Below, in pieces: positions 1 through 64,000 of a stretch of DNA of 64,000 nt. The stretch lies in sequence record NC_006883.2; one strand, written 5' to 3'. A model generated the notes under the pieces. The model was not told the origin of the DNA, made no database searches, and saw only the letters and a list, made by a program, of their open reading frames with translations. The translations under genes were made by a program, and so were the position numbers. The number at the start of each line of letters is the position of its first letter. Positions within the stretch are counted from its first letter, which is position 1.

Positions 1-957
1 ATGGAAACTATTAGAATTGCAGGTGCTCAAATACCTATTAATGATCATGATATTGATTTTAATAAAAAGGAGATACTTAAGGCAATTGATTGGGCAAAGG
101 AAAATGAGGTTGATGAATTATTAACTCCTGAATGTAGTCTTTCTGGATATGGTCCTTCTTGGACTCGTAGAATGCCGCAATTATTTGATGCATTGAAAGA
201 GGTTGAAGAGCATCAAAAAAAATGTGGGGTTGGTCTGCATTTGGGGACTCAACTTTTAAATCATGAAGCTTCTGGTTCAATACAAAGAAATCAAATTAGA
301 CATTATTCTAGCAAGGGTAAACTATATCATTTAACTAATAAAACATTAGTAATTTCAGCAGACGGAGATTGTTTACCTTCCTTTAGACCTACACAACCAT
401 TTGAATTGCCTTCTTGCACTACTCTAGAGAAACCTTATCTTGGTGTGGGTATGGTATGTAATGATATGTGGGGATGTGTTCAGGAACAGGGAATAGATTT
501 TAAACCAGTTAAGTCTTTAAATGAGATTCTAACAACACAGAACGCTGATATTGTATTTCATGCAACAAATGGATATAAAATTTCTGAAGGTATTGCAACA
601 GAAAAGGATTTAATTATTAGAGATACTTTTGATATGTTTCATGAGGGTTTTTTAAGAATGACTGCTTTTAGAGCTCTTGCTACAATAATAACTGTGGATT
701 GTTGCACAGCTTGGAATTGGGAACCTTCATTTGAAGATGGTGGACCAGATGGGGAAAAAGAACCAATGGACAGTCATAAAACAGCAACTCCCAGTGGTGT
801 GATCAATCAATTAGGAGAATGGGTTGTTCAGGCTCCTAGATATGGTCGCCAATATTTTCATTATGACTTACCACTTAACAATAAACTAAAATATAAGGAT
901 TTGGTTTATAGTGGTGGATTGAATGTTATGAATCTATTCAAATATGGTGATAAATGA
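1..957 (+). CDS. Carbon-nitrogen hydrolase (nitrilase superfamily) protein
   Basis: N-terminal IRIAGAQ strand and candidate E-K-C triad: LLTPECSLSGY (Glu), TNKTL (Lys), GMVCNDMW (Cys). Starts at base 1, so the true start could lie upstream. Confidence 0.8.
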   Translation: METIRIAGAQIPINDHDIDFNKKEILKAIDWAKENEVDELLTPECSLSGYGPSWTRRMPQLFDALKEVEEHQKKCGVGLHLGTQLLNHEASGSIQRNQIRHYSSKGKLYHLTNKTLVISADGDCLPSFRPTQPFELPSCTTLEKPYLGVGMVCNDMWGCVQEQGIDFKPVKSLNEILTTQNADIVFHATNGYKISEGIATEKDLIIRDTFDMFHEGFLRMTAFRALATIITVDCCTAWNWEPSFEDGGPDGEKEPMDSHKTATPSGVINQLGEWVVQAPRYGRQYFHYDLPLNNKLKYKDLVYSGGLNVMNLFKYGDK

Positions 958-1550
958 AAGTGACTCCATTTGAGACCTATCAGGCATATCTTGGAATGAA
1001 AAGTCATTTTACTAATCCTAAGTATGACTTTATTAAGTATGGTGGTAAATCTCGTGCTACAATGACATCATTCAATAAAAGGAAAGATAAGTATTGGTTT
1101 GAGAAAACTTCTAGGAAGTATTCAGATCAAGAGGTAATAGATTTTCTTTTATCAAATTTCGTAAACGCTACTAACCCACAAAATTTATGGATTGGAGAAA
1201 TTATCAATTCTGGCGAAAGAACATACGCAGAATGGAAAATGAGGCAACAGAGTTTGACGTATATGTTCACGGAACAATCAGAGAACTTACTCTCAGAGAA
1301 CGACTTAGAGAAAGTATTCAATTGCTCCAAGGGTCACCCTATAGTTCTAAAGAAGTATCTGGGTGGAGAGATCTCACTAGAAACATTATCAATACTGGAA
1401 AAAGTTTTTTCTTTCAAAGGTAAGTTTGATAAAAAACTAAAAGATCCAGTGTGGGAAACCGTAAGTATGAAATTAAAAAAGTATTTACCTTTCCTAAATA
1501 TAAATGTATTCCAATTTAAAAAAATACTAAGGGACATAGTAAATGAGTGA
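954..1550 (+). CDS. gp59: Helicase loader
   Basis: MKVTPFETYQAYLGMKSHFTNPKYDFIKYGGK N-terminus typical of cyanophage gp59; two genes upstream of gp32. Confidence 0.9.
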   Translation: MKVTPFETYQAYLGMKSHFTNPKYDFIKYGGKSRATMTSFNKRKDKYWFEKTSRKYSDQEVIDFLLSNFVNATNPQNLWIGEIINSGERTYAEWKMRQQSLTYMFTEQSENLLSENDLEKVFNCSKGHPIVLKKYLGGEISLETLSILEKVFSFKGKFDKKLKDPVWETVSMKLKKYLPFLNINVFQFKKILRDIVNE

Positions 1551-1875
1551 ATTTTTCAACTCTGATATTATTAAAGATGAATTGATGAAAATCAATCAAC
1601 TACAGGAAGAGGTATATAAACATGCTTTTACCTTTGAAACAATGTCTCGTGATGATCAATTGGATCATATTGAAGATCTAACAGAATTGTTAGATATGCA
1701 AAGGGTTATGTATACAAGGTTATCCTTGTCTGATGATCCTCAAGCAAAGAAAATGAAAGGTGAATTAGAGAAATCGGTTCAATTACTGGGATTCCCAGAA
1801 GGAACTGACATATCAGTATTATTTTCTGGTATGACTCAAACTATTGAAAAACTAAAGCAAATTGCTAAAGGTTGA
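1543..1875 (+). CDS. Conserved cyanophage/cyanobacterial helical protein (DUF1825-like)
   Basis: FFNSDIIKDEL...QRVMYTRLSLSDDPQA pattern; usual position between gp59 and gp32. Confidence 0.7.
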   Translation: MSEFFNSDIIKDELMKINQLQEEVYKHAFTFETMSRDDQLDHIEDLTELLDMQRVMYTRLSLSDDPQAKKMKGELEKSVQLLGFPEGTDISVLFSGMTQTIEKLKQIAKG

Positions 1876-1900
1876 CACTCAATAGTAACTTTGTTATAAT
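1872..1900 (+). promoter_or_regulatory. Sigma70-type promoter for gp32
   Basis: TTGACA (1872-1877), 17 bp, TATAAT (1895-1900). Confidence 0.9.
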
Positions 1901-1942
1901 AAAACCAATCAAATTAAATCCAAATTAATCCGAGGAAATCCA
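1901..1942 (+). promoter_or_regulatory. Candidate gp32 translational autorepression operator
   Basis: G-free A/T/C tract 1894-1931 with tandem CAAATTAAATC / CAAATTAATC repeats just before the GAGG SD. Confidence 0.5.
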
Positions 1943-2836
1943 ATGTCGTTTGCTAAACTCAAAAAGCAATCAAAACTAGGCTCTCTTACACAAAAACTTG
2001 TGAAGGAAGTCGAAAAGATGAATAACACAGGTGGTCAAGGTGATGACCGTCTATGGAAACTAGAAGTAGATAAAGGTGGTAACGGTTATGACGTTATTCG
2101 TTTCCTTCCTGCTCCTGATGGTGAAGATCTACCATTTGTAAAGTTATACTCCCACGCCTTCCAAGGTCCTGGTGGATGGTATATCGAGAACTCTCTAACT
2201 ACATTAGGGCAGAAAGATCCAGTATCTGAGTTCAACTCACAACTCTGGAACAATGGAACGGACGCAGGTAAAGATACTGCTCGTAAGCAAAAGCGTAAAC
2301 TTACTTATATCAGCAACATTTATGTTGTAAAAGATCCAGCAAATCCTGAGAACGAAGGTAAGACATTCTTATACAAGTATGGTAAGAAAATCTTTGACAA
2401 ACTAACTGCAGCAATGCAGCCTGAGTTTGAGGATGAGGAAGCAATTGATCCATTCGATTTCTGGCAAGGTGCTAACTTCAAGTTGAAGGCAAAGAACGTT
2501 GCTGGTTATCGTAATTATGACTCTTCTGAGTTCGCTGCCACTAGTGCATTACTAGATGATGACGATGCTATGGAAGCAATCTGGAAAAAGGAGTATTCCT
2601 TAGCAGAATTAGTTGCTACTGATCAGTTTAAGTCATATGATGAACTCAAGACTCGTCTTGGTTATGTTCTTGGCAATAAGCCAGTTCGTAATGATGCTGA
2701 AACTGTAGAGCAAGAAGTTGAAGATGTGAGAGCATCTGCTCCTGTTGTTGAGACAGTAGAATCTGTATCTAGATCTTCTGCTACAGAAGATGAAGATGAT
2801 ACACTATCATACTTTGCTAAACTAGCAGAATCGTGA
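1943..2836 (+). CDS. gp32: Single-stranded DNA-binding protein
   Basis: IRFLPAP, YSHAFQGPGGWYIENSLTTLG, KYGKKIFDK, FDFWQGANFKLK motifs and acidic C-tail (EDEDDTLSYFAKLAES). Confidence 0.97.
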   Translation: MSFAKLKKQSKLGSLTQKLVKEVEKMNNTGGQGDDRLWKLEVDKGGNGYDVIRFLPAPDGEDLPFVKLYSHAFQGPGGWYIENSLTTLGQKDPVSEFNSQLWNNGTDAGKDTARKQKRKLTYISNIYVVKDPANPENEGKTFLYKYGKKIFDKLTAAMQPEFEDEEAIDPFDFWQGANFKLKAKNVAGYRNYDSSEFAATSALLDDDDAMEAIWKKEYSLAELVATDQFKSYDELKTRLGYVLGNKPVRNDAETVEQEVEDVRASAPVVETVESVSRSSATEDEDDTLSYFAKLAES

Positions 2837-2862
2837 TATAATCATATTTTCTAGTTCTTATA

Positions 2863-2885
2863 AGACCCCTTCGGGGGTCTTTTTT
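2863..2885 (+). terminator. Rho-independent terminator between convergent gp32 and gp53
   Basis: AGACCCC-TTCG-GGGGTCT followed by TTTTT. Confidence 0.9.
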
Positions 2886-3609
2886 ATTGCACTAAATTAT
2901 TATTTTCTGTTGATATAAGAGTTTCTGAAATATATTGAGTATTTCTATCATACTTCATGATTCTATTGAAATCATTTATAAACATTTGAACAAACTCTCT
3001 TTTTAGAGGTCTTATCTTTCTTTTTGTTTCATTCTTTAAAGTTTCATATTCATAGTTAGATATTCCAACTACAGGTGAGATTGTTTGTCCTGTATAGGAT
3101 GTTCTCATTCCTCCATTCTCAGAATACCAACTATTAGCAGATCCACCTAATCGTGCGGCAGGTCCATCAATTTTAAAAGGTCTACCGCCAGATACATCAT
3201 GTTCTACTATTTGACCTGCTGGTAATATTAATCGATCATTCTGATCTCTTATTTCTAGAGTTTCATAATGATGAATTGCATTTAATCCTGCAAGACCATA
3301 TTTGTCTTCAGCATATTCATATACCTCTTTATTTGATAGTGGCCACTCATCTCTGATATTGGTTATGCCACAAGAGATAATAACAATATAATCTAAGTTT
3401 GGATCTCCGTAGATATCTTCAGCAACAGTATCAGGTCTAGCACCATCAGCAACTAGAAATACATTAAAAACTGTTGTTTCTTTAGTTAACCAGTCTAATA
3501 TCTTATTTTTACGAAATAGATTTTTTATTAGAACATAATCGGTTGATGATTTTTTATCTAATAATGGTGATGGATACCTTACATTAGGTAAATGTTTTAA
3601 ATATGCCAT
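2884..3609 (-). CDS. gp53: Baseplate wedge subunit
   Basis: MAYLKHLPNVRY, GARPDTVAEDIYGDPNLDYIV (LysM-like), EWPLSN, IHHYET, SNYEYE..KNETKRKI motifs. Confidence 0.9.
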   Translation of the reverse strand: MAYLKHLPNVRYPSPLLDKKSSTDYVLIKNLFRKNKILDWLTKETTVFNVFLVADGARPDTVAEDIYGDPNLDYIVIISCGITNIRDEWPLSNKEVYEYAEDKYGLAGLNAIHHYETLEIRDQNDRLILPAGQIVEHDVSGGRPFKIDGPAARLGGSANSWYSENGGMRTSYTGQTISPVVGISNYEYETLKNETKRKIRPLKREFVQMFINDFNRIMKYDRNTQYISETLISTENNNLVQ

Positions 3610-4769
3610 TAGTATCCAACTCCTCCAGGTACTTTTTTGTAATCTTCTTCGTATATTGGATTTGTTTCTTTAAATGACATACCAACTTTCATATGAACTG
3701 GAGTTGAGTCATCTCCTCCAGTACCATAAGAAGCATAAGTTCCTGCACCTGTATAGTTAACTGAGAATGATGTTAATGCACAAGGTTTAAATGAATTTAA
3801 GAACGGGTGTTTTTTCCCACCACTTCTATATTCTAGTAAAAATAAATCTGGTGAATTTATAAGAGCACCACCAGCACCAGTTTCTTCACCCTTTTTAGGA
3901 GCCATTGCCATTTTTAATGATCTAATGATTGTCATTGCTCTTTTACCTTCATCAGCACTTCTGGGTGTAAATGTAAAGTCAAATTTAAATTCTCTTAGGT
4001 TAACACCATCAAATAATAATTCTTTATTTTCATTTAGTATCTTCCCCATTCCTCTTGACATTACACTATTGGGTGTAACATTACCACCAAATTGATTAAC
4101 TGCAAGACCAGCTAGAGATGATCTGATAGCACCTTGCATTTCTTCAGTACCACCAATTTCTGAAAGGTCTGAACCTTTAACTAAATTATCTAATATTTTT
4201 TGAATATTACCCATAGTATCAATTGGTTGTGACATAAGACCTGTAGCTAAATCTAAACCTGCTAAGGTGAATAGATTCATAGAATTACCAGACCAGATGC
4301 AAGAATTACCATCATTAACTTGTTTTGGTATTGGTAGTTCTACATAAAATTTTGTCTTCTTCTTCATCTCATCTGTACGGGCATCCATGCCAGTATTAGT
4401 CATTCTGAATGTCTTGCCATCAAATAGGTTTAGTCCTTTACCTTTACTATTATCAATGCTACCATCTTCTTTAGTTGCTAAACCTACAAATTTTCCATCA
4501 TCACCTTTTGCACCAATTTCATTTGTTAATTGACCTTGTTGCTTTTCATTTAACTTAAGTTGAAGTCCCTCTCCTTCAGCAGGTGGGAGGTATTTTACAC
4601 ATTGTATTAAAAAAGTATCTTCACTCTTTGGATTAGTCGCTCTAGCTAATGGATAACTAAGAAAAAATTCTTTATTTGGTTTAAATTTACCAACTTCGGG
4701 TGGTTTAGGTTCTCCAGTTTCATACTGACGAGATCCATCTACTCCTGAATATATTGCACCTGGTAGCAT
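3609..4769 (-). CDS. gp48: Baseplate tail tube cap
   Basis: VELPIPKQVND, ILNENKELLFDGVNLREFKFDFTFTPRS, SFKPCALTSFSVNYT, SFKETNPIY motifs. Confidence 0.85.
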   Translation of the reverse strand: MLPGAIYSGVDGSRQYETGEPKPPEVGKFKPNKEFFLSYPLARATNPKSEDTFLIQCVKYLPPAEGEGLQLKLNEKQQGQLTNEIGAKGDDGKFVGLATKEDGSIDNSKGKGLNLFDGKTFRMTNTGMDARTDEMKKKTKFYVELPIPKQVNDGNSCIWSGNSMNLFTLAGLDLATGLMSQPIDTMGNIQKILDNLVKGSDLSEIGGTEEMQGAIRSSLAGLAVNQFGGNVTPNSVMSRGMGKILNENKELLFDGVNLREFKFDFTFTPRSADEGKRAMTIIRSLKMAMAPKKGEETGAGGALINSPDLFLLEYRSGGKKHPFLNSFKPCALTSFSVNYTGAGTYASYGTGGDDSTPVHMKVGMSFKETNPIYEEDYKKVPGGVGY

Positions 4770-4791
4770 TTATCGACCTATTTAAGTATTA

Positions 4792-5139
4792 TCAGCTATT
4801 TATACGGAATCTTGCGAAAGGAATACCATCAAGGTCAGATAGTTCATCATTAGATATTTCATATAGACCACCAGGTACTTCATTCCAAGTATAATTTCTA
4901 TGATCGTTCCAATGAAAGTTAATTCCTTTGAATCCCCATTCATATACTCCAGTTACACCAACTAGAGGATTTTGGTCATACCTTATATTAGGGGTTTTTG
5001 GATTATATACAAAGACATAGAACTTTCCTACTTCAGGTGTTTTACCACCTTCTTGTAAGACACCCATAATTTCCATCATTAAATCATCAGCATCTTCCGT
5101 GCCGATTAAGTTATCACGTATGTCTTTAACTCTACTCAT
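4792..5139 (-). CDS. Short gp2 (DNA end protector)-like protein
   Basis: FYVFVYNPKT..RYDQNPLV...GFKGINFH resembles the gp2 core motif; directly downstream of gp4. Confidence 0.55.
   Translation of the reverse strand: MSRVKDIRDNLIGTEDADDLMMEIMGVLQEGGKTPEVGKFYVFVYNPKTPNIRYDQNPLVGVTGVYEWGFKGINFHWNDHRNYTWNEVPGGLYEISNDELSDLDGIPFARFRINS
4797..4804 (-). promoter_or_regulatory. T4-type late promoter for gp48-gp53
   Basis: TATTTATA on plus = TATAAATA on minus, about 28 nt upstream of the gp48 start. Confidence 0.7.
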
Positions 5140-5573
5140 TTAATTCCTAGTTCTTTTTCAGTAATCACTTTGAATTCCCATTGTCTATCAGCACAATATT
5201 CTCTTGCTTCTTTCCATTTTGTTTGATTTGTAGCATACGTATATGCTTCTTTTATATAACGTGGTGTTTGGCGTTTTGGTTTTTTAGGTGGACTACATTG
5301 CTTTAAAGGTTTAACCTCTATTACATATTTTTTTATACTACCATCAGTTTCTTTTACCTTCATATAGAAATCTGGAAAGTATCTGTGTTGACGATTATCA
5401 ACTGGAGATATGTAAGGTATTACAATTTCTTCACTTGCCCATTCTAATACATTTGCATTCTTATCACAGTAAACCATAAATTTTCTTTCCCACAATGATC
5501 TAAAAGTTATATTTGTAGGATCACCTTTATACTTGTGAGGAAAAGTTGGATAATACTTTCCTTTATAAGCCAT
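5136..5573 (-). CDS. gp4: Head completion protein (TnsA-like nuclease fold)
   Basis: MAYKGKY, RSLWERKFMVYCD, LEWASEE, RYFPDFY, IEVKP, NQTKWKEA motifs. Confidence 0.93.
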   Translation of the reverse strand: MAYKGKYYPTFPHKYKGDPTNITFRSLWERKFMVYCDKNANVLEWASEEIVIPYISPVDNRQHRYFPDFYMKVKETDGSIKKYVIEVKPLKQCSPPKKPKRQTPRYIKEAYTYATNQTKWKEAREYCADRQWEFKVITEKELGIK

Positions 5574-5605
5574 CTAAATAGAAATGATATAATACATTTA
5601 TTTAG
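5574..5605. promoter_or_regulatory. Face-to-face pair of late promoters (gp4 / gp54)
   Basis: CTAAATA on plus (5574-5580) and CTAAATA on minus (5605-5599) in a 33-bp intergenic inverted repeat. Confidence 0.6.
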
Positions 5606-5606
5606 A

Positions 5607-6440
5607 GTGTCAAGACCAAGACCAAAGAAAATATCTCAAATATTACCTAAGTTCCAGAATGTTGCTCAAACTTCTCATTACTTAGTTCAGTTTGGTCTTC
5701 CGAGTTCTGGTAGACTGCGAAGACATTTACAAACTAGAGGTATAGATTCTAGATTCCATTCAGAGGATATAGGATTACTTTGTAATGCTGCTGTTTTACC
5801 TGGATCTAGTTTTGCTACAGAGGTGGTTAATGGTGAATATCAAGGTGTAACTGAAACAGTACCTCATACTAGGAATTTTACAAGAATTAAGTTAGAGTTT
5901 TATGTTGATAATGAATATAAATCTCTTAAGTTCTTAGAACATTGGATGGAGTTTATTACTGGGGCATCATTGACAAGTCCAATGGAAACTGCATATAATT
6001 TTAGATTAAACTATCCAGAACATTATAGATCACAGTCAACAAAAATTATAAAATTTGAAAAAAATTATAGACAAACTCTTGAATATAATTTTAGAGGTTT
6101 ATTTCCCGTTGCATTGGATTCTGTTAGGGTGCAGTATCAAAATTCAACTGTTCTAAAAGCATCTTGTTCTTTTGCCTATGAAAGATATATTTGTGGAAAG
6201 GCAAGTTCTTTCGCTAAAGATCAAGGAAGTGATCAGAATAAAAAATCTATCGATTCTCATAAATTTAATCCTGGTAAATCTGCTAGTATTTTAAATCCAG
6301 GTGTTGCTGGTAATGATCAGAGATTACAAGAATTAAAAGATCCTAACGTATTTAATACTAAATCTAATCTTGCTGCTGGTGCTTATTTTGGAGCTGATCC
6401 TAATATAGGAAATCTTATTAGTGAGGGATATTACGGATGA
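5607..6440 (+). CDS. gp54: Tail tube initiator / baseplate subunit
   Basis: LLCNAAVLPGSSFAT, IKLEFYVD, FLEHWMEFI, FRGLFPVAL..V (gp19/gp54 tube fold). Start moved to GTG 5607; the track start at 5535 overlaps gp4. Confidence 0.7.
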   Translation: MSRPRPKKISQILPKFQNVAQTSHYLVQFGLPSSGRLRRHLQTRGIDSRFHSEDIGLLCNAAVLPGSSFATEVVNGEYQGVTETVPHTRNFTRIKLEFYVDNEYKSLKFLEHWMEFITGASLTSPMETAYNFRLNYPEHYRSQSTKIIKFEKNYRQTLEYNFRGLFPVALDSVRVQYQNSTVLKASCSFAYERYICGKASSFAKDQGSDQNKKSIDSHKFNPGKSASILNPGVAGNDQRLQELKDPNVFNTKSNLAAGAYFGADPNIGNLISEGYYG

Positions 6441-6463
6441 TAAATTAAACTTCAAATTACCCC

Positions 6464-6471
6464 TATAAATA
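6464..6471 (+). promoter_or_regulatory. T4 late promoter
   Basis: Exact TATAAATA 23 nt before the gp26 ATG. Confidence 0.85.
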
Positions 6472-6494
6472 AAACTACTTGAACTGAGCTTATT

Positions 6495-7214
6495 ATGCCT
6501 TTACCAAAAATTTCGACTCCTTCTTATGAATTAGTTATTCCTTCTAATAAGAAGAAAATTAAATTTAGACCTTTTTTAGTTAAAGAAGAAAAGGTTTTAA
6601 TTATTGCTATGGAGAGTCAGGATAACAAACAAATAGCAAATGCTATTAAAGATGTTCTTTCTGCTTGTATTTTGACTAGAGGTGTTAAAATTAATGATCT
6701 CTCTACATTTGATATTGAATATCTCTTCCTTAACATTCGTGGTAAGTCTGTTGGAGAAGAAGTTGAAGTTATGGTTACTTGTCCTGATGATGGGGAAACC
6801 CAAGTTCCTACAGTCATTAATTTAGATGATATAAAGGTTCAGGTAAATGATAAACATAGTCAGGATATTGTATTAGATGGTGAGTATACTTTGAGAATGA
6901 AATATCCATCAATGGAAGAGTTTATTAAAACTAATTTCTCTTCTGATGGTGAAGTGGCTGTTGATGATACATTTAAATTGATTGCATCTTGTGTGGAGCA
7001 AGTTTATTCTGAAGAAGAATCTTGGGCTGGTGCTGATTGTACAAAGAAAGAATTGTCTGATTTTGTAGAATCACTTAATTCAAAGCAATTCAAAGATATT
7101 GAAAGATTCTTTGATACTATGCCTAAATTGTCACATACTGTTAAGGTGACTAATCCGAAAACAAAAAAGGAAAATGAAGTTGTGTTGGAGGGATTGCAGA
7201 GTTTTTTCGTATAA
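6495..7214 (+). CDS. gp26: Baseplate hub subunit / assembly chaperone
   Basis: MPLPKISTPSYEL, KFRPFLVKEEKVL, FDIEYLFLNIRGKSVGE, LEGLQSFF motifs. Confidence 0.92.
   Translation: MPLPKISTPSYELVIPSNKKKIKFRPFLVKEEKVLIIAMESQDNKQIANAIKDVLSACILTRGVKINDLSTFDIEYLFLNIRGKSVGEEVEVMVTCPDDGETQVPTVINLDDIKVQVNDKHSQDIVLDGEYTLRMKYPSMEEFIKTNFSSDGEVAVDDTFKLIASCVEQVYSEEESWAGADCTKKELSDFVESLNSKQFKDIERFFDTMPKLSHTVKVTNPKTKKENEVVLEGLQSFFV
7202..7208 (+). other. Candidate -1 ribosomal frameshift heptamer T TTT TTC
   Basis: In X XXY YYZ register with the gp26 frame; the -1 frame is open straight into the gp51 ATG at 7217. Confidence 0.45.
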
Positions 7215-7216
7215 GT

Positions 7217-7390
7217 ATGGCTCATGAAGATCTTGAGTCATACTATAAGATTAATTTTGCATTGATGCAACACCATAAATATAGCTTAACAGAGTTAGAA
7301 AATATGATGCCGTGGGAGAGAGAAATCTATCTCGCTCTTTTACAGCAATATATTGAAGAAGAAAACTTAAAGCAGCAACAAAATGGCTGA
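7217..7390 (+). CDS. gp51: Baseplate hub assembly catalyst (57 aa; not in ORF track)
   Basis: MAHEDLESYYKINFALMQHHKYSLTELENMMPWEREIYLALLQQYIEEENLKQQQNG, read directly from the DNA. Confidence 0.9.
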   Translation: MAHEDLESYYKINFALMQHHKYSLTELENMMPWEREIYLALLQQYIEEENLKQQQNG

Positions 7391-8972
7391 GATAAATTCA
7401 CCAATATCAGGAGGGATACGTGCAGTAAGACGTAACGTTTCTTCTAACATCTTTACGGGTGGTGGTGTCATAAAACAGAAGCAAGATTCTGTAGCATCTA
7501 ATGCGACTTTTAGAAATTCTGTATTGTTGGGAAATATTTCTAAGCAAGTTGATAATGTAAGTGTACAAACTGGTATATTAAATAAGGCATTACAAGTAAT
7601 ATCAGCAAATTTAGCAACTAGTTCTGCTTTAGATAGGAAAAGACAAGAAGCAAATGCTAGGAGAGAGCAACAGTTAATAGAAGGTGGATTAAGGGACGGA
7701 AAAGAAAGAGCGATAGAAAATAATATTCAAAAAGCTCTTATGGCTCCTATTAAGAAAATAGGTGCTAAAGTTCAATTAGGATTGGGTAAATTAATTAATG
7801 TATTCTTTATATTAACTGGTGGTTGGTTAATAAACAAAACTATTGATATGCTTAGAGCTCTAAGTGGTGATAATCAAGAAAAGTTTGTAAAGATAAGGAA
7901 TGATTTAATAAAAGGATTGTTAATTATAACTGGAACAGTTGCACTCTTTACTGCGGCTTTTGGTGGATTAGGTCTAGGTTTAGGTAAACTTGGAATAGCA
8001 TTAGCGACAGTTGCCCTTGGGGGTATGCTTGGAAATCCGTTAATGAAGTTGAAAAATGCCATATTTGGAACGGCTAATAAAGCAAAGGATATGGTTGGTG
8101 GTGCTGCTCCTTCTACAACGGGCGGTTCTAAATCTACGACAACAACACCTGGTAAAGGAAATACTAAGAGTGGAATTAAACCTAAAGGTGGTGGATTAGC
8201 TGCTCCTAGTAAGTTTTCATTATTCATTACTACTATGTTCGGAGCAAAGAACGTATTAGAAGGAAAACCATTTCAATATGAAGTTGTAGATCAAGGATTG
8301 GGGTATGGTGCGGCTAGTGTTGGTGGTATGCTTGGTAGTAAAGTTCCTGGACCTGCTTGGTTTAAGGCACTAGCAGGTGTAGTTACTAGTATAATTTTCT
8401 TTAATGAAGGTTACAAATTTAGGGGTGGAGCTCAAGATGCAATAGGCGAAAAGAAATTAACAGAACTTCAGGAAGATTTGGAATCAGGTGGTATTTCGCC
8501 TGGAATGATGAGTCCTATAACGGATGAAGATTTACTTTATGATCTTGTAGATCAGAGACCACGAAGAGAAGATTTTAAGATAGGTGGAAGTGGAACACGG
8601 GAATATAAGAGAGCTTTAGAAGAATTTGAAGCAGCTAATGGTGCTAGGATATTAGAATTAAAGGGTAGAGTTGACGCACAGAAAAATGAAACTAATATTG
8701 ATCCAGTAGAAAAGCAAGAAGCAAAGATTGAACCATCAACTACTAAAAAGGAACAAACTAAGAATTTATCTAAAGAATTAGGTTCTTTAGAAGAACCTTC
8801 TCCTAGTATAATTCCATTTCCCAGTGGGGGTGAAGGTGCTGATCCTAATGCAGTAGGAGGAAATGTTGCTGCTGGTGGTGTTGGTGGAGGTGTTCCTGTT
8901 ATACCTGCATCAAACAAAGATAATAGTTATGTATTTCTTGCATTCAAAAACTATCAGGTAGTTCCAGGTTAA
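7383..8972 (+). CDS. Tape-measure/baseplate hub-like protein 1
   Basis: Coiled-coil N-half, hydrophobic Gly/Ala helices, low-complexity tail; follows gp26-gp51. Confidence 0.5.
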   Translation: MAEINSPISGGIRAVRRNVSSNIFTGGGVIKQKQDSVASNATFRNSVLLGNISKQVDNVSVQTGILNKALQVISANLATSSALDRKRQEANARREQQLIEGGLRDGKERAIENNIQKALMAPIKKIGAKVQLGLGKLINVFFILTGGWLINKTIDMLRALSGDNQEKFVKIRNDLIKGLLIITGTVALFTAAFGGLGLGLGKLGIALATVALGGMLGNPLMKLKNAIFGTANKAKDMVGGAAPSTTGGSKSTTTTPGKGNTKSGIKPKGGGLAAPSKFSLFITTMFGAKNVLEGKPFQYEVVDQGLGYGAASVGGMLGSKVPGPAWFKALAGVVTSIIFFNEGYKFRGGAQDAIGEKKLTELQEDLESGGISPGMMSPITDEDLLYDLVDQRPRREDFKIGGSGTREYKRALEEFEAANGARILELKGRVDAQKNETNIDPVEKQEAKIEPSTTKKEQTKNLSKELGSLEEPSPSIIPFPSGGEGADPNAVGGNVAAGGVGGGVPVIPASNKDNSYVFLAFKNYQVVPG

Positions 8973-8973
8973 T

Positions 8974-10524
8974 ATGGATCCAACTTCTTTAATTAAATCG
9001 ACTTCTAGTCTTAATAAAATAAGTAGATCCTTTAATGGACTTTCTGCTAGTATTACTCGTTCTAGTTTTTTAACTAGATCTATTGCTAAGACTATTAATG
9101 AAGATAATAGGAGTAAAAAGATTGCTATATCTACTGATGGATCATTCTTTAGAAAAAGAAGAGAGTCTATTCTAAGGAGAAAACGGGAAGAACAGGTGGA
9201 AGCAACTGGAGTATCAGGTGTTCTCAAACAAAAAGGAAAAATTTTAAAAGATACTGGAAAAGGATTTTTAGGTAGAGTACTTAGCTTTATTGGAATAATT
9301 TTATTAGGATTCTTAGTTACTAAACTACCTGCTATTTTAAAAGGTGTTCAGGCACTAATTAAGAGGATTCAACAAGTAGTTGGTATTCTTACTGGTTTTG
9401 TAAATGGAGTAATTGATATATTTGAGGGAATGGGTAAGAAGTTGGATCAGATAATTAGTTTTTTAAATCCTTTTGATAAACTGGGAGAGCAAAAAGAAAG
9501 GACACAGAAGACTGTTGAAGATGTTCAAAGGAAGCAAGCTGGATTGACTAATGGTTTCATTAGTAGTGTTAATAGGTATAAAGATGATTCTGATTTAGAT
9601 GAAATAATAAAAGAAATTGAGGAGAAAAGAAATAGACCTTGGTGGGATCCATTTGGAGTTTTTGATCCTAAAGAAGGAGAGTTAACCGAAAATGATCAAG
9701 AAGATATATATAATTCTTCTAAATCTAATGAAGATAAAGCATGGAATGATTTAAGTCCGAAAGAACAAGAAGAATTTATAAAGAAGAATACCCAAGTAAA
9801 AACGGCAGAAGATATGGGTGTCCTGTCTATGAATAAAGGTGGGGAACTTAAGAAGGGTGAATCAGCAATCGTTGGTGATGATGCCAAAGGTAAGGGTAAA
9901 GATAGGGAATTATTTGTTCCTAATCAAGATGGAATTATTTTTCCAAATAATATAACTGAAAAATTTCTTGAAGCATCTAGTTTCTTAGAATCTAATAAAT
10001 TGAAATCTTCTTTGAAATCAACTGCAGATGAATTTGATCCTACCAATATGATGAAGGGATTTGGTGGTATCATAGGAACTTTGAAAACTGTTAAAGATCC
10101 ATCTAAAGGTCTTTTAAATTTTGGTGAAGAATTAAAAGAATCTCTTAACTCTCAAATGAGTCAGGCAGTAGGTAGTGATGAGAGTCAAAGTTTAATTGAA
10201 TCTTTAAAGGGTATTGGTGATTCACTAATGCCTGAGATGGAATCAGTTGCTAATGAGTTGAAAGGTGTTATTGATACACCAGAAATGCAAGAGACTTTTA
10301 CGAATGTAAAGAAAAGTATGCAAGGTGTTCTTAAAGAGATAACACCAAAGAGAAAGGGTCAAACAATTATGATGCCAGCTCCACAAGGAGGTCAATCTAA
10401 ATCTTCTGGTGGCGGTGGTGGTGCTGCTCTTCCTCCTCCTTCTACATCAGGAGCCGTAAGTGGTGGTGTAAATATAAAGGAATATCATAAACATTTAACA
10501 ACGTTAGTTACATCATATACTTAA
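8974..10524 (+). CDS. Tape-measure/baseplate hub-like protein 2
   Basis: Helical protein with NKGG...AIVGD...RELFVPNQDGIIFPN, a motif common near tape-measure C-termini. Confidence 0.55.
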   Translation: MDPTSLIKSTSSLNKISRSFNGLSASITRSSFLTRSIAKTINEDNRSKKIAISTDGSFFRKRRESILRRKREEQVEATGVSGVLKQKGKILKDTGKGFLGRVLSFIGIILLGFLVTKLPAILKGVQALIKRIQQVVGILTGFVNGVIDIFEGMGKKLDQIISFLNPFDKLGEQKERTQKTVEDVQRKQAGLTNGFISSVNRYKDDSDLDEIIKEIEEKRNRPWWDPFGVFDPKEGELTENDQEDIYNSSKSNEDKAWNDLSPKEQEEFIKKNTQVKTAEDMGVLSMNKGGELKKGESAIVGDDAKGKGKDRELFVPNQDGIIFPNNITEKFLEASSFLESNKLKSSLKSTADEFDPTNMMKGFGGIIGTLKTVKDPSKGLLNFGEELKESLNSQMSQAVGSDESQSLIESLKGIGDSLMPEMESVANELKGVIDTPEMQETFTNVKKSMQGVLKEITPKRKGQTIMMPAPQGGQSKSSGGGGGAALPPPSTSGAVSGGVNIKEYHKHLTTLVTSYT

Positions 10525-11787
10525 ATGGAAGCATTAAAAAGATCGGTATACGAAGAAATTATAATTGAATCGACAGACGGTTCAAAGACGGTTGATATTG
10601 CTCCTGGTACTGTGATGATTGATTACTATGAGGATATATTTTCACCAACTCTTACTGCTAAATTGCAAGTTACTAATGATGGTGCTAGTATAAAAGGTGA
10701 AGATGGTACGCTTCAATCAATTTACAATGGTTTACCTTTAAGGGGTGGAGAAACAGTTACTTTAAAGATTAAGGGTAATAATGAACAGAATCCAGGAATG
10801 GATTTATCGTTTTTTGTATCCAGTATCAGTAATGTACTTACAAAGAAAAAAACAGAATCCTTTACATTAAATTTAGTTTCTATTGGTGCAATAACCAATG
10901 AAACATCTAGAGTTGGTAGAAAGTATCCAACATCTAATAAGATATCAGAATCGGTTAAAGATATAGTTAAAAACTATTTGATGGATCAGCGTAAGGTTGA
11001 TGTAGATCCAACACAAAACCCATATGGATTTATTGGTAATATGAGGAAACCATTTACCCTTTTAATGTGGTTAGCATCAAAATCTGTACCTGAAAAATCT
11101 AAAGATGATGCTACTGCAGGATATCTATTTTATGAAACTGTAACTGGATTTCATTTTAGATCTCTTGATAGTATAATAGATGGCAAACCAGTAGCAAAAT
11201 ATTATTCAAGTGAAATTATAAAGCAAGGAAATAATGACTATAAAATTATAAGGTATAGTACGTCTTTAAATGCGGATGTATTGGGTAAACTTCAAAGAGG
11301 TGCTTATTGTAGTTATAGAATATTTTTTGATCCATTAACTTTTAATTATACAGACCCAACTAAAGGTCCATTTAAATTAGAAGATTACAAAAGTGCTGCA
11401 ACTTTAGGTAAAGATGTTGTTCTACCAGGTAATCTTGGTAATGCTCCTAGTAGATATGTTACTGCTATTATGGATAGAGGAACTATGGAGAAAGGTGCAT
11501 CTAAGAAAGAAAATGCTGATCCAACTCTCAGTCAATCTCAAGCATTAATGAGATATAATTCTGTATTTTCTCAGAAACTTAGTATGACAATACCTTCTAA
11601 TACTAATTTGGAAGCTGGTGATATTATTGAATGTGAATTTGCTCTTGCTACACAAGAAAAAAATACAATTGATACTGAGCAAAGTGGTCTATATATGATT
11701 AAAGAATTGTGCCATCATTTTGATGTAAGTGGTTCATATACTTCATTAACACTAATTAAAGATACATTCGGAACTAAAGCGAAATGA
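10525..11787 (+). CDS. gp27-like baseplate hub protein
   Basis: YLFYETVTGFHFRSLD and C-terminal TIPSNTNLEAGDII...SGLYMIKELCHHF...TSLTLIKD, typical of gp27/late-control-D hubs; precedes gp5. Confidence 0.65.
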   Translation: MEALKRSVYEEIIIESTDGSKTVDIAPGTVMIDYYEDIFSPTLTAKLQVTNDGASIKGEDGTLQSIYNGLPLRGGETVTLKIKGNNEQNPGMDLSFFVSSISNVLTKKKTESFTLNLVSIGAITNETSRVGRKYPTSNKISESVKDIVKNYLMDQRKVDVDPTQNPYGFIGNMRKPFTLLMWLASKSVPEKSKDDATAGYLFYETVTGFHFRSLDSIIDGKPVAKYYSSEIIKQGNNDYKIIRYSTSLNADVLGKLQRGAYCSYRIFFDPLTFNYTDPTKGPFKLEDYKSAATLGKDVVLPGNLGNAPSRYVTAIMDRGTMEKGASKKENADPTLSQSQALMRYNSVFSQKLSMTIPSNTNLEAGDIIECEFALATQEKNTIDTEQSGLYMIKELCHHFDVSGSYTSLTLIKDTFGTKAK

Positions 11788-14042
11788 TAGAAGAATCAAT
11801 ATTAAAAAGTAATTTTGTAGGAAGGGATGGATTTAAGTGGTGGATCGGTCAGATTGGACCTGAAGATTGTCAAGGTGATCAGATCAATCAAACTGGTGAT
11901 GCATGGGGAAATAGGATTAAAGTAAGGATTATGGGTTATCATCCCCAAGATCCAATTGAATTGCCTGATAAGGATTTACCTTGGGCTCAGATTTTATTAC
12001 CAGCAACCGCAGGATCTGGTGGTGCAGGTGTATATCGATCAACTAGACTAACACCAGGAGATAGTGTATTTGGTTTCTTCCTTGATGGTGATGATGCACA
12101 ATTACCTGTAATATTAGGAATATTTGGTAGACCTTCAAGTCCAACTCCACTTGGTCCTTATACACGTCCATTTGTACCTTATACTGGATATACGAAAGAA
12201 AATCCACCAAGTGCTTATTTCTTAAATAAGGAAATTGGTGCTCAAGAGGGTGCTAAATCTACACCATTACCTATTGATTTACCTAAAGATATTGCAGATA
12301 AGGTAAACACGGCTAAACTTAGTCAATTAGTTGGTAAGTTGGGTGAGGAACTAGGTGAAATTGAATTTGATAAGGAAAAGATAAAATCTTCTTTTACTGC
12401 TTTGGGTAGTATAATTGATACTCCTACGGTATCTTCTATGATACCAACTATGAAACTTGCCAGTAGGCAAATGAAGACTGAAATGAAAAATATGCAGAAG
12501 GATTTAAAAATATTAACAGATTCGATTGATAAGGATGCGATTAAAGCTCAGTTTGCTGATGTTCTTGGTGGAATTGATACTGATGCATTCAAAGCAAAAT
12601 CAAAAGAACTTCAAGGTATAGTAAAATTAAAAATAAAAGAGAGAACTGCGAATGCGAAGGAGCAAATAAAATCTTTAGGTGGTGGAATGGCTAAAGATAT
12701 GATGGGTAAATTGCAAACTGAAGTTGCTAAGAATGCTAATAAAGGAATAAAGAAAACATATAATAAGGTATTTGGTGCTGTTTTTGCAGCAACTAAGAGT
12801 AGAGGTAAAGCAAAACAAGCTGGTATAGCAGCACAAGCAGCATTTATTAAACCACTTAAGTCCTTTCATGAAGGTATTCCTTGTGTAATGCAGAATGTTT
12901 TAGGTGGTCTTGGAGATGCTATCGATGGAATAATTGATCAGTTAGTAGATAATGTGACTAATTTTACTGATTGTATTATGGATCAGGCGATTGGTGGTAT
13001 GATGAATAGTGTGATTGGAGGTCTTACAAAAGGTATTATGCCATCTTTAGGTGGGATATCTAAAATTTTAGGTGGATTTAGTCCTGGTGATTTCCTCAGA
13101 GGTAAAGCAGAGAATTTACAGGCAATTGCAAGTATGTTTGATTGTTTACCACAATCAAAATTAGACTCTGAAGAAGTTCAACAGTATATTATTGGTGGAG
13201 GAGCAGCACAGTCATTTGATTCTCTTGTAGATAATATATTATCTGTAGCAAATACAGCAGATTCTTTAACTGACGGATTGCTTGATGCTGTTCAAGGATT
13301 AAATATTGGAGGTATATCTGGTAGTTTAGGTGTATTTGACTTTATGAATCCAAGCGTATCTGTTCCTGGATTTAAGAGTCCACTTGGAAAATGTTATAGT
13401 GGACCTCCATTAGGATGTGCTGGTGTTAAACTTAATATATTTGGTGGCGGTGGTGTAGGTGCTAGTGCTAGAGCGATATTTGGTGACGTAATTGGTTCTG
13501 GTGTAGAAGCAGTTGGTAGTATAATTGGTGTAGATTTAAAGAGTGGTGGATCTGGTTATAATGCAGCACCTTTTATTGAGATTGTTGATACTTGTAATAA
13601 GGGATATGGTGCTGTTGCTAGAACAGTAATAGATCCCGATCCTGAATCACCGACTTATCAGCAAGTAGTTGATGTTATTATTCTTACTCCAGGTGAGAAT
13701 TATCCAGTTAAAAATGAGGATGGTGAAAAGAATGAACCTGTTATAGTTGATCATGTAACTGTTATTACTCCTGGTGAAGATTATGATAAGGATGATAAGG
13801 TAATTGATTCTGATGGTAATGAATATACTACGTTTATAGATGACTTTGGTAGAATTGTTAATGTGGTTGCACCAGATAGTACTATAATTAATGTTAAAGA
13901 AGTAACTGAGTTCCCTGAACTTACAGTGGTATCTAAAGATGGTTTACCATCTACTGGTTTTGGAGCAATACTAAGAGCACAGTTGAAACCAAGACCTCCA
14001 TATCAAGGAGAAGTCAAGCAAGTTATCGACTGTATTGGTTGA
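11784..14042 (+). CDS. gp5: Baseplate central spike, N-terminal OB-fold part (no lysozyme domain seen)
   Basis: FVGRDGFKWWIGQI, RIKVRIMGYHP, DLPWAQ, VFGFFLDGDDAQLPVILG. Confidence 0.88.
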   Translation: MIEESILKSNFVGRDGFKWWIGQIGPEDCQGDQINQTGDAWGNRIKVRIMGYHPQDPIELPDKDLPWAQILLPATAGSGGAGVYRSTRLTPGDSVFGFFLDGDDAQLPVILGIFGRPSSPTPLGPYTRPFVPYTGYTKENPPSAYFLNKEIGAQEGAKSTPLPIDLPKDIADKVNTAKLSQLVGKLGEELGEIEFDKEKIKSSFTALGSIIDTPTVSSMIPTMKLASRQMKTEMKNMQKDLKILTDSIDKDAIKAQFADVLGGIDTDAFKAKSKELQGIVKLKIKERTANAKEQIKSLGGGMAKDMMGKLQTEVAKNANKGIKKTYNKVFGAVFAATKSRGKAKQAGIAAQAAFIKPLKSFHEGIPCVMQNVLGGLGDAIDGIIDQLVDNVTNFTDCIMDQAIGGMMNSVIGGLTKGIMPSLGGISKILGGFSPGDFLRGKAENLQAIASMFDCLPQSKLDSEEVQQYIIGGGAAQSFDSLVDNILSVANTADSLTDGLLDAVQGLNIGGISGSLGVFDFMNPSVSVPGFKSPLGKCYSGPPLGCAGVKLNIFGGGGVGASARAIFGDVIGSGVEAVGSIIGVDLKSGGSGYNAAPFIEIVDTCNKGYGAVARTVIDPDPESPTYQQVVDVIILTPGENYPVKNEDGEKNEPVIVDHVTVITPGEDYDKDDKVIDSDGNEYTTFIDDFGRIVNVVAPDSTIINVKEVTEFPELTVVSKDGLPSTGFGAILRAQLKPRPPYQGEVKQVIDCIG

Positions 14043-14043
14043 A

Positions 14044-14050
14044 ATAAATA
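14044..14050 (+). promoter_or_regulatory. Late promoter
   Basis: ATAAATA 20 nt before ATG 14071. Confidence 0.55.
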
Positions 14051-14070
14051 GAATGGTAAGGTATTAAAAT

Positions 14071-14595
14071 ATGACAAAACAACCAAGTTGGCAAAAGAGA
14101 CAGGTTGATTCGTTTGGTAATTTTAAGGTTGAATATGGTAATCCATCAAATCATTTGGGTGGACCTGCTGTTTTCAGTCTGATCGGCAATGGTGCTGGTG
14201 GGACTGGTAAACTTGGACTGAGAGAAAGTGGAACTTTTGATATTATCGTTGATCAGACTGTAAAGATTACTGGTGCTGCTAATAATCAGAGACCTGATGG
14301 TGGTAATGGAGTTGAGATTATCTCAATGGAAGGTGGAATTGCTATTAATTGTCAGAAAGGAACTCTTAAGATAAATGCTAAGAACATAGAAATTAATTCA
14401 AATACTAATATAACCTTCAAAGCATCAGAGAAGATTACTCACGATGCTGATCACGTTCATTTTCACGTTAGGGATTTGGATGTAGATCCTGGTAGATTTA
14501 ATGGAAATGTTAAGAGAGGTGATGTTATGGTGAGAGAAATAGGATTCTTATTTACTGCTTACAGTGGTAGCGAAGTTAAGGAGTGGGGAACCTAA
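14071..14595 (+). CDS. Probable gp5 C-terminal beta-helix-like spike piece
   Basis: Alternating beta pattern (IAINCQKGTLKINAKNIEINSNTNITFKASEKITH); directly after gp5. Confidence 0.5.
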   Translation: MTKQPSWQKRQVDSFGNFKVEYGNPSNHLGGPAVFSLIGNGAGGTGKLGLRESGTFDIIVDQTVKITGAANNQRPDGGNGVEIISMEGGIAINCQKGTLKINAKNIEINSNTNITFKASEKITHDADHVHFHVRDLDVDPGRFNGNVKRGDVMVREIGFLFTAYSGSEVKEWGT

Positions 14596-17500
14596 TGACA
14601 CAAGAGCAGAATTTTGATATAAATGATGGACAGAATTTCGGTGTCAGTAATGTTGCCGAATTTTATAATGATGTCCATGTTTATGGAAAATTATATGCTG
14701 ACCTAGTTGGTGGATTGAGTGGTGATGGTGGTTCTTTAACTGTTGATGCTTTAATTGTTAATAATAATTCTAGTTTTTTTGGTGATGTATCAATAGAAGG
14801 ACTCCTTGATACTGATTATCTTACAGTCTTTCAGAGATTAGATGTTGGTGCTGGTGGAACAGTTTTTACTGCTATATCTACCACTAACGGAAGAGATGGT
14901 GAAGGACAGATAGGAGGTCGGGTTGGAATTGGTAGTACACGACCAGACGCTTTACTGCAAGTTGGTGAACAACTTAATTCTCTTGTTGTTACTGATGGTG
15001 GTAACGTAGGATTGGGATCTACGACACCTGGAGCACGTTTCCAGGTTGGAACTGAGTGTTTAATTGTTAATACTGATCCTTGTTCGGTTGGAATAGGAAC
15101 AACTTTACCTCAACAAAAGTTTCAAGTTAAAACTGGAACTCTTGGTGCAGTCATAAGTGATGCTGGACAAGTTGGTGTAAGAACATCAACATTCCAAGGG
15201 ACAGAAGTCTTTAAAGTAAATTCAACAGATAATTCATTTGTTATTACTGATACTGGTAATGTTGGTATTGGTAGTTTAGATCCTACTGCGATTCCTGGTT
15301 ATAATGTTGCTGATGGAATTATAAAATTAAATGTAGAAGGAACAGTTAAGATTGATCGAAATATAATTGACTCTGCGGATTCTTCTGGTGCGAATGGATA
15401 TTACTTGGCGAGAGATGGAAATGGTATCAGATGGCAACAAGCATCTCCCGTTTCTTTGGATGGAATGTATGTTCAGGATGAAGGTGCTAATTTACCTGTA
15501 AGTGGAACTGCACAGTTATTCCAATATTTAAATTTTGTAGAAATAGAGAGTCAAGGTCTTGGAGTAGATACATTACTTCCAATCCCAGATCCAGTAAACC
15601 CAACTGCGGTTGCAAAGATTCAAACACAGGCTTTATGGGGTCATACTAATAGTGCTAATAATTCTCCACTCTATAGGATGAGTAAGATTGGTATTCTTAA
15701 TAATAGTCCTAGCACAGAATTAGATGTAACTGGAGAAGTTCATGCAACTGGTAATGTTGATTTTGATTCACAATTAAATGTTGATGGTGAAACCTTCTTA
15801 AATGCTGCTTTAGATGTTGATGGTCTTACTACCTTTAATAATACTACTGATGCAACATCAACTACAAGTGCATCTGTTCAATTGGATGGTGGTTTAGGAG
15901 TAGTAAAACAAATTTATATTGGTGGAATTGCAAGAGTACAAGATTCAACTGATTCTTCAAGTTGTACTACAGGTGCTTTAACGGTTGCTGGTGGTGTTGG
16001 TATTTCTAAGAATTTGAATATTTGTGGTGATCAAAAGATTGAATCCTCAACAGAATCTGTAAACTGTACTACAGGTGCTTTGATAGTTACTGGTGGTGTA
16101 GGTATTTCTAAGAACTTAAATGTTTGTGGTGATGCAGATATTTACGGTACAACACAATCAGTAGATAAGAATAGTGGTGCTTTAGTTGTTGATGGTGGTG
16201 TTGGAATTGAGAAGAACCTGAATGTAGGACAGAATACAAAATTAACGGGTAGTTTAGAATTAGAAAGTAGAATAATTGATAAGTTTGATAGTAATGGTGT
16301 TGGTATATGTAAGACAGATTATAGGTTATCTTCCTTTGATGTATCTGGTGTTGGTGTTGGTGTATCTTGGAGACCACCTGGCGTTCAAACTAAGAAAACT
16401 ATTTGGGTTACTAAGAATGGATGTGATACTAATAGCGGATTACTAGAAGGTGATGCAAAATATACTATAGCGGCTGCAGCAGTAGTAGCACAAATGGGAG
16501 ATACGATTAAAGTTCGTTCTGGTGTTTACTATGAGAACAACCCAATTGGATTAAGAACTGATGTTGCAATCTCAGGTGAAGATTTGAGATTAGTTACTCT
16601 AGTGCCTGAGAACACAAGTAAGGATTTCTTCCACGTTAGAAATGGTTGCTTAGTTGAGAATGTTAGTTTCAAAGGGTCTGCTGGAACAGAAACACTTCAT
16701 CATGGTTTAGCTGCAGTTGCCTTCCCACCTACCGATGCTGCTGATCAAGCGGTTACTGGATATATTGAACTTGGTCCTTCCAACGAAGGTCCTAGAGGAA
16801 GATATCAAAGTCCTTATGTTAGAAACTGTACTAACTTTATGACGGGTAGTATTGGAATGAAGATTGATGGAAACCACGTAGGTGCTGCCTATACTGGAAC
16901 CAATAATCTAGGACAGGATCTAAAGAGTATGGTTTGTGATGCCTTCACTCAATATAATGAGGCTGGTATCGGTGTTTCGATTACTAATAAAGGATATGCA
17001 CAGTTAGTTTCTATCTTTACTATTGGATGTGAGAAAGCAATCTATTGTGATAGTGGTGGACAGTGTGATCTTACAAACTCTAACTCATCATTCGGTAAGT
17101 TTGGATTAGTTGCTGATGGTACTAGTGGTGTTGAGTTTGATGGAACTTTAAACACTAAGATGGAAGCGGAAGCTGATAAGATAGATGTTACTAATTGCCA
17201 AGATCAAAGCAATAATAATAGAACTCCTTTTGATGGACAGGGTGCATACTTCCACTTAGATATGAATGATTACCCAGATACAATCTCAACTGCTTCTATA
17301 ACTGAACCGATGCAAACTATTAGATCTATTGTAGTTGTGAATGGTGGTAATGCTGGTGATTATTCTGCATCTGCACCTCCTCTTGTTACTGCTACTCTTC
17401 CACAAGGACCAGAATCTATTATTGCTGAGTTCTCACCAAACGTAAGTGCTGCTGGAACAATTACTTCTGTTGATGTGATTGCTAGTGGTAGAAACTTCTT

Positions 17501-17966
17501 ACCTACACAGAATATTGTAATGAGTATCTCTGGTAGTGGTAATGCTCAGTTGACAGCAGATATGGATCCGATTCTATATACTGTGGATGAGGCAACCGAA
17601 GTTACTTCTAGTGGTGGAACCACAGTAACCTTTAACGAATTTATTCCTTATGAAGTAAAAGCTACTGCAAAGGTTGAATTTGTACGGTTAAGTCGGATTA
17701 TAACCAGTTCACATTCATTTGAATATGTGGGTTCGGGTCAGGATATAAATACAGCTAACCCATTCCAGGCTGGAAAACCAATACCAGAAAATGAAGTTGT
17801 TGCCATTAACGGTGGTCAAGTTCCTTTCACAAGTACGGATCAAAAAGGTAATTTTAGAATTGGTGATGGATTGACTATTGATCAGACAACGTCTACAATA
17901 CGAGGTAGAGATTTCAATAGAGCAATACAAGCACAATTAACACCACTTATATTAGCGTTAAGATAA
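14583..17966 (+). CDS. Large virion fibre/spike protein
   Basis: G(N/R)VGIG(S/T)T.P shaft repeats, three to four GAL.V.GGVGI.KNL.V repeats, and a beta-helix-like C-half (IKVRSGVY.E..P, FTQYNE.GIGV). Start may be ATG 14595. Confidence 0.75.
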   Translation: MGNLMTQEQNFDINDGQNFGVSNVAEFYNDVHVYGKLYADLVGGLSGDGGSLTVDALIVNNNSSFFGDVSIEGLLDTDYLTVFQRLDVGAGGTVFTAISTTNGRDGEGQIGGRVGIGSTRPDALLQVGEQLNSLVVTDGGNVGLGSTTPGARFQVGTECLIVNTDPCSVGIGTTLPQQKFQVKTGTLGAVISDAGQVGVRTSTFQGTEVFKVNSTDNSFVITDTGNVGIGSLDPTAIPGYNVADGIIKLNVEGTVKIDRNIIDSADSSGANGYYLARDGNGIRWQQASPVSLDGMYVQDEGANLPVSGTAQLFQYLNFVEIESQGLGVDTLLPIPDPVNPTAVAKIQTQALWGHTNSANNSPLYRMSKIGILNNSPSTELDVTGEVHATGNVDFDSQLNVDGETFLNAALDVDGLTTFNNTTDATSTTSASVQLDGGLGVVKQIYIGGIARVQDSTDSSSCTTGALTVAGGVGISKNLNICGDQKIESSTESVNCTTGALIVTGGVGISKNLNVCGDADIYGTTQSVDKNSGALVVDGGVGIEKNLNVGQNTKLTGSLELESRIIDKFDSNGVGICKTDYRLSSFDVSGVGVGVSWRPPGVQTKKTIWVTKNGCDTNSGLLEGDAKYTIAAAAVVAQMGDTIKVRSGVYYENNPIGLRTDVAISGEDLRLVTLVPENTSKDFFHVRNGCLVENVSFKGSAGTETLHHGLAAVAFPPTDAADQAVTGYIELGPSNEGPRGRYQSPYVRNCTNFMTGSIGMKIDGNHVGAAYTGTNNLGQDLKSMVCDAFTQYNEAGIGVSITNKGYAQLVSIFTIGCEKAIYCDSGGQCDLTNSNSSFGKFGLVADGTSGVEFDGTLNTKMEAEADKIDVTNCQDQSNNNRTPFDGQGAYFHLDMNDYPDTISTASITEPMQTIRSIVVVNGGNAGDYSASAPPLVTATLPQGPESIIAEFSPNVSAAGTITSVDVIASGRNFLPTQNIVMSISGSGNAQLTADMDPILYTVDEATEVTSSGGTTVTFNEFIPYEVKATAKVEFVRLSRIITSSHSFEYVGSGQDINTANPFQAGKPIPENEVVAINGGQVPFTSTDQKGNFRIGDGLTIDQTTSTIRGRDFNRAIQAQLTPLILALR

Positions 17967-17967
17967 T

Positions 17968-18960
17968 ATGGCAATAGCACCAGTAAATAAGTTTATTAAT
18001 ATTGCCGTTCCTGTTGCACCAGGCGTACAGAAACTTTATGAGGTTCCTACAGGAACTTCTGCTCTATTATTGTATGCACAAGTATCTAATGTTGCTGTTG
18101 GAACAACTTATCCTACAACTACATTTTGGCAGAGAAGAACTCAGAGAAGTACTGGTAGTGAAAGAGATATACGAGTAATAAAATCAGCAGAGATACCACC
18201 ACAAGACGCATTAATAATGGTGGATGGTAGAATAGTATTAGAAAAAACTCCGATTGTAGTTGATAGTTTATACATTCGTGGAACTCAGCAAGGCGTTGGT
18301 ATTATTACTGATGTTCAATATGATGAACCAAGTGGAATTGCTACAGTTGTTACGAAGATAAAGCATGGATTTAATGCTGGTGATCAGATTAGTATGGGTG
18401 GAATGTATTTCACTTGCCCAAGTTATTCTGGTATAACAACTAATATTTTCCCAGATCCTCAGAGATCTTATACTGTAGATACTGTTGATGGTAATGTTGG
18501 AACATCTAAGACATTTTCAATTGATATTGGTGGTGCTAGTGGAAACGAACACGTTTATAGTACAGCAATTCATAGATTTGTTAGAGCAGTTCCTCAGTGT
18601 ATAGAGGTAGTTTCTAGTTCAGGTGTGGCAGTTGGAACAAAGTTTAGTGTAAGTACTGCAACTTATACTGGATCAACTGGAGAAATAACTTTAAATATTG
18701 GAAATAATGGTTTAGCAAATGGAGATACAATTAAGATAGCAGATAATTCTATAATAATGACTTGTACTATGGATAATCATTATAGTGAACATTCTTATCC
18801 TAGAGCAACAGATCCAGCATCTAATACTGCATTAACTCTTGCTGTTGCTGTTGCAAACGAATCAATTCGAGTAAATGTTGGTAAGTCTTATTCTGGTGGA
18901 TACGTTGCTCCATTAGAAATGGAACTAATAGCAAGTATCCTAGAGAATAGTAATGTCTAA
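17968..18960 (+). CDS. Virion structural protein
   Basis: Translationally coupled in the late operon; beta-rich; ITMTCTMD...YPRATDPA repeat-type domain. Confidence 0.6.
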
Positions 18961-20746
18961 GAGATACTTAAGTGGGCGGGTCAAACGATTACCCCAAGAT
19001 CAATTAAAAGATGATAGGTATAAGTATCTTGGTCTAGAACAGGCAGAACCAAACCTTGCCGATCCAATTACTAGTCCAGCAGTTCCTTCTGGTCAACAGT
19101 ATCAGTTGGTTGCTATTCCTGGTTTTGAAGGTAAGAGATATTGGGTTCCTGTTGGTGGTGGATTAATTCCAGGTGCGATTAGTGTATATGATGAAGGAAC
19201 TCTTGTTAGTGCTGCGAGTAGTGTAACTCAACTTAATTTTGTTGGTGCAGCAGTAACAGCACAAGTAGATGTTCAAAATCCTTCGGGACATCCAGGCATC
19301 GCTGCAACAATTACAGTTGTACCTGTTACTATTGGTTCTAATCCTCCAGTTAGTCCTATTCATGGAGAATTATGGTGGGAAGATGATATTGGAGACTTAT
19401 GTATTTACTATGATGATGGTGATACTAGTCAGTGGGTTACTGTAGTTGCTAGTGGAAACGGTGGTGGTCCTACTGGTCCTGCTGGTCCTCCAGGTCCAAC
19501 TGGAATAACTGGTCCTTCTGGTCCTCCAGGTCCTTCTGGTCCAGGTGGCGGTCCTGGTCCTGCTGGCCCTCAAGGTGATGTTGGTCCGAGTGGTGGTCCT
19601 GGTCCTACTGGACCTGCTGGTCCTCCTGGTCCTGCTGGTGGTCCTCCAGGTCCGCAAGGTCCGCAAGGTGATGCTGGTCCAACAGGTCCAACTGGTCCTC
19701 CTGGTACTGGATCTCCTGGTCCTGCAGGTCCTCCTGGTCCAAGTGGAGGTCCTGGTCCAACTGGTCCTGCTGGTCCTACGGGTCCAGACGGTCCTACAGG
19801 TCCAACTGGTCCTGCTGGTGGTCCTCCAGGTCCTCCTGGTCCAAGTGGTCCTCCAGGTCCGAGTGGTGGAGATGGTCCTGCTGGTCCAAGTGGTTCACCT
19901 GGTCCTCCAGGTCCTAGTGGTGGTCCTCCAGGTCCTAGTGGTGGTCCTGGTCCTGCTGGTCCTCCAGGTCCAGATGGTCCAAGTGGTCCTCCTGGTCCTG
20001 CTGGATCTGCTGGTGCGATACCTGCTGGTGTTGTTGTTATGTGGTCTGGTGCTCAGAATGCTATTCCTAGTGGATGGGTACTTTGCGATGGTAACAATAG
20101 CAGTCCAGATTTAAGAGATAAATTTGTTATTGGTGCTGGTAGTAACTACGCTGTAGATAATACAGGTGGTAGTGCTGATGCTGTAGTTGTAGATCACTCT
20201 CACTCTGCAAGTACTTCTGTTAGTGGTGCTGGTGCTCATACACACTCCTTCTCTGCTTCTGATTCTCACACTCACTCATTCTCAGGTTCGGGTTCAGATA
20301 CATTCTCTGGTTCTGGTTCTCATACACACTCCTTCTCTGGTTCTGGTTCTCACGGACACTCTTTGAGTTTAAGTGACTCTGCTCACCAACACACATCTGC
20401 TATTCCAGCACAGAATCAAGTCGCTGGTAATTCAGGTTCTCAAACAATTTGGGGTAGTGTTACTAACTCTCCAACTTGGGGTGCAACTGCTAATGTTAGT
20501 GGTTCTGCTGATAGTGCAAGTGTTAGTATTTCAGGTACTACAGGATCGGGTACTGCAAGTATATCTGGTTCAGTATCAATCTCAATCTCAGGTACAACTG
20601 GTAGTGGAACTGCAAGTATATCTGGTACAACTGGATCTGGTGGATCAGGTGTAAGTGGTAGCACTACAATTAGTTCGACAGGTGTTACAGGAACGAATAA
20701 GAATCTTCCTCCTTATTATGCACTATGTTACATTATGAAGTCTTAA
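18953..20746 (+). CDS. Collagen-like fibre with tail-collar domain and HxH needle
   Basis: Long G-P-x tract; collar [11 protein letters not shown]...GWVLCDG...[12 protein letters not shown]; six HxH motifs; C-terminal [13 protein letters not shown]. Confidence 0.85.
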
Positions 20747-20747
20747 A

Positions 20748-20754
20748 ATAAATA
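20748..20754 (+). promoter_or_regulatory. Late promoter
   Basis: ATAAATA, then GAGG SD, before ATG 20775. Confidence 0.6.
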
Positions 20755-20774
20755 AAGAGGTATATTAATACAGT

Positions 20775-22142
20775 ATGTCAAGAATTGATTTTCCAGCTAA
20801 TCCTAATGTAGGTCAAGATTATACCTACAATAATTCCGTTTGGAGATGGGATGGATACGTTTGGAGAAGAATTCCCGATCCAGGTGCTCCAGGTCCAACT
20901 GGTCCTGCTGGTGCTCCAGGTTTAACTGGACCTGCTGGTCCTGATGGTCCAAGTGGTCCTCCTGGTCCTCCTGGTCCTGCTGGTGGTCCTCCAGGTCCAA
21001 CTGGTCCTGCTGGTGATGATGGTGCTCCTGGTCCTCAAGGTCCTCCAGGTATCGGTGGTCCAACTGGTCCTCAAGGTCCTGCTGGTTCTCCAGGTCCAAC
21101 TGGTCCTGTAGGTCCTTCAAATCCAGGTCCAACTGGTCCCACAGGTCCCACAGGTCCAACTGGACCAGATGGTCCTACAGGTCCACCAGGTCCAGGTAAT
21201 ACAGGAACGATTGATAGTGTAAAGCAATATAGAACTCCTGGTGTAGAGAGAAGTTGTGAAAGTCCGATCTTTGTAGTTAATAACAATACAATTGGTATTG
21301 GATCGACAAGTAACGCTTTCGGAAATAGATTTGCTCAGAATGATGATCCTACTACTGCTAATGGTGGTAGTTGGACTGTATGTGATGGAGATTTATGGTA
21401 TGATATGGACTCTGGTGCTGGTGGTGGACCTGGTCCTGCTGGTCCTCCAGGTCCATCTGGTCCAGCAGGTCCTCCAGGTCCAGCAGGTCCTCCTGGATCT
21501 GGTGGTGGTGCAAATGTAGAAACATCTGATACTGCACCAAGTAATCCTAGTGATGGTGATCTCTGGTGGGATTCTATTAATGGACGATTAAATGTTTATT
21601 ACCAAGATGCTGATAGTTCACAGTGGGTTAGTTCTAATGGTGTAGGTGTTGGATCAACAGGTCCAGCAGGTCCTACAGGTCCAACTGGTCCAACTGGTCC
21701 GACTGGTTCTGCTGGTATTGGATCTACATCTATAATATCTCAGGGTGATAGTTTCGTTCAAGTACTTGATGGTAGTAATGCCTCTGGTATTGGATCAATT
21801 GCATTTGAAACACAAGGAACTAGAAGATGGCACGTTACTAATCAAGGACATATAATTCCTGCATTAAATTGTAGTTATGATCTTGGTAATGCAGAACAAA
21901 AAGTAAGACATCTATTCTTATGTGACAATAGTTTAAAGTTTGTAGGTGCGGATGATGTTGAACGGGCAGTTGGTATTACTAATGGTAATTTAACCTTTAT
22001 GGGTTCTCAATTACTAACAGTTAGTCTTACAACTCCTTCCGAAGGTGAAGTTTTAGAGTATAATGGAACAGTATGGGCAAACAAGGCTAAAACTCCAGTT
22101 GCTGGATTATTCCAAACAAAAAATTGGAATATGCCTTTCTAA
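20775..22142 (+). CDS. Collagen-like fibre protein
   Basis: N-terminal FPANP...WRWDG..W module, three G-P-x tracts, GDLWW...QWV module. Confidence 0.8.
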
Positions 22143-22145
22143 ATA
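22139..22145 (+). promoter_or_regulatory. Late promoter
   Basis: CTAAATA overlapping the upstream stop codon. Confidence 0.5.
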
Positions 22146-22166
22146 GTAAACAGGTAATTTAAAATT

Positions 22167-22589
22167 ATGGCAGCAACAGTATATAATGGAGTATTACAGG
22201 GAACTGGAGCAATTCACACTCAAGTCCTTTATACCAACAGTACTGGTAAAAATGTAAGGATAGTATGGAATTACTTTGGAGTAGGAAATACTCATCCTTC
22301 TGAACTTGGGATAGCTGTTGGTCCATCCTCTAATCCTAATCATAATGGTGGACAAGACCTTGATACAATGTATTTGTCATCACAAGCAAATTTCGCTGCA
22401 GGTAAATATCTTGCAGTGCAGAGGAATGATGATAATACATCAAACAATGCATATGGTTCTTATGGAGGTTCTTTTCCAACGGAACTTATGATACTTAATG
22501 GATCAAAAATTAGTATACTGATTCCTGCACAAATAGGTTCAAATACTAATGCTCTTACATATAATTTTGTAGCGATAACGGAAGATTAA
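22167..22589 (+). CDS. Small virion-associated beta protein (possible fibre tip/adhesin)
   Basis: Beta-rich, 140 aa, inside the fibre operon. Confidence 0.55.
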   Translation: MAATVYNGVLQGTGAIHTQVLYTNSTGKNVRIVWNYFGVGNTHPSELGIAVGPSSNPNHNGGQDLDTMYLSSQANFAAGKYLAVQRNDDNTSNNAYGSYGGSFPTELMILNGSKISILIPAQIGSNTNALTYNFVAITED

Positions 22590-22590
22590 T

Positions 22591-24237
22591 ATGGCAGTAA
22601 ATTTTCCAAATAGTCCTTCAACTAACGATACCCACACCGAGAACGGTTATACATGGAAGTGGGATGGAACTACTTGGATAATTCAATCTCTTGCTCCTCC
22701 AGGTCCTACAGGTCCAAGTGGTCCATCAGGTCCAAGTGGTCCAAGTGGTCCTAGCGGTCCTCCAGGTCCTCCAGGTCCAACAGGAGGTTCTGGGTCTTCT
22801 ACTTTTGTAGGTTTAACAGATACACCATCTACCTTTACTGCTGATAAGTTTGTAAAAGTAAATTCTAGTGGTAATGCTTTAGAATGGACTGATGCTCCTA
22901 CTAATGGATTACCTATAGTTAATGTTGCAGATTTTGGAGCACTTCCAGGTGCTAGTGGAGCAACAAATAGAACTAGTATTGAAGCAGCAATTAACTCATT
23001 AGCATCTACGGGAGGATTGGTTTATATTCCTACAGGAACTTATGATATAACAGGAACTATATTAATAGATCAAGGTGTTATGGGTGATGGTGGTGGTGTA
23101 AGTATCATCGGTCCAACTCAGAATTATAGAATTACTGCTGCTGATACTGAAGGAGTTTGTTTGAGATCTACTGATGCTGGTAGTGATATAATAAAAGTAA
23201 ATAATGTAAGAAATGTAACTTTTGCCAATCTAGCATTTGATCATAAAGAAGGCACATCTAGAACTGGTGGAAATGCTGTTCATTTTTATTCTAATGTGAA
23301 TACTCAACAGATTAGAATGGATAGGATTTATATCCGAAGACAATTTGGTGCTATTAAAGTAGATGGGCATTCAATCGCAACATTTAGAGATATAGAGATT
23401 AGAGATATTGTAAATGAAGGTGGTTCCTTTGGAATGTTATTCTCTGCTTCTGCTGGTGGATCAGAAAGACAAGATCAGATAAGATGTGAGAATGTTATTA
23501 TTGATGGTGTGATTAGTGGAAGTCCACATACATCGGCAGTAGGATTATGGGTTAAAGATTTTGTAAATTCAATATGGTTCCTTAATTGTGCTGTTCTTAG
23601 ATGTAATAAAGGATTCTTAATGGATTCAACTGTTCCTAGTGGATCAACAGGTAATCCTGGTTCATTCTTTAGAATAAATGATTGTGATTTTGATACAAAT
23701 AATTCATATGGTATTGAGATTGCTGGTGGTAGTTTCATTTGGATTAATAACCCATATATAAGTAGCAATTTCGTTAATGGTTTGAGGGTTAGTAGTACTT
23801 TTACGGGTGTATTAAGAGTAAATGCTGCTGACTGTAGAGGTAATAGACAGCACGGAATTTATATTGATTCACAAGATCATAAGAAGATCTTTATAAGAGA
23901 TTCGCAGTGCTCTAATAATTCTGCAACTAATACTAATCAATATGATGGTCTTGCTTTTTATGATTCTAATGGAACTAATCAATCAGATATTCATATTGAT
24001 GGTGGACAGTATGGTGGAGATATAATGGGATCAACTGATGGTGGTAATAGTACTAGCACACCTCAAAGATATGGTATAGCAGCAGTTAATAACTCAAAAT
24101 ATGATAGAGTTACTATTAATAATGTAGATTGTACTGGAAATAGAACTGGTACAGTTCAATTTAACCCTAATAATGGATCTGATAATTACATTCATAATGT
24201 TATCGGATTCCACGGAACACATTCAGGTGCTCACTAA
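22591..24237 (+). CDS. Tailspike-like protein with pectate-lyase-3-type beta-helix
   Basis: [10 protein letters not shown]......AIEAAI....[13 protein letters not shown] followed by parallel beta-helix repeats; N-terminal FPNSP module and short collagen. Confidence 0.8.
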
Positions 24238-25106
24238 TGGCAGTTAAGATACGAAAAGGTGGTCAATGGGTAACTATAGTAGGTAATGGTCCAGCAGGTC
24301 CTACAGGTCCAGCAGGTCCTCCTGGAAATGATGGAGCAGACGGTGCAGATGGAAATGATGGTGCAACAGGTCCAACTGGTCCTGCTGGTCCCACAGGTGG
24401 AACTGGTCCAACTGGTCCAGACGGTCCTCCAGGTCCAGGTGGTGGAACTGGTACTCCAGGTCCAGCAGGTCCTCCTGGAAATGATGGAGCAGATGGAAGT
24501 AATGGTCCTGCTGGTGCAACTGGTCCTGCAGGTCCAACTGGTCCTGCTGGTCCACCAGGTCCAACTGGTCCTGCTGGTCCCCAAGGTGTTGCTGGTCTAG
24601 ATATTGGAACTTCAGCTCCATCTGGTCCTTCAACTGCTGGTGATTTATGGTGGGAATCTGATACAGGAAATCTATACGTCTATTATAATGATAGTAATAG
24701 TGATCAGTGGGTATCAGTTTCACAAGGTCCTGCTGGTTCTCCAGGTCCTCCTGGTTCTGGTTTTCAAACAGTTACTAACCATACAACATCTTATACTTTA
24801 CAGGCAAGTGATATGGGAAATACTGTTAAAATTACATCTCCAGGTGGATCTGTTAATTTACAACTTACAATTCCTAATTTATCTTCTTCTTTAAGTTTTG
24901 GTGATGAAGTTAGAATTTTAAATGGTGCTAATGAATCTATAAATGTTAATGCTAGTGCTACTACTCTTTATTGGGCTCAATCAAAAGCAGGTAATCAGAA
25001 TGGTGGATACTCTACAGGTAATAGAGAAATATATGGATATGCTTTGATTACATTAACTTATACTGGTAGTAATTCATGGAACATTCATGGTGATGGGATC
25101 TTCTAA
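24237..25106 (+). CDS. Collagen-like fibre protein
   Basis: G-P-x tract with GNDGADG inserts, GDLWW...QWV module, C-terminal YTLQASDMG domain. Confidence 0.8.
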
Positions 25107-25109
25107 ATA
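25103..25109 (+). promoter_or_regulatory. Late promoter, possibly giving a leaderless mRNA
   Basis: CTAAATA ends 5 nt before ATG 25115. Confidence 0.45.
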
Positions 25110-25114
25110 GCAAA

Positions 25115-26794
25115 ATGGCAGCATTCGATTTTCCAAACAGTCCGTCCCTTAATGATACCCATACAGAAAATGGGGTAATTTGGAAGTGGAATGGATACGC
25201 TTGGGATAGAGTTCCAAGTAGTGGTCCGCAAGGTGCTCCTGGTCCTACAGGTCCAGCAGGTCCTACAGGTCCATCAGGTCCTACAGGTGGAGATGGTCCT
25301 CCAGGTCCAGGTGGTCCAGGTGGTGGCACAGGTCCAGCAGGTCCTCCAGGTCCTCCTGGAAATGATGGTGCTGATGGTTCTGATGGTGGAACTGGTACTC
25401 CAGGTCCAGCAGGTCCTCCAGGTCCTCCTGGAAATGATGGTGCTGATGGAAATGATGGTGGATCAGGTCCTACTGGTCCGACAGGTCCCACAGGACCAAC
25501 TGGTCCCACAGGTCCAACTGGTCCTGCTGGAGCAAGAAATTATACTATAACAAATAGTGGATCTGGTTCTTACTGTGTTGATAGTGTATGCAGTAATCCA
25601 ACAATAACTTTATTAAGAGGTTTAAGTTATACTTTTACTGTAAATGCAAGTGGACATCCATTCTATATTAAGACCTCTCAAACTACTGGAACGGCTAATC
25701 AATATAATACGGGAGTAACAAATAACGGTACTCAATCAGGAACTATAACTTGGAATGTTGCATCTGACGCACCAAGTACTCTTTATTATATTTGTCAATA
25801 TCATAGTGCTATGACAGGCACTATTTCTATATCAGATTTAGGTCCTGCTGGTCCTCCAGGTCCAACTGGTCCTACAGGACCTACAGGTCCAACTGGTCCA
25901 ACTGGTCCTTCAGGTGGAACTGGTCCAACTGGTCCTGCTGGTGCTGACGGAAGTGATGGTGCTGATGGTGGAACTGGTCCGACTGGTCCTGCTGGTCCTA
26001 CTGGTGGAGATGGTCCTCCAGGTCCAACTGGTCCAGGCGGAACTGGTCCAACTGGTCCTACTGGTGATGATGGTCCTCCAGGTCCTCCAGGTCCAGGCGG
26101 AACTGGTCCTGCTGGTCCTCCAGGACCTCCTGGTGCTGACGGTGATGATGGGGGAAGTGGTCCTCCAGGTCCTCCAGGTTCTGATGGTTCTGATGGAGGA
26201 AGTGGTCCTCCAGGACCTCCAGGTCCTACTGGTGGAGATGGTCCTCCTGGTCCAGGTGGAACTGGTCCGACTGGTCCAACTGGTCCAACAGGTCCTTCAG
26301 GTGGAAGTGGTCCTCCAGGTCCACCAGGAACTTCAGGTGCTACAGTAATTCCTTCAGGCACTGTTATGGTATTCATGCAAAGTTCTGCTCCTACTGGATG
26401 GTCTAGAACTTCATCTTATGATGGTAGGGCGATAAGAATTTCAAGTTCTGGTGGTGGTACTGGTGGTAGTAGATCTTGGGATAATACTTTTGATTATATA
26501 ACTAAGTGGCATAGTAATGTACTTACTGGTAGAGTTACTGATGGACATACATTAACATCATCTCAAGGTCCAGTTCACAACCACTCTTATGATGTTCCTC
26601 GTGGATCTTGGGGTGGACAGTATGGTTTCCAAGATACAGCAAACTCTGGTTCTTCTGGAACTCAAGCAGTTGCTGGTAATACACCAGGAGGTGGAAGTCA
26701 CAGTCACGATCTTAATAACATATCTCTTAATATTGGAACATATGTAGATAGACGACTTGTGTATGCTACTGCTATAATATGCAGTAAGAACTAG
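25115..26794 (+). CDS. Collagen-like fibre with cupredoxin-like domain and collar-type tip
   Basis: FPNSP module; collagen; [10 protein letters not shown]...GHPFY...[15 protein letters not shown]; [17 protein letters not shown] tip domain. Confidence 0.8.
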
Positions 26795-26800
26795 ATTTAT

Positions 26801-27124
26801 ATGAAACTTGAACAAGGAAAATTTTGTCCTCTGATTGGAAAAGATTGTATTGGATTACAATGTGCTTGGTTTACACAGGTAAGAGGGATGCATCCTCAGA
26901 CTGGTGAAGATATTGATGAGTGGGATTGTGCTATTCAATGGATGCCAGTTTTATTAATTGAAAATTCTAGAAAACAAAATGAAACTAGTGCAGCAGTCGA
27001 ATCATTCCGAAACGAAATGGTAATTAATAATGAGAATGCAAAGAAAATGTATCTTGAAACTATACAGGAGAAATTAAGCAAACCCAGACAAATACATAAC
27101 ATAAGTGAGGCTGTAGAAGAATGA
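26801..27124 (+). CDS. Cys-rich fibre-associated protein
   Basis: CPLIGKDC...CAWF...WDCAIQW then a coiled coil; follows the fibre gene. Confidence 0.6.
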   Translation: MKLEQGKFCPLIGKDCIGLQCAWFTQVRGMHPQTGEDIDEWDCAIQWMPVLLIENSRKQNETSAAVESFRNEMVINNENAKKMYLETIQEKLSKPRQIHNISEAVEE

Positions 27125-27642
27125 AATTATCAATTATTCCAGGAGATAAAATTATTGCTTTAAATAATCAATCTTTAGTGGGAATTAAAACAGATCTTTC
27201 TTGGATTCCAACAAATGTTTATGCAGTTCAGTGGAATGATAATTGGGAAGCAAATTGTGGGTTATCTTCAGAATGTACTGGAATATCCACAGGATTTATT
27301 CAGTATAATGATTCAACTCCACCATTAGGTATATCAACAACTGGAATATATTGGCAAGGAGTAACTGCTTTTGAAAATGAGAAATCTACTTTAGAAAATG
27401 AAAGAGAAGCAGCAAGAGATCATTTGGCAGAAGTAAAAAGATTTAGAATGAATTTACTTTATGATAGTGATTGGACTCAAGGTAATGATTCCCCATTTAA
27501 TGATAGTAAGAAATCTGAGTGGGCAACGTATCGTCAGCAATTAAGAGATCTTCCAGCAACGATAGCAGCAGATTCCAACATAACTGCTAAAGCAATGATG
27601 GATGATATTAATCATTCTGCTTGGCCGACAAGACCATCATAA
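27121..27642 (+). CDS. Tail fibre assembly chaperone-like protein
   Basis: C-terminal LLYDSDWTQ..D......EWATYRQQLRDLP...WP motif. Confidence 0.75.
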   Translation: MKLSIIPGDKIIALNNQSLVGIKTDLSWIPTNVYAVQWNDNWEANCGLSSECTGISTGFIQYNDSTPPLGISTTGIYWQGVTAFENEKSTLENEREAARDHLAEVKRFRMNLLYDSDWTQGNDSPFNDSKKSEWATYRQQLRDLPATIAADSNITAKAMMDDINHSAWPTRPS

Positions 27643-27644
27643 TG

Positions 27645-27653
27645 TGCTATAAT
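27645..27653 (+). promoter_or_regulatory. Extended -10 promoter
   Basis: TGcTATAAT 23 nt upstream of the oxygenase ATG; weak CCGACA at -35 spacing. Confidence 0.5.
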
Positions 27654-27676
27654 AATTGAACTAGATGGATAACTAG

Positions 27677-28270
27677 ATGAATGATCTGATACAAGTAATT
27701 AAAATTCTTAATGGTACTGATCTTAAAAAGGTAAATCAATATGTTGATACTTTAGATTTTGAAGATAATACTGTGTTTGGCAAACCTGGTGAGGAATGTC
27801 AAACTAATACTGATATTAGATCTAGTACTGGGGTATCTTTAGATGATGCACACGAAATAACTAATGTTATTCATACCAGTATGAATAATGGATTGGATGA
27901 ATATAAGAGAAGAGTGCAAAAGATTCATCCGAATTTTAGTTATTATCCTGTACCTGGTGCTGTGGGAACTAGATCTTGGAGAGAAGGAATACAGATATTA
28001 GATTATAAAAAAGGACAAGAATATAAATTTCATCATGATGCAGCAACAGAACCTAGATTAGGTGAGTATCATAGAAAGATTTCTGTTATATTATATTTAA
28101 AGGAAGCAACTAAAGGTGGTGGGACTGCATTTTCCCATCTATCAGTAAAACCAAAACCAGGTTATGCTCTTATATTTCCATCTAATTGGTGTTATCCTCA
28201 TGCAGGTGAACCTGTAAGTGCAGGTAAAAAACGAGTTGCAGTTACTTGGTATTACGTTGAGAATATATAG
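27677..28270 (+). CDS. 2OG-Fe(II) oxygenase, prolyl-4-hydroxylase-like
   Basis: YKKGQEYKFHHD (HxD), ISVILYL, GGGTAF, LIFPS...YPHAG (distal His), KKRVAVTW. Confidence 0.88.
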   Translation: MNDLIQVIKILNGTDLKKVNQYVDTLDFEDNTVFGKPGEECQTNTDIRSSTGVSLDDAHEITNVIHTSMNNGLDEYKRRVQKIHPNFSYYPVPGAVGTRSWREGIQILDYKKGQEYKFHHDAATEPRLGEYHRKISVILYLKEATKGGGTAFSHLSVKPKPGYALIFPSNWCYPHAGEPVSAGKKRVAVTWYYVENI

Positions 28271-28286
28271 ATATTATGCGATACAT

Positions 28287-28499
28287 ATGATTATGAATGA
28301 TGAAACTGTACAAGACATCATAGTTGATGTCTGCAAAAGAAGAATTACGTTAATTAGTAATGAAGGTGAAACTAGATTTGTTAAGTGTGAAGACACGGAA
28401 CAGTTCATGGGTGTAATGGATGTTATCAAGGAACATGCTGATCCAGAATTGATTACTTATGTTGAACCAAAATTAACGACAGATAGCAAAGCTAAATAA
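28287..28499 (+). CDS. Hypothetical protein
   Basis: Start moved from 28218 to avoid the overlap; conserved-looking IVDVCKRRITLISNEG. Confidence 0.55.
   Translation: MIMNDETVQDIIVDVCKRRITLISNEGETRFVKCEDTEQFMGVMDVIKEHADPELITYVEPKLTTDSKAK
28492..28498 (+). promoter_or_regulatory. Late promoter
   Basis: CTAAATA 38 nt before ATG 28537. Confidence 0.55.
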
Positions 28500-28536
28500 A
28501 GTATAGAAATACCAACTGGACTAGTAGTATAAAAAG

Positions 28537-31500
28537 ATGCCACTTAATAAGTTAGAGAATTTCATAAAGAATAGTGAGGGTCGCATTCTTTATGTTAATC
28601 CAAATGATCTTGATGCCACTGATGGAATAGAAAATCAGGGTAACTCATTAACAAAACCATTTAAGACCTTACAAAGAGCACTTATCGAATCCGCTAGATT
28701 TTCATATCTAAGGGGAAATGATAATGATTTAGTAGAGAAGACAACAATATTACTGTTTCCAGGTGAACACTTAATAGATAACCGTCCAGGTTTTGGTATA
28801 AAAAGTGTTAGTGGAACTGCTACTGCTATTAGTCCAAGTAGTGCAGAATCAGGTGCTCAAAATACACTTACATTAACTCTTAATTCTAACTTTGATTTAA
28901 CGCAAGAAGATAATATACTTTATAAGTTCAATAGTACTGAAGGTGGTGTTATAGTTCCTAGAGGAACTTCTATTGTTGGATTAGACCTAAGAAAAACAAA
29001 GGTTCGTCCTAAGTATGTTCCAAATCCTACTGATGATAATGTAAAATCTACTGCTATCTTTAGGGTTACTGGTGCTTGTTATTTCTGGCAGTTCTCTATT
29101 TTTGATGGGGATGAATCTACAACAGTATATACAGACCCTACTAACTTTAGTAGTAGTAACAGATCAAAACCAGTATTCTCTCATCATAAGGTAACTTGCT
29201 TTGCGTATGCTGATGGTGTTAATAAGTTAGATCAATTTGATGGATTGACTGATCTAGATGTCTATTATAGTAAATTATCAAATGCATATAATAGAGCATC
29301 GATTAGAGATATTGATGAAAAGTATCCTGCTACTCCAGGTGGATTTTCAAAGCAAAGACCTGAGTATGAAATAGTTGGTGCATTTAATTCTGATAGACTT
29401 CAAGTTACAAGTATTATTTCAGGTGATGGTGCAACACCAGGTCAGGTTGTTACTGTAACTACATCTGTTCCTCATGAACTGACTGGTGGCACACCAATTA
29501 AGATTGAAGGTGTAAATGAATTAACTTATAATATTTCAACTAAAGTTAGTAGTGTTTTAAGTGATACTCAATTTACATATTTACTTCCATATGTTCCACC
29601 TAATCTAAAAGCTGGTCCTGCTGGTGGATTAAGTGCTGGTAGTGCAGAAGTAAGTGTAGAAGTTGATACTGTTACTGGTGCATCTCCTTATATCTTTAAC
29701 TGTTCATTAAGATCAGTTTATGGTATGCAGGGTATGAACGCTGATGGTGCTAAGGCAACTGGATTTAGATCTATGGTTGTTGCTCAGTTTACTGGTATAT
29801 CACTACAGAAAGATGATCGTGCATTTGTAAAATATAATAAGAATAGTAGATCTTATGATGGTATTAGTTATCAGAGACAAACTGGTGAATTGCTATCATC
29901 AGAATCATCATCTTTAAATGCTGCTACTGTCTATCACTTAGATAAAGATGCTGTTTATAGGGATGGGTGGAAGACAGCACATATTACAATTCAGAATGAT
30001 GCAATCTTACAGATTGTTTCTGTGTTCGCTATTGGTTATCATATTCATTTCTTAGGTAAATCTGGTGGTGACGCATCGATTACAAACTCTAACTCTAACT
30101 TCGGTCAGTTTGCTCTTGCTGCTGATGGATTTAAGAAAGAATCCTTTGATAAAGATAATAAAGGATTTATATCTGCTATTATCGCACCTAAAGCAGTTGT
30201 CAGTACAGAGGCTAATATTGAGTTGAATCAGCTTGATACTTCCGTTCATACTGCATATAAAACTGCTGATACTTCAACAAATAAGATTCTTAGTAGAAGT
30301 AAGTTATTCTTATTAGGTCAAACTAATGAGAACTTAGTACCATCTGAAATTGCACAGGGATATAGAATCGGTGCGAGAGTTGGTGAGAAGTTTTATATAG
30401 ATTTAGCAAATGGAACTAAGGTTCAGGCTACCATTTGTATGTCCAATAAGGAAATTGTTGGTGGCAATGCTTCAACAGTAACTTCATCTGTACAAGTTAC
30501 TTCAGAGAAGGAGTATGAAGGTACTCATAATGATACTACTCAAGGAAGTGCATCTATAGAACATAAGATAGTTCTTAATAATTTACGCTCTATTGGTGCT
30601 AAACATGATCTTAATAATGGTGAGTCTATAAGAATTATTGCTGAAGATGCTGACTTACCAGAAGGTTTAGATCCTCATAGAATTTATTATGCGATTACTA
30701 ATGAGAAAAACTCTTCAAGACAAGATGGTATTAGTTTAGATGATTATACAATCCAGATTGCATCATCAAAAACTAACGCTGATAGAACTACACCACAATA
30801 TATTAAGACTGTTTCTAATCCTGCTGCTGGTAAATTAAAAATTATTAGTAGAGTTTCTGATAAAAAACCAGGTGACTTAGGACACCCAATGCAGTTTGAT
30901 TCTACAGTAACAGTTCAACTAGAAGGTGGTGGTACTTCAACAGGTAACTGGTTTATTCATGTTGATGGTACTTCTGATAATACTGCTGCAACTTATAATA
31001 CTGTATGGGATAATTTTGCTAATCTAGATGCTGATGATGAGGATATTCCTTACATCCAAAGATTAAATGATAGTAGAAGTTTAGATGATAAACTCTATAA
31101 GTTTAGATATGTAATTCCAAAAGAATTAGAAAATGCTAGAGACCCTAACGATAGTTTCATCATTCAAGATTCTAGTTCTACTAATGTAAGAGCATTAGCA
31201 GATTTTACTAGAACCTCTCTAGAGGCAAAAGATTATGATTTTAATAGGAATACACGATTTATTTCTTATCTTGATTACAATAGTACTACTAAGATAGTTA
31301 CTATTAGATCTGATAAGTCACATAACTTAAATGCTGGTGAACAAATTATCCTTAAGAATATAATTTGTACTGTTAATGCTAGTGGTGCAGCAGATAAAGG
31401 ATATAATGGAACATTCTTAGTTAATAGTATTATTAACGATAAAGTTTTTACCTATAAGACAACTGATATTTTAGGTAATGTTCATAATGTAGGAACTTAT

Positions 31501-34263
31501 GGTAATGATACCCATACTAGGACTCTTTCATTACCTAGATTTGAGAGGAATAATAACCAAGAAAACTTATTCATCTATAGAACCGAAACAATTTTACCGT
31601 ATGTTGAGGGAGCACAAGACGGTGTTTACCATATGTACGTTCTGAATGGTAGTAATACTATAGAAGAAGAATTTGCTGCTGGTAAGTACAATCAAAATGT
31701 TGTTAATCTTTATCCAGAATTAGATCGAGATAATGTAAATGACAATCCACAGGAAGCATCTAGTTACGCTAAGAGATTCCCTATTGGTGATGTAGTTACT
31801 AATGATCTTAAGAAGAGTATCACTAGAGAAACTGCCAATAAACTAATTAATAGTTTTGGTGTTGCAAATACAATTAGTGATGTAACTGATAATACTACTT
31901 CTGCTGTTCTAACACTTACAAGAGAACATGATCTCGGTGGTTTGAAGTATGGTGGAACATTAGCAGGTGGAGGTGGACATACTGATGGAACTTACTATAA
32001 CGTAAAATTATTTGATGATGCTTCTGCTCCTGCTTCTGCTGTATGGAAAGGTGCTACTGCTAAAGTTGTTGTTAGTGGTGGAGCAGTTACCGAGTATGAG
32101 ATAACTGAACCAGGATCAGCATATAAGAGTACATTATCCCCACTATACTTTGACTCTTCATTAGTAGCTCAAGGTGGTATTGGTGGAGCTCCTAGTTCTA
32201 ATATTGCTATTACTGATGCAAACATTAGTTTAGCAAATAGCGGATATGTTCAAGTAACTGGTATTAGTACAGGAACAGATCAATACTTCAGGGTTAATGA
32301 TGCTACGGATATTAATAAAATCAATATTAATAAGACTGCAAGTGAAACAATTCTGAATGGTCAAACTGTTGTTAGTGTAGGACCTATTGTTGAAGTTAGT
32401 ACTTCTAGTGGAACTGATACAACTACATTTAATTGTAGTACAGCACACGGATTACTTAAAGGAAATCGTTTCAGAGTATTAAATGCTTCTGATGCTAATC
32501 TTGGAGACTTTATTGTTACTGAAGTTGTGGATGTAGATAGTTTTACTGCATTAACTCCAGGTGGATTAACATCTCCTAAGTATATTCTTAAGCATGGATT
32601 ATCTGCTAATGATGGTAACTCTGGTAAGCAAGGTGAAAGTTTAGGAGTAAGAGGAGTTGCTTTCTATGATAATGAATCTCTAGTTCTGAATGATACTATT
32701 ACTTCAGTTACGGATGAAATTAAAGTTACTCTACCTGGTGGAGGTACGACTGCTGCATCTATTCAGGCAAGATTCCCATTAGGTTCATTCATTCAAGTTG
32801 ATAGTGAAATAATGAGAGTTGTTGATGAAACTATTGGTAGTGGAACAACACTTAAAGTTATTCGTGGTGCATTAGGTACTATTGTTGATAACCACGTTCT
32901 TAATTCTCAGATTAAGAAGATTAAACCTCTTTCTGTTGAACTAAGAAGACCATCTATTCTAAGAGCATCTGGTCATACATTTGAATACCTTGGTTATGGT
33001 CCAGGTAACTACTCAACTGGTTTACCTCAAGTTCAACTTAAATCTCTAACTGAGAGAGAAGAGTTCTTATCACAATCACAAGAAACTTCTTGTGGTACTG
33101 TTGTTTACACAGGTATGAATGATAAGGGTGATTTCTATATTGGAAACACTAAGATTTCATCTGACTCTGGTGAACAGATAACATTTGATATTCCAATTCC
33201 AACTGTAACAGGTGAAGATCCAAGTACGCTTAGTGTTGTATTTGATGAAGTAATCATTAAAGATAGACTACTTGTTGAGGGTGGAAGTTCTAATACAATT
33301 CTATCTCAGTTTAATGGACCTGTAACATTCAACGGTAATGTAAGATTCAACAAGGATCTTAAAGTTGCAACCAACTTAACTGTTGATGGTATAGTTAAAT
33401 TTAATAATGAAACAGTAGCATCATCTACTTGTGGTGTGACTCCTACAGGATCATTAGTGGTTAAAGGTGGAGTTTCTATTGGTGATAAGGTAAGTGCTAC
33501 TGGTGCAGTATCCTTAAATGTACTAGATGGTATTGTTAGAATTTGTGAAAATGCTGCATCAACTAGTTCTACTACAGGTGCTTTAATAGTTGGTGGTGGT
33601 GTTGGTATTGCTGGTCAACTTTCTCTTGGTGGTGTTTTAGATGTTACTGGCAGCATAAATGCTGGTGGTGGTTTACATTTACCTGATAATGTTAAATTAA
33701 CTGCTGGTGGAACTACTTCTGGACCATATTTCTCTATTGAACATGATGTTGTTGGTGGTGTTCGCAATAATATTATTAAAGATGAATCACTCTCTAACAT
33801 ATACTTGCGAAGTGATGCGAATATTGAAATAGGTAATAAGGATGGCACAGAGCAAGGTTTAATTTATACTGCTGGAGCAGGTATTAAATTACGTCATGGC
33901 ACTACCTTAAGGTTTGAGACTAATACTTCTGGTGCTAAAGTTCATGGTGCTTTAGAAGTAACTGATGATATTACTGCATACTCAACTTCTGATGCAAGAT
34001 TGAAGAATGATGTTAAACCAATACAAGATTCTCTTGCTAAGGTTAATTCAATTTCAGGTAATACCTTTACTTGGAATGAGGCATCTAAGAAAGAGGGACA
34101 GGAAGATACTGGTGTGATCGCACAAGAAATTTCTGCTATCGGATTACCTGGCACAGTAACCATCAGAGAAGATGGAACCTATGCTGTTGATTATGAGAAG
34201 TTAGTTCCACTTCTATTGGAAGCAATCAAGGAATTATCTAATAAGGTTGATACTTTATCATAA
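28537..34263 (+). CDS. 1908-aa virion structural/fibre protein with C-terminal S74 intramolecular chaperone
   Basis: MPLNKLENFIKNSEGRILYVNP cyanophage structural N-terminus; repeated VT.T...HEL/HNL/HGL beta domains; SDARLK...FTWN...GVIAQE...VDYEKLVPLLLEAIKEL from about 33988. Confidence 0.85.
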   Translation: MPLNKLENFIKNSEGRILYVNPNDLDATDGIENQGNSLTKPFKTLQRALIESARFSYLRGNDNDLVEKTTILLFPGEHLIDNRPGFGIKSVSGTATAISPSSAESGAQNTLTLTLNSNFDLTQEDNILYKFNSTEGGVIVPRGTSIVGLDLRKTKVRPKYVPNPTDDNVKSTAIFRVTGACYFWQFSIFDGDESTTVYTDPTNFSSSNRSKPVFSHHKVTCFAYADGVNKLDQFDGLTDLDVYYSKLSNAYNRASIRDIDEKYPATPGGFSKQRPEYEIVGAFNSDRLQVTSIISGDGATPGQVVTVTTSVPHELTGGTPIKIEGVNELTYNISTKVSSVLSDTQFTYLLPYVPPNLKAGPAGGLSAGSAEVSVEVDTVTGASPYIFNCSLRSVYGMQGMNADGAKATGFRSMVVAQFTGISLQKDDRAFVKYNKNSRSYDGISYQRQTGELLSSESSSLNAATVYHLDKDAVYRDGWKTAHITIQNDAILQIVSVFAIGYHIHFLGKSGGDASITNSNSNFGQFALAADGFKKESFDKDNKGFISAIIAPKAVVSTEANIELNQLDTSVHTAYKTADTSTNKILSRSKLFLLGQTNENLVPSEIAQGYRIGARVGEKFYIDLANGTKVQATICMSNKEIVGGNASTVTSSVQVTSEKEYEGTHNDTTQGSASIEHKIVLNNLRSIGAKHDLNNGESIRIIAEDADLPEGLDPHRIYYAITNEKNSSRQDGISLDDYTIQIASSKTNADRTTPQYIKTVSNPAAGKLKIISRVSDKKPGDLGHPMQFDSTVTVQLEGGGTSTGNWFIHVDGTSDNTAATYNTVWDNFANLDADDEDIPYIQRLNDSRSLDDKLYKFRYVIPKELENARDPNDSFIIQDSSSTNVRALADFTRTSLEAKDYDFNRNTRFISYLDYNSTTKIVTIRSDKSHNLNAGEQIILKNIICTVNASGAADKGYNGTFLVNSIINDKVFTYKTTDILGNVHNVGTYGNDTHTRTLSLPRFERNNNQENLFIYRTETILPYVEGAQDGVYHMYVLNGSNTIEEEFAAGKYNQNVVNLYPELDRDNVNDNPQEASSYAKRFPIGDVVTNDLKKSITRETANKLINSFGVANTISDVTDNTTSAVLTLTREHDLGGLKYGGTLAGGGGHTDGTYYNVKLFDDASAPASAVWKGATAKVVVSGGAVTEYEITEPGSAYKSTLSPLYFDSSLVAQGGIGGAPSSNIAITDANISLANSGYVQVTGISTGTDQYFRVNDATDINKININKTASETILNGQTVVSVGPIVEVSTSSGTDTTTFNCSTAHGLLKGNRFRVLNASDANLGDFIVTEVVDVDSFTALTPGGLTSPKYILKHGLSANDGNSGKQGESLGVRGVAFYDNESLVLNDTITSVTDEIKVTLPGGGTTAASIQARFPLGSFIQVDSEIMRVVDETIGSGTTLKVIRGALGTIVDNHVLNSQIKKIKPLSVELRRPSILRASGHTFEYLGYGPGNYSTGLPQVQLKSLTEREEFLSQSQETSCGTVVYTGMNDKGDFYIGNTKISSDSGEQITFDIPIPTVTGEDPSTLSVVFDEVIIKDRLLVEGGSSNTILSQFNGPVTFNGNVRFNKDLKVATNLTVDGIVKFNNETVASSTCGVTPTGSLVVKGGVSIGDKVSATGAVSLNVLDGIVRICENAASTSSTTGALIVGGGVGIAGQLSLGGVLDVTGSINAGGGLHLPDNVKLTAGGTTSGPYFSIEHDVVGGVRNNIIKDESLSNIYLRSDANIEIGNKDGTEQGLIYTAGAGIKLRHGTTLRFETNTSGAKVHGALEVTDDITAYSTSDARLKNDVKPIQDSLAKVNSISGNTFTWNEASKKEGQEDTGVIAQEISAIGLPGTVTIREDGTYAVDYEKLVPLLLEAIKELSNKVDTLS

Positions 34264-34269
34264 TAAATA
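34263..34269 (+). promoter_or_regulatory. Late promoter
   Basis: ATAAATA 16 nt before ATG 34286. Confidence 0.55.
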
Positions 34270-34285
34270 ACTAAAAATAATATTA

Positions 34286-36307
34286 ATGGCTAATATTAAG
34301 AAGACATTTAATTTCCGTAATGGTGTTCAGGTTGATGATGATAATCTGATCGTAAACCAAACGGGTCTGGTTGGTATCGGAACTACTGTTCCAACTGAGG
34401 CTTTGGATGTCCGAGGAAAAGTTAAAGTTATTGCAGATCCTAATGTTACTGGATCTGGAGAGATTAATGCAACTACAGGTATAATTACATCTTTAACTGT
34501 AACCAATTTAACCGTTAGTGGAAATAATTATTCTGGTGGTGTAATTGGTGTTGGTATTAGTGTTGGAACAGCAGGTATTATAACTGCAACAGAACCAACT
34601 GGTATTGTTACTTATTATGGTGATGGTAAAGAATTATTGAATCTTCCCACATCACAGTGGTTAGATAAAGACGTAGGATTAGGATATACAAGTATATACG
34701 CTCAAGGTGGCGTAGGTGTGGGGACAGTAGATCCTCGATTTACCTTCCAAGTTAGTGGAAATAATGACTTAACTAACTTTGAAGAAGGTGTAGGTATTAA
34801 TGATAAGGGTGGTATTGTAGCGACAGGTGTTATTACTGCTACTACCTTTAAAGGACATGTTGATGGATCTGTATCTAGTGGATTATCAACCATTACACAG
34901 TTACAGTCTACAAATGCAAATGTTACTGGTGTAGTTACTGCTACTGAATTTAAAGGAGATGTTACTGGTGATGTAGTTAGTGGTGTATCAACAATCACTA
35001 CCTTACAATCAACCACGATAAATGCAGGTCTTATAAACGCTACTGGTGCAGGATTTACTGGTGCTTTATCGGGTGATGTTACTGGTAATGTTACTGGTAA
35101 TGTTAATGGTAATATTAATGCGGTAACAGGTATTTCAACACTTAATATACTTAAGATACTTGGAACTATTGATGGTGATACTGTTTCTGGTATTCTTACT
35201 ACTGGAAGATTAACTGCTGCTACTTCAACTATAGGTGTGGCAACAGCAGCATCATTAAATGTTCAAGGTAAATTGGGAGTTGGTATCAATAACCCAATAG
35301 GTGATATTCAGGTATATAAGTCAGGAATTTCTACTGTTAATGTTGTTGGTGAAGAGTTTGCTGTTCTACAATTAGGTCAGAGAGATTCGATTGGTATTGG
35401 AGCAAGCACAGCACAGTTTAAGTTTGGTGAAACTAGTCAAGAACTTGATATTATTAATGGAGATCCTGGTAGCATCAATAGTATTATTCATGGTGGTGGA
35501 TCTGCTGGTATTAATACTGGATCATTTAACTGGATATATGGTGTAAATAACAGCACACTAATGTCACTAGACTATACTGGAAAGTTGGGTGTTAATAAAC
35601 CTGATCCAGAATATCCTTTAGATGTAAGTGGTATTGGAACATTCTCAAGTGATGTTTATGTAAGAAATTCTTTAGATGTTGGTGTTTTACTGACTGTTGG
35701 TGGTAATGCAACTGTTGCTGGAACATTAGGAGTTACTAGTAGTGTGACTGTTGGTGGAGATTTAAATGTTACTGGAGTATTTAATTATCCTTCAGACGTT
35801 CCTGCTGATAAATTGCCAGATCAAATTGATGTTAGAATAAATTCTGCTGGAGTATCTACATTCTTAGGTGGTGTTAACCTTGGAGCAGTTCAAGTTGGTG
35901 GATTAAATGGAGTTATCTCTGGTGTATCCACGATTGGAATCTTAACTTCTGCGGAAAATATTCCATTAGCTATGGGTGTTTATTCACCAACAGCAAAGGC
36001 AGTTTTCAATAGACTGGGTGTTGGTAATACTGATCCTATAAATGCGTTGGATGTTACTGGTACTATTCAAGCAACTCAATATCTTGGAGTTGGTAATCAA
36101 CCAATAGGTGCTGCGGTTGACTTCTCTAATGCTGGTAGGGGACTTACTGTACCATCTTTACAGAATAGAAACTTTATGCTCCCACCAAAAGTTACTACAA
36201 CTGAGAGAAGTAACTTAGCAGGATTAGCTGCTGGTGCAATAATATACAATACTACTACAAACAAACTTCAAGTTTATAATGGATCTTCGTGGCAGAACCT
36301 TCACTAA
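34286..36307 (+). CDS. Tail fibre-like protein
   Basis: MANIKKTFNFRNGVQVD N-terminus; VGIGT..P..LDV and GIITAT.F.G repeats; GDVTGNVTG; C-terminal GAIIYNTTTNKLQVYNGSSW. Confidence 0.8.
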   Translation: MANIKKTFNFRNGVQVDDDNLIVNQTGLVGIGTTVPTEALDVRGKVKVIADPNVTGSGEINATTGIITSLTVTNLTVSGNNYSGGVIGVGISVGTAGIITATEPTGIVTYYGDGKELLNLPTSQWLDKDVGLGYTSIYAQGGVGVGTVDPRFTFQVSGNNDLTNFEEGVGINDKGGIVATGVITATTFKGHVDGSVSSGLSTITQLQSTNANVTGVVTATEFKGDVTGDVVSGVSTITTLQSTTINAGLINATGAGFTGALSGDVTGNVTGNVNGNINAVTGISTLNILKILGTIDGDTVSGILTTGRLTAATSTIGVATAASLNVQGKLGVGINNPIGDIQVYKSGISTVNVVGEEFAVLQLGQRDSIGIGASTAQFKFGETSQELDIINGDPGSINSIIHGGGSAGINTGSFNWIYGVNNSTLMSLDYTGKLGVNKPDPEYPLDVSGIGTFSSDVYVRNSLDVGVLLTVGGNATVAGTLGVTSSVTVGGDLNVTGVFNYPSDVPADKLPDQIDVRINSAGVSTFLGGVNLGAVQVGGLNGVISGVSTIGILTSAENIPLAMGVYSPTAKAVFNRLGVGNTDPINALDVTGTIQATQYLGVGNQPIGAAVDFSNAGRGLTVPSLQNRNFMLPPKVTTTERSNLAGLAAGAIIYNTTTNKLQVYNGSSWQNLH

Positions 36308-36317
36308 GGAATAATTA

Positions 36318-39300
36318 ATGGGAATTAGTGTAACCAAGGCAGGACCATATTTCGGTTCAGGTGAAATAAAGTTTAGTCAATTAAGATCTAACTTTAAGGA
36401 AACTAGTAGTGGATCTATTTCTGCTTCAGAACTTTTTAGAAATACAAATCTCTATGATAGAGAACCTATAACACCAGATTCTACTGAGAATGATCAAATA
36501 GCATCTGATCCATTTCCAGTAAGTGTATCTTGGGATACAACTTATGGACCAGCATATGTTGCTGGACAAAATTATGTGGAGGCGATGCCATATAGTACAA
36601 ATTATCCTAGAGGTTCTTTTGACTATTATTTTGGTGGTGTTAAAGTAGGAACACTTGATCTTGATACTGCTACACAGACTTACATAGAACTTGGTGATAT
36701 TAGGTATGATTCACATACTCAACAGCCAGCAGAATGGACTGTTATTGATCCTATGAGTCATATCTCTGGTCAAAATTATGTAGAACTTACAACACCTACT
36801 CAACAATTTCCTGCAGGAACCTTTAAATATTATTGGGATAGTGTTCTTCAAGGAACTCTTAATATTCAAGGTGCTACTGTTGATTATGTTGAGGTCACTA
36901 ATCAATATGGTAGTTTTAGATTTAAAGGTGGAACATTACAAGCGGATGGAACCTATTCAATCGAAAGATCTAAATTAACACAAAATTTTTATTCAATATC
37001 AAAAGTAGAACGCACGATTGGTACTGGTGGTAGTGGTCCTTTCAGATATTCTGGTGTAGGTAAGAATTTAAAAGCATCACAATTTAGAAATTCTATTAAG
37101 AGATATACTGCTAATCAATCTGGTAATGATCAATTCTTAGATATGGGTCTGAAGAGTGGTTCAGGTGGAATTGATTGGGATGGTACTAATAACTTAGATG
37201 CTTCTGGTGTTGGTGGAAATTATCAAAGAAATGTACAGAAGATAATTAATATAACAGGAATAGCGTATTCTGATGATGAAGGAACTAATGGTTCTGTAGG
37301 TGGTGGTGGAAGAGGACATACTAAAAAGGCTGCTGCTAAGTTGGTTATGCCTAATCCATTAAAAGCTTTGAATACAAGGCTTCATGTTAGTGGTGGAATA
37401 TATGGTGCTGGTGGTAAAGGTGGTTTCTTTGGTGCTAGTCATACTCCTCAAGATGAAGGTGATCCAGGTAAAGATGGTGGACCAGCATTATCAATATCAC
37501 ATGGAGGAATAGAAAGTATAACTTATATTCATGTTGAAGGTGGTAAGATATATGGTGGCGGTGGCGGTGGAGAACAGGGAATACAAGGAGAGTGGCCTGT
37601 TGCTGCTGGTGTATGTGATTTAGGTGGATATACAAGTTGTTCTGGTGGTGGAACAGTTTGTACTACTGGTGGTGGATATGTAGCTGGATATAATGAAGGA
37701 TGTCATGGTAGTGGTAGTGGTGGAAGTTGTGGACCAGGAGAAATAAGTGCTAGTTTACACATAGCAACATTACCTTGTCCTGATGGCAGTGGATATGGAA
37801 CCATTTCTGCTACTTATTGCTATACACAAACTTGTGTTACAACTCCACGTACTTGTAGTTACACTTCATATGGTAGTTATACCTCAACTTTACCAATTCA
37901 AGGTAGAGGTGGTGCTGGTGGTAATGGTGCTGCTGGTGTTCCTGGATCACCTAATTATCAAGCTCAAAGTAGTGGAAGTGCTGGAACACAAGATGTAGAT
38001 GCTAAATGTAATTCTGGTGGAACATTAGGAGGTGCTAAGAACTCAAGTCCAGGTGGTACTGGTGAAGATGGTGGACAGCATGGTTCTCCTGGTGGTTCTA
38101 ACGCTGGTAAGAGTCCTGCTGCTAGTGGATTATCACAAGGAGAAGGTGGTGGTAAAGGTGGAGCTGCTGTATGTGGACAATACTTTAAGACACCATTATT
38201 AGGCAATACTGGATCAAGTAATGTTAGAGGTACTATTGGAAATCAGTGTGATGGAACAACTTCACCACCTATTATCGTTCCTAATGCACCAACTGTTACT
38301 ATGGGTGATGTTAATTACATTAGGTTTAACTATCCTGATTTAGATGGTACACAGACTCAAACTCTAAATGTAACTGGTACTGTATCTGCTAAGTTTGCTC
38401 ATATGTGGAATGATAAGAATGATTATGGACGTGGGATGGATGGAATAAAGATATACAAACCAGACGGATCAGTTTTATGGAGTAGTGTTTTTAATGTTGA
38501 TTTCTCAGACCCAGGAAGTTCGATACCACAAACATATTACTCTCCTCAACTTACTATAACTGAAGGGATATATCCTGTTGAATTTATTAACTTAAATTCA
38601 AGAAATCAAGGTGGAACTGATTCAAATGGAAAACCTTATCTTAAAGCAGGTCATTTATTAGAAATAGGTCAGAAGATGTTTTTCGTAGATGATCATGAAA
38701 ATGATAGAAACCAAGAGGTTTATATATTACCTAATGGAACTGATACTATTTGGCAGAAATCTTATATAACAGGAACTCATGGTTCTGCTAGTGACGCTAA
38801 TGGTTGGGCAGGAGATACTTCATCCGAGTATGTTGGTATGAACCAATATTGGTCAGCATTTATGCGTAGATTAGCATACTGGGAAAATAATAGTGATCCA
38901 AAGACTCAAAGTGGTGCTGAACCTAGTTTCTTCCAAGCTTGGTCTTTCAATCCACCAATAACTAGGGGTGTTAATGAATATAGACTCAGAGCTCAATCTG
39001 ATAATGACTGTAAATTCTTCATAGATCAGACATTTCAAATTGCAGAGACTTCAAAATACGATAACAGTGGAGTTGACGTATTAGATGTACCTATAAATTA
39101 TAGTTTTGTAAATGGTGTTAACGCATCAGTTAGGGTGCAGTGTTTCAATAGACAACCAAATAATATAAGTTGGAATACGATTAATGCTCCAGGATATGTT
39201 GCTGGACAAAATTATGTAGTGTTCACAACAGCTACTACACAATATCCTAGAGGAACTTTTGAATATTATTGGGGTGGTGTTAAAGTAGGAACACTTAATA

Positions 39301-39761
39301 TTGAAGGTGCTAGTGTTACTTACATAGAAACTGAGGATGGAAATTATAGATATGATTCTCACACCCAAGTTGATCCAAATCAAAACTTCTATACAATATC
39401 AAGGATAAAGCGTAGTCCTCAAATAAACTGGAAGGAAAACCCTGCTGGTGTTGCATTTGAAATTTATTGTTATGATGATTCTGGAAATAAAGTAGTTGCA
39501 GTTGATTCTAGTCCTCTTGGTTCTGAAGGTACTGTATGGGGTGCTGCCCAATTTAGCTATTCTGTTGATAATGTTAATTTAGCAGATCCACTTCACAACG
39601 TAGATGGATTCTCCAGTCCAGTTGATCCTAGTTACAATGTTCCTAGAGCATTATCTTCTTCTGGTTATGAGATAATAGGACAACCAACAGTACCAACAAC
39701 TTATTCAGTAAGAGCTAAGAATGGTGGAGGAAGCACCACAGCAAGCAAACAACTTAAATAA
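36318..39761 (+). CDS. Gly-rich adhesin-like structural protein with repeated inserted modules
   Basis: SGEIKFSQLRSNF...ISASELF N-terminus; polyglycine motifs (GGIYGAGGKGG, GGKIYGGGGGG); Cys-rich loop; three copies of a ~60-aa module. Confidence 0.65.
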   Translation: MGISVTKAGPYFGSGEIKFSQLRSNFKETSSGSISASELFRNTNLYDREPITPDSTENDQIASDPFPVSVSWDTTYGPAYVAGQNYVEAMPYSTNYPRGSFDYYFGGVKVGTLDLDTATQTYIELGDIRYDSHTQQPAEWTVIDPMSHISGQNYVELTTPTQQFPAGTFKYYWDSVLQGTLNIQGATVDYVEVTNQYGSFRFKGGTLQADGTYSIERSKLTQNFYSISKVERTIGTGGSGPFRYSGVGKNLKASQFRNSIKRYTANQSGNDQFLDMGLKSGSGGIDWDGTNNLDASGVGGNYQRNVQKIINITGIAYSDDEGTNGSVGGGGRGHTKKAAAKLVMPNPLKALNTRLHVSGGIYGAGGKGGFFGASHTPQDEGDPGKDGGPALSISHGGIESITYIHVEGGKIYGGGGGGEQGIQGEWPVAAGVCDLGGYTSCSGGGTVCTTGGGYVAGYNEGCHGSGSGGSCGPGEISASLHIATLPCPDGSGYGTISATYCYTQTCVTTPRTCSYTSYGSYTSTLPIQGRGGAGGNGAAGVPGSPNYQAQSSGSAGTQDVDAKCNSGGTLGGAKNSSPGGTGEDGGQHGSPGGSNAGKSPAASGLSQGEGGGKGGAAVCGQYFKTPLLGNTGSSNVRGTIGNQCDGTTSPPIIVPNAPTVTMGDVNYIRFNYPDLDGTQTQTLNVTGTVSAKFAHMWNDKNDYGRGMDGIKIYKPDGSVLWSSVFNVDFSDPGSSIPQTYYSPQLTITEGIYPVEFINLNSRNQGGTDSNGKPYLKAGHLLEIGQKMFFVDDHENDRNQEVYILPNGTDTIWQKSYITGTHGSASDANGWAGDTSSEYVGMNQYWSAFMRRLAYWENNSDPKTQSGAEPSFFQAWSFNPPITRGVNEYRLRAQSDNDCKFFIDQTFQIAETSKYDNSGVDVLDVPINYSFVNGVNASVRVQCFNRQPNNISWNTINAPGYVAGQNYVVFTTATTQYPRGTFEYYWGGVKVGTLNIEGASVTYIETEDGNYRYDSHTQVDPNQNFYTISRIKRSPQINWKENPAGVAFEIYCYDDSGNKVVAVDSSPLGSEGTVWGAAQFSYSVDNVNLADPLHNVDGFSSPVDPSYNVPRALSSSGYEIIGQPTVPTTYSVRAKNGGGSTTASKQLK
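36554..39296 (+). repeat. Dispersed direct repeat inside the 1147-aa gene
   Basis: Exact 24-mers ATATGTTGCTGGACAAAATTATGT (36554 and 39194) and GGTGGTGTTAAAGTAGGAACACTT (36633 and 39273). Confidence 0.9.
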
Positions 39762-39764
39762 TAC

Positions 39765-39793
39765 TTGACACTGTTCGAGATTTCTGTTATACT
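39765..39793 (+). promoter_or_regulatory. Sigma70-type promoter
   Basis: TTGACA, 17 bp, TATACT, ending 6 nt before ATG 39800. Confidence 0.8.
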
Positions 39794-39799
39794 TTTATT

Positions 39800-40381
39800 A
39801 TGAAATTTACTCTTGCTATAGGAAACCCTCCTTATGGTGTAGGAGGGAATCTTGCTATAAAGATATTAAATAAAACTTCTGAGATCACAGATGATATTAG
39901 GTTTGTATTACCTACATCTATGAGGAAACCTTCTTGTCAGAATAAGATCAAGTCATATCTTCATTGTGAAGTTGATGATGATCTAGATGCTGCTACTTTT
40001 CCTGGTGGAATAAGTGCAGTAAAACAGTATTGGAAAGTAAAAAACACATCGAGATTTGCAAAAGGGGTGAACGAGATTCCTATGCACAGGGAGCATCCTG
40101 ATTTTGAATTTCTAGATTACAAAGATAGATTTGAGGCAGATGTTTTTATTGGTGAGTATGGATGTGGTCCTAGTGGAGTAGTAAAGACTGAGGATTTTAC
40201 ACACTACGCTAAAGGACATCACTTTCTAAGTGTTAAATCACCAGAAGTAATTAAGAATCTACTAGAGTTTGCTCCTAAGTTTAGAGAAGTAGCAACAGTA
40301 ACTAATGGTCGATACCATTTCGGTAAGAATGATTTGATTACCACTTATATTAAATGTTTAGATGAAAAAGAACAAGCATAA
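39800..40381 (+). CDS. Amino-DNA methyltransferase, catalytic/TRD half (motif IV NPPY)
   Basis: Begins MKFTLAIGNPPY, then IRFVLPTS; no SAM-binding motif I. Confidence 0.75.
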   Translation: MKFTLAIGNPPYGVGGNLAIKILNKTSEITDDIRFVLPTSMRKPSCQNKIKSYLHCEVDDDLDAATFPGGISAVKQYWKVKNTSRFAKGVNEIPMHREHPDFEFLDYKDRFEADVFIGEYGCGPSGVVKTEDFTHYAKGHHFLSVKSPEVIKNLLEFAPKFREVATVTNGRYHFGKNDLITTYIKCLDEKEQA

Positions 40382-40760
40382 TATACAAACTGGATCTAAT
40401 ATTGAGCGATCTGATGAAAGAATAAAAGAAACCCAAGAGGTATTCACTCCTCGTGAGTTGGTAGAATTGATGATAGATGAGATTGCGGTTTCGTTATTGA
40501 AAGATCCTAGCAGCAAATTTATTGATAATTGTGCTGGTAGTGGCAATTTCTTAATTGGACTAAAGGAACGACTCTGCTTGTATCATAGTGAGAAGCACGT
40601 TTTAAATCACATGCTTTACGCAGTAGAATTGCTAGAGGACAACCATAAGGAACTCTGTGGTCGTTTGGGTGTGACAACTCATCATCCGCACTATGTTTGT
40701 GCAGATGCCTTAGAATACGACTATAGTTTTGGTGAACCGATAGGAGTGTTGAAATTTTAA
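40362..40760 (+). CDS. Amino-DNA methyltransferase, SAM-binding half (motifs X, I, II, III)
   Basis: EVFTPRELV, FIDNCAGSGNFL, LYAVEL, CADAL; no motif IV. Confidence 0.78.
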   Translation: MKKNKHNIQTGSNIERSDERIKETQEVFTPRELVELMIDEIAVSLLKDPSSKFIDNCAGSGNFLIGLKERLCLYHSEKHVLNHMLYAVELLEDNHKELCGRLGVTTHHPHYVCADALEYDYSFGEPIGVLKF

Positions 40761-40824
40761 TTTATATAACTAACTCTGTTAGGATTGTAGGACAGGCTTT
40801 ATAATTTTTTAAGAACCAAGGGGG

Positions 40825-40853
40825 TTGCACACCCTCTTTTTTTATGCTACAAT
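40825..40853 (+). promoter_or_regulatory. Sigma70-type promoter
   Basis: TTGCAC, 17 bp, TACAAT with extended TG. Confidence 0.7.
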
Positions 40854-40904
40854 GAAATTGTTGAGAAGGATTTCTCGCAAATTGGACAATTAATTTATTA
40901 CAAA

Positions 40905-42293
40905 ATGACAAACAAAGGTAATTTCTTAAGAACCTTCGGGGTCTTAGAAACAGTTTCAGATGTAAAAGCTGTTGAATCTAATTATTTTCCTCATCCTAGA
41001 TGTAAGGATGGAATGAACGCTCTAAGAGAAAAAGTAAGTTTTATTCCTCGCAAAGAATTTAATAGTTGCTCGTTTATAGACACTAGAATTGTTCGTGTTG
41101 GTGATTTTAGTCTTCGTAAAAATGTAGGACGTAAGAAAGGTAACAATCCTGAAATTCTTGGTAGAGTTGCTCGTAGTTTAGAAAAGGGATATAACACAGT
41201 TAAACTTCCACCAATAGTTCTTTATAATGAAGAGATTGATGACATTAATGATTGGTTAGTAAATGGTAATCACCGTTGGTTGTGGTATGTGGAGAATGGA
41301 ATTGAATGGATGTTGGTGGATGTTTATGTTGTAAAAGATGGTTATGATGTAGAGGATGTTTGTGATGAGGTTGGTTTATTACATCAACCACAACCCGATG
41401 GAACAGAATCTAATTACTACGATTACAAGGCAAGAGGGTTGGCATTTGTTAAACGTCAGGAAGAAAAGAACATTAAGGTCACTCAGGATATTGTTAATAA
41501 GTGGGTTGATACTTATGCTATAAATGAAATTGCTGTCAATCGCACAAATCTCAAAAAATATATTTTCCAAGAGGAAACTAATAGTTCTGATTTAATAAAC
41601 TATTCCTCTAGAAATAGTAAAGGTGCTAGAAAAAAGGGTGGTATTCTTTATGAATTTTTGATGCACAATATTCATATTTACGATTCTGATGTGCAACTTC
41701 CAAATCACATTAAAGTTGTAGATCGTCTTTATGAAGGAAGTCAAAAGGTTTGGGTAAGAGATTTTCTGTATCCTTTTTTAATTAATATGTCTCAAGGTAG
41801 GAAGACTCGCATTAATTTTTATATTAATACAAGCTCAAAAAATGTTAATGATGGTAGTGATGTTTTAAAGTGCATTTCTAACCGCATTAAGGAACTTGAG
41901 AATATATTGATTGGTCATGAACTTGCATTTTCTGATAGTGATTATAATGCTAGAGATTATGTGATACTTGGTAAGAGACCCTATCAAATTGAAAAAGTTG
42001 ATAAGGAGGGTGAACTTCAAGATCTTACGTTTGCTACAAAACCAGAGAATACTCCTGATATTACCCTTAGAAAGGGTACTAAAAACCATACTAAGTTTCT
42101 ACTACAGAAAAAATTTGGTTTTGATGCCTTTACATTAGATCAAGCGTATAATGCAGTACGTGATGAGCGTTATGCACTTACTAATTTTAAGAATGAGGCA
42201 AGTTTTAAAGGAACTATTCGTGGCGAATTGCAATCTCTTCGTGATGATGGTGTTTTATATCCTTACGGAACTGGTGCTTATCAATTTAACTAA
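40905..42293 (+). CDS. ParB/Srx-like protein with C-terminal DpnI-type winged helix
   Basis: LPPIVL...LVNGNHR (ParB-like); FTLDQAY...KN...FKGTIRGELQSLRDDGVL...GTGAY (DpnI-C wH pattern). Confidence 0.65.
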   Translation: MTNKGNFLRTFGVLETVSDVKAVESNYFPHPRCKDGMNALREKVSFIPRKEFNSCSFIDTRIVRVGDFSLRKNVGRKKGNNPEILGRVARSLEKGYNTVKLPPIVLYNEEIDDINDWLVNGNHRWLWYVENGIEWMLVDVYVVKDGYDVEDVCDEVGLLHQPQPDGTESNYYDYKARGLAFVKRQEEKNIKVTQDIVNKWVDTYAINEIAVNRTNLKKYIFQEETNSSDLINYSSRNSKGARKKGGILYEFLMHNIHIYDSDVQLPNHIKVVDRLYEGSQKVWVRDFLYPFLINMSQGRKTRINFYINTSSKNVNDGSDVLKCISNRIKELENILIGHELAFSDSDYNARDYVILGKRPYQIEKVDKEGELQDLTFATKPENTPDITLRKGTKNHTKFLLQKKFGFDAFTLDQAYNAVRDERYALTNFKNEASFKGTIRGELQSLRDDGVLYPYGTGAYQFN

Positions 42294-42347
42294 CCAATAG
42301 TCAAACTGTCACAAGACCCCCGAAAGGGGGTTTTCTTGTGCTATAAT
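42290..42347 (+). promoter_or_regulatory. Palindrome-type early promoter, copy 1 (degenerate)
   Basis: ctaaCCAatagtcAAACTGTCACA (42290-42313), 28 nt, TATAAT (42342). Confidence 0.6.
42316..42334 (+). terminator. Terminator-like hairpin inside the promoter spacer
   Basis: ACCCCC-GAAA-GGGGGT-TTT. Confidence 0.7.
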
Positions 42348-42368
42348 ATATTCAACTGAGAAACATTA

Positions 42369-43559
42369 ATGCCATTACGTCCACATCAATCTCTTGCTTT
42401 GGGTGCTATGGCAAACCATACCAAGGGGCAAATCATAGTACCTACTGGAGGTGGTAAAACAAAATGCATGATACAGGATGCTAAAAGAGTATTTCTTACG
42501 CAAGATATTGCAACTATCGTTGTAGTTGCTCCACGCATCCTATTGGCAGAGCAACTATGCTCTGAGTTTATGGAAGAAATAAATGTAAAGGGACGCATTA
42601 AAATAATGCACGTTCATAGTGGTGAGACTAGGCATTTTTCTACGACTAATGTCGATGATATTAGATACCATAATATGTTTTGCTATGATAATAATAAGCA
42701 TCAGTTAATTTTTACTACATATCACTCACTTCATAGAATACAAGAGAGTAATATTGTAGTGGATACTGTTTACTTTGATGAGGCACACAATAGTGTTAAT
42801 AGGAACTTCTTCCCTTCTACTAAATTTTTTGGAACTGGAGGTGCTAGTAGGAACTTTTTCTTTACTGCTACTCCTAAGCACAGTCTTACTCCTTTCAAAG
42901 CTGGAATGAATGATAGAGAGGTATATGGTGATGTAATTATTAATGTTCCAGCACCTAAGTTAGTTAAAGAGGGTTACATCCTACCACCTAAAGTTCATGT
43001 ATATAAGAGTCGTTTACTTAGAAAAGATGAGATCTATTCTGAAGTAGAGTCAGATCAAATGATTAGTGCTATTGATAATTTAGAAGTGGATAAGGTTCTT
43101 ATCTGTGCTAAATCTACTAAGCAAATCATTGGTCTTCTATCTCAATCTGAGTTCTGCTATGAGTTGAATATGCGTGGTTATTCTTGGATGACTATCACAT
43201 CAAGGACAGGTGCTATTATTAATGGACAGAAGGTAGGTAGAGATGAGTTCTTTAGAACTCTTAATGCTTGGGGTAAGGATGATGAGAAGAAATTTGTGGT
43301 ATTGCATCACAGTATATTGGCAGAAGGTATAAATGTTAAAGGATTAGAAGCAGCGTTGTTTATGCGTAATATGGATTTCATTACCATTTCTCAAACGATT
43401 GGTAGAGTAATTCGTTTGGGTAATGATAAGAAGACACATGGTAAAGTATGTGTTCCTGTGTATAATAATGTAGGAATCTCTACTGCCAGAAGAGTTGAAG
43501 CAGTTGTAGATACAGTATTCAATCAAGGTCAACCAGCAATTTCAGTAATTACAAGATGA
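42369..43559 (+). CDS. Superfamily 2 helicase (type III Res-like)
   Basis: VPTGGGKT (Walker A), FDEAHN (motif II), FTATP (III), ILAEGINV (V), QTIGRVIR (VI). Confidence 0.92.
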   Translation: MPLRPHQSLALGAMANHTKGQIIVPTGGGKTKCMIQDAKRVFLTQDIATIVVVAPRILLAEQLCSEFMEEINVKGRIKIMHVHSGETRHFSTTNVDDIRYHNMFCYDNNKHQLIFTTYHSLHRIQESNIVVDTVYFDEAHNSVNRNFFPSTKFFGTGGASRNFFFTATPKHSLTPFKAGMNDREVYGDVIINVPAPKLVKEGYILPPKVHVYKSRLLRKDEIYSEVESDQMISAIDNLEVDKVLICAKSTKQIIGLLSQSEFCYELNMRGYSWMTITSRTGAIINGQKVGRDEFFRTLNAWGKDDEKKFVVLHHSILAEGINVKGLEAALFMRNMDFITISQTIGRVIRLGNDKKTHGKVCVPVYNNVGISTARRVEAVVDTVFNQGQPAISVITR

Positions 43560-43732
43560 ACATTAAAGAAGATGAATACATGTCTAGTGATGTGTGGAAA
43601 AGAAATATTCCACCAGTTACTAATTTTAAAAGAGGAAGTGCCTACAATCAATTTGGTATGTGGGTTATGTGGATTTACTATCTTATAATTCCTACGATGA
43701 TAATAAGATTAATTTGGGATTTAAACAAATGA
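43556..43732 (+). CDS. Small membrane protein (58 aa; not in ORF track)
   Basis: MNIKEDEYMSSDVWKRNIPP...GMWVMWIYYLIIPTMIIRLIWDLNK; ATGA-coupled at both ends. Confidence 0.55.
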   Translation: MNIKEDEYMSSDVWKRNIPPVTNFKRGSAYNQFGMWVMWIYYLIIPTMIIRLIWDLNK

Positions 43733-44697
43733 GAGACACTATTCTATTTGGAGATTGTAGAGATACACTCAAAGAGTTTGATGAGAAAGCAAGGATGTGT
43801 GTTACATCCCCACCTTACTATGGTCTGAGAGACTATGGTGGTGAAGAATCACAGATAGGACAAGAGCAAAGTCCTGAAGAGTTTATTGATGAGTTGGTCA
43901 AAGTATTCAGAGAAGTAAGGAATGTGCTTACTGATGATGGAACTTGTTGGGTAAACTTGGGTGATAGTTATTACAATTACAGGAAGGATGGATGTATTCC
44001 TAAACAAACATTTGCAAAGAATAGACAAGATCTACCTGAAACAACACCCAGAAGATCTAATAAGTTAAAAGGATTGAAAGAGAAGGATCTTATTGGTATT
44101 CCTTGGATGTTTGCGTTTGCTATGAGGGCAGATGGATGGCATTTGAGACAGGATATTATATGGCACAAACCTAATCCTATGCCTGAGAGTGTGAGAGATA
44201 GATGCACTAAGGCACATGAATATATCTTCTTGTTCAGTAAGCAGAAGAATTACTTCTATGATAATGAAGCAATCAAGGAGGATGCTAAAGATTGGGGAAC
44301 CAGAGATAGGAGTAAAGGTAAGTACACAAGTAATAATGATTATGGACAGACTCCACACTCAGGTTTAACTAAGAGTTATGCTAAGAAGAACAAAAGATCA
44401 GTATGGAGTGTAACAAAGAAACCATACAAGGGAGCTCACTTTGCAACATATCCACCCGATCTGATTGAACCCTGTATCCTCGCAGGAAGCGAGAAAGGAG
44501 ATATTGTGCTTGATCCATTTATGGGTAGTGGAACTACTGCTGCGGTGGCAAAATCGCTAGGTAGAGATTATATTGGATGTGAATTGCACGAAGACTATGG
44601 TGATCTTATACGCAAAAGAGTAGGTGAGTATGAACGATCTGTGCCAGTTATGGAAGTGACACAGTCACCTTTACTTGATGCTATAAATGGGTTATAA
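43729..44697 (+). CDS. Beta-class DNA methyltransferase, probably N4-cytosine
   Basis: VTSPPY (motif IV), IIWHKPN, HFATYPPDL, VLDPFMGSGTT (motif I). Start moved to ATG 43729. Confidence 0.92.
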   Translation: MRDTILFGDCRDTLKEFDEKARMCVTSPPYYGLRDYGGEESQIGQEQSPEEFIDELVKVFREVRNVLTDDGTCWVNLGDSYYNYRKDGCIPKQTFAKNRQDLPETTPRRSNKLKGLKEKDLIGIPWMFAFAMRADGWHLRQDIIWHKPNPMPESVRDRCTKAHEYIFLFSKQKNYFYDNEAIKEDAKDWGTRDRSKGKYTSNNDYGQTPHSGLTKSYAKKNKRSVWSVTKKPYKGAHFATYPPDLIEPCILAGSEKGDIVLDPFMGSGTTAAVAKSLGRDYIGCELHEDYGDLIRKRVGEYERSVPVMEVTQSPLLDAINGL

Positions 44698-44698
44698 T
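44640..44698 (+). promoter_or_regulatory. Palindrome-type early promoter, copy 2 (inside MTase 3' end)
   Basis: TGTGCCAGTTatggAAGTGACACA, 29 nt, TATAAT (44693). Confidence 0.75.
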
Positions 44699-44720
44699 AA
44701 GTACATTAACAGGGAAACCC

Positions 44721-44870
44721 ATGCAAGTTAAAGTCAAACTCCATATCAACGGACACATCTTTACTGAGTCTGTTGCTACTGATGATGTTTTTGTAGCAGA
44801 AGATATTGCTCTTGCAAGAAATCCTGGTGCAGAGATTATTAGTTCAAATTTAAGTAATGGTTGGTGGTAA
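44721..44870 (+). CDS. Small early protein (49 aa; not in ORF track)
   Basis: MQVKVKLHINGHIFTESV...ALARNPGAEI, the common cyanophage ARNP family; first gene after the promoter. Confidence 0.65.
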   Translation: MQVKVKLHINGHIFTESVATDDVFVAEDIALARNPGAEIISSNLSNGWW

Positions 44871-45515
44871 ATGGTAGTAGAGTTTATTCAAGACACTTAC
44901 GATTGGAAACCTTTAGCATTAAGGTATCTCAAAGAGGATGCTTATAAGCAAGGTGATTATACACTTTCTTCTGGTCGTAAGAGTGAACATTATGTTAATT
45001 GCAAACCTGTAACACTTACAGGTAGAGGAATCGGTCCGATTTGTGCTTTAATGTTAGAGCATATTGATCCTGATGTTCAAGCAGTTGGCGGTCTTACGTT
45101 AGGTGCTGATCCCTTAGTTAGTGGATTGTCTACTTTAATATGGGGTGGATCAGGTGGTAATATTCGTGTGGATGCTCTAATTGTTCGTAAGAAACAAAAG
45201 GGTTACGGTGCTAATGCTTGGATTGAAGGCAAACTACCTATGAAAGGTGCAAAGGTAGTTGTGCTTGAAGATGTAACTACCACAGGTGGATCTGCTCTTA
45301 TAGCAGTAGAGAAACTGCGTGATGCTGGTTATGTTGTAGAGAAGATCATTACTGTTGTTGATCGACAGGTAGATGGTGAGGCAGATGCTAAGATGAAGGA
45401 GGCAAACATAGAACTTATAAGTTTGTTTACCCTACAGGAAATTATTGATTTTGAGATCCCAGAAGAACCACCTAAACCATTTGACCCAATACCAGTACCA
45501 GAGGAAGAAGAATGA
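44871..45515 (+). CDS. pyrE: Orotate phosphoribosyltransferase
   Basis: TLSSGRKSEHYVNCK, GGLTLGADPL, VRKKQKGYG, PRPP motif VVVLEDVTTTGGS. Confidence 0.93.
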   Translation: MVVEFIQDTYDWKPLALRYLKEDAYKQGDYTLSSGRKSEHYVNCKPVTLTGRGIGPICALMLEHIDPDVQAVGGLTLGADPLVSGLSTLIWGGSGGNIRVDALIVRKKQKGYGANAWIEGKLPMKGAKVVVLEDVTTTGGSALIAVEKLRDAGYVVEKIITVVDRQVDGEADAKMKEANIELISLFTLQEIIDFEIPEEPPKPFDPIPVPEEEE

Positions 45516-45691
45516 GACTAACTGAAGATGTAATTAACAAGATTGCAGTATTAATGCAACACACCAAAATGAATGGTGAAGTTAATTGGAAAGATGGTGA
45601 TGAGATTGATGTATGTCTTGGAGGTACATTTGCTGGAGATAAGTTTATCTCTATTATAAACAGAACTCGCAGTAATACAACAAAAAGATGA
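45512..45691 (+). CDS. Hypothetical protein (59 aa; not in ORF track)
   Basis: MRLTEDVINKIAV...; ATGA-coupled at both ends. Confidence 0.6.
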   Translation: MRLTEDVINKIAVLMQHTKMNGEVNWKDGDEIDVCLGGTFAGDKFISIINRTRSNTTKR

Positions 45692-45963
45692 GTGGAGTTC
45701 CTTCAGACTATCGTAAGTTTTATCCTTGCCCTAATTCAAAAAAACTATCTCCTGATGGTGGACAACCTGAAGGATATGTTACTAAAGATGGATCTTGGGC
45801 AGCGATTCCATACCATACTAACCATAAAAGATTGATGGTTATTCACAACGGTGAACACATGTATCTTGCCCCAAACTACGAAAAGGCAGTAGCATACATA
45901 AAGAAACAAATTGCACTTGAGAAGAAACTCAAAAAGAAAGGATCATTGGAGAAGTTTTTATGA
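45688..45963 (+). CDS. Hypothetical protein
   Basis: Coupled ORF; GYVTKDGSWAAIPY motif. Confidence 0.6.
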   Translation: MSGVPSDYRKFYPCPNSKKLSPDGGQPEGYVTKDGSWAAIPYHTNHKRLMVIHNGEHMYLAPNYEKAVAYIKKQIALEKKLKKKGSLEKFL

Positions 45964-46262
45964 CCGAGCAAGAAAGATGGGATTGTGGTAGAACTCTACT
46001 ATTAGAATCCTTGTATAAACCTGATGATAAACTGAGAGGATGTGCCTTTAATCAAGGATGTAAGGATGAATTACTTGAGATTAGAGATCAAGTAATTGAA
46101 ATGGTAAGAGATATGAAGAATCCTCACAGTCCAAAATTAGAATTTGGTAAGAAGAATGATCATGTAGAACCAACAATTAGCACTCCTAATGGTGACATTA
46201 GTGAAACCCTAATGAGTGGAACTCTAGGTGATTATTATATGTCAGAGAAGAGGGAGTATTAA
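45960..46262 (+). CDS. Hypothetical protein
   Basis: Coupled ORF; ERWDCGRTLLLESL. Confidence 0.6.
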   Translation: MTEQERWDCGRTLLLESLYKPDDKLRGCAFNQGCKDELLEIRDQVIEMVRDMKNPHSPKLEFGKKNDHVEPTISTPNGDISETLMSGTLGDYYMSEKREY

Positions 46263-46264
46263 TT

Positions 46265-46510
46265 ATGAACAATGAAGAACTTAGAAAAGAGATTAATGAG
46301 ATCATAGAAGCAGATATTCAAATCGCTCTTAATGATTATATACAAGCTAATGGTGGTGGTGAAAAGGGTGAGAAACTTACTGCTAAAGTATCTCAAGCTG
46401 AAGTAGATAAGATCATTAAAGAATATAAAAAAATCAAAAAGAGAGAGAACTCTCCTTTAGGTGTGGTGAAGAAGATGGGATTACTTGATAAGGATGGTAG
46501 ACCGCTATGA
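46265..46510 (+). CDS. Hypothetical protein
   Basis: Tandem ORF with normal spacing. Confidence 0.55.
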   Translation: MNNEELRKEINEIIEADIQIALNDYIQANGGGEKGEKLTAKVSQAEVDKIIKEYKKIKKRENSPLGVVKKMGLLDKDGRPL

Positions 46511-46782
46511 GTAAGATTGATACTCAGGGAATGAGTGGTGAAGCAACTGAAGGATGTAGGGATAACATATACCCTCATGATGAGAATGGAGAACCAATTC
46601 TTCCTCGTATGGTTATTCAACCTCGTAGGATACACACTCCTGAAATGGTTAAAGAGTTGAAGATACTTATCAATGAAGTATTGGATGAGAGAGATGGTAA
46701 GAGAGGTAGATCATACTTTGATACTGAGAAGTTTAAACATCTTATTGGCGACCCTGAACCACCTTACGAAAAATGGGAATGA
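46507..46782 (+). CDS. Hypothetical protein
   Basis: Coupled ORF; MSKIDTQGMSG. Confidence 0.55.
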   Translation: MSKIDTQGMSGEATEGCRDNIYPHDENGEPILPRMVIQPRRIHTPEMVKELKILINEVLDERDGKRGRSYFDTEKFKHLIGDPEPPYEKWE

Positions 46783-46943
46783 TTAGAAATTGGATCAAAG
46801 AGATCATTAAAGAGGCACTTGTTGAGTGGGAATCTGAAGTTTCTTATCTTGGAAGACCAGGATATGAGTGGAACGGTGAGAACTGGGTTCCTAAAAAGGA
46901 AGATAAACATCCTACTTGGACATTAGATCAGTTTCAAGAATGA
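46779..46943 (+). CDS. Hypothetical protein (54 aa; not in ORF track)
   Basis: MIRNWIKEIIKEAL...; ATGA overlaps at both ends. Confidence 0.5.
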   Translation: MIRNWIKEIIKEALVEWESEVSYLGRPGYEWNGENWVPKKEDKHPTWTLDQFQE

Positions 46944-47209
46944 CTAAGAAACATAGTTATAAGAACCCTTCTAAAGCAAGACATGATCTTGCTAAAGTAG
47001 AGGCACAAGTTACTGAAGGTAAGAAGTATTATGATGAGCAAGGGTGGGAGATCTCTCCACCCATAAGTGATAGAGAATGTATCTATCGCTGTTTAGAAAA
47101 CTGTGAAAACCTTGCTGGACTTGATAAGAAACAGGTACAGAGATTGATGGAAGACTTTAAGACTAAGAAAACAGAGTTTGTAAGAAACGAGGAGTATCCA
47201 GTATTATGA
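46940..47209 (+). CDS. Hypothetical protein
   Basis: MTKKHSYKNPS...GWEISPPISDRECIY; start moved to the coupled ATG. Confidence 0.6.
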   Translation: MTKKHSYKNPSKARHDLAKVEAQVTEGKKYYDEQGWEISPPISDRECIYRCLENCENLAGLDKKQVQRLMEDFKTKKTEFVRNEEYPVL

Positions 47210-47730
47210 GATTAGGAATTATGTGTTCTGGCAACGGAACCAACTTCGAGAACATAGTTACAAATCCATTATGCAGTAAACATGAAGTTGTATTGATGAT
47301 ACACAATACAAAGAAGTGTGGTGCTGTGGCAAGAGCAGCAAAGTATGGTATTCCTCATATAAGAATACCACATAAAGATGAAGATAAGATGATAGAACTC
47401 TTTAAAACTTGGAGAGTTGATCTTATCATACTAGCAGGTTATATGAGAGTGATTAAGAATCCTTCTGATTTTCCTTGTCCTATTATTAATATTCATCCAT
47501 CACTACTTCCAAAGTATAAAGGATTAAATGTAGTTCAGAGAGCGATGGAGGCAGGAGAACTTGTTACTGGATGTACTGTTCATTATGTTAATGAAGAATT
47601 GGATGGTGGTGAGATAATAATGCAAGGTGAGGTTCCTATATTACCAAATGATGATGTAGATTCATTAACTAAAGCTATACAACGGAAAGAATATGCTATA
47701 CTACCAGCAGCGATTGATTCATTAGGATAA
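47206..47730 (+). CDS. purN: Phosphoribosylglycinamide formyltransferase
   Basis: MCSGNGTNF, LAGYMRV, NIHPSLLPKYKG, GCTVHYV.EELDGGEII.Q. Confidence 0.96.
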   Translation: MRLGIMCSGNGTNFENIVTNPLCSKHEVVLMIHNTKKCGAVARAAKYGIPHIRIPHKDEDKMIELFKTWRVDLIILAGYMRVIKNPSDFPCPIINIHPSLLPKYKGLNVVQRAMEAGELVTGCTVHYVNEELDGGEIIMQGEVPILPNDDVDSLTKAIQRKEYAILPAAIDSLG

Positions 47731-47755
47731 ATAATTTCACTTATAAAGTTAATTT

Positions 47756-48055
47756 ATGCTATCCACTCAATACCGTTTAAGGTTGGAAGGAATATGTAAA
47801 GATATTGCTTCAGGGACAGAAGTTAGTTTAACAGATATGATCTGGGCTAACAAATTAGCAAAAGCAAATACAGCAGCAAGAGGTATGATGAATACCGCAA
47901 GAAGAATGAGTACAAACCCTACTGATTCTTTTCTGAATAGTTTGGATTTAGGAGACCCCGATTCAAACAATCACCGTAGGGGTTTTGGAGATCCACAAGA
48001 TGTTGTGGACTGGTTTCATCAAGAAAGATCGGACGATTGGAGGCAACGTGACTAA
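47756..48055 (+). CDS. Conserved cyanophage hypothetical protein
   Basis: MLSTQYRLRLEGIC...DWFHQERSDDWRQRD. Confidence 0.7.
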   Translation: MLSTQYRLRLEGICKDIASGTEVSLTDMIWANKLAKANTAARGMMNTARRMSTNPTDSFLNSLDLGDPDSNNHRRGFGDPQDVVDWFHQERSDDWRQRD

Positions 48056-48251
48056 AATGGCAAGAGGACAAAAATTAAAATTGACAGACATCATTTGTAG
48101 AATCATATCAACTGATGGTGAGGTTGACTTGAGTGAAAGAATATGGATGCACAACTTATGTGAGAGTAATGATGAAGCAAAAACAATGGCAGGTCAGATG
48201 CTATGCCCTGATTTCTATGACCCTGATGGGATAGATCCTGCCTTCTACTAG
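48048..48251 (+). CDS. Hypothetical protein
   Basis: GTG 48048 (or ATG 48057) coupled to the previous stop; DIICRIISTDGEVDL. Confidence 0.5.
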   Translation: MTKMARGQKLKLTDIICRIISTDGEVDLSERIWMHNLCESNDEAKTMAGQMLCPDFYDPDGIDPAFY

Positions 48252-48381
48252 GCATAAATTTTTGTTAAGTGTAGTTGATGATACGGACACATTTACCATA
48301 AATAATGATAGAATTAGAGGTAACAAGATGACCTGAACATTCTACATCATGGTCTATTAATTGTCGTTCAAGGAGTTTTTT

Positions 48382-48522
48382 ATGCACAACTTAATATCTT
48401 ATAATCAACTGTCATCTGAGGATGACCATGATGATTTACTAGCAGAATACTACGAGTGCTTAATCGACTGCGAAGACACTCATTCAACTTGTAAACGTAT
48501 ATGTAAGGAGGTTTTAGTTTAG
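48382..48522 (+). CDS. 46-aa four-cysteine microprotein (not in ORF track)
   Basis: MHNLISYNQLSSEDDHDDLLAEYYECLIDCEDTHSTCKRICKEVLV with AGGAG SD at 48371-48375. Confidence 0.75.
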   Translation: MHNLISYNQLSSEDDHDDLLAEYYECLIDCEDTHSTCKRICKEVLV

Positions 48523-48603
48523 AGGTTCAAGTAAACATTTCTATTCTAACATGACTATACACACACATCCACCTTAAGTAATTTCAAACAACCAAATATT
48601 CAG

Positions 48604-48639
48604 AAAACCCTTGACATATTATGTCAGGGGTTTTATAAT
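48604..48639 (+). promoter_or_regulatory. Sigma70-type promoter embedded in a 31-bp palindrome
   Basis: TTGACA (48611), 17 bp, TATAAT (48634); arms AAAACCCTTGACATA / TATGTCAGGGGTTTT. Confidence 0.8.
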
Positions 48640-48664
48640 GTTTATATTATAACTTCGACTTATA

Positions 48665-49213
48665 ATGCAATATCCAAAAGGCATAAATGTATATGATAAT
48701 TTTTTGAAAGAAGATGAATATGAACCTATAAGACAATATTTTCTTGATTATAGGAATGGATTTCGTGGGCATAAATGTCCTTGGTATTTGAATAATGGTG
48801 TTATCAAGAAGAATGATGGGTTAATGCAACTTATCAGTATGGCATATTTTAGATCTAGGATTATTAATCATGATATGTATGAGTTATTATCACCAATTTA
48901 TGACATAATAGATCCTATGGCATTGTATAGAATTAAAGCAAATTTAACTCTGAGTAATAAAATACAGGAAACAAATCCAGAAGATATGTTTCATACTGAT
49001 TCTGATAAGTGTATTGAAGGTGGTGAGTGTAATATGGTTACTGGAATATATTACATTAATACTAATGATGGATATACATTATTTAAAACTGGTGATAAAG
49101 TAGAGAGCGTAGCTAATAGATTTGTTACCTTTCCTTGTCATTATAAACATACTGGTGTTCCTGCCAGCACTAATGGTAGAATGGTTATAAATTATAATTG
49201 GTATATGAATTGA
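48665..49213 (+). CDS. 2OG-Fe(II) oxygenase-like protein
   Basis: RIKANL, FHTD (HxD), TGIYYINTNDGYT, SVANRFVTF...KHTG, RMVINYN. Confidence 0.8.
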   Translation: MQYPKGINVYDNFLKEDEYEPIRQYFLDYRNGFRGHKCPWYLNNGVIKKNDGLMQLISMAYFRSRIINHDMYELLSPIYDIIDPMALYRIKANLTLSNKIQETNPEDMFHTDSDKCIEGGECNMVTGIYYINTNDGYTLFKTGDKVESVANRFVTFPCHYKHTGVPASTNGRMVINYNWYMN

Positions 49214-49241
49214 GTTGTATTTTATTGAAGACTATAGTATA

Positions 49242-49451
49242 ATGTATGAACAAGCAACAGCAGAAATGAACAATCCCTTAAGTCCAGTTAAGATGGTAAG
49301 AGAGAGTTATTCAAGGTACTTACAAAAAAACTTTACTGAAGTTCAAGTACAGTTTAGAGATGAGGAACCAGCGTGGATACCTTATGATACATTATTAGCA
49401 ATTAAGGAGAATGAAGTTGAGTTTCAAAGGAGAGTAAAAAATGGTAGATGA
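49242..49451 (+). CDS. Hypothetical protein
   Basis: TEVQVQFRDEEPAWIPYDTL; start uncertain because a TATAAT lies at 49238. Confidence 0.55.
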   Translation: MYEQATAEMNNPLSPVKMVRESYSRYLQKNFTEVQVQFRDEEPAWIPYDTLLAIKENEVEFQRRVKNGR

Positions 49452-50160
49452 TTTCTTACCACCACAAGTACAGTTACCACCACCTAAAGAATTTTTCTTT
49501 AGAAATGCAATGTGGCTTGAACCACGGACTGGTGTATATTTTGAATTTGATATTGTTAAGTATGTTTCAAAACAAGAAATTTTCAATGACCAACCTCATT
49601 TCTGGGAAAAACTATGGAAAATTAGATTCTTAGGTTGCACAGATGAACAATTATCCAATCAACATCCTATTTTTGCAAAGAATATTAATGATATACTTGT
49701 TGTTGGACAACAATATAGTTTAAAAGATCATGCTAAGTTTTATTTTGATAAAGAATCTCAAAAAAATATTATAGGTCTTGAATTATATGGTTTAGAATTC
49801 TGTGGTTTATTTAATCCAGAATTTTTTGAAACTCTACACGAACCAAGTGTGTGTGTAGACAATCCATTTGAGATTATCTTGAAAAACCCACCAGATAAGT
49901 ATCCTGAATATGGGTCGGAAGAGTATTTGCAATTATTCAAAGAAACTGCTGGTAATTCTGTCGGTACTCATGGAGATAAAGAAATTGGTGGACATTTTGA
50001 TTATGTGAGTCATATAAGAGTGACAAGGAAACCAGAGGAATATCCTGAATGGTTGAAAGAGGAGGGTAAACCGTCCAAAGCAGTTAGGAGAAATAAACCT
50101 AAATCTATAGGTATTACAGATTATTTTAATCAACCCAAAAACAAAAATCCATTTAATTAA
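49441..50160 (+). CDS. Hypothetical protein
   Basis: 239-aa ORF with no recognised motif. Confidence 0.6.
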   Translation: MVDDFLPPQVQLPPPKEFFFRNAMWLEPRTGVYFEFDIVKYVSKQEIFNDQPHFWEKLWKIRFLGCTDEQLSNQHPIFAKNINDILVVGQQYSLKDHAKFYFDKESQKNIIGLELYGLEFCGLFNPEFFETLHEPSVCVDNPFEIILKNPPDKYPEYGSEEYLQLFKETAGNSVGTHGDKEIGGHFDYVSHIRVTRKPEEYPEWLKEEGKPSKAVRRNKPKSIGITDYFNQPKNKNPFN

Positions 50161-50172
50161 TATAGAACAAAA

Positions 50173-51876
<1,704 letters not shown>

Positions 51877-51880
<4 letters not shown>

Positions 51881-52194
51881 AACCACTATTTAAAGTTAGA
51901 GAGTTTGCTTGGGCAATAGTGTCTGAGGTTGAGGAATTGTTATATCCTTATCGAACTGATGATACAGAACCATTATGGGCAGAGAAAGATGTTGATGATG
52001 ATAGTGTAGTAACCTATATGAAAGCACAAATGGATGCTAACAACGATAGGATAGATCGACTACAATCTGAGATGCTTTATGTTACTTCCCAGATAAATGA
52101 TATAAATACTCACTTGGGAAAAAGTAAGAATAGTTCTAATGAAGGACAAGAAGGCAGCAAAACTATTACTGAAGAGGGCAAAGAAACATCCTGA
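51877..52194 (+). CDS. Hypothetical protein with coiled coil
   Basis: Coupled ORF. Confidence 0.55.
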
Positions 52195-52285
52195 ATGGTA
52201 TAGTAAGGATGAGATCAGGTATGCTAAAATAGTGAAGAGAAGAATTAAACTTGGAGAACATAATGAAGGACAGTTTGAGGATTAA
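52139..52285 (+). CDS. Small basic protein (48 aa; not in ORF track)
   Basis: MKDKKAAKLLLKRAKKHPEWYSKDEIRYAKIVK. Confidence 0.55.
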   Translation: MKDKKAAKLLLKRAKKHPEWYSKDEIRYAKIVKRRIKLGEHNEGQFED

Positions 52286-52451
52286 TAGAAGAGATGATGG
52301 TTCATTTGAGGTTGAGTGGGATAAAAATGATCCTAACTGGAAGTTTATGAACGGCTTGACATCCGAGGAGATAGAGAGTATAGTGCAAGAAGCAATCAAG
52401 CACGATCAGAATGAGCGACAGAGGCAACAACCGCAGTTATTCGTTGACTAA
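52263..52451 (+). CDS. Hypothetical protein
   Basis: DSLRINRRDDGSFEVEWDKNDPNW. Confidence 0.6.
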   Translation: MKDSLRINRRDDGSFEVEWDKNDPNWKFMNGLTSEEIESIVQEAIKHDQNERQRQQPQLFVD

Positions 52452-52899
52452 TTTGGAGGATGCAATAGAAGATGCTTTAACATCTGACTGCACCCCAGAA
52501 GAGATATATGATACTATAAGAACTACTCTTAGGAGGAATTTAACATATCATAGAATATGCGTAAGAACTGCTAATGAAGTGTTGCGTCTTGTTCATGGAA
52601 CTGAGCATAAGGATAAGGTTATTAATCTCCACGAAAGGGAATTAGATGATCTTTATGCTGGTGATTGTTTGGATGATCCTAATCGTTGGCCAGATTATAC
52701 AGAACTACCTGATGATAAGAGAACTAATACTTATCGTGAAGGAAAGGAAATGTCTTATCAAGATATGATTGATGCTGGTTATGAAATGACTGGTGACGGT
52801 ATCTGGTGGCCAAAGCAACAAGAAGAGGAGACACCCGACTATGACAATCCTTATGTTTGTGCTAAAATAGATGAACTCGCTGGAGACAACAGAAACTAA
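52411..52899 (+). CDS. Hypothetical protein
   Basis: 162-aa acidic ORF; MIDAGYEMTGDGIWWP. Confidence 0.6.
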   Translation: MSDRGNNRSYSLTNLEDAIEDALTSDCTPEEIYDTIRTTLRRNLTYHRICVRTANEVLRLVHGTEHKDKVINLHERELDDLYAGDCLDDPNRWPDYTELPDDKRTNTYREGKEMSYQDMIDAGYEMTGDGIWWPKQQEEETPDYDNPYVCAKIDELAGDNRN

Positions 52900-53087
52900 T
52901 GCTAGAAATTAACACTACCAAGAACAAAGAACTTGGTCTATGGGACATAACTGCTACCCTTACACTTCCACCAATTACGGTAACTAGATTAAAGAAAGAC
53001 AAGAATGATGTTGAGTATGAATTGCGTAATGCTTTCAGTGAAGTCATTCAAGAGATCGTAGAAAAGCATTGTGAGGAGGAACTGTAA
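52899..53087 (+). CDS. Hypothetical protein
   Basis: TAATG-coupled ORF. Confidence 0.55.
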   Translation: MLEINTTKNKELGLWDITATLTLPPITVTRLKKDKNDVEYELRNAFSEVIQEIVEKHCEEEL

Positions 53088-53323
53088 TGGCATTATCAAA
53101 TCAAGTTGAATATTCTCTACGAGAAGCACAGGAGGCATTGAGAAATTCTCTTGCCTTCTCTGCTAGAAATGAGAAACCCTATGTTAGTAAGCATATTGCT
53201 GATATGCTGGCAAATATAGAAAATCTTTTAGATGCTGTCGAGATTGTGGAAAAGATTGAGAACCGCAAGGATGGTGACAGTGGATTCTTTGGCACATACT
53301 TCGAGAAACCCGAAGAAGATTAA
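53087..53323 (+). CDS. Conserved cyanophage hypothetical protein
   Basis: MALSNQVEYSLREAQEALRNSLAFSARNEKP. Confidence 0.65.
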   Translation: MALSNQVEYSLREAQEALRNSLAFSARNEKPYVSKHIADMLANIENLLDAVEIVEKIENRKDGDSGFFGTYFEKPEED

Positions 53324-53393
53324 ATAAATATTAAGCATAACTAGATTTCCTAAGTAGTTATGTTATAATACCAACACAATCACTTTAGGGGCA

Positions 53394-53600
53394 ATGATTA
53401 ATCTCGATGAACGATACCTAGAGTATCTACACACCGATAAGAAGTTTAGTATAGATGGAACCAACGAGAAAGTTATTAACTACGGTTGGCATTGTGATGG
53501 AAACGAGATAAAGGGACACTACGTTACCACTAATAACCATAAATTATACTATAATATGAGTGGTGATTTCGTTAGAAAAGAGCAACTACAACTTGCTTGA
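53394..53600 (+). CDS. Conserved cyanophage hypothetical protein
   Basis: MINLDERYLEYL...YGWHCDG. Confidence 0.6.
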   Translation: MINLDERYLEYLHTDKKFSIDGTNEKVINYGWHCDGNEIKGHYVTTNNHKLYYNMSGDFVRKEQLQLA

Positions 53601-53635
53601 ACTAGAGATTACTCAAACGCAAATTCTGTTGGATT

Positions 53636-53902
53636 ATGACACACCCAAAACACGATTTAGAACACGAGGTCTATATTGACCCTAAAGATGGTAAAGAGCA
53701 TACTAATCATGGTATGCACGAATATACCAGAGAGGATTTAGAAAATGTTCACGCAGAGTATGATGAGTATCATAAAAGTGATGTAGTTGATCCTAATGAG
53801 GGAAAGATCAACGATTATCATACAAGGCACGAAGATTCCCATCTTGAAATCTACTGTGATAATCACCCTGATGCTGACGAGTGTAAAGTATATGACGACT
53901 AA
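53636..53902 (+). CDS. cp12: Calvin-cycle inhibitor CP12
   Basis: C-terminal LEIYCDNHPDADECKVYDD (C-x8-C GAPDH-binding loop); His/acid-rich N-terminus. Confidence 0.9.
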   Translation: MTHPKHDLEHEVYIDPKDGKEHTNHGMHEYTREDLENVHAEYDEYHKSDVVDPNEGKINDYHTRHEDSHLEIYCDNHPDADECKVYDD

Positions 53903-53914
53903 GTGGTTATAGCT

Positions 53915-53973
53915 TATGACACTTGTTAGAGTGGCACACAACCCCCTTTCAGGGGGTTTTTTATTGCTATAAT
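53915..53973 (+). promoter_or_regulatory. Palindrome-type early promoter, copy 3
   Basis: taTGACACTTgttaGAGTGGCACA, 29 nt, TATAAT (53968). Confidence 0.75.
53940..53962 (+). terminator. Terminator hairpin inside the promoter spacer
   Basis: AACCCCCT-TTC-AGGGGGTT-TTTT. Confidence 0.75.
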
Positions 53974-53998
53974 ATTAATATAGTTAAGCACTAAACCA

Positions 53999-54880
53999 AT
54001 GCCATTTGTTACTGAGGAATTGAGAAGTGCTATTACTGAAGCACGTCAATTTGAAGAGAATGAGAAGTATAATGATTCTGTTTGCATGAAGGAATGTAGT
54101 GGTGGAGTTAAGGAAAGCACCTTTAACAAATCACTAGAGAACATTGCTGAGTATGCTAGTGAGGATGATATAGCATTTTATAAGTTTGTCTATTCTCTAT
54201 TCTCAAAACCTAAGTGTTGCTTACCTAAAGGTCATAAAGGTAAGTGCAAAAGTAGTTACACTTCTTACTTTGCAAAAGCATTTGCAAATAAGATAAAAGA
54301 CTGTGATACTACGCCTGGCGATGATGATATTTTATTTAAGAATAGAGCAAGAAGAACTTATCCAGTTCAAGTTACAAAAGAAAATTATACTAAGTTAAAT
54401 GCAAAGTATAAGTGGAAAGGTAACAATGTTAAACTTAAAGCAGGTACACCAGTAGAGAATGGTGGAACTCCTTATACAATAGCAACAGCACATTTCGATT
54501 TTGCAGCAATACTAATGCTACAAAAAGATATTGAGCATAACTTACCTGAAGATGTAGAAGAGAAGTTAAAGGCAAGAGCAAAGGAGATTGTAAAGGAATT
54601 TGAGGATCAGCAAATTTATATTGTTGGCAAGGATGGTTACTTATGTGATCCAGTTTTAGGATTGACAATAGAAGCGAACTGGTATAATATAGATGATAAA
54701 CGTGATCCTAATCAAATACAATTTGGACACGTTAATCCGTTAAAATCTAACAAGTATATGACTAGGGGTGGTAATGTTTTACCAATTACAAGAAGAGGTA
54801 ATTTAATACAATCAGACACACCACTATCTAAAGTTAATGAGTTTATTAAAGATGCAGCAGCACACACTTCTCCAAGGTGA
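53999..54880 (+). CDS. Candidate HNH (beta-beta-alpha-Me) type II restriction endonuclease
   Basis: C-terminal QFGHVNP...GGNVLPITRRGNLIQSD; Zn-type CCLPKGHKGKC; stop overlaps the downstream MTase start. Confidence 0.55.
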   Translation: MPFVTEELRSAITEARQFEENEKYNDSVCMKECSGGVKESTFNKSLENIAEYASEDDIAFYKFVYSLFSKPKCCLPKGHKGKCKSSYTSYFAKAFANKIKDCDTTPGDDDILFKNRARRTYPVQVTKENYTKLNAKYKWKGNNVKLKAGTPVENGGTPYTIATAHFDFAAILMLQKDIEHNLPEDVEEKLKARAKEIVKEFEDQQIYIVGKDGYLCDPVLGLTIEANWYNIDDKRDPNQIQFGHVNPLKSNKYMTRGGNVLPITRRGNLIQSDTPLSKVNEFIKDAAAHTSPR

Positions 54881-55814
54881 TTGTTTAATTAGAATGAGGG
54901 AAGTTGAGGACAAGTCTGTTGATCTTGTTCTCATTGATCCACCATATAACATTGCTAAAGATGATTGGGATAACTTTGGTGTGACCAAAAAAGGTTATCA
55001 ACCAAAAGAATATTCTGGTGTATCTTATTATGAGTGGATGCAAGAAGTATTCATTGAAATTGATAGAGTATTAAAGGATAGTGGTTCATTCTGGTTCTTT
55101 CATAATGACTTCAGAATGATGGCAGAGTTGGATAGAAGGATAACTGACAATACTAATTTGGAATATAGAAACTTTATTGTATGGAATAAGTTATTCTCTG
55201 GATGTAAGCAAGAAGGTTTCTTAAATGGATTTGTTCAGGTTGAGGGACTTAATAACTTCCAAAAGATGGCAGAGTATATTCTATTCTACACTAAGAAGAA
55301 CTTACATTTGAAGTTGAGAGAACGTAGATTAGAGTTGGGTGTTAAATCTTCTGACATCAGTAAGGAGATACTAAGTAAAACTGGTAATGTGACTGGGTGG
55401 TATAGTAACATTGAAACTGGTAAGAACTATCCCACTAAAGAAACAATAAAACCAATTACAAAGCATCTTGGATTTACCTTAGATGATTTGGTTCCTAAGT
55501 TTTATAATCAAAGAACTCATCACTCAGTATGGCAGTATGATTTTGATTCTAAAAAGATGGGACATTTAACACCTAAACCGATAGAACTATTAAAGAATGT
55601 CATTCTACATTGTACTGATGAAGGGGATACTGTCCTTGATTGTTTTGGTGGTAGTGGAAGTACGGCAGTAGCATGTATAGAAACTAATAGAGATTACATT
55701 CTTATTGAGAGAGAAGAAAAGTATGTTAATATATCAAAGGAGAGAATCCAAAATGCTGTGCCAGTTGAGGAGGTGGCACACACCCAGTTGAATCCACTTG
55801 AACAGGTACTATAA
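54852..55814 (+). CDS. Beta-class N6-adenine DNA methyltransferase with an inserted Cro/C1 HTH
   Basis: LIDPPY (IV), FIVWNK, HLTPKPIEL, VLDCFGGSGST (I); LRERRLELG...YSNIETGKNYPT...ITKHLG HTH at about 55311-55490. Confidence 0.9.
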   Translation: MQQHTLLQGDCLIRMREVEDKSVDLVLIDPPYNIAKDDWDNFGVTKKGYQPKEYSGVSYYEWMQEVFIEIDRVLKDSGSFWFFHNDFRMMAELDRRITDNTNLEYRNFIVWNKLFSGCKQEGFLNGFVQVEGLNNFQKMAEYILFYTKKNLHLKLRERRLELGVKSSDISKEILSKTGNVTGWYSNIETGKNYPTKETIKPITKHLGFTLDDLVPKFYNQRTHHSVWQYDFDSKKMGHLTPKPIELLKNVILHCTDEGDTVLDCFGGSGSTAVACIETNRDYILIEREEKYVNISKERIQNAVPVEEVAHTQLNPLEQVL

Positions 55815-55815
55815 T
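55757..55815 (+). promoter_or_regulatory. Palindrome-type early promoter, copy 4 (inside MTase 3' end)
   Basis: TGTGCCAGTTgaggAGGTGGCACA, 29 nt, TATAAT (55810). Confidence 0.8.
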
Positions 55816-55822
55816 AGCAGTA

Positions 55823-55964
55823 TGGGAAACAAAAGAGGTTCCTAACTACCTGACAAGGTGGTGCAAGTTGTACGGTTTACCGAGAAATACACAAGCACCA
55901 ATAAGAAGCAGGACATTACCGTTGGGGTAAAAGAACACACAGTCACCTCTTTTTGTTTCTCTCA
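55823..55964 (+). ncRNA. Candidate structured RNA I (about 140 nt, 5' and 3' ends paired)
   Basis: GGAAACAAAAGAGGT pairs with ACCTCTTTTTGTTTCT; internal stems TGGTGC/GCACCA, CGG/CCG, TTACC/GGTAA; starts at the predicted TSS. Confidence 0.55.
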
Positions 55965-55991
55965 CCTTATCACTTTCTAGGCAAGGATCTA

Positions 55992-56095
55992 TGGTTGTCT
56001 CTGTTCAGCAGAGAAATTACGTCCTGTAAGTCCTTTACGAGGAGATGGATGTGCCTCTCGGTTCGCAACCGAAGAAAGAACTAACATCCCCATGG
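55992..56095 (+). ncRNA. Candidate structured RNA II / 5' leader
   Basis: Stems TCTCTG/CAGAGA, TCCTGTAA/TTAC-G-AGGA, GGATGT/ACATCC enclosing TCGGTT/AACCGA. Confidence 0.5.
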
Positions 56096-56116
56096 CTTTT
56101 TACTTTTTTATTACAA

Positions 56117-56566
56117 ATGGGAACTCGCTCACGCATAGGTCTACAACTTGAGGGACAGATCATTTCAGTATATCATCATTGGGATGGTTATCCTGAGTGG
56201 TTAGGAGTTACACTTAATAAGAAGTTTAACACAAGAGAGAAGGTTGAAGAGTTGATTGATGGAGGAGATATGTCCTCTTGTGACTCTGAGTATGGATGGG
56301 ATTACAATTATATTAATGGTGATGAAGTTAAGAGAGAAGTATCTGCACCCACATACTATTCAGAGAGAGGCGAGGACTGCCCACCAAAGATCTCTGAGTC
56401 AATCACAGAGTATCTTGACCAAACAGAGAGAACTGATGGTGAGTATGCTTACCTATTTGACAATGGTGAGTGGACTTGCTATGAGATAGGTCAGTATAAA
56501 CATGGTGGAGTGAAGGGTAAGATACTCGACATTCCAGCAGAGTTTCCAGCAAGAATGGCATTTTAG
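56117..56566 (+). CDS. Conserved phage early protein
   Basis: MGTRSRIG...SVYHHWDGYPEWLG...EYAYLF; start moved from 56045, which lies inside the RNA structure. Confidence 0.75.
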   Translation: MGTRSRIGLQLEGQIISVYHHWDGYPEWLGVTLNKKFNTREKVEELIDGGDMSSCDSEYGWDYNYINGDEVKREVSAPTYYSERGEDCPPKISESITEYLDQTERTDGEYAYLFDNGEWTCYEIGQYKHGGVKGKILDIPAEFPARMAF

Positions 56567-56626
56567 TATGCCACTTCAATAACTGGCACAAGGGTGGTTG
56601 ACCTACCACCCATAACACACTATAAT
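56567..56626 (+). promoter_or_regulatory. Palindrome-type early promoter, copy 5
   Basis: taTGCCACTTcaatAACTGGCACA, 30 nt (with hairpin GGGTGG/CCACCC and a TTGACC), TATAAT (56621). Confidence 0.8.
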
Positions 56627-56698
56627 AAGATCACTTGGCATTAAGCAATTCCTAGTCTTTTGACATAAATGGATACTCTTATGTAAGTCCAATACCCT

Positions 56699-56818
56699 AT
56701 TGAGAGATATGTGGTTCCATAGCCCCGATTAAGTTTGGGGGTTCAGGTGTAAGCGATTCCCTATGGGTAAATTTGGGCAGCATGGGTGAAACCCAGATCA
56801 TTGCCCCACTCTCTCAAT
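56699..56818 (+). ncRNA. Candidate structured RNA IIIa (multi-way junction)
   Basis: Closing stem ATTGAGAGA/TCTCTCAAT; internal TATG/CATA, GCCCCGA/TTGGGGG, GGGCA/TGCCC, TGGGT/ACCCA. Confidence 0.6.
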
Positions 56819-56825
56819 TTTTTCT

Positions 56826-56903
56826 TGTGGTATGACTTAGTACCTGTAATTAGACTCAGTAAATGGGTTAGGATCAGGTGAAGCACCTCTTGAGCATACC
56901 ACA
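56826..56903 (+). ncRNA. Candidate structured RNA IIIb (sister of IIIa)
   Basis: Closing stem TGTGGTATG/CATACCACA; AGGTG/CACCT hairpin; shares TGTAA, GAYTC, GTAAAT, GGG and GGTGAA with IIIa in the same order. Confidence 0.55.
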
Positions 56904-56932
56904 CCCCTTTGTAAACGACACTACTTTTTATT

Positions 56933-57061
56933 ATGTCACTTGATTCATCTAACGCAGTTTCTTACAACTTTGCGGAGTTCCTACTTGAGAACGCAGATAC
57001 AGCAGCAGATGTATTAGCAGTTCTTGATGATGTTGTGGAGGTGCAAGAGACCGCTTTATAA
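56933..57061 (+). CDS. Small acidic protein (42 aa; not in ORF track)
   Basis: MSLDSSNAVSYNFAEFLLENADTAADVLAVLDDVVEVQETAL; only ORF in this transcription unit. Confidence 0.55.
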   Translation: MSLDSSNAVSYNFAEFLLENADTAADVLAVLDDVVEVQETAL

Positions 57062-57105
57062 ACTGGCACACAAATGCCCCCATCTCCTGTTGGGGGCATT
57101 ATAAT
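57047..57105 (+). promoter_or_regulatory. Palindrome-type early promoter, copy 6
   Basis: gagaCCgcTTtatAAACTGGCACA, 29 nt (with hairpin AATGCCCCC/GGGGGCATT), TATAAT (57100). Confidence 0.7.
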
Positions 57106-57133
57106 AATTACATACACAACAAGGGAGATTCAA

Positions 57134-57622
57134 ATGCCTACGGTTCTTACAAGACAAGAGAGAGACAGAATCATTGGTAGTCTCCAAGATAATGTCCTTA
57201 GATGGACAGAGCAATTATGTGATTCGCTTGCTGAAAACTACAGGCAGTATCACAGAAGAATGATTGAATCTAATGCTGCAAGGTTTAATGCTGATGGAGA
57301 GAGACAAGATCTATCACGCTACGCACAACAGCAATTAGATGCCTTAAATGATGGTACATTCAAAGGAATGAGATTTACCATAGAAAGTGGTAGAAAGTAC
57401 CATAAGATCATTTCAAACGATTGGGATGACCGTAGAGAAGAGTGGAGAAGTGGTGGAGTTCACGCATTTGTCAACAAGCATACAGGTGAAGTTTACAAAG
57501 CAGCATCATGGAAATCTCCAGCAAAGCATGTTAGATACGATCTAAGACTTATTAAGGATCGTGAGTATGTGCTTGATCCACGCAACTGCGGATGGGCAGG
57601 TGGTTATCTTTACATGAGGTAA
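57134..57622 (+). CDS. Conserved phage early protein
   Basis: GRKYHKI...VHAFVNKHTGEVYKAASWKSPAKHVRYDL; start moved to the ATG after the AAGGGAG SD. Confidence 0.75.
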   Translation: MPTVLTRQERDRIIGSLQDNVLRWTEQLCDSLAENYRQYHRRMIESNAARFNADGERQDLSRYAQQQLDALNDGTFKGMRFTIESGRKYHKIISNDWDDRREEWRSGGVHAFVNKHTGEVYKAASWKSPAKHVRYDLRLIKDREYVLDPRNCGWAGGYLYMR

Positions 57623-57627
57623 TCACT

Positions 57628-57786
57628 ATGCTTGTAAATCTATCCAAAGAAGAACTCTGTCTCCTTTCGATTGCACTTAACGAATATCAAATGGAGACAG
57701 ATAATTATCATCTTGATGAAATGAAAGAAATTTCAACCAAGATTGATAACCTTTATAAAGTTTGTACCTGCAAGGGAGGAGATTAA
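57628..57786 (+). CDS. Hypothetical protein
   Basis: GAGGT SD before ATG 57628. Confidence 0.5.
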   Translation: MLVNLSKEELCLLSIALNEYQMETDNYHLDEMKEISTKIDNLYKVCTCKGGD

Positions 57787-57873
57787 ATGCTACATCTTAT
57801 TACATTAGCAGTAATATGTGCTATCGTATCTGCTATGATAGTTTTAACGGTTTACAATCCACATCACCATTAA
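57787..57873 (+). CDS. 28-aa membrane peptide (not in ORF track)
   Basis: MLHLITLAVICAIVSAMIVLTVYNPHHH with GGAGGA SD. Confidence 0.5.
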   Translation: MLHLITLAVICAIVSAMIVLTVYNPHHH

Positions 57874-57874
57874 A

Positions 57875-58045
57875 ATGAATTTCAAACCTATTACACCACG
57901 CACCCGATCAAGGGTAGATGGTAAGTGGATTAAGTGTCCACATTGCTCTCAAACTAACAAAGTATATCATTTTAGTTGGTCAGCATTAGTTTGTATGTGT
58001 TGTAGAGAGAGTGTAGAAAAGTATGAGTGGGGTGTAGAAGTATGA
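57875..58045 (+). CDS. Zinc-ribbon protein (56 aa; not in ORF track)
   Basis: IKCPHC...LVCMCC. Confidence 0.6.
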   Translation: MNFKPITPRTRSRVDGKWIKCPHCSQTNKVYHFSWSALVCMCCRESVEKYEWGVEV

Positions 58046-58188
58046 GTAATCAAATGACCAGTAAGGAAAAACTTCTATTCATTCTATCATTCTTATGGAC
58101 ACTACATTGGGGAACAAGAGTCGTATCTATCGTAGTGGATACGGTTATTCTAAACGCAGGTGTGAGAGCGTTACCAACTGGTTTCTAA
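58042..58188 (+). CDS. Small membrane protein overlapping the next gene (48 aa; not in ORF track)
   Basis: MSNQMTSKEKLLFILSFLWTLHWGTRVVSIVVDTVILNAGVRALPTGF; ATGA-coupled to the upstream gene. Confidence 0.45.
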   Translation: MSNQMTSKEKLLFILSFLWTLHWGTRVVSIVVDTVILNAGVRALPTGF

Positions 58189-58592
58189 ACAATTTCCTAC
58201 CCAGACATCATATTGATGTAACTATCACTCATAGAGGGTTAATTAGAGAGGATGCAATGGGTTTCTGTGACTGGATAGGAACGTCACATAACCCAAGAGA
58301 TTTTGAGATACAGATGCAGTCCAATATGGATGCTAAAATGTATATTGAAACTCTATTGCACGAACTTGTGCATCTTCGTCAATGGGTTCATGGAACTCTG
58401 AAGATGAAGAGTGGTAAGTTTGTATGGAAGGGTGAGGACATACATCATATTGATTATATGAATCAACCCCATGAAGTTGAAGCATTTAGAGAAGAAGGTA
58501 TTCTATACCGTAGATATATGAAAGAAGTGAAGGGTGTGACAGTTAAAGAACCTGCACACTACTTCCCCAATAGATTAATTCAGTCTCTATAA
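58095..58592 (+). CDS. Zinc metallopeptidase (SprT-like, HExxH)
   Basis: ETLLHELVHLRQW and PHEVEA third-ligand motif. Confidence 0.75.
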   Translation: MDTTLGNKSRIYRSGYGYSKRRCESVTNWFLNNFLPRHHIDVTITHRGLIREDAMGFCDWIGTSHNPRDFEIQMQSNMDAKMYIETLLHELVHLRQWVHGTLKMKSGKFVWKGEDIHHIDYMNQPHEVEAFREEGILYRRYMKEVKGVTVKEPAHYFPNRLIQSL

Positions 58593-58599
58593 TAAGAGT

Positions 58600-59490
58600 A
58601 TGAAAAACACCCACATTGAACACCCCGAAGATTCTATCCTTACAGGAGATCTATCGGTATTGGACTGGTTCTGTTCTATGAAGGGTGCAAAGGCATCACT
58701 TAAGATAGACGGAGCTCCAGCAGTAGTATGGGGAACAAATCCTGCTACTGGAAACTTTTTTGTTGGTACTAAGAGTGTATTCAACAAAGTAAAACTTAAG
58801 ATTAATGAGTCCCATGAGGACATTGATTTTCATTATGAAGGTAATGTAGCAAACATACTTCATGCTTGCTTTGAGTATCTACCACGCACTAATGATATTG
58901 TTCAGGGTGACTTTATAGGATTTGGTGGAGATCACACCTATCAACCCAATGTGCTTGTATATTCCTTCTCTGAAGTGATAGACCAAGAGATCATTATTGC
59001 ACCTCATACTGTATATGATACCCCTACAGGGTTGCTTAAGGATGCCATAGCGAGTGGATTAGATTATACTATACAATCTACTGATAAAGTTTTGTTTGTT
59101 ACTCCTAATGTAGAATTTGGTGTAACTCCTACCATTATTGAGAGATGTAAGTTTGCTAGACAGATGGCACAACTTGTTAAGTTTGTTAGCATTAAGGATG
59201 CAAGAGAACTTAAGAAGAAGTTGAACAAATGTATCAGAGAAGGTATTAATACTGGTGATGATGATGGACTTATTAGTTACTGGAAGTTAGTACAATCTAT
59301 CAAGCACGACTTCCTTAATCAGTTCTCTCATGATGCTGATTTTGGTACATTCCTTTATGATGGTGACACCATACAAGAAGTAGATGGTGAGGGTTATGTG
59401 ATGTGGAACAGTATAGGAACTTATAAATTAGTTGATAGAGAGGTGTTCTCTCACGCAAATTTTAACCAAACACAGTTTGGGAGGGTTTAA
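58600..59490 (+). CDS. Ligase-fold nucleotidyltransferase-like protein (DUF6267-like)
   Basis: SLKIDGAP (KxDG, I), VQGDF (III), GEGYV (IV), YKLVDR (V). Confidence 0.6.
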   Translation: MKNTHIEHPEDSILTGDLSVLDWFCSMKGAKASLKIDGAPAVVWGTNPATGNFFVGTKSVFNKVKLKINESHEDIDFHYEGNVANILHACFEYLPRTNDIVQGDFIGFGGDHTYQPNVLVYSFSEVIDQEIIIAPHTVYDTPTGLLKDAIASGLDYTIQSTDKVLFVTPNVEFGVTPTIIERCKFARQMAQLVKFVSIKDARELKKKLNKCIREGINTGDDDGLISYWKLVQSIKHDFLNQFSHDADFGTFLYDGDTIQEVDGEGYVMWNSIGTYKLVDREVFSHANFNQTQFGRV

Positions 59491-59687
59491 TGGAAAAGGA
59501 ACCAATTACACTCACAGTTAATCTTACTGAAGCAATAGCAGACCTTCAGTTAGGTATATGTGATGAACAAATAGAGGTCATTGCTAATGACATCAAACGA
59601 GGGTGGGACTTCTCTCACATATATGAGGAGATCGAAGCAAAGGTGGAGGAATCTGCCAGATATGCTAACATTACATTATCCAACTGA
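59490..59687 (+). CDS. Small acidic protein
   Basis: Coupled ORF. Confidence 0.55.
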   Translation: MEKEPITLTVNLTEAIADLQLGICDEQIEVIANDIKRGWDFSHIYEEIEAKVEESARYANITLSN

Positions 59688-59693
59688 TTTAAA

Positions 59694-59978
59694 ATGTCAC
59701 AACTATCTGAAAGCACAATCAACAAACTTGCAGACACACTTGTAAGTGATGTTATTGATTACATACAAGAGGATGATCGGTTAAGAGACTTCTACCTTGA
59801 GGTCATAGGTGATGCTGTATGCGAAAAGTTAGGTAACAAGAATGAGGATGGAACTTGTTCATTTGATAGTGGTCTATCTTCTGAATTGATTATGGCAATA
59901 GCAGATAGAATATTGATTACAACCATACCAAGTGACACTTCAGCAGATTTATTATCATACTTTAGGAATAAGAAATGA
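59694..59978 (+). CDS. Small acidic protein
   Basis: MSQLSESTINKLADTL... Confidence 0.6.
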   Translation: MSQLSESTINKLADTLVSDVIDYIQEDDRLRDFYLEVIGDAVCEKLGNKNEDGTCSFDSGLSSELIMAIADRILITTIPSDTSADLLSYFRNKK

Positions 59979-60127
59979 TACATGATAACGATCTAAAAGA
60001 ACTGCATAATCGTTTCTTTAAAATGATGGGATGTAAACCCAGACGTAAGAAGAAGTCTCATCAATGGTGGGAATCACCTTGGTTGGACTATGATGATCCA
60101 AGAAACTGTTATTATGAAGTTAGATAG
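59975..60127 (+). CDS. Hypothetical protein (50 aa; not in ORF track)
   Basis: MIHDNDLKELHNRFFKMMGCKP...; ATGA-coupled. Confidence 0.4.
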   Translation: MIHDNDLKELHNRFFKMMGCKPRRKKKSHQWWESPWLDYDDPRNCYYEVR

Positions 60128-60683
60128 TAGTAAGTTAATGTATTCAGGTGGTAGCAATGATGAGTGCTATACTCCTGACTATGGTGTTAAACCTATCCTT
60201 AAGTATATTCCGAAGGATGCAGTTGTATGGTGTCCTTTTGATACGCAAGAGAGTGAGTTTGTAAAGCAGATTAGAGAACAGAATGAGGTCATACACTCTC
60301 ATATTGGTACAGGAAAGAACTTCTTTGTATTTGAACCGCATGGATGGGATGTGATGGTATCAAATCCACCATTTACTAATAAACGTAAATACTTTGAGAG
60401 AGCATTATCATTCAATAAACCTTTTGCATTAATAATGACTAACACTTGGTTGAATGACTCAGCACCTAAGCAGTTGTTTAAGGATAGGGACTTACAGTTG
60501 CTTATGTTTGATAAGAGAATGAAGTTTATTAGTCCTGATGGTAGGGATAATGATAAGATCACGTTCAGTAGCAGTTATTATTGTTGGAATATGCTACCAA
60601 AGCAGATCGTAATGGAAACCCTTGATGTGCCAGCTAAGAAAGTGGCACAGAAGAGCAGCAGCGAGGCAGTTCTACCACTATAA
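60114..60683 (+). CDS. Minimal N6-adenine methyltransferase
   Basis: DECYTP, VVWCPFD (motif I-like), KNFF, VSNPPF (IV); no separate TRD. Confidence 0.75.
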   Translation: MKLDSSKLMYSGGSNDECYTPDYGVKPILKYIPKDAVVWCPFDTQESEFVKQIREQNEVIHSHIGTGKNFFVFEPHGWDVMVSNPPFTNKRKYFERALSFNKPFALIMTNTWLNDSAPKQLFKDRDLQLLMFDKRMKFISPDGRDNDKITFSSSYYCWNMLPKQIVMETLDVPAKKVAQKSSSEAVLPL

Positions 60684-60684
60684 T
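60626..60684 (+). promoter_or_regulatory. Palindrome-type early promoter, copy 7 (inside MTase 3' end)
   Basis: TGTGCCAGCTaagaAAGTGGCACA, 29 nt, TATAAT (60679). Confidence 0.8.
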
Positions 60685-60708
60685 AGAAAAGTAAACAAGG
60701 AGGACACT

Positions 60709-60876
60709 ATGCAAGTATTTGATTCTGTAGACCTCTTGGTTGATACCTATGAGAAGTATCTCACAGAACAAGGATTACCGTATGTTTCTGCTGATGAGCA
60801 GGACTTATCCGAACTTACCACCGATCAGGTAAGATGGATTGAATCATTTCAACAACTATGGGATCTTGCAACATGA
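60709..60876 (+). CDS. Small acidic early protein
   Basis: AGGAGG SD; MQVFDSVD... Confidence 0.65.
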   Translation: MQVFDSVDLLVDTYEKYLTEQGLPYVSADEQDLSELTTDQVRWIESFQQLWDLAT

Positions 60877-61100
60877 AACTAACTAAGTACCTAGTCACCG
60901 ACATTATGTTCGACTTTGAAGATTCACAAGGTGAGTTGGATAAGGAAGATCAAATTGATGTATGTCAAGATACGTTGGGTATCTGGGAGGCAGAAGACGA
61001 GGATGAGTTAGTTGATAAGATTTCTGATAGAATGGGATGGTGCGTACAATCAATAAACTACACTACTAATCTTTTACATCCACTTACTTCCTATCTTTAA
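60873..61100 (+). CDS. Small acidic early protein
   Basis: YLVTDIMFDFED...GIWEAEDEDELVDKIS..GWCV. Confidence 0.65.
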   Translation: MKLTKYLVTDIMFDFEDSQGELDKEDQIDVCQDTLGIWEAEDEDELVDKISDRMGWCVQSINYTTNLLHPLTSYL

Positions 61101-61101
61101 A

Positions 61102-61365
61102 ATGGCAAATTTAACTAATTTAACTTCAATCCAAAAAGATGAATTAATTCAAAAGTATATTGAGTTACAAGTTGATGGTATGGATCATAAAGATATGTAC
61201 CATTTTGTATATAATGTTCTTGCAGAAGACTTTGACAAGTTATCAGATCTTGAACTTGAAGATGAGATTAGATATACATTTGATGATGAAACATTTGATG
61301 ATTTGATTGAGAGTGTATCTAATGAAACTGTCCTTGACACTAACAATACTGGAGGTAAGTATTAA
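61102..61365 (+). CDS. Very acidic small protein, paralog A
   Basis: About 22 D/E vs 6 K/R in 87 aa; KYIELQVDGMD. Confidence 0.7.
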   Translation: MANLTNLTSIQKDELIQKYIELQVDGMDHKDMYHFVYNVLAEDFDKLSDLELEDEIRYTFDDETFDDLIESVSNETVLDTNNTGGKY

Positions 61366-61610
61366 TGCCAAACTTAAATGATTCTCAAATTTATGACATC
61401 ATTAAGCAGTATGTTGAGATCAAAGTTGATAGAATGGATACACAAGAATTAGTAGAACATGTTACTGAAAACCTTAAAGATTGGTACTCTGATTTCTCAT
61501 TAGAGGAGTTAGAATGTGTCATAAGTGGTGATGATGAAGATCTATTTGAAGAGTTGGTTGATAATGTAACTCAACAGTATCCTAAACAACTTAACACTTT
61601 TGGAGGTTAA
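61365..61610 (+). CDS. Very acidic small protein, paralog B
   Basis: About 20 D/E vs 5 K/R in 81 aa; QYVEIKVDRMD aligns with paralog A. Confidence 0.7.
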   Translation: MPNLNDSQIYDIIKQYVEIKVDRMDTQELVEHVTENLKDWYSDFSLEELECVISGDDEDLFEELVDNVTQQYPKQLNTFGG

Positions 61611-61614
61611 TCTA

Positions 61615-61848
61615 ATGGCAAGAGCATTACACATGACTCACGATGAACTCTATGAAATGGTCAAGTTGTATGATCTATTGAGAGATATGGATTTTGAGTT
61701 ATCATCTAAACAAGTTGATGTACTTGACCGCTTGCAAGAAATGGAGAGTGGATTTGGTGCAGAAGACGTAAAAGAGTGTATAATAGAAGGGAACGATTAT
61801 TCTGAGTGTGTTGACCGTATGGTTGAATCTATGGAGGTATCCCAATGA
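61615..61848 (+). CDS. Small acidic protein
   Basis: GGAGG SD. Confidence 0.6.
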   Translation: MARALHMTHDELYEMVKLYDLLRDMDFELSSKQVDVLDRLQEMESGFGAEDVKECIIEGNDYSECVDRMVESMEVSQ

Positions 61849-62045
61849 ACAAAGTATTTTTAACTCTAACTGAAGATGAGTACAGTTTAGTTGTATGGTC
61901 ACTTGAGCAAATGTGGTTAGACTTTAATCCACAAGAAGAACAGGATGCTCACAATGCTATATCAAAATTGAAAGAAATGACAGACTTTGTGCCAGCTAAG
62001 GAAGTGGCACACATACACAAGAAAAGGGATTTAGACTCGCTATAA
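61845..62045 (+). CDS. Small protein ending in the promoter-encoded tail
   Basis: GGAGG SD; ends VPAKEVAHIHKKRDLDSL. Confidence 0.6.
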   Translation: MNKVFLTLTEDEYSLVVWSLEQMWLDFNPQEEQDAHNAISKLKEMTDFVPAKEVAHIHKKRDLDSL

Positions 62046-62046
62046 T
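61988..62046 (+). promoter_or_regulatory. Palindrome-type early promoter, copy 8 (inside ORF 3' end)
   Basis: TGTGCCAGCTaaggAAGTGGCACA, 29 nt, TATAAT (62041). Confidence 0.8.
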
Positions 62047-62072
62047 AGAAGAGTAAACAAGGGAACCACCCA

Positions 62073-62315
62073 ATGCAAATTTCTTCTAAAGATGGGAATA
62101 TGGTTGTTGACTTCTATCCAACGAAAGATGCCAACAACAAGGTGTATTCCGATAAGATATTGAAAGTATTATCTTTCAGAGGTGATACACAGAAAAAGAT
62201 GGTGATCTCCAGAGATCATTTCTACTATCAAGTGAGAGAGTATATTCTCACTCACAAGTATAGAGTCACAGATGACGCTATGCTACCACAATTCATTTCC
62301 TCGGAGGCAGTTTAA
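62073..62315 (+). CDS. Conserved cyanophage early protein
   Basis: MQISSKDGNMVVDFYP. Confidence 0.65.
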   Translation: MQISSKDGNMVVDFYPTKDANNKVYSDKILKVLSFRGDTQKKMVISRDHFYYQVREYILTHKYRVTDDAMLPQFISSEAV

Positions 62316-62602
62316 TGTTACCAGAGTACAGACCAGTTAAAGCATTGAATGACTTTGTTGATTATGTTTGGTCATTCTACGGAGAGCATGAGGACACTCT
62401 TTACCCTATCAAGGGATTACAAAAGAGAGACATCTACAATGCCTTCTTTACCTACAAGGATAGAATAGAGAAGGGTGACATTGAGTACACCCATTACTCT
62501 TGGGGTTTTGGTGATAGTTTAGATCGTGAGAGAGTAAGAGACATCATACTTGAGAATCCAAAATTTAAACAAGTAAACCGTTTCGATCTTTTAAACCAAT
62601 GA
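62315..62602 (+). CDS. Hypothetical protein
   Basis: DFVDYVWSFYG...YPIKG...DSLDRERVRDI. Confidence 0.65.
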   Translation: MLPEYRPVKALNDFVDYVWSFYGEHEDTLYPIKGLQKRDIYNAFFTYKDRIEKGDIEYTHYSWGFGDSLDRERVRDIILENPKFKQVNRFDLLNQ

Positions 62603-62823
62603 GAACACCATCTAACCAACTCTTCGCAGACATCGACTTCTTAGTGGATGAACTGGGTATGAACGCTAATGAGTGTGATGATGTTTTACACGCTTGTGAT
62701 GAGTTAGGAGGCATTAGTGCTGAATACTTCTGTGAGGAGTTTATCTTTGAAACTGGTGATCCTGATGACATTGATAGATTACACGATCCAAACTACCTTA
62801 AAATCAACTGGGGTTTAAACTAA
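62599..62823 (+). CDS. Small acidic protein
   Basis: Coupled ORF; SAEYFCEEFI. Confidence 0.6.
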   Translation: MRTPSNQLFADIDFLVDELGMNANECDDVLHACDELGGISAEYFCEEFIFETGDPDDIDRLHDPNYLKINWGLN

Positions 62824-62865
62824 TCCCCCAGTAACCTTTTACATCCACTTACTAATTTTTTTAAA

Positions 62866-63075
62866 ATGACCGAACTATTAAACAGTTACACATTTGAAGC
62901 AAAGAAAATTGTTTACTATTCAGTAACAGTTGGTGCAGAAAATAAAACTGAAGCAAAGAGAATTGCATCTGATTTTGAACATTGCAAACATTATGAAGAG
63001 GTTGAGTATTGTGAAGGATATGAGTATAAGGTAGGTAAACTATTAGAAACAACTGATGAAAAATGGTTAACATGA
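62866..63075 (+). CDS. Hypothetical protein
   Basis: YTFEAKKIVYYSVTVGAENKTEAKRIA. Confidence 0.6.
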   Translation: MTELLNSYTFEAKKIVYYSVTVGAENKTEAKRIASDFEHCKHYEEVEYCEGYEYKVGKLLETTDEKWLT

Positions 63076-63150
63076 TGGAACCATTAGACTCTAAGGTGTA
63101 TGAAGAGTTAAAACAAGCAACACCAACAATCAAGTATTATTTCCTTTATA

Positions 63151-63360
63151 ATGAGAAGAACAATGACAGAAGAAACGAAACTGATCTGTGCATTAACCGA
63201 GGGTGAGATTAGTACAATCTTACATTCATTACAAGTGTATGCACATAGGCATCAAACAACTGATGAGATTGAGAGAGTATTTGAAGAGTTAGAAGGTGTA
63301 GTTGACGTACATTATGATAAAACTTGGCAACAGGAGTTTATACCAAACTTCCATGATTAA
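63151..63360 (+). CDS. Hypothetical protein
   Basis: Tandem ORF. Confidence 0.5.
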   Translation: MRRTMTEETKLICALTEGEISTILHSLQVYAHRHQTTDEIERVFEELEGVVDVHYDKTWQQEFIPNFHD

Positions 63361-63568
63361 GATTGATTCATTAAGTAGAGCAATCGGATCAGTATTGATT
63401 GTTATATCTTACTTTGTTGTTTTAAATGTCTCTGCAACAATCGGAGCAGCAATGTATTTGGTGAGTCATTTTCTAAGTATGCCTTACTTTGTAAGGACGA
63501 AGGGGTGGGATGTAGTGGTAATGTTATCATTTTTAATTGTGATTAGCATTGCCAAGTTAATAGCGTAA
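63353..63568 (+). CDS. Small three-helix membrane protein
   Basis: RAIGSVLIVISYFVVL...LSMPYFVRTKGWDVVVMLSFL; start moved to ATG 63353. Confidence 0.65.
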   Translation: MIKIDSLSRAIGSVLIVISYFVVLNVSATIGAAMYLVSHFLSMPYFVRTKGWDVVVMLSFLIVISIAKLIA

Positions 63569-63579
63569 ATGTTAAGAGA

Positions 63580-63608
63580 TTGACAAATAAGGGAAAAAGT
63601 ATTATAAT
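63580..63608 (+). promoter_or_regulatory. Sigma70-type promoter
   Basis: TTGACA, 17 bp, TATAAT. Confidence 0.85.
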
Positions 63609-63637
63609 TAGTATCAACCACCACCACCCTAAGTCCA

Positions 63638-63862
63638 ATGAAAGAAGTAACATTTACTAGCGAAGAGTTTGATTTAGTTTTTAATTTATTACAAGATCAT
63701 TTGGAAGACATAATGCAAGATGAGTTTTTCCATGTTGATAGTCATGAAGCAGCAGAGAAGGCAACACAATTAACTGTTGATAGTCTGCGAGCAATGAAGA
63801 ATTATATGAATGATAAGTTAGAGTCAGATTGTTTTGAGGGTGCAGCAGGTTTAACAGCATGA
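63638..63862 (+). CDS. Small acidic protein
   Basis: First ORF after the promoter. Confidence 0.55.
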   Translation: MKEVTFTSEEFDLVFNLLQDHLEDIMQDEFFHVDSHEAAEKATQLTVDSLRAMKNYMNDKLESDCFEGAAGLTA

Positions 63863-64000
63863 GTGAAGAAGAACTTGAGCAGTTTGAAAAGGCACTTGAA
63901 ACTTTTATGGAGTATGCAAGTGTCGAAGAACTTAATTATTTGAGAAGAGAATCAACCCGAAAGTATAATCAGTCTTATTATGCACATAAGGCAAAGAAAC
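63859..64000 (+). CDS. Hypothetical protein, truncated by the window end
   Basis: MSEEELEQFEKALETFMEY..., ATGA-coupled, no stop before 64000. Confidence 0.45.
   Translation, partial: MSEEELEQFEKALETFMEYASVEELNYLRRESTRKYNQSYYAHKAKK

What the first reader, a model, noticed from the sequence alone, without database searches (positions are those of the whole stretch)
53999..55814. Apparently complete restriction-modification pair in a lytic phage, with an HTH inside the methyltransferase
Seen: a 293-aa ORF with an HNH-like GH..P...N...N end and a CCxxxxHxxxC cluster, overlapping an intact DPPY MTase whose variable region holds a ~60-aa Cro/C1 HTH. The nuclease is first behind an early-type promoter. 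Established: R-M pairs are usually cellular, and some MTases autoregulate through HTH domains (M.SsoII, N-terminal). Inference: a phage weapon that cuts host or competing-phage DNA while pre-methylated progeny are immune. The HTH may regulate the module or form part of the TRD.
Basis: partly seen in the sequence, partly recalled or inferred. Interest (0 to 1): 0.7.

Follow-up and report, generated by a model that had tools for sequence, protein, structure and literature searches.

The report
DraIII-like restriction-modification pair in cyanophage
The lytic Prochlorococcus phage P-SSM2 carries a complete and apparently working restriction enzyme with its protecting methylase, and every phage genome carrying this pair has purged the short DNA word CANNNNNTG, which points to the enzyme's cutting site.

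Summary
The window is Prochlorococcus phage P-SSM2, bases 1-64000. The 293-aa ORF (53999-54880, annotated hypothetical) is a homologue of the type IIP restriction endonuclease DraIII. The fold match is Z 12.1 over 190 of 207 residues, and sequence profiles link it to DraIII through intermediates (E 1.4e-29, then 5.7e-22). The general-base His244, the Mg-binding Asn268 and the first C-C-H-C zinc site are invariant. DraIII's second zinc site is lost. The next gene is a beta-class DPPY adenine methyltransferase with a five-helix XRE-type HTH at the target-recognition position. The characterised M.Esp1396I has the same insert.

All 44 viral contigs with room downstream of a nuclease relative carry this methyltransferase there.

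New here: CA-N5-TG is the most depleted of 3072 gapped words in P-SSM2 (671 against 1488) and in three independent sets of carrier contigs. Phages without the pair show no depletion (ratios 0.97-1.03). The DraIII and Esp1396I sites both contain this core. I read it as an active type II system that cuts at CANNNNNTG. A role as a weapon against host or rival DNA is plausible but not shown. A related phage holds a different methyltransferase cassette at the same locus.

The parts
53931..53944 (+). Left copy of a 14-nt direct repeat (GTGGCACACAnCCC) that brackets the cassette
   Evidence: Only two matches in the 64-kb window, here and at 55773. None of 100 shuffles gave two.
53940..53964 (+). Intrinsic-terminator-like hairpin and T-run that insulates the pair from upstream genes
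   Evidence: Terminator scan. The same hairpin plus T-run plus TGNTATAAT module recurs at five other places in the P-SSM2 genome.
53965..53973 (+). Extended -10 promoter (TGCTATAAT), 25 nt upstream of the nuclease start codon
   Evidence: Read directly from the sequence. TGNTATAAT occurs 41 times on the + strand against 18 expected and 10 on the - strand, mostly 20-40 nt before ORF starts. Function is inferred.
53999..54880 (+). [quoted passage not shown]
   Evidence: AlphaFold2 pLDDT 94.9. Foldseek top hit is DraIII 4l0k, E 8.8e-5. VIA Z 12.1. Profile links. dN/dS 0.13-0.41. Predicted homodimer 0.77 against best control 0.01.
54083..54247 (+). First zinc site of the nuclease: C29, C73, H79, C83, with the same C-x5-H-x3-C spacing as DraIII C22/H28/C32
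   Evidence: Invariant in 21 relatives. DraIII ligands taken from PMC3996161. Aligned.
54716..54811 (+). Catalytic beta-beta-alpha-metal motif: H244 (general base), N259, N268 (Mg ligand)
   Evidence: Invariant columns. They align with DraIII H183 and N202.
54662..54688 (+). Promoter-like TTGACA plus TGGTATAAT inside the nuclease gene, about 150 nt before the methyltransferase start. A candidate internal promoter, unverified.
   Evidence: It may be a by-product of the coding sequence.
54837..55814 (+). Beta-class N6-adenine DNA methyltransferase gene (325 aa from 54837; RefSeq start 54894 is probably too short)
   Evidence: Pfam N6_N4_Mtase 2.5e-43. PDB matches M.MboIIA and CcrM. Foldseek matches CcrM, M.BceJIV and M.RsrI. 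Conserved N-terminus.
55299..55502 (+). XRE/Cro-C1-type HTH domain (aa about 155-222) inserted between motif VIII and motif X, the TRD position
   Evidence: The same insert is present in M.Esp1396I.
55757..55849 (+). Right junction module: last 19 codons of the methyltransferase, the second copy of the 14-nt repeat (55773-55786) and a TTGAAT-16-TATAAT promoter-like site. It is shared at 81% identity with a congener that carries a different cassette.

Best explanation
PSSM2_067 and PSSM2_068 form a functional type II (IIP-like) restriction-modification operon carried by a lytic T4-like cyanophage. The nuclease is a homodimeric DraIII-family His-Me (HNH) enzyme. His244 activates water, Asn268 holds the Mg ion, and a C29/C73/H79/C83 zinc site braces the N-terminal domain. 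The methyltransferase is a beta-class m6A enzyme whose target-recognition domain is an XRE-type HTH. Both most likely act on the gapped palindrome CANNNNNTG, or on a set of sites with that core. Virion DNA arrives already methylated, and replicating DNA is hemimethylated. This explains why the nuclease gene can come first with no controller protein. Unmethylated DNA in the cell would be cut about every 150 bp, whether it is the host chromosome or a co-infecting phage without the cassette. Shown here: homology, fold, conserved catalytic residues, gene linkage, purifying selection, and carrier-specific avoidance of CANNNNNTG. Inferred: the exact site, m6A as the mark, expression from the extended -10 promoter by host RNA polymerase, and the biological role.
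For: Nuclease: the only significant PDB fold match is DraIII (Foldseek E 8.8e-5; VIA Z 12.1 with 190 of 207 residues aligned, next best Z 2.4). The family profile matches a short subfamily at hhalign probability 99.8%, E 1.4e-29. That subfamily matches DraIII at E 5.7e-22 over its full length. The catalytic His and Asn and the first-zinc-site ligands are invariant. The predicted C-terminal homodimer scores ipSAE 0.77 against best control 0.01; that mark was reached by 20 of 30 known homodimers and 1 of 23 monomers. Methyltransferase. Linkage: 44 of 44 IMG/VR contigs with room downstream carry the HTH-methyltransferase there, 4 of them convergent. The same holds. Three contigs chosen by the methyltransferase all have a nuclease relative upstream. 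Both genes are under purifying selection and the nuclease evolves faster. Site: CA-N5-TG ranks first of 3072 gapped words in P-SSM2 (671 against 1488, z -21), in close carriers (220 against 953), in distant carriers (114 against 328) and in short-subfamily carriers (86 against 162). In flanks only, the count is 251 against 818, and 41 of 41 loci fall below reference. Controls without the pair: P-SSM4 0.97, P-RSM1 1.00, congener AG-345-F15 1.03. In orthologous columns, CAN5TG counts are 121 in AG-345-F15 and 36 in P-SSM2, while two control words are equal. The DraIII site CACNNNGTG (PMC3996161) and the Esp1396I site CCANNNNNTGG (PMC10644984) both contain this core.
Against: There is no biochemical or methylome evidence. 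DraIII's second zinc site (C157, C160, H198, C201), each ligand of which is essential in DraIII, corresponds here to C216, V219, T264 and G267, so it is lost. P-SSM2 still keeps 671 CANNNNNTG sites. Two carrier contigs show only weak depletion (0.75 and 0.82). A cost of methylation, for example methyl-dependent host nucleases, could in principle cause the depletion instead of self-restriction. From memory I know of no restriction enzyme with a plain CANNNNNTG site. The sequence of DraIII's own methyltransferase could not be obtained for comparison. The RNA-library contigs cover the whole area evenly and say nothing about transcripts or timing.
Confidence: 0.75

Rival explanations
1. The pair is chiefly a selfish mobile cassette. 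The nuclease cuts co-infecting relatives that lack the cassette, and recombinational repair copies the cassette into them, as with homing endonucleases of T4-type phages. Any benefit to the phage is secondary.
For: The cassette lies in different neighbourhoods in different phages: after a helicase, after ribonucleotide reductase, and in this locus. In P-SSM2 it is bracketed by a 14-nt direct repeat and by promoter/terminator modules. A congener has a different methyltransferase cassette between the same flanks, joined inside the shared last 19 codons.
Against: This does not conflict with the enzymology above. It is an alternative account of why the pair persists. Carriers have remodelled their whole genomes (hundreds of sites lost), which implies long residence rather than rapid hopping.
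Confidence: 0.3
2. Only the methyltransferase matters, by protecting phage DNA from host restriction. The 293-aa protein is an inactive relic or has another role.
For: Solitary methyltransferases are common in phages and complete systems are very rare (PMC4176335). The second zinc site, essential in DraIII, is missing.
Against: Catalytic and first-zinc-site residues are invariant across relatives down to 24% identity. dN/dS is 0.13-0.41. The nuclease is never found without the methyltransferase, and vice versa, in the contigs sampled. P-SSM4 infects the same host strain and shows no CANNNNNTG avoidance, so the pressure is not from the shared host.
Confidence: 0.08
3. The internal HTH is a transcriptional autoregulator of the operon, as in M.SsoII-type methyltransferases, rather than the target-recognition domain.
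For: It is a genuine XRE-type DNA-binding fold. No separate controller gene is present in the phage loci. A 10-nt AT palindrome overlaps the -10 region.
Against: It occupies the TRD position, and the enzyme has no other domain that could read DNA. The HTH is nearly identical in loci whose upstream regions share no obvious operator. M.Esp1396I has the same insert although that system is controlled by a separate C protein (PMC2691842). The two roles are not mutually exclusive.
Confidence: 0.12
4. The system recognises a narrower site, for example the DraIII site CACNNNGTG, and the broader CANNNNNTG depletion has another cause.
For: The nuclease is a DraIII homologue. CACNNNGTG is somewhat depleted in P-SSM2 (13 against 29).
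Against: All 16 inner-base and all 16 outer-base combinations are depleted to a similar degree (0.22-0.56). CACNNNGTG ranks only 83rd of 448 palindromes.
Confidence: 0.15

Closest known systems
DraIII (Deinococcus radiophilus), type IIP restriction endonuclease, PDB 4l0k
   Same: Same two-domain fold over the whole chain. Same beta-beta-alpha-metal active site (His general base, Asn Mg ligand). Same N-terminal C...C-x5-H-x3-C zinc site. Dimer through the C-terminal domain. The DraIII site CACNNNGTG contains the CA-N5-TG core.
   Different: Only about 14-16% identical. About 65 residues longer, with an N-terminal extension and a larger loop between the first two zinc ligands. The second zinc site is lost. 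Site avoidance points to a less specific site (CANNNNNTG). It is phage-borne.
Esp1396I system, methyltransferase M.Esp1396I (plasmid pEsp1396; site CCANNNNNTGG)
   Same: Beta-class DPPY enzyme with an XRE-type HTH inserted at the same place. 27.6% identity over 91% of the length. Its site also contains CA-N5-TG.
   Different: Its partner is a BstXI-family nuclease, not a DraIII-family one. Its genes are convergent and controlled by a separate C protein (PMC2691842). The phage pair is co-directional, overlapping, and has no C gene.
Restriction-modification systems of chloroviruses (own knowledge, not tested here)
   Same: A lytic virus carries a frequent-cutting type II system, its own DNA is methylated, and host DNA is degraded early.
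   Different: Eukaryotic algal host, unrelated enzymes. For P-SSM2 the host-degradation role is only inferred.
Promoter-early stem-loop (PeSL) cassettes of T4-type phages (own knowledge, not tested here)
   Same: A stem-loop plus host-type promoter module is repeated in the genome and flanks a variable cargo that differs between relatives.
   Different: The sequences are unrelated to the T4 elements. Recombination at these modules is inferred from one congener comparison.
M.SsoII / M.Ecl18kI-type autoregulating methyltransferases (own knowledge)
   Same: An HTH and a DNA methyltransferase in one polypeptide.
   Different: Those are C5 enzymes with an N-terminal HTH that binds an operator. Here the HTH is internal, at the TRD position of a beta-class N6A enzyme.

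Membership tests
Type II (IIP-like) restriction-modification system | Separate nuclease and methyltransferase genes that are adjacent and inherited together | tested here: met
   44 of 44 viral contigs with room, plus 12 further loci. The orientation sometimes flips but the adjacency is kept.
Type II (IIP-like) restriction-modification system | Nuclease and methyltransferase act on the same DNA site | tested here: inconclusive
   One word, CANNNNNTG, is avoided by all carrier sets and not by controls. Which enzyme causes the avoidance, and whether both read this word, was not measured.
Type II (IIP-like) restriction-modification system | Mg-dependent site-specific double-strand cleavage that is blocked by the cognate methylation | not testable with these tools
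   Needs purified proteins.
DraIII family of His-Me (HNH) restriction endonucleases | Sequence homology to DraIII | tested here: met
   A1 profile against A6 profile: probability 99.8%, E 1.4e-29. A6 against DraIII: E 5.7e-22, residues 1-225 of 227. The direct profile hit is only E 0.018.
DraIII family of His-Me (HNH) restriction endonucleases | Whole-chain fold similarity | tested here: met
   VIA Z 12.1, 190 of 207 residues, rmsd 4.0. The next entry has Z 2.4.
DraIII family of His-Me (HNH) restriction endonucleases | Catalytic His (DraIII H183) and Mg-binding Asn (N202) | tested here: met
   H244 and N268 are invariant and aligned to them.
DraIII family of His-Me (HNH) restriction endonucleases | N-terminal zinc site C4/C22/H28/C32 | tested here: met
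   C29/C73/H79/C83 are invariant, and the last three have identical spacing. Metal binding itself was not measured.
DraIII family of His-Me (HNH) restriction endonucleases | C-terminal zinc site C157/C160/H198/C201, essential in DraIII | tested here: not met
   The aligned residues are C216, V219, T264 and G267. The short subfamily keeps CxxC...HRxCN. For this reason I call it a divergent branch of the family, not a DraIII isoschizomer.
DraIII family of His-Me (HNH) restriction endonucleases | Homodimer through the C-terminal domain | tested here: inconclusive
   Prediction only: ipSAE 0.77 against best control 0.01, interface residues 202-293. It may partly reflect the model's memory of DraIII.
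Beta-class N6-adenine DNA methyltransferase (Pfam N6_N4_Mtase) | Pfam model above gathering score; motif IV (DPPY) before motif I (FxGxG) | tested here: met
   149 bits against a cut-off of 26.7. DPPY at aa 34-37 and FGGSGS at aa 270-275. Fold matches CcrM, M.BceJIV, M.MboIIA and M.RsrI.
Beta-class N6-adenine DNA methyltransferase (Pfam N6_N4_Mtase) | The product is N6-methyladenine rather than N4-methylcytosine | not testable with these tools
   DPPY and the nearest solved relatives favour m6A. N4C enzymes are also among the matches.
XRE / Cro-C1 HTH domain (Pfam HTH_3) | Pfam model above gathering score in this protein | tested here: not met
   17.7 bits against a cut-off of 23. Some relatives do better, best 1e-5, in 7 of 14.
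XRE / Cro-C1 HTH domain (Pfam HTH_3) | Five-helix domain alignable to solved XRE regulators | tested here: met
   The insert alone matches DdrO-type XRE regulators over 73 residues, E 0.0017-0.011. Five helices at 158-218, pLDDT 85-94.
Autoregulating HTH-methyltransferases (M.SsoII type) or C-protein control | A terminal HTH or a separate C gene, with an operator in the promoter | tested here: not met
   The HTH is internal. There is no C gene in the phage loci. No shared operator is evident upstream of the nuclease gene in six loci. Binding was not tested.
Free-standing HNH homing endonuclease | A lone nuclease next to or inside its target gene, with no cognate methyltransferase | tested here: not met
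   It is always paired with the methyltransferase. Pfam HNH is not hit. The fold is that of a type IIP enzyme.

The most novel reading that the evidence does not exclude
A family of lytic marine phages carries a DraIII-derived restriction-modification system with a previously undescribed, very frequent four-base gapped site (CANNNNNTG, m6A). The family includes T4-like cyanophages and contigs binned as giant viruses. The system serves to shred unmethylated host and rival-phage DNA. It sits in an exchange locus, bounded by terminator/promoter modules, where related phages hold alternative methyltransferase-linked cassettes. That would amount to an arms locus for inter-virus competition. The self-inflicted pressure has erased up to 100% of the sites from carrier genomes.
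Probability: 0.45. Interest if true: 0.8.

Novelty: new member of a known kind. Interest (0 to 1): 0.62.

Why it matters
Surveys find practically no complete restriction-modification systems in virulent phages (PMC4176335). T4-like cyanophages degrade host DNA without the modified bases that let T4 tell self from host. A methylation-based self-mark coupled to a frequent cutter would offer a simple answer for this lineage. It would also offer a mechanism for exclusion between co-infecting cyanophages in the ocean. In practical terms, the analysis turns a 'hypothetical protein' into a candidate restriction enzyme with a predicted new specificity. One methylome run or one digest can test that. 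It also shows that the cognate site of a phage-borne system can be read from carrier-specific word avoidance.

Tried and rejected
1. Pfam, NCBIfam, PHROGs, PADLOC and a single-sequence PDB search gave nothing for the 293-aa ORF.

2. The sigma-70 scanner found no promoter upstream because it requires a -35 element. The extended -10 was found by reading the sequence and by a genome-wide count.

3. The RNA-seq runs of the infected host hold the region only as 8-72 kb contigs of flat depth. They show neither transcript ends nor timing. The P-SSM2 transcriptome paper is not in the library.

4. Counting the DraIII site itself gave only modest depletion (13 against 29, rank 83 of 448). This led to the wider gapped-word scan.

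5. I tried to reach DraIII's own methyltransferase through a genome-contig scan (one Bacteroidetes MAG hit only), a profile word search (no named DraIII orthologue) and a literature search. None succeeded.

6. I looked for orphan copies of the HTH-methyltransferase, to separate a cost of methylation from a cost of restriction. All three contigs examined had the nuclease.

It was not sent to any other remote tool and stays uncharacterised.

9. Rfam found nothing real in 53300-57200.
Full report
**Identity of the window.** The region is 100% identical to Prochlorococcus phage P-SSM2 (NC_006883.2 / AY939844.2) at the same coordinates, so the window is bases 1-64000 of that genome. P-SSM2 is a lytic T4-like cyanomyovirus (Kyanoviridae, Salacisavirus). 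The two ORFs are PSSM2_067 ('hypothetical protein', 53999-54880) and PSSM2_068 ('DNA methyltransferase', annotated 54894-55814). Among 50,697 deposited phage records, only P-SSM2, its near-twin P-SSM5 and one single-cell marine virus fragment hold either gene.

**The observation.**
- The longest methyltransferase ORF starts at 54837 and overlaps the nuclease gene by 44 nt.
- The RefSeq start at 54894 removes a conserved N-terminal segment (QGDCL, with D15 invariant in 14 relatives) and is probably too short.
- Homologous pairs elsewhere also overlap or abut, from -56 to +10 nt.
- Upstream there is a terminator-like hairpin (53940-53958) and T-run, directly followed by a perfect extended -10, TGCTATAAT (53965-53973), 25 nt before the ATG.
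- TGNTATAAT is enriched on the coding strand of the whole genome: 41 against 18 expected, and 10 on the other strand.
- Six copies have the same hairpin, T-run and -10 layout. One of them, at 68512-68563, is 83% identical over 52 nt.
- This supports a host-polymerase promoter. It does not show when the operon is expressed.

**The nuclease.** No family library recognised the 293-aa protein.
- It has 69 relatives at 90% clustering and 162 at 50% clustering, almost all from marine metagenomes.
- Twenty-two columns are invariant. They include C29, C73, H79, C83, H244, N259 and N268.
- The AlphaFold2 model is very confident, with mean pLDDT 94.9.
- Its only significant match among solved structures is the type IIP enzyme DraIII: Foldseek E 8.8e-5, VIA Z 12.1 with 190 of 207 residues aligned. 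The next entry, a Cas9 HNH domain, has Z 2.4.
- Sequence confirms homology through intermediates. A subfamily of about 240-aa proteins matches the 293-aa family at hhalign probability 99.8%, E 1.4e-29, and matches DraIII at E 5.7e-22 over its whole length.
- The DraIII paper (PMC3996161) names H183 as general base, N202 as Mg ligand, and two zinc sites in which every ligand is essential.
- H244 and N268 align with the catalytic pair. C29/C73/H79/C83 reproduce the first zinc site with the same spacing.
- The second zinc site (CxxC...HxxC) is kept in the short subfamily but replaced in the P-SSM2 family by C216, V219, T264 and G267.
- The protein is therefore a divergent branch of the DraIII family, not an isoschizomer.
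- A homodimer through residues 202-293 is predicted: ipSAE 0.77 against best control 0.01. That mark was reached by 20 of 30 known homodimers and 1 of 23 monomers. DraIII dimerises through the same region.

**The methyltransferase.**
- It scores 149 bits on Pfam N6_N4_Mtase.
- DPPY comes before FGGSGS, which is the beta-class order.
- The nearest solved relatives by sequence and fold are M.MboIIA, CcrM, M.BceJIV and M.RsrI.
- Residues about 155-222 lie between motifs VIII and X, where beta-class enzymes carry their target-recognition domain. They form a five-helix XRE-type HTH.
- The insert alone matches DdrO-type regulators over 73 residues (E 0.0017-0.011).
- Pfam HTH_3 is below its cut-off in this protein but is hit in 7 of 14 relatives.
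- The model shows helices at 158-218 with pLDDT 85-94.
- No solved methyltransferase covers this insert.
- The nearest characterised relative found is M.Esp1396I (27.6% identity over 91%). It has the same insert and is partnered with a BstXI-family nuclease and a separate C protein (PMC2691842).
- Because that system has its own regulator, and because the insert is nearly invariant in methyltransferases whose nuclease partners have diverged below 30% identity, I read the HTH as the target-recognition domain and not as an autoregulator.

**Linkage and selection.**
- In IMG/VR, 46 contigs encode a nuclease relative. The two without a methyltransferase end at the nuclease gene. The other 44 all carry the HTH-methyltransferase immediately downstream, 4 of them in convergent orientation.
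- The same holds for loci from ENA, JGI and NCBI in different gene neighbourhoods, including a Gracilibacteria assembly, and for the short DraIII-like subfamily.
- Three contigs chosen through the methyltransferase all had a nuclease relative upstream.
- One genome among 185,579 species representatives gave a hit, so the family is essentially viral or metagenomic. The caveat is that this scan is pattern-based.
- dN/dS is 0.13-0.41 for the nuclease and 0.06-0.27 for the methyltransferase.

**The site.** Counting the DraIII site gave only a modest deficit. An unbiased scan followed: all 256 dinucleotide pairs at gaps of 1-12, each compared with the same pair at gaps in the same codon phase. CA-N5-TG came out as the single most depleted word in four independent sets:

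| Set | Observed | Reference | z |
|---|---|---|---|
| P-SSM2 | 671 | 1488 | -21 |
| 33 contigs with close nuclease relatives | 220 | 953 | -24 |
| 12 contigs with distant relatives | 114 | 328 | -12 |
| 44 kb from short-subfamily carriers | 86 | 162 | -6 |

- With the two genes themselves removed, the flanks give 251 against 818. All 41 loci lie below their reference, and several have 0 sites where 20-36 are expected.
- The deficit does not depend on the bases outside or just inside the CA/TG pairs (0.22-0.56 for all 32 combinations).
- Phages without the pair show nothing: P-SSM4, which infects the same host strain, has ratio 0.97; P-RSM1 1.00; the congener AG-345-F15 1.03.
- In 23 kb of orthologous alignment, AG-345-F15 has 121 sites and P-SSM2 has 36. 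Two control words are equal, at 101 against 94 and 125 against 127.
- The nuclease gene contains no site and the methyltransferase gene contains one.
- The DraIII site CACNNNGTG and the Esp1396I site CCANNNNNTGG both contain the CA-N5-TG core.
- The simplest reading is that the system is active, that it recognises CANNNNNTG or sites with that core, and that incomplete self-protection has selected against the site in carrier genomes.
- A cost of the methyl mark itself is the main alternative cause. I could not separate the two because no orphan methyltransferase was found.

**How it most likely works.** Host RNA polymerase reads the operon from the extended -10 promoter (inferred).
- The nuclease dimer cuts unmethylated CANNNNNTG. 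Going by the density in the control phages, this word occurs about once per 140-165 bp in unselected cyanophage DNA.
- The methyltransferase marks the adenine on both strands.
- Packaged DNA is already marked and replicating DNA is hemimethylated. So the usual need to delay the nuclease does not arise, which fits nuclease-first order, overlapping genes and no C gene.
- Whether the main target is the host chromosome, co-infecting phages, or both, and whether the cassette persists mainly as a selfish element, is open.

**The locus.**
- The cassette is bracketed by a 14-nt direct repeat found nowhere else in the window (53931 and 55773).
- It is also bracketed by two related promoter-bearing modules.
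- In AG-345-F15 the same flanks enclose a different 3.2-kb cargo: ORFs of 210 and 465 aa with no family match, and a different N6_N4 methyltransferase (23% identity, no HTH). That methyltransferase ends in the same 16-residue tail because the junction DNA (55757-55849) is shared.
- In many metagenomic phages the pair instead follows the helicase that P-SSM2 has at 42369-43559. There P-SSM2 carries an orphan methyltransferase.

**Comparison and novelty.** This is a type II restriction-modification system of known building blocks: a DraIII-family nuclease and an Esp1396I-like HTH-bearing beta-class methyltransferase.
- New elements are the pairing of these two lineages, the loss of the second zinc site, the predicted four-base gapped specificity, and residence in lytic cyanophages.
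- Complete systems are reported as practically absent from phages (PMC4176335).
- I found no paper that describes this pair. REBASE could not be consulted.

Noticed in passing
L026:1534-4811 (Marine virus AG-345-F15, MH319750.1), the counterpart of window 53555-55849: A congener holds a different cassette between the same flanks. It has ORFs of 210 and 465 aa with no family match, then a different N6_N4 methyltransferase (23% identical, no HTH) that overlaps the 465-aa ORF by ATGA and ends in the same tail as PSSM2_068. It is possibly a second, unrelated restriction-modification system at an exchange hotspot.
   Followed up: partly
P-SSM2 genome 42339, 53965, 68554, 120692, 142820, 245604 (the first two are in the window): A recurring module of GC-rich hairpin, T-run and extended -10 (TGNTATAAT) directly before ORFs. 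It resembles the promoter-early stem-loop cassettes of T4-type phages. The copy at 68512-68563 is 83% identical to the one before the nuclease gene.
   Followed up: partly
window 54837-54894: The RefSeq start of PSSM2_068 (54894) cuts off a conserved N-terminal segment of the methyltransferase. 54837 or 54852 is the more likely start.
   Followed up: yes
whole P-SSM2 genome (L028-L040): Extreme avoidance of many 6-bp palindromes: TTCGAA 0 against 108 expected; ACCGGT, GGTACC, TGCGCA, TCCGGA, AGGCCT, CCTAGG, CACGTG and GTGCAC all 0. AGNCT and GGNCC are depleted in P-SSM2, P-SSM4 and P-RSM1 alike.
   Followed up: no
window 42369-44697: Helicase PSSM2_039 is followed by a second beta-class methyltransferase, PSSM2_041 ('dam', 25% identical to PSSM2_068, no HTH, no nuclease partner). 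In many metagenomic phages the nuclease-methyltransferase pair sits after the homologous helicase.
   Followed up: partly
window 60090-60683: A third annotated DNA methyltransferase (PSSM2_078, 197 aa) gives only weak Pfam hits (EcoRI_methylase, Eco57I, E about 0.002).
   Followed up: no
window 55757-55781 and 56566-56590: A 25-nt inverted repeat (80% complementary) brackets the stretch that holds PSSM2_070. The stretch 55600-57100 has higher G+C (0.41-0.43 against about 0.34), and no gene is annotated in 55815-56116 (locus tag 069 is missing).
   Followed up: no
L075, L082, L086 (IMG/VR contigs labelled GVMAG): Distant relatives of the pair (nuclease 28-32%, methyltransferase 48-50% identity, convergent genes) lie on contigs binned as giant-virus metagenome-assembled genomes.
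   Followed up: no
L115 and L116: A nuclease subfamily (about 306-311 aa, with the motif ...TRPGNVLPITRETN) whose carrier contigs show only weak CANNNNNTG depletion (0.82 and 0.75). It may have a different or narrower site, or be a recent acquisition.
   Followed up: no
   Followed up: no

Follow-up and report, generated by a model that had tools for sequence, protein, structure and literature searches.

Two uncatalogued structured RNA families in a predicted 5' leader of Prochlorococcus phage P-SSM2 and in its uncultured marine relatives

The region at about 56633-56932 of the Prochlorococcus phage P-SSM2 genome reads, from its sequence, as a structured 5' leader of the predicted early mRNA of gene PSSM2_071. 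This putative leader consists of independent modules arranged in series, namely a tentative module M0, the three-way junction M1 and the bulged hairpin M2. M1 and M2 are two unrelated modules that represent separate RNA families. Both are uncatalogued, as they match no Rfam 15 family and were not found in the literature searched, and both are common in uncultured P-SSM2-like marine cyanomyoviruses. They probably serve as leader modules acting in cis.

Cyanomyoviruses of the P-SSM2 type rank among the most abundant viruses of Prochlorococcus, and nearly all of their early host-takeover genes are without assigned function or regulation. The window, which is the whole stretch of 64,000 nucleotides analysed here, is identical in sequence to bases 1-64000 of P-SSM2 (AY939844.2 / NC_006883.2), a T4-like cyanomyovirus of the Kyanoviridae. 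All local genes lie on the plus strand, in a block of small hypothetical genes. Between PSSM2_070 and PSSM2_071 there is an unannotated gap of 366 nt (56567-56932), which contains the flagged stretch and holds just short ORFs of 31-47 aa, in agreement with the roughly 300 nt of non-coding DNA reported by the first-pass annotation. The 42-aa acidic protein encoded by PSSM2_071 has no Pfam and no PHROG match; diverged, clearly homologous ORFs of 37-42 aa stand behind M1, M2 or other modules in many contigs. The following gene, PSSM2_072, belongs to DUF7717 (Pfam), and family searches with the neighbours of the gap and the downstream proteins gave no functional hint. The other large gaps of P-SSM2 (65.7-69.2 kb) have different content and carry neither M1 nor M2.

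The gap contains a cassette that resembles the PeSL units, in which a hairpin is combined with a sigma-70-type promoter, and which flank small ORFan genes in hyperplastic regions, where they mediate modular shuffling (PMC2839356, PMC4122927). These two papers do not mention cyanophages. The elements around the start and the end of the predicted transcription unit are as follows.

56581..56626, plus strand: PeSL-like terminator/promoter cassette (promoter scan and sequence reading)
56583-56590, plus strand: cassette word CTGGCACA (sequence reading)
56592-56597 / 56606-56611, plus strand: cassette hairpin GGGTGG/CCACCC, whose loop holds the -35 element
56598-56603, plus strand: -35 element TTGACC (promoter scan)
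56621-56626, plus strand: -10 element TATAAT (promoter scan)
56633..56697, plus strand: tentative module M0, whose closing helix begins at about +1 and which ends in TGTAAGTCC (56681-56689)
56933..57061, plus strand: PSSM2_071, annotated CDS
57061..57110, plus strand: next PeSL-like cassette, with CTGGCACA at 57063-57070, an 8-bp hairpin and TATAAT (sequence reading and word search)

The sigma-70-type promoter TTGACC-17-TATAAT (56598-56626) matches the consensus at 11 of 12 positions, the top match within the 2.5 kb scanned, and corresponds to the early promoter that had been noticed in the first reading of the sequence. Transcription is predicted to start at about 56633, and the predicted transcript is made from this promoter by the host RNA polymerase. 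The assignment of 56581-56626 to the PeSL type is made by description, for a family without a model, and relies on sigma-70-like -35 and -10 elements combined with a stem-loop and repeated between small ORFs. The window contains the word CTGGCACA 7 times, where 1.3 occurrences would be expected, and promoter cassettes of the same type are also present in relatives. The cassette at 57061-57110 is predicted to close the PSSM2_071 transcription unit and to drive PSSM2_072.

M0 is the weakest-supported part of the leader, with a fold no better than that of shuffled sequences (z -0.09). Its flanking words are shared with a relative, L004, in which the middle is replaced, and endings of the TGTAAGTCC type are seen again in other modules of relatives. 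A pairing of 56661-56668 with the start codon was considered and rejected, as chance alone would give roughly one pairing of this kind and L004 lacks it.

The two well-supported modules and the linker that follows them have the architecture below.

56699..56818, plus strand: M1, three-way junction (covariance model and covariation; the MFE fold agrees)
56699-56707/56810-56818, plus strand: M1 P1, a perfect 9-nt inverted repeat, 8-9 bp across copies
56711-56713/56807-56809, plus strand: M1 P1b, 3 bp, past a 3-nt internal loop
56717-56722/56761-56766, plus strand: M1 P2, 5-6 bp, enclosing P3 and then a 20-nt unpaired 3' strand
56723-56726/56737-56740, plus strand: M1 P3, a variable arm
56741-56760, plus strand: invariant unpaired 3' strand of M1, with core AGGTGTAAGCGATTCC
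56767-56774, plus strand: M1 junction, 8 nt
56775-56806, plus strand: M1 P4, stacking directly on P1b, with invariant apical GGTGAAACC at 56785-56793
56826..56903, plus strand: M2, bulged hairpin (covariance model, covariation and MFE)
56826-56834/56895-56903, plus strand: M2 P1, a perfect 9-nt inverted repeat forming a variable closing stem
56835 and 56836/56894, plus strand: bulged A of M2, then the covarying pair C56836-G56894
56837-56844, plus strand: 5' strand of M2, TTAGTACC
about 56845-56876, plus strand: variable apical hairpin of M2
56877-56893, plus strand: conserved 3' strand of M2, GGTGAAGCACCTCTTGA, of which about 9 nt (AAGCACCTC) are bulged
56904..56932, plus strand: unstructured pyrimidine- and A+U-rich linker of 29 nt without a Shine–Dalgarno-like purine run (sequence reading)

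Inside M2, the 5' and 3' strands face each other; ACC pairs with GGT, and TTAG may pair with TTGA.

Copies of M1 and M2 for comparison were sampled from IMG/VR by exact-word anchors, with the counts for M1 as lower bounds. The 22-nt strand of M1 is matched exactly in more than 120 IMG/VR contigs, and a second, independent anchor, composed of the junction and the apical loop, likewise retrieves more than 120 contigs, some of whose copies have a variant of that strand. The 17-nt strand of M2 occurs in 74 contigs, a few of them chance matches in coding DNA, which leaves about 70 contigs with M2. In relatives, further modules are nested inside the loops of M1 and M2.

The covariation of M1 was assessed on 26 distinct copies gathered without the 22-mer. 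Pairing in this set reaches 95.9% of cells, and both sides have changed in 23 of 30 pairs, while sliding the partners by 1-3 columns lowers pairing to 35-55% and no shuffle equals the real values. The alignment is model-fitted and favours structure, but the slid and shuffled controls and a plain MAFFT seed give the same pattern. Pair-preserving double substitutions are found in five of the six helices of this asymmetric multi-branch fold. Moreover, G.U/U.G pairs outnumber A.C/C.A pairs by 48 to 2, indicating that selection acts on the M1 fold in gene-sense RNA. In 57 well-aligned copies, the maxima of mutual information fall on the proposed pairs. A pseudoknot or a switching helix in M1 was rejected, as mutual information shows just the nested helices together with linkage between P4 haplotypes. 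Copies with very long P3 insertions, which are partly misaligned at the 5' side, were left out of the strand and mutual-information counts. The strands of P3 and P4 are similar internally, but this similarity is without covariation.

Beyond its helices, M1 is characterized by about 45 unpaired bases that are nearly invariant. The invariance of each unpaired segment was judged on copies gathered with a different anchor. In such cross-anchored sets, 90-91 of 91 copies keep TAAATTTGG and GGTGAAACC without change, and 23-26 of 26 keep CAGGTG(T/C)AAGCGATTCC; the counts for invariant segments run from 90 of 90 to 26 of 26 distinct copies. The size of P3, by contrast, ranges from a 4-bp hairpin up to insertions of about 200 nt, made of modules that also recur separately. 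In P-SSM2, a run of six T (56819-56824) follows P1; it is not conserved among relatives. The covariance model of M1, R1, scores 146.5 bits on the P-SSM2 copy. Single-sequence MFE is not significant by itself, with z -1.7 for M1, z -3.0 for M2 and z -0.87 for the whole region (321 nt), and with thermodynamics this weak the case rests on comparison with relatives.

M2 shows a comparable pattern. In a plain MAFFT alignment of 20 diverse copies, 91% of cells are paired versus 33-44% with slid partners. Compensatory change is found in 11 of 15 pairs overall and in 9 of the 10 pairs of the P1 closing stem. The MFE z-score is -3.0 on the plus strand versus -0.78 on the minus strand, and the strand asymmetry of the pairs is weak (11 G.U versus 6 A.C). 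The covariance model R2 scores 72.3 bits on the P-SSM2 copy, whose pattern is unique within the window. The region thus shows compensatory changes above controls and strand-specific G.U pairing, the general marks of a conserved structured RNA. The RNA fold with conserved junction nucleotides that the first-pass annotation proposed, including its two perfect 9-bp stems, is borne out as real and maintained in evolution by the homologues of both M1 and M2, with their covariation and their conserved junction and bulge nucleotides.

The relationship between the two domains is a different matter. The same annotation had seen them as a tandem pair of related motifs, possibly an array, on the basis of shared words. 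These words do occur where they were reported (TGTAA at 56748 and 56845, GTAAAT at 56767 and 56859, GGTGAA at 56785 and 56877). However, TGTAA, GACTC and GTAAAT of the second domain sit in the variable apical hairpin of M2 and are missing from its homologues, in which this hairpin is replaced by one of tetraloop size or by other modules. The real element common to both domains is just a short GGTG(T)AAGC-like word. The test for paralogous copies failed, since neither model recognises the other domain: R1 finds M1 alone in the window at E up to 10 (56700-56817), and R2 finds M2 alone in the whole genome (56824-56904), besides one 17-bit match at chance level. The observation that stems differ and linkers match is correct among the homologues of each domain in other phages and incorrect between the two domains. 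Likewise, the idea of an array is not sustained, as M1 and M2 are unrelated, each is single-copy in the 252-kb P-SSM2 genome, and TRF reports 0 tandem arrays at a score of at least 30. The direct repeats in the region are only scattered and 9-20 nt long.

Searches for known families were negative. At the gathering threshold, Rfam 15 gives 0 matches in the whole window, and cmscan at E up to 10 gives nothing overlapping 56400-57200. The comparison took in hammerhead, twister, twister-sister, pistol, hatchet and HDV-like ribozymes as well as riboswitch aptamers. In four multi-module relatives (L004, L017, L021 and L050), nothing is found in Rfam besides a 17-bit tRNA-like piece. As a positive control, Rfam detects manA, tRNA, PhotoRC-II and the glutamine aptamer elsewhere in P-SSM2. 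A tRNA or tmRNA was rejected, as ARAGORN predicts 0 genes in the window. These results agree with the earlier remark that the fold does not fit hammerhead, twister, HDV or tRNA; of the two outcomes named in advance as telling against a new functional fold, a match to Rfam and a lack of covariation, neither was observed.

The literature was also considered. Ocean-VI, the one marine motif of Weinberg 2010 without an Rfam entry, which is stated to be absent from sequenced organisms, was rejected as a counterpart, as its alignment is an unrelated A/U-rich sequence. In the same comparison, the core words of M1 and M2 were absent from the 200 supplementary files searched (Weinberg 2010). The text of Weinberg 2017 contains no cyanophage motif. 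Non-coding RNAs of cyanophages found in the literature are CfrI, PhotoRC-II, wcaG, manA, glnA and abiF, with neither M1 nor M2 among them. A catalogue of 10,006 candidate structured RNA motifs from IMG/VR was published by Fremin et al. 2023 (PMC10690425); its text describes no such motif, and the catalogue itself could already include M1 and M2 as a prior computational detection.

The closest known counterparts are other leaders of cyanomyoviruses. The manA (RF01745), wcaG (RF01761), PhotoRC-II (RF01717) and glutamine riboswitch (RF01739) families are likewise conserved, covarying folds in 5' leaders, and M1 and M2 match none of them in sequence or structure. The orphan leaders manA, wcaG and PhotoRC-II are known mainly from metagenomes, most of them without proven function (PMC2864571). 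In contrast to the manA-type leaders, which precede metabolic or photosynthesis genes, M1 and M2 precede unrelated ORFans, tend to begin at +1, are interchangeable and can be nested in one another.

The position of the modules relative to promoters and start codons is informative. Among 97 distinct M1 copies with a mapped 5' end, a -10 hexamer ends 4-12 nt before P1 in 50, versus 9% at random positions, and a -35 element is also present in 28, versus 2.2% at random. This spacing indicates that the M1 fold often begins at the first transcribed bases; in P-SSM2, it is the helix of M0, not M1, that begins at the predicted +1. On the other side, the next ATG-initiated ORF starts 21-35 nt past the 3' end of M1 in 34 of 98 contexts, and a second peak lies at 61-92 nt, often with one extra module interposed. 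For M2, the ORF starts 22-37 nt downstream in 34 of the 57 non-nested contexts in which an ORF was found, and the corresponding distance to PSSM2_071 in P-SSM2 is 29 nt. It is this spacing in relatives that makes the region read as the 5' leader of PSSM2_071. With modules standing 22-35 nt upstream of the start codons of many ORFs, the earlier picture of a stand-alone unit carrying an incidental 42-aa ORF is not supported. The tight spacing could also be a simple product of genome compaction.

The ORFs behind the modules belong to many unrelated families, mostly without a Pfam match, and include DUF7717 and a helicase; where M1 precedes the helicase, the two may be separated by a promoter-like sequence. 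The scored ORFs share the strand of the module throughout the contexts examined. The PSSM2_071 family keeps its own linker word in all cases, whether the module in front of it is M1, M2 or a pseudoknot module. The appearance of one ORF family behind different modules, together with the nesting of modules in each other, suggests that they are autonomous units. M1 is followed directly by a new promoter cassette in one of 103 copies, on contig L058. There it stands alone, with a promoter cassette on either side, and the whole M1 cassette is an indel that an 89%-identical region of phage S-SSM7 lacks.

A cis-acting leader that combines 5'-end protection with a docking site is the explanation proposed here for the whole arrangement, and its chances are about even; the specific version of a stabiliser plus a protein operator falls somewhat below that mark. 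According to this proposal, the modules would work in cis. The first helix, placed at the first bases of the transcript, would bury the 5' end and shield it from 5'-end-dependent decay, which is known to slow down when the end is enclosed in a helix. The last module would end about 22-35 nt before the AUG, leaving an unstructured A/U-rich landing site for the ribosome that would suit initiation without a Shine–Dalgarno sequence. Since invariant single strands imply a conserved partner, AGGTGTAAGCGATTCC, TAAATTTGG and the GGTGAAACC loop of M1, together with the AAGCACCTC bulge of M2, may form a docking surface for one such partner. A phage or host protein is favoured in this role, and through it many early mRNAs with nothing else in common would have their stability or translation controlled together. 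The promoter-plus-leader modules would be exchanged among genes by recombination, like PeSL cassettes. The cassettes at 56581-56626 and 57061-57110 fit the PeSL pattern, and M1 moves with such a cassette as an indel; PeSL units, however, are short DNA or transcription signals, whereas M1 and M2 lie downstream of the promoter as large folds of the predicted transcript.

Parts of this scheme have precedents. The leader of T4 gene 32 contains a terminal pseudoknot followed by an unstructured A/U-rich stretch and acts as a translational operator and stabiliser, in which a protein assembles from the structured element and goes on to cover the ribosome site. The layout of a 5' structured element and an A/U-rich run to the AUG is the same, without homology. 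The gene 32 leader serves one autoregulated gene, whereas M1 and M2 precede many unrelated genes and their binding protein is hypothetical. The leader of E. coli ompA is a 5'-terminal stabiliser stem-loop, and junction or pseudoknot folds resistant to exonucleases also exist. M1 and M2 resemble them in placing a helix on the first transcribed bases, in their compact junction or pseudoknot folds and in tandem use; there is no sequence relation to the stabilisers of the ompA type, and nuclease resistance of M1 and M2 is hypothetical.

A point against a stabiliser is that 5' protection would require no more than a plain hairpin, and stabilisers are not known to need long invariant single strands. 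The roughly 45 invariant unpaired bases of M1 are more reminiscent of a catalytic core or of a pocket for a ligand. In a speculative reading, markedly less probable than the protein-bound stabiliser, M1 would be the sensor or catalytic core of a new phage-only RNA class gating early ORFans, with M2 and the other modules as a recombining construction kit. Such a class, taken jointly, would comprise riboswitches that sense a metabolic signal of the host, or else a new type of ribozyme or of nuclease-resistant fold.

Among the separate alternatives, a phage riboswitch survives best, though it is improbable. M1, and perhaps M2, would be an aptamer through which a host metabolite or signal gates early genes according to the state of the cell. 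The modelled architecture is aptamer-like: several covarying helices meet at a junction, the unpaired bases are invariant, and large insertions are tolerated in a peripheral arm. Its location in a 5' leader is also suitable, and P-SSM2 already possesses other leader RNAs, namely a glutamine riboswitch and two orphans, manA and PhotoRC-II. Against this, no expression platform is evident, as P1 ends 21-35 nt before the AUG and modules are often interposed. The six T after P1 (56819-56824), which would favour a switch in the P-SSM2-type arrangement, are not conserved, and neither is any alternative pairing, with mutual information revealing no switching helix. Additionally, the downstream genes have no common function.

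A trans-acting role, in which a free-standing or processed RNA serves as a decoy for a host protein or nuclease, a sponge or an anti-defence factor and is merely co-transcribed with the ORF, is quite unlikely. The early promoter would be appropriate for it, as would the L058 cassette between its two promoter cassettes, which S-SSM7 lacks. Recognition could take place on the invariant single strands, and the M2 bulge CACCTC is complementary to AGGTG of M1. Yet the stand-alone arrangement is found in just 1 of 103 contexts, the fixed distance to the start codon favours a role in cis, and no intrinsic terminator is predicted behind either module. Type III ToxI antitoxin arrays and pseudo-ToxI mimics are likewise phage-borne structured non-coding RNAs and possible decoys. 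Unlike them, the M1/M2 region has no tandem direct repeats and no adjacent toxin gene. An antitoxin-like array of type III, previously suggested as an antitoxin mimic, was rejected for want of repeats and of any toxin-like family among the neighbours.

Still less probable is the possibility that M1, M2 or both are self-cleaving ribozymes of a new class, with the leader trimmed or separated by their cleavage. Their modelled compact junctions, invariant cores and optional stems, as well as their occurrence in phage non-coding clusters, resemble small ribozymes, and since no known class matches, a ribozyme here would be a new one. P1, however, lies at the predicted 5' end of the transcript, so there would be little to trim. 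Modules also nest in each other's loops, where cleavage would break the host module, and Rfam self-cleaving models give nothing at E up to 10.

HK022 put RNA, consisting of two simple stem-loops, stands at the beginning of early transcripts and works in cis as an antiterminator. M1 shares with it a promoter-proximal, gene-independent and phage-encoded character, without a sign here of terminators being overridden. That M1 could act in a similar manner, with the nascent 5' domain binding RNA polymerase and promoting read-through of hairpin cassettes, is more doubtful again than self-cleavage. The idea would account for a location at the very start of early transcripts, for a function independent of the following gene and, through binding to a conserved host enzyme, for the invariance, and early genes in this region are indeed separated by hairpin/promoter cassettes. 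But the downstream genes usually have a promoter cassette of their own, so that read-through seems needless; the cassette hairpins lack clear T tracts; and the tight spacing to the AUG is left without a reason.

A feature of the DNA only, such as a recombination hot spot or a mobile palindromic element without RNA function, is hardly credible: the modules do behave like mobile cassettes and indels, yet the 48-to-2 bias of G.U pairing, the pair-preserving double substitutions in five of six M1 helices and the constant strand of the scored ORFs in the contexts examined all speak against it.

In terms of significance, M1 and M2 are RNA families absent from Rfam, with covariation of textbook quality and environmental copies that number in the hundreds. 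As leader modules they would define a post-transcriptional layer linking early genes that are otherwise unrelated, and their capacity for nesting would extend the notion of a mobile regulatory cassette, so far one of DNA signals, to domains of folded RNA. A new riboswitch or ribozyme class would be at hand if the partner were a metabolite or the activity catalytic. The models R1 and R2, with the coordinates, offer a handle for mining metatranscriptomes.

Among 50,697 phage records, the gap is matched only by P-SSM2, P-SSM5 and five single-cell-derived contigs named 'Marine virus AG-345'. P-SSM5 and P-SSM2 show 0 differences over the 366-nt gap, and other non-coding DNA nearby differs by at least 11%; because the adjacent genes differ by just 1.1-1.6%, this identity is modest evidence only. 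A host origin was rejected on the matches listed by a 16-mer scan of 185,579 cellular genomes, in which about 500 chance matches are expected in 596 Gb and, among the matches listed, chance ones lie in coding DNA. The one true M1 among the cellular matches listed is located on a 1.9-kb contig of an archaeal MAG, which is probably mis-binned phage DNA.

The relatives carry further recurrent modules beside the three-way-junction module M1 (56699-56818 in P-SSM2) and the bulged-hairpin module M2 (56826-56903). A module of ~50 nt recurs about 5-60 nt 3' of M1 (L010, L017, L018, L021, L051 and other loci of relatives), often lying between M1 and the ORF. It resembles an H-type pseudoknot in which two helices interleave and covary in sequence across loci, and it has no Rfam match. 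A recurrent hairpin module, whose 3' end is TGTAAGTC(C), was located in the following relatives:

L004, 2095-2150
L007, 1440-1500
L008, 1590-1650
L047

This hairpin occurs in three settings, namely free-standing, within P3 (the variable arm of M1) and within the apical loop of M2. Its behaviour is that of a movable RNA brick. At L004 2233-2315, inside the long leader of this AG-345-F15 relative, lies a segment that resembles a tRNA and has a good T-arm; it scores 17.1 bits against the Rfam tRNA model, which is below threshold.

Two types of element accompany the modules. The first resembles PeSL, the promoter-early stem-loop cassette of T4-type phages, and is found twice in this part of the window:

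56581-56626, PeSL-like cassette: CTGGCACA, a hairpin with the -35 in its loop, and TATAAT
57061-57110, repeat of the cassette, with the same three parts

In a word search of the window, CTGGCACA was counted 7 times (1.3 expected), and the stand-alone M1 of L058 is bracketed on both sides by PeSL-like cassettes (L058 9560-9845). The second conserved type, located 5' of M1 or M2, consists of a G-rich hairpin followed by AAAGTGT and then TATAGTG. It directly adjoins the first helix of the module (L165, L175, L179, L186, L201, L008, L119) and may represent a different promoter class or a part of the module fold.

Between P-SSM2 and P-SSM5, the non-coding stretch 55815-56116, 5' of PSSM2_070, is hypervariable, with 40 mismatches and 75 gapped positions in 302 nt; in contrast, the 366-nt gap containing M1 and M2 shows zero differences. 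Leader positions 56661-56668 are perfectly complementary, over 8 nt, to 56931-56938, the start-codon region of the 42-aa ORF PSSM2_071. Chance alone would produce about one pairing of this kind in a stretch of 400 nt, and the complementarity has no counterpart in L004.

A genuine M1 copy (66 bits) is present on L229 (CAZRCY010000231.1, 1896 bp). This short contig was assigned to the MAG of a Poseidoniales archaeon and is probably mis-binned cyanophage DNA.

Elsewhere in P-SSM2, outside the window, Rfam models identify known RNAs:

142837-143034, manA
162083-162168, tRNA
211392-211481, PhotoRC-II
245155-245206, glutamine riboswitch aptamer

The sole tRNA feature of the RefSeq record, however, is placed at 164094-164179. 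Also beyond the window, a 959-nt gap in the RefSeq annotation (68263-69222; L334 4263-5222) holds apparent unannotated small ORFs, which have their own hairpin/promoter cassettes.
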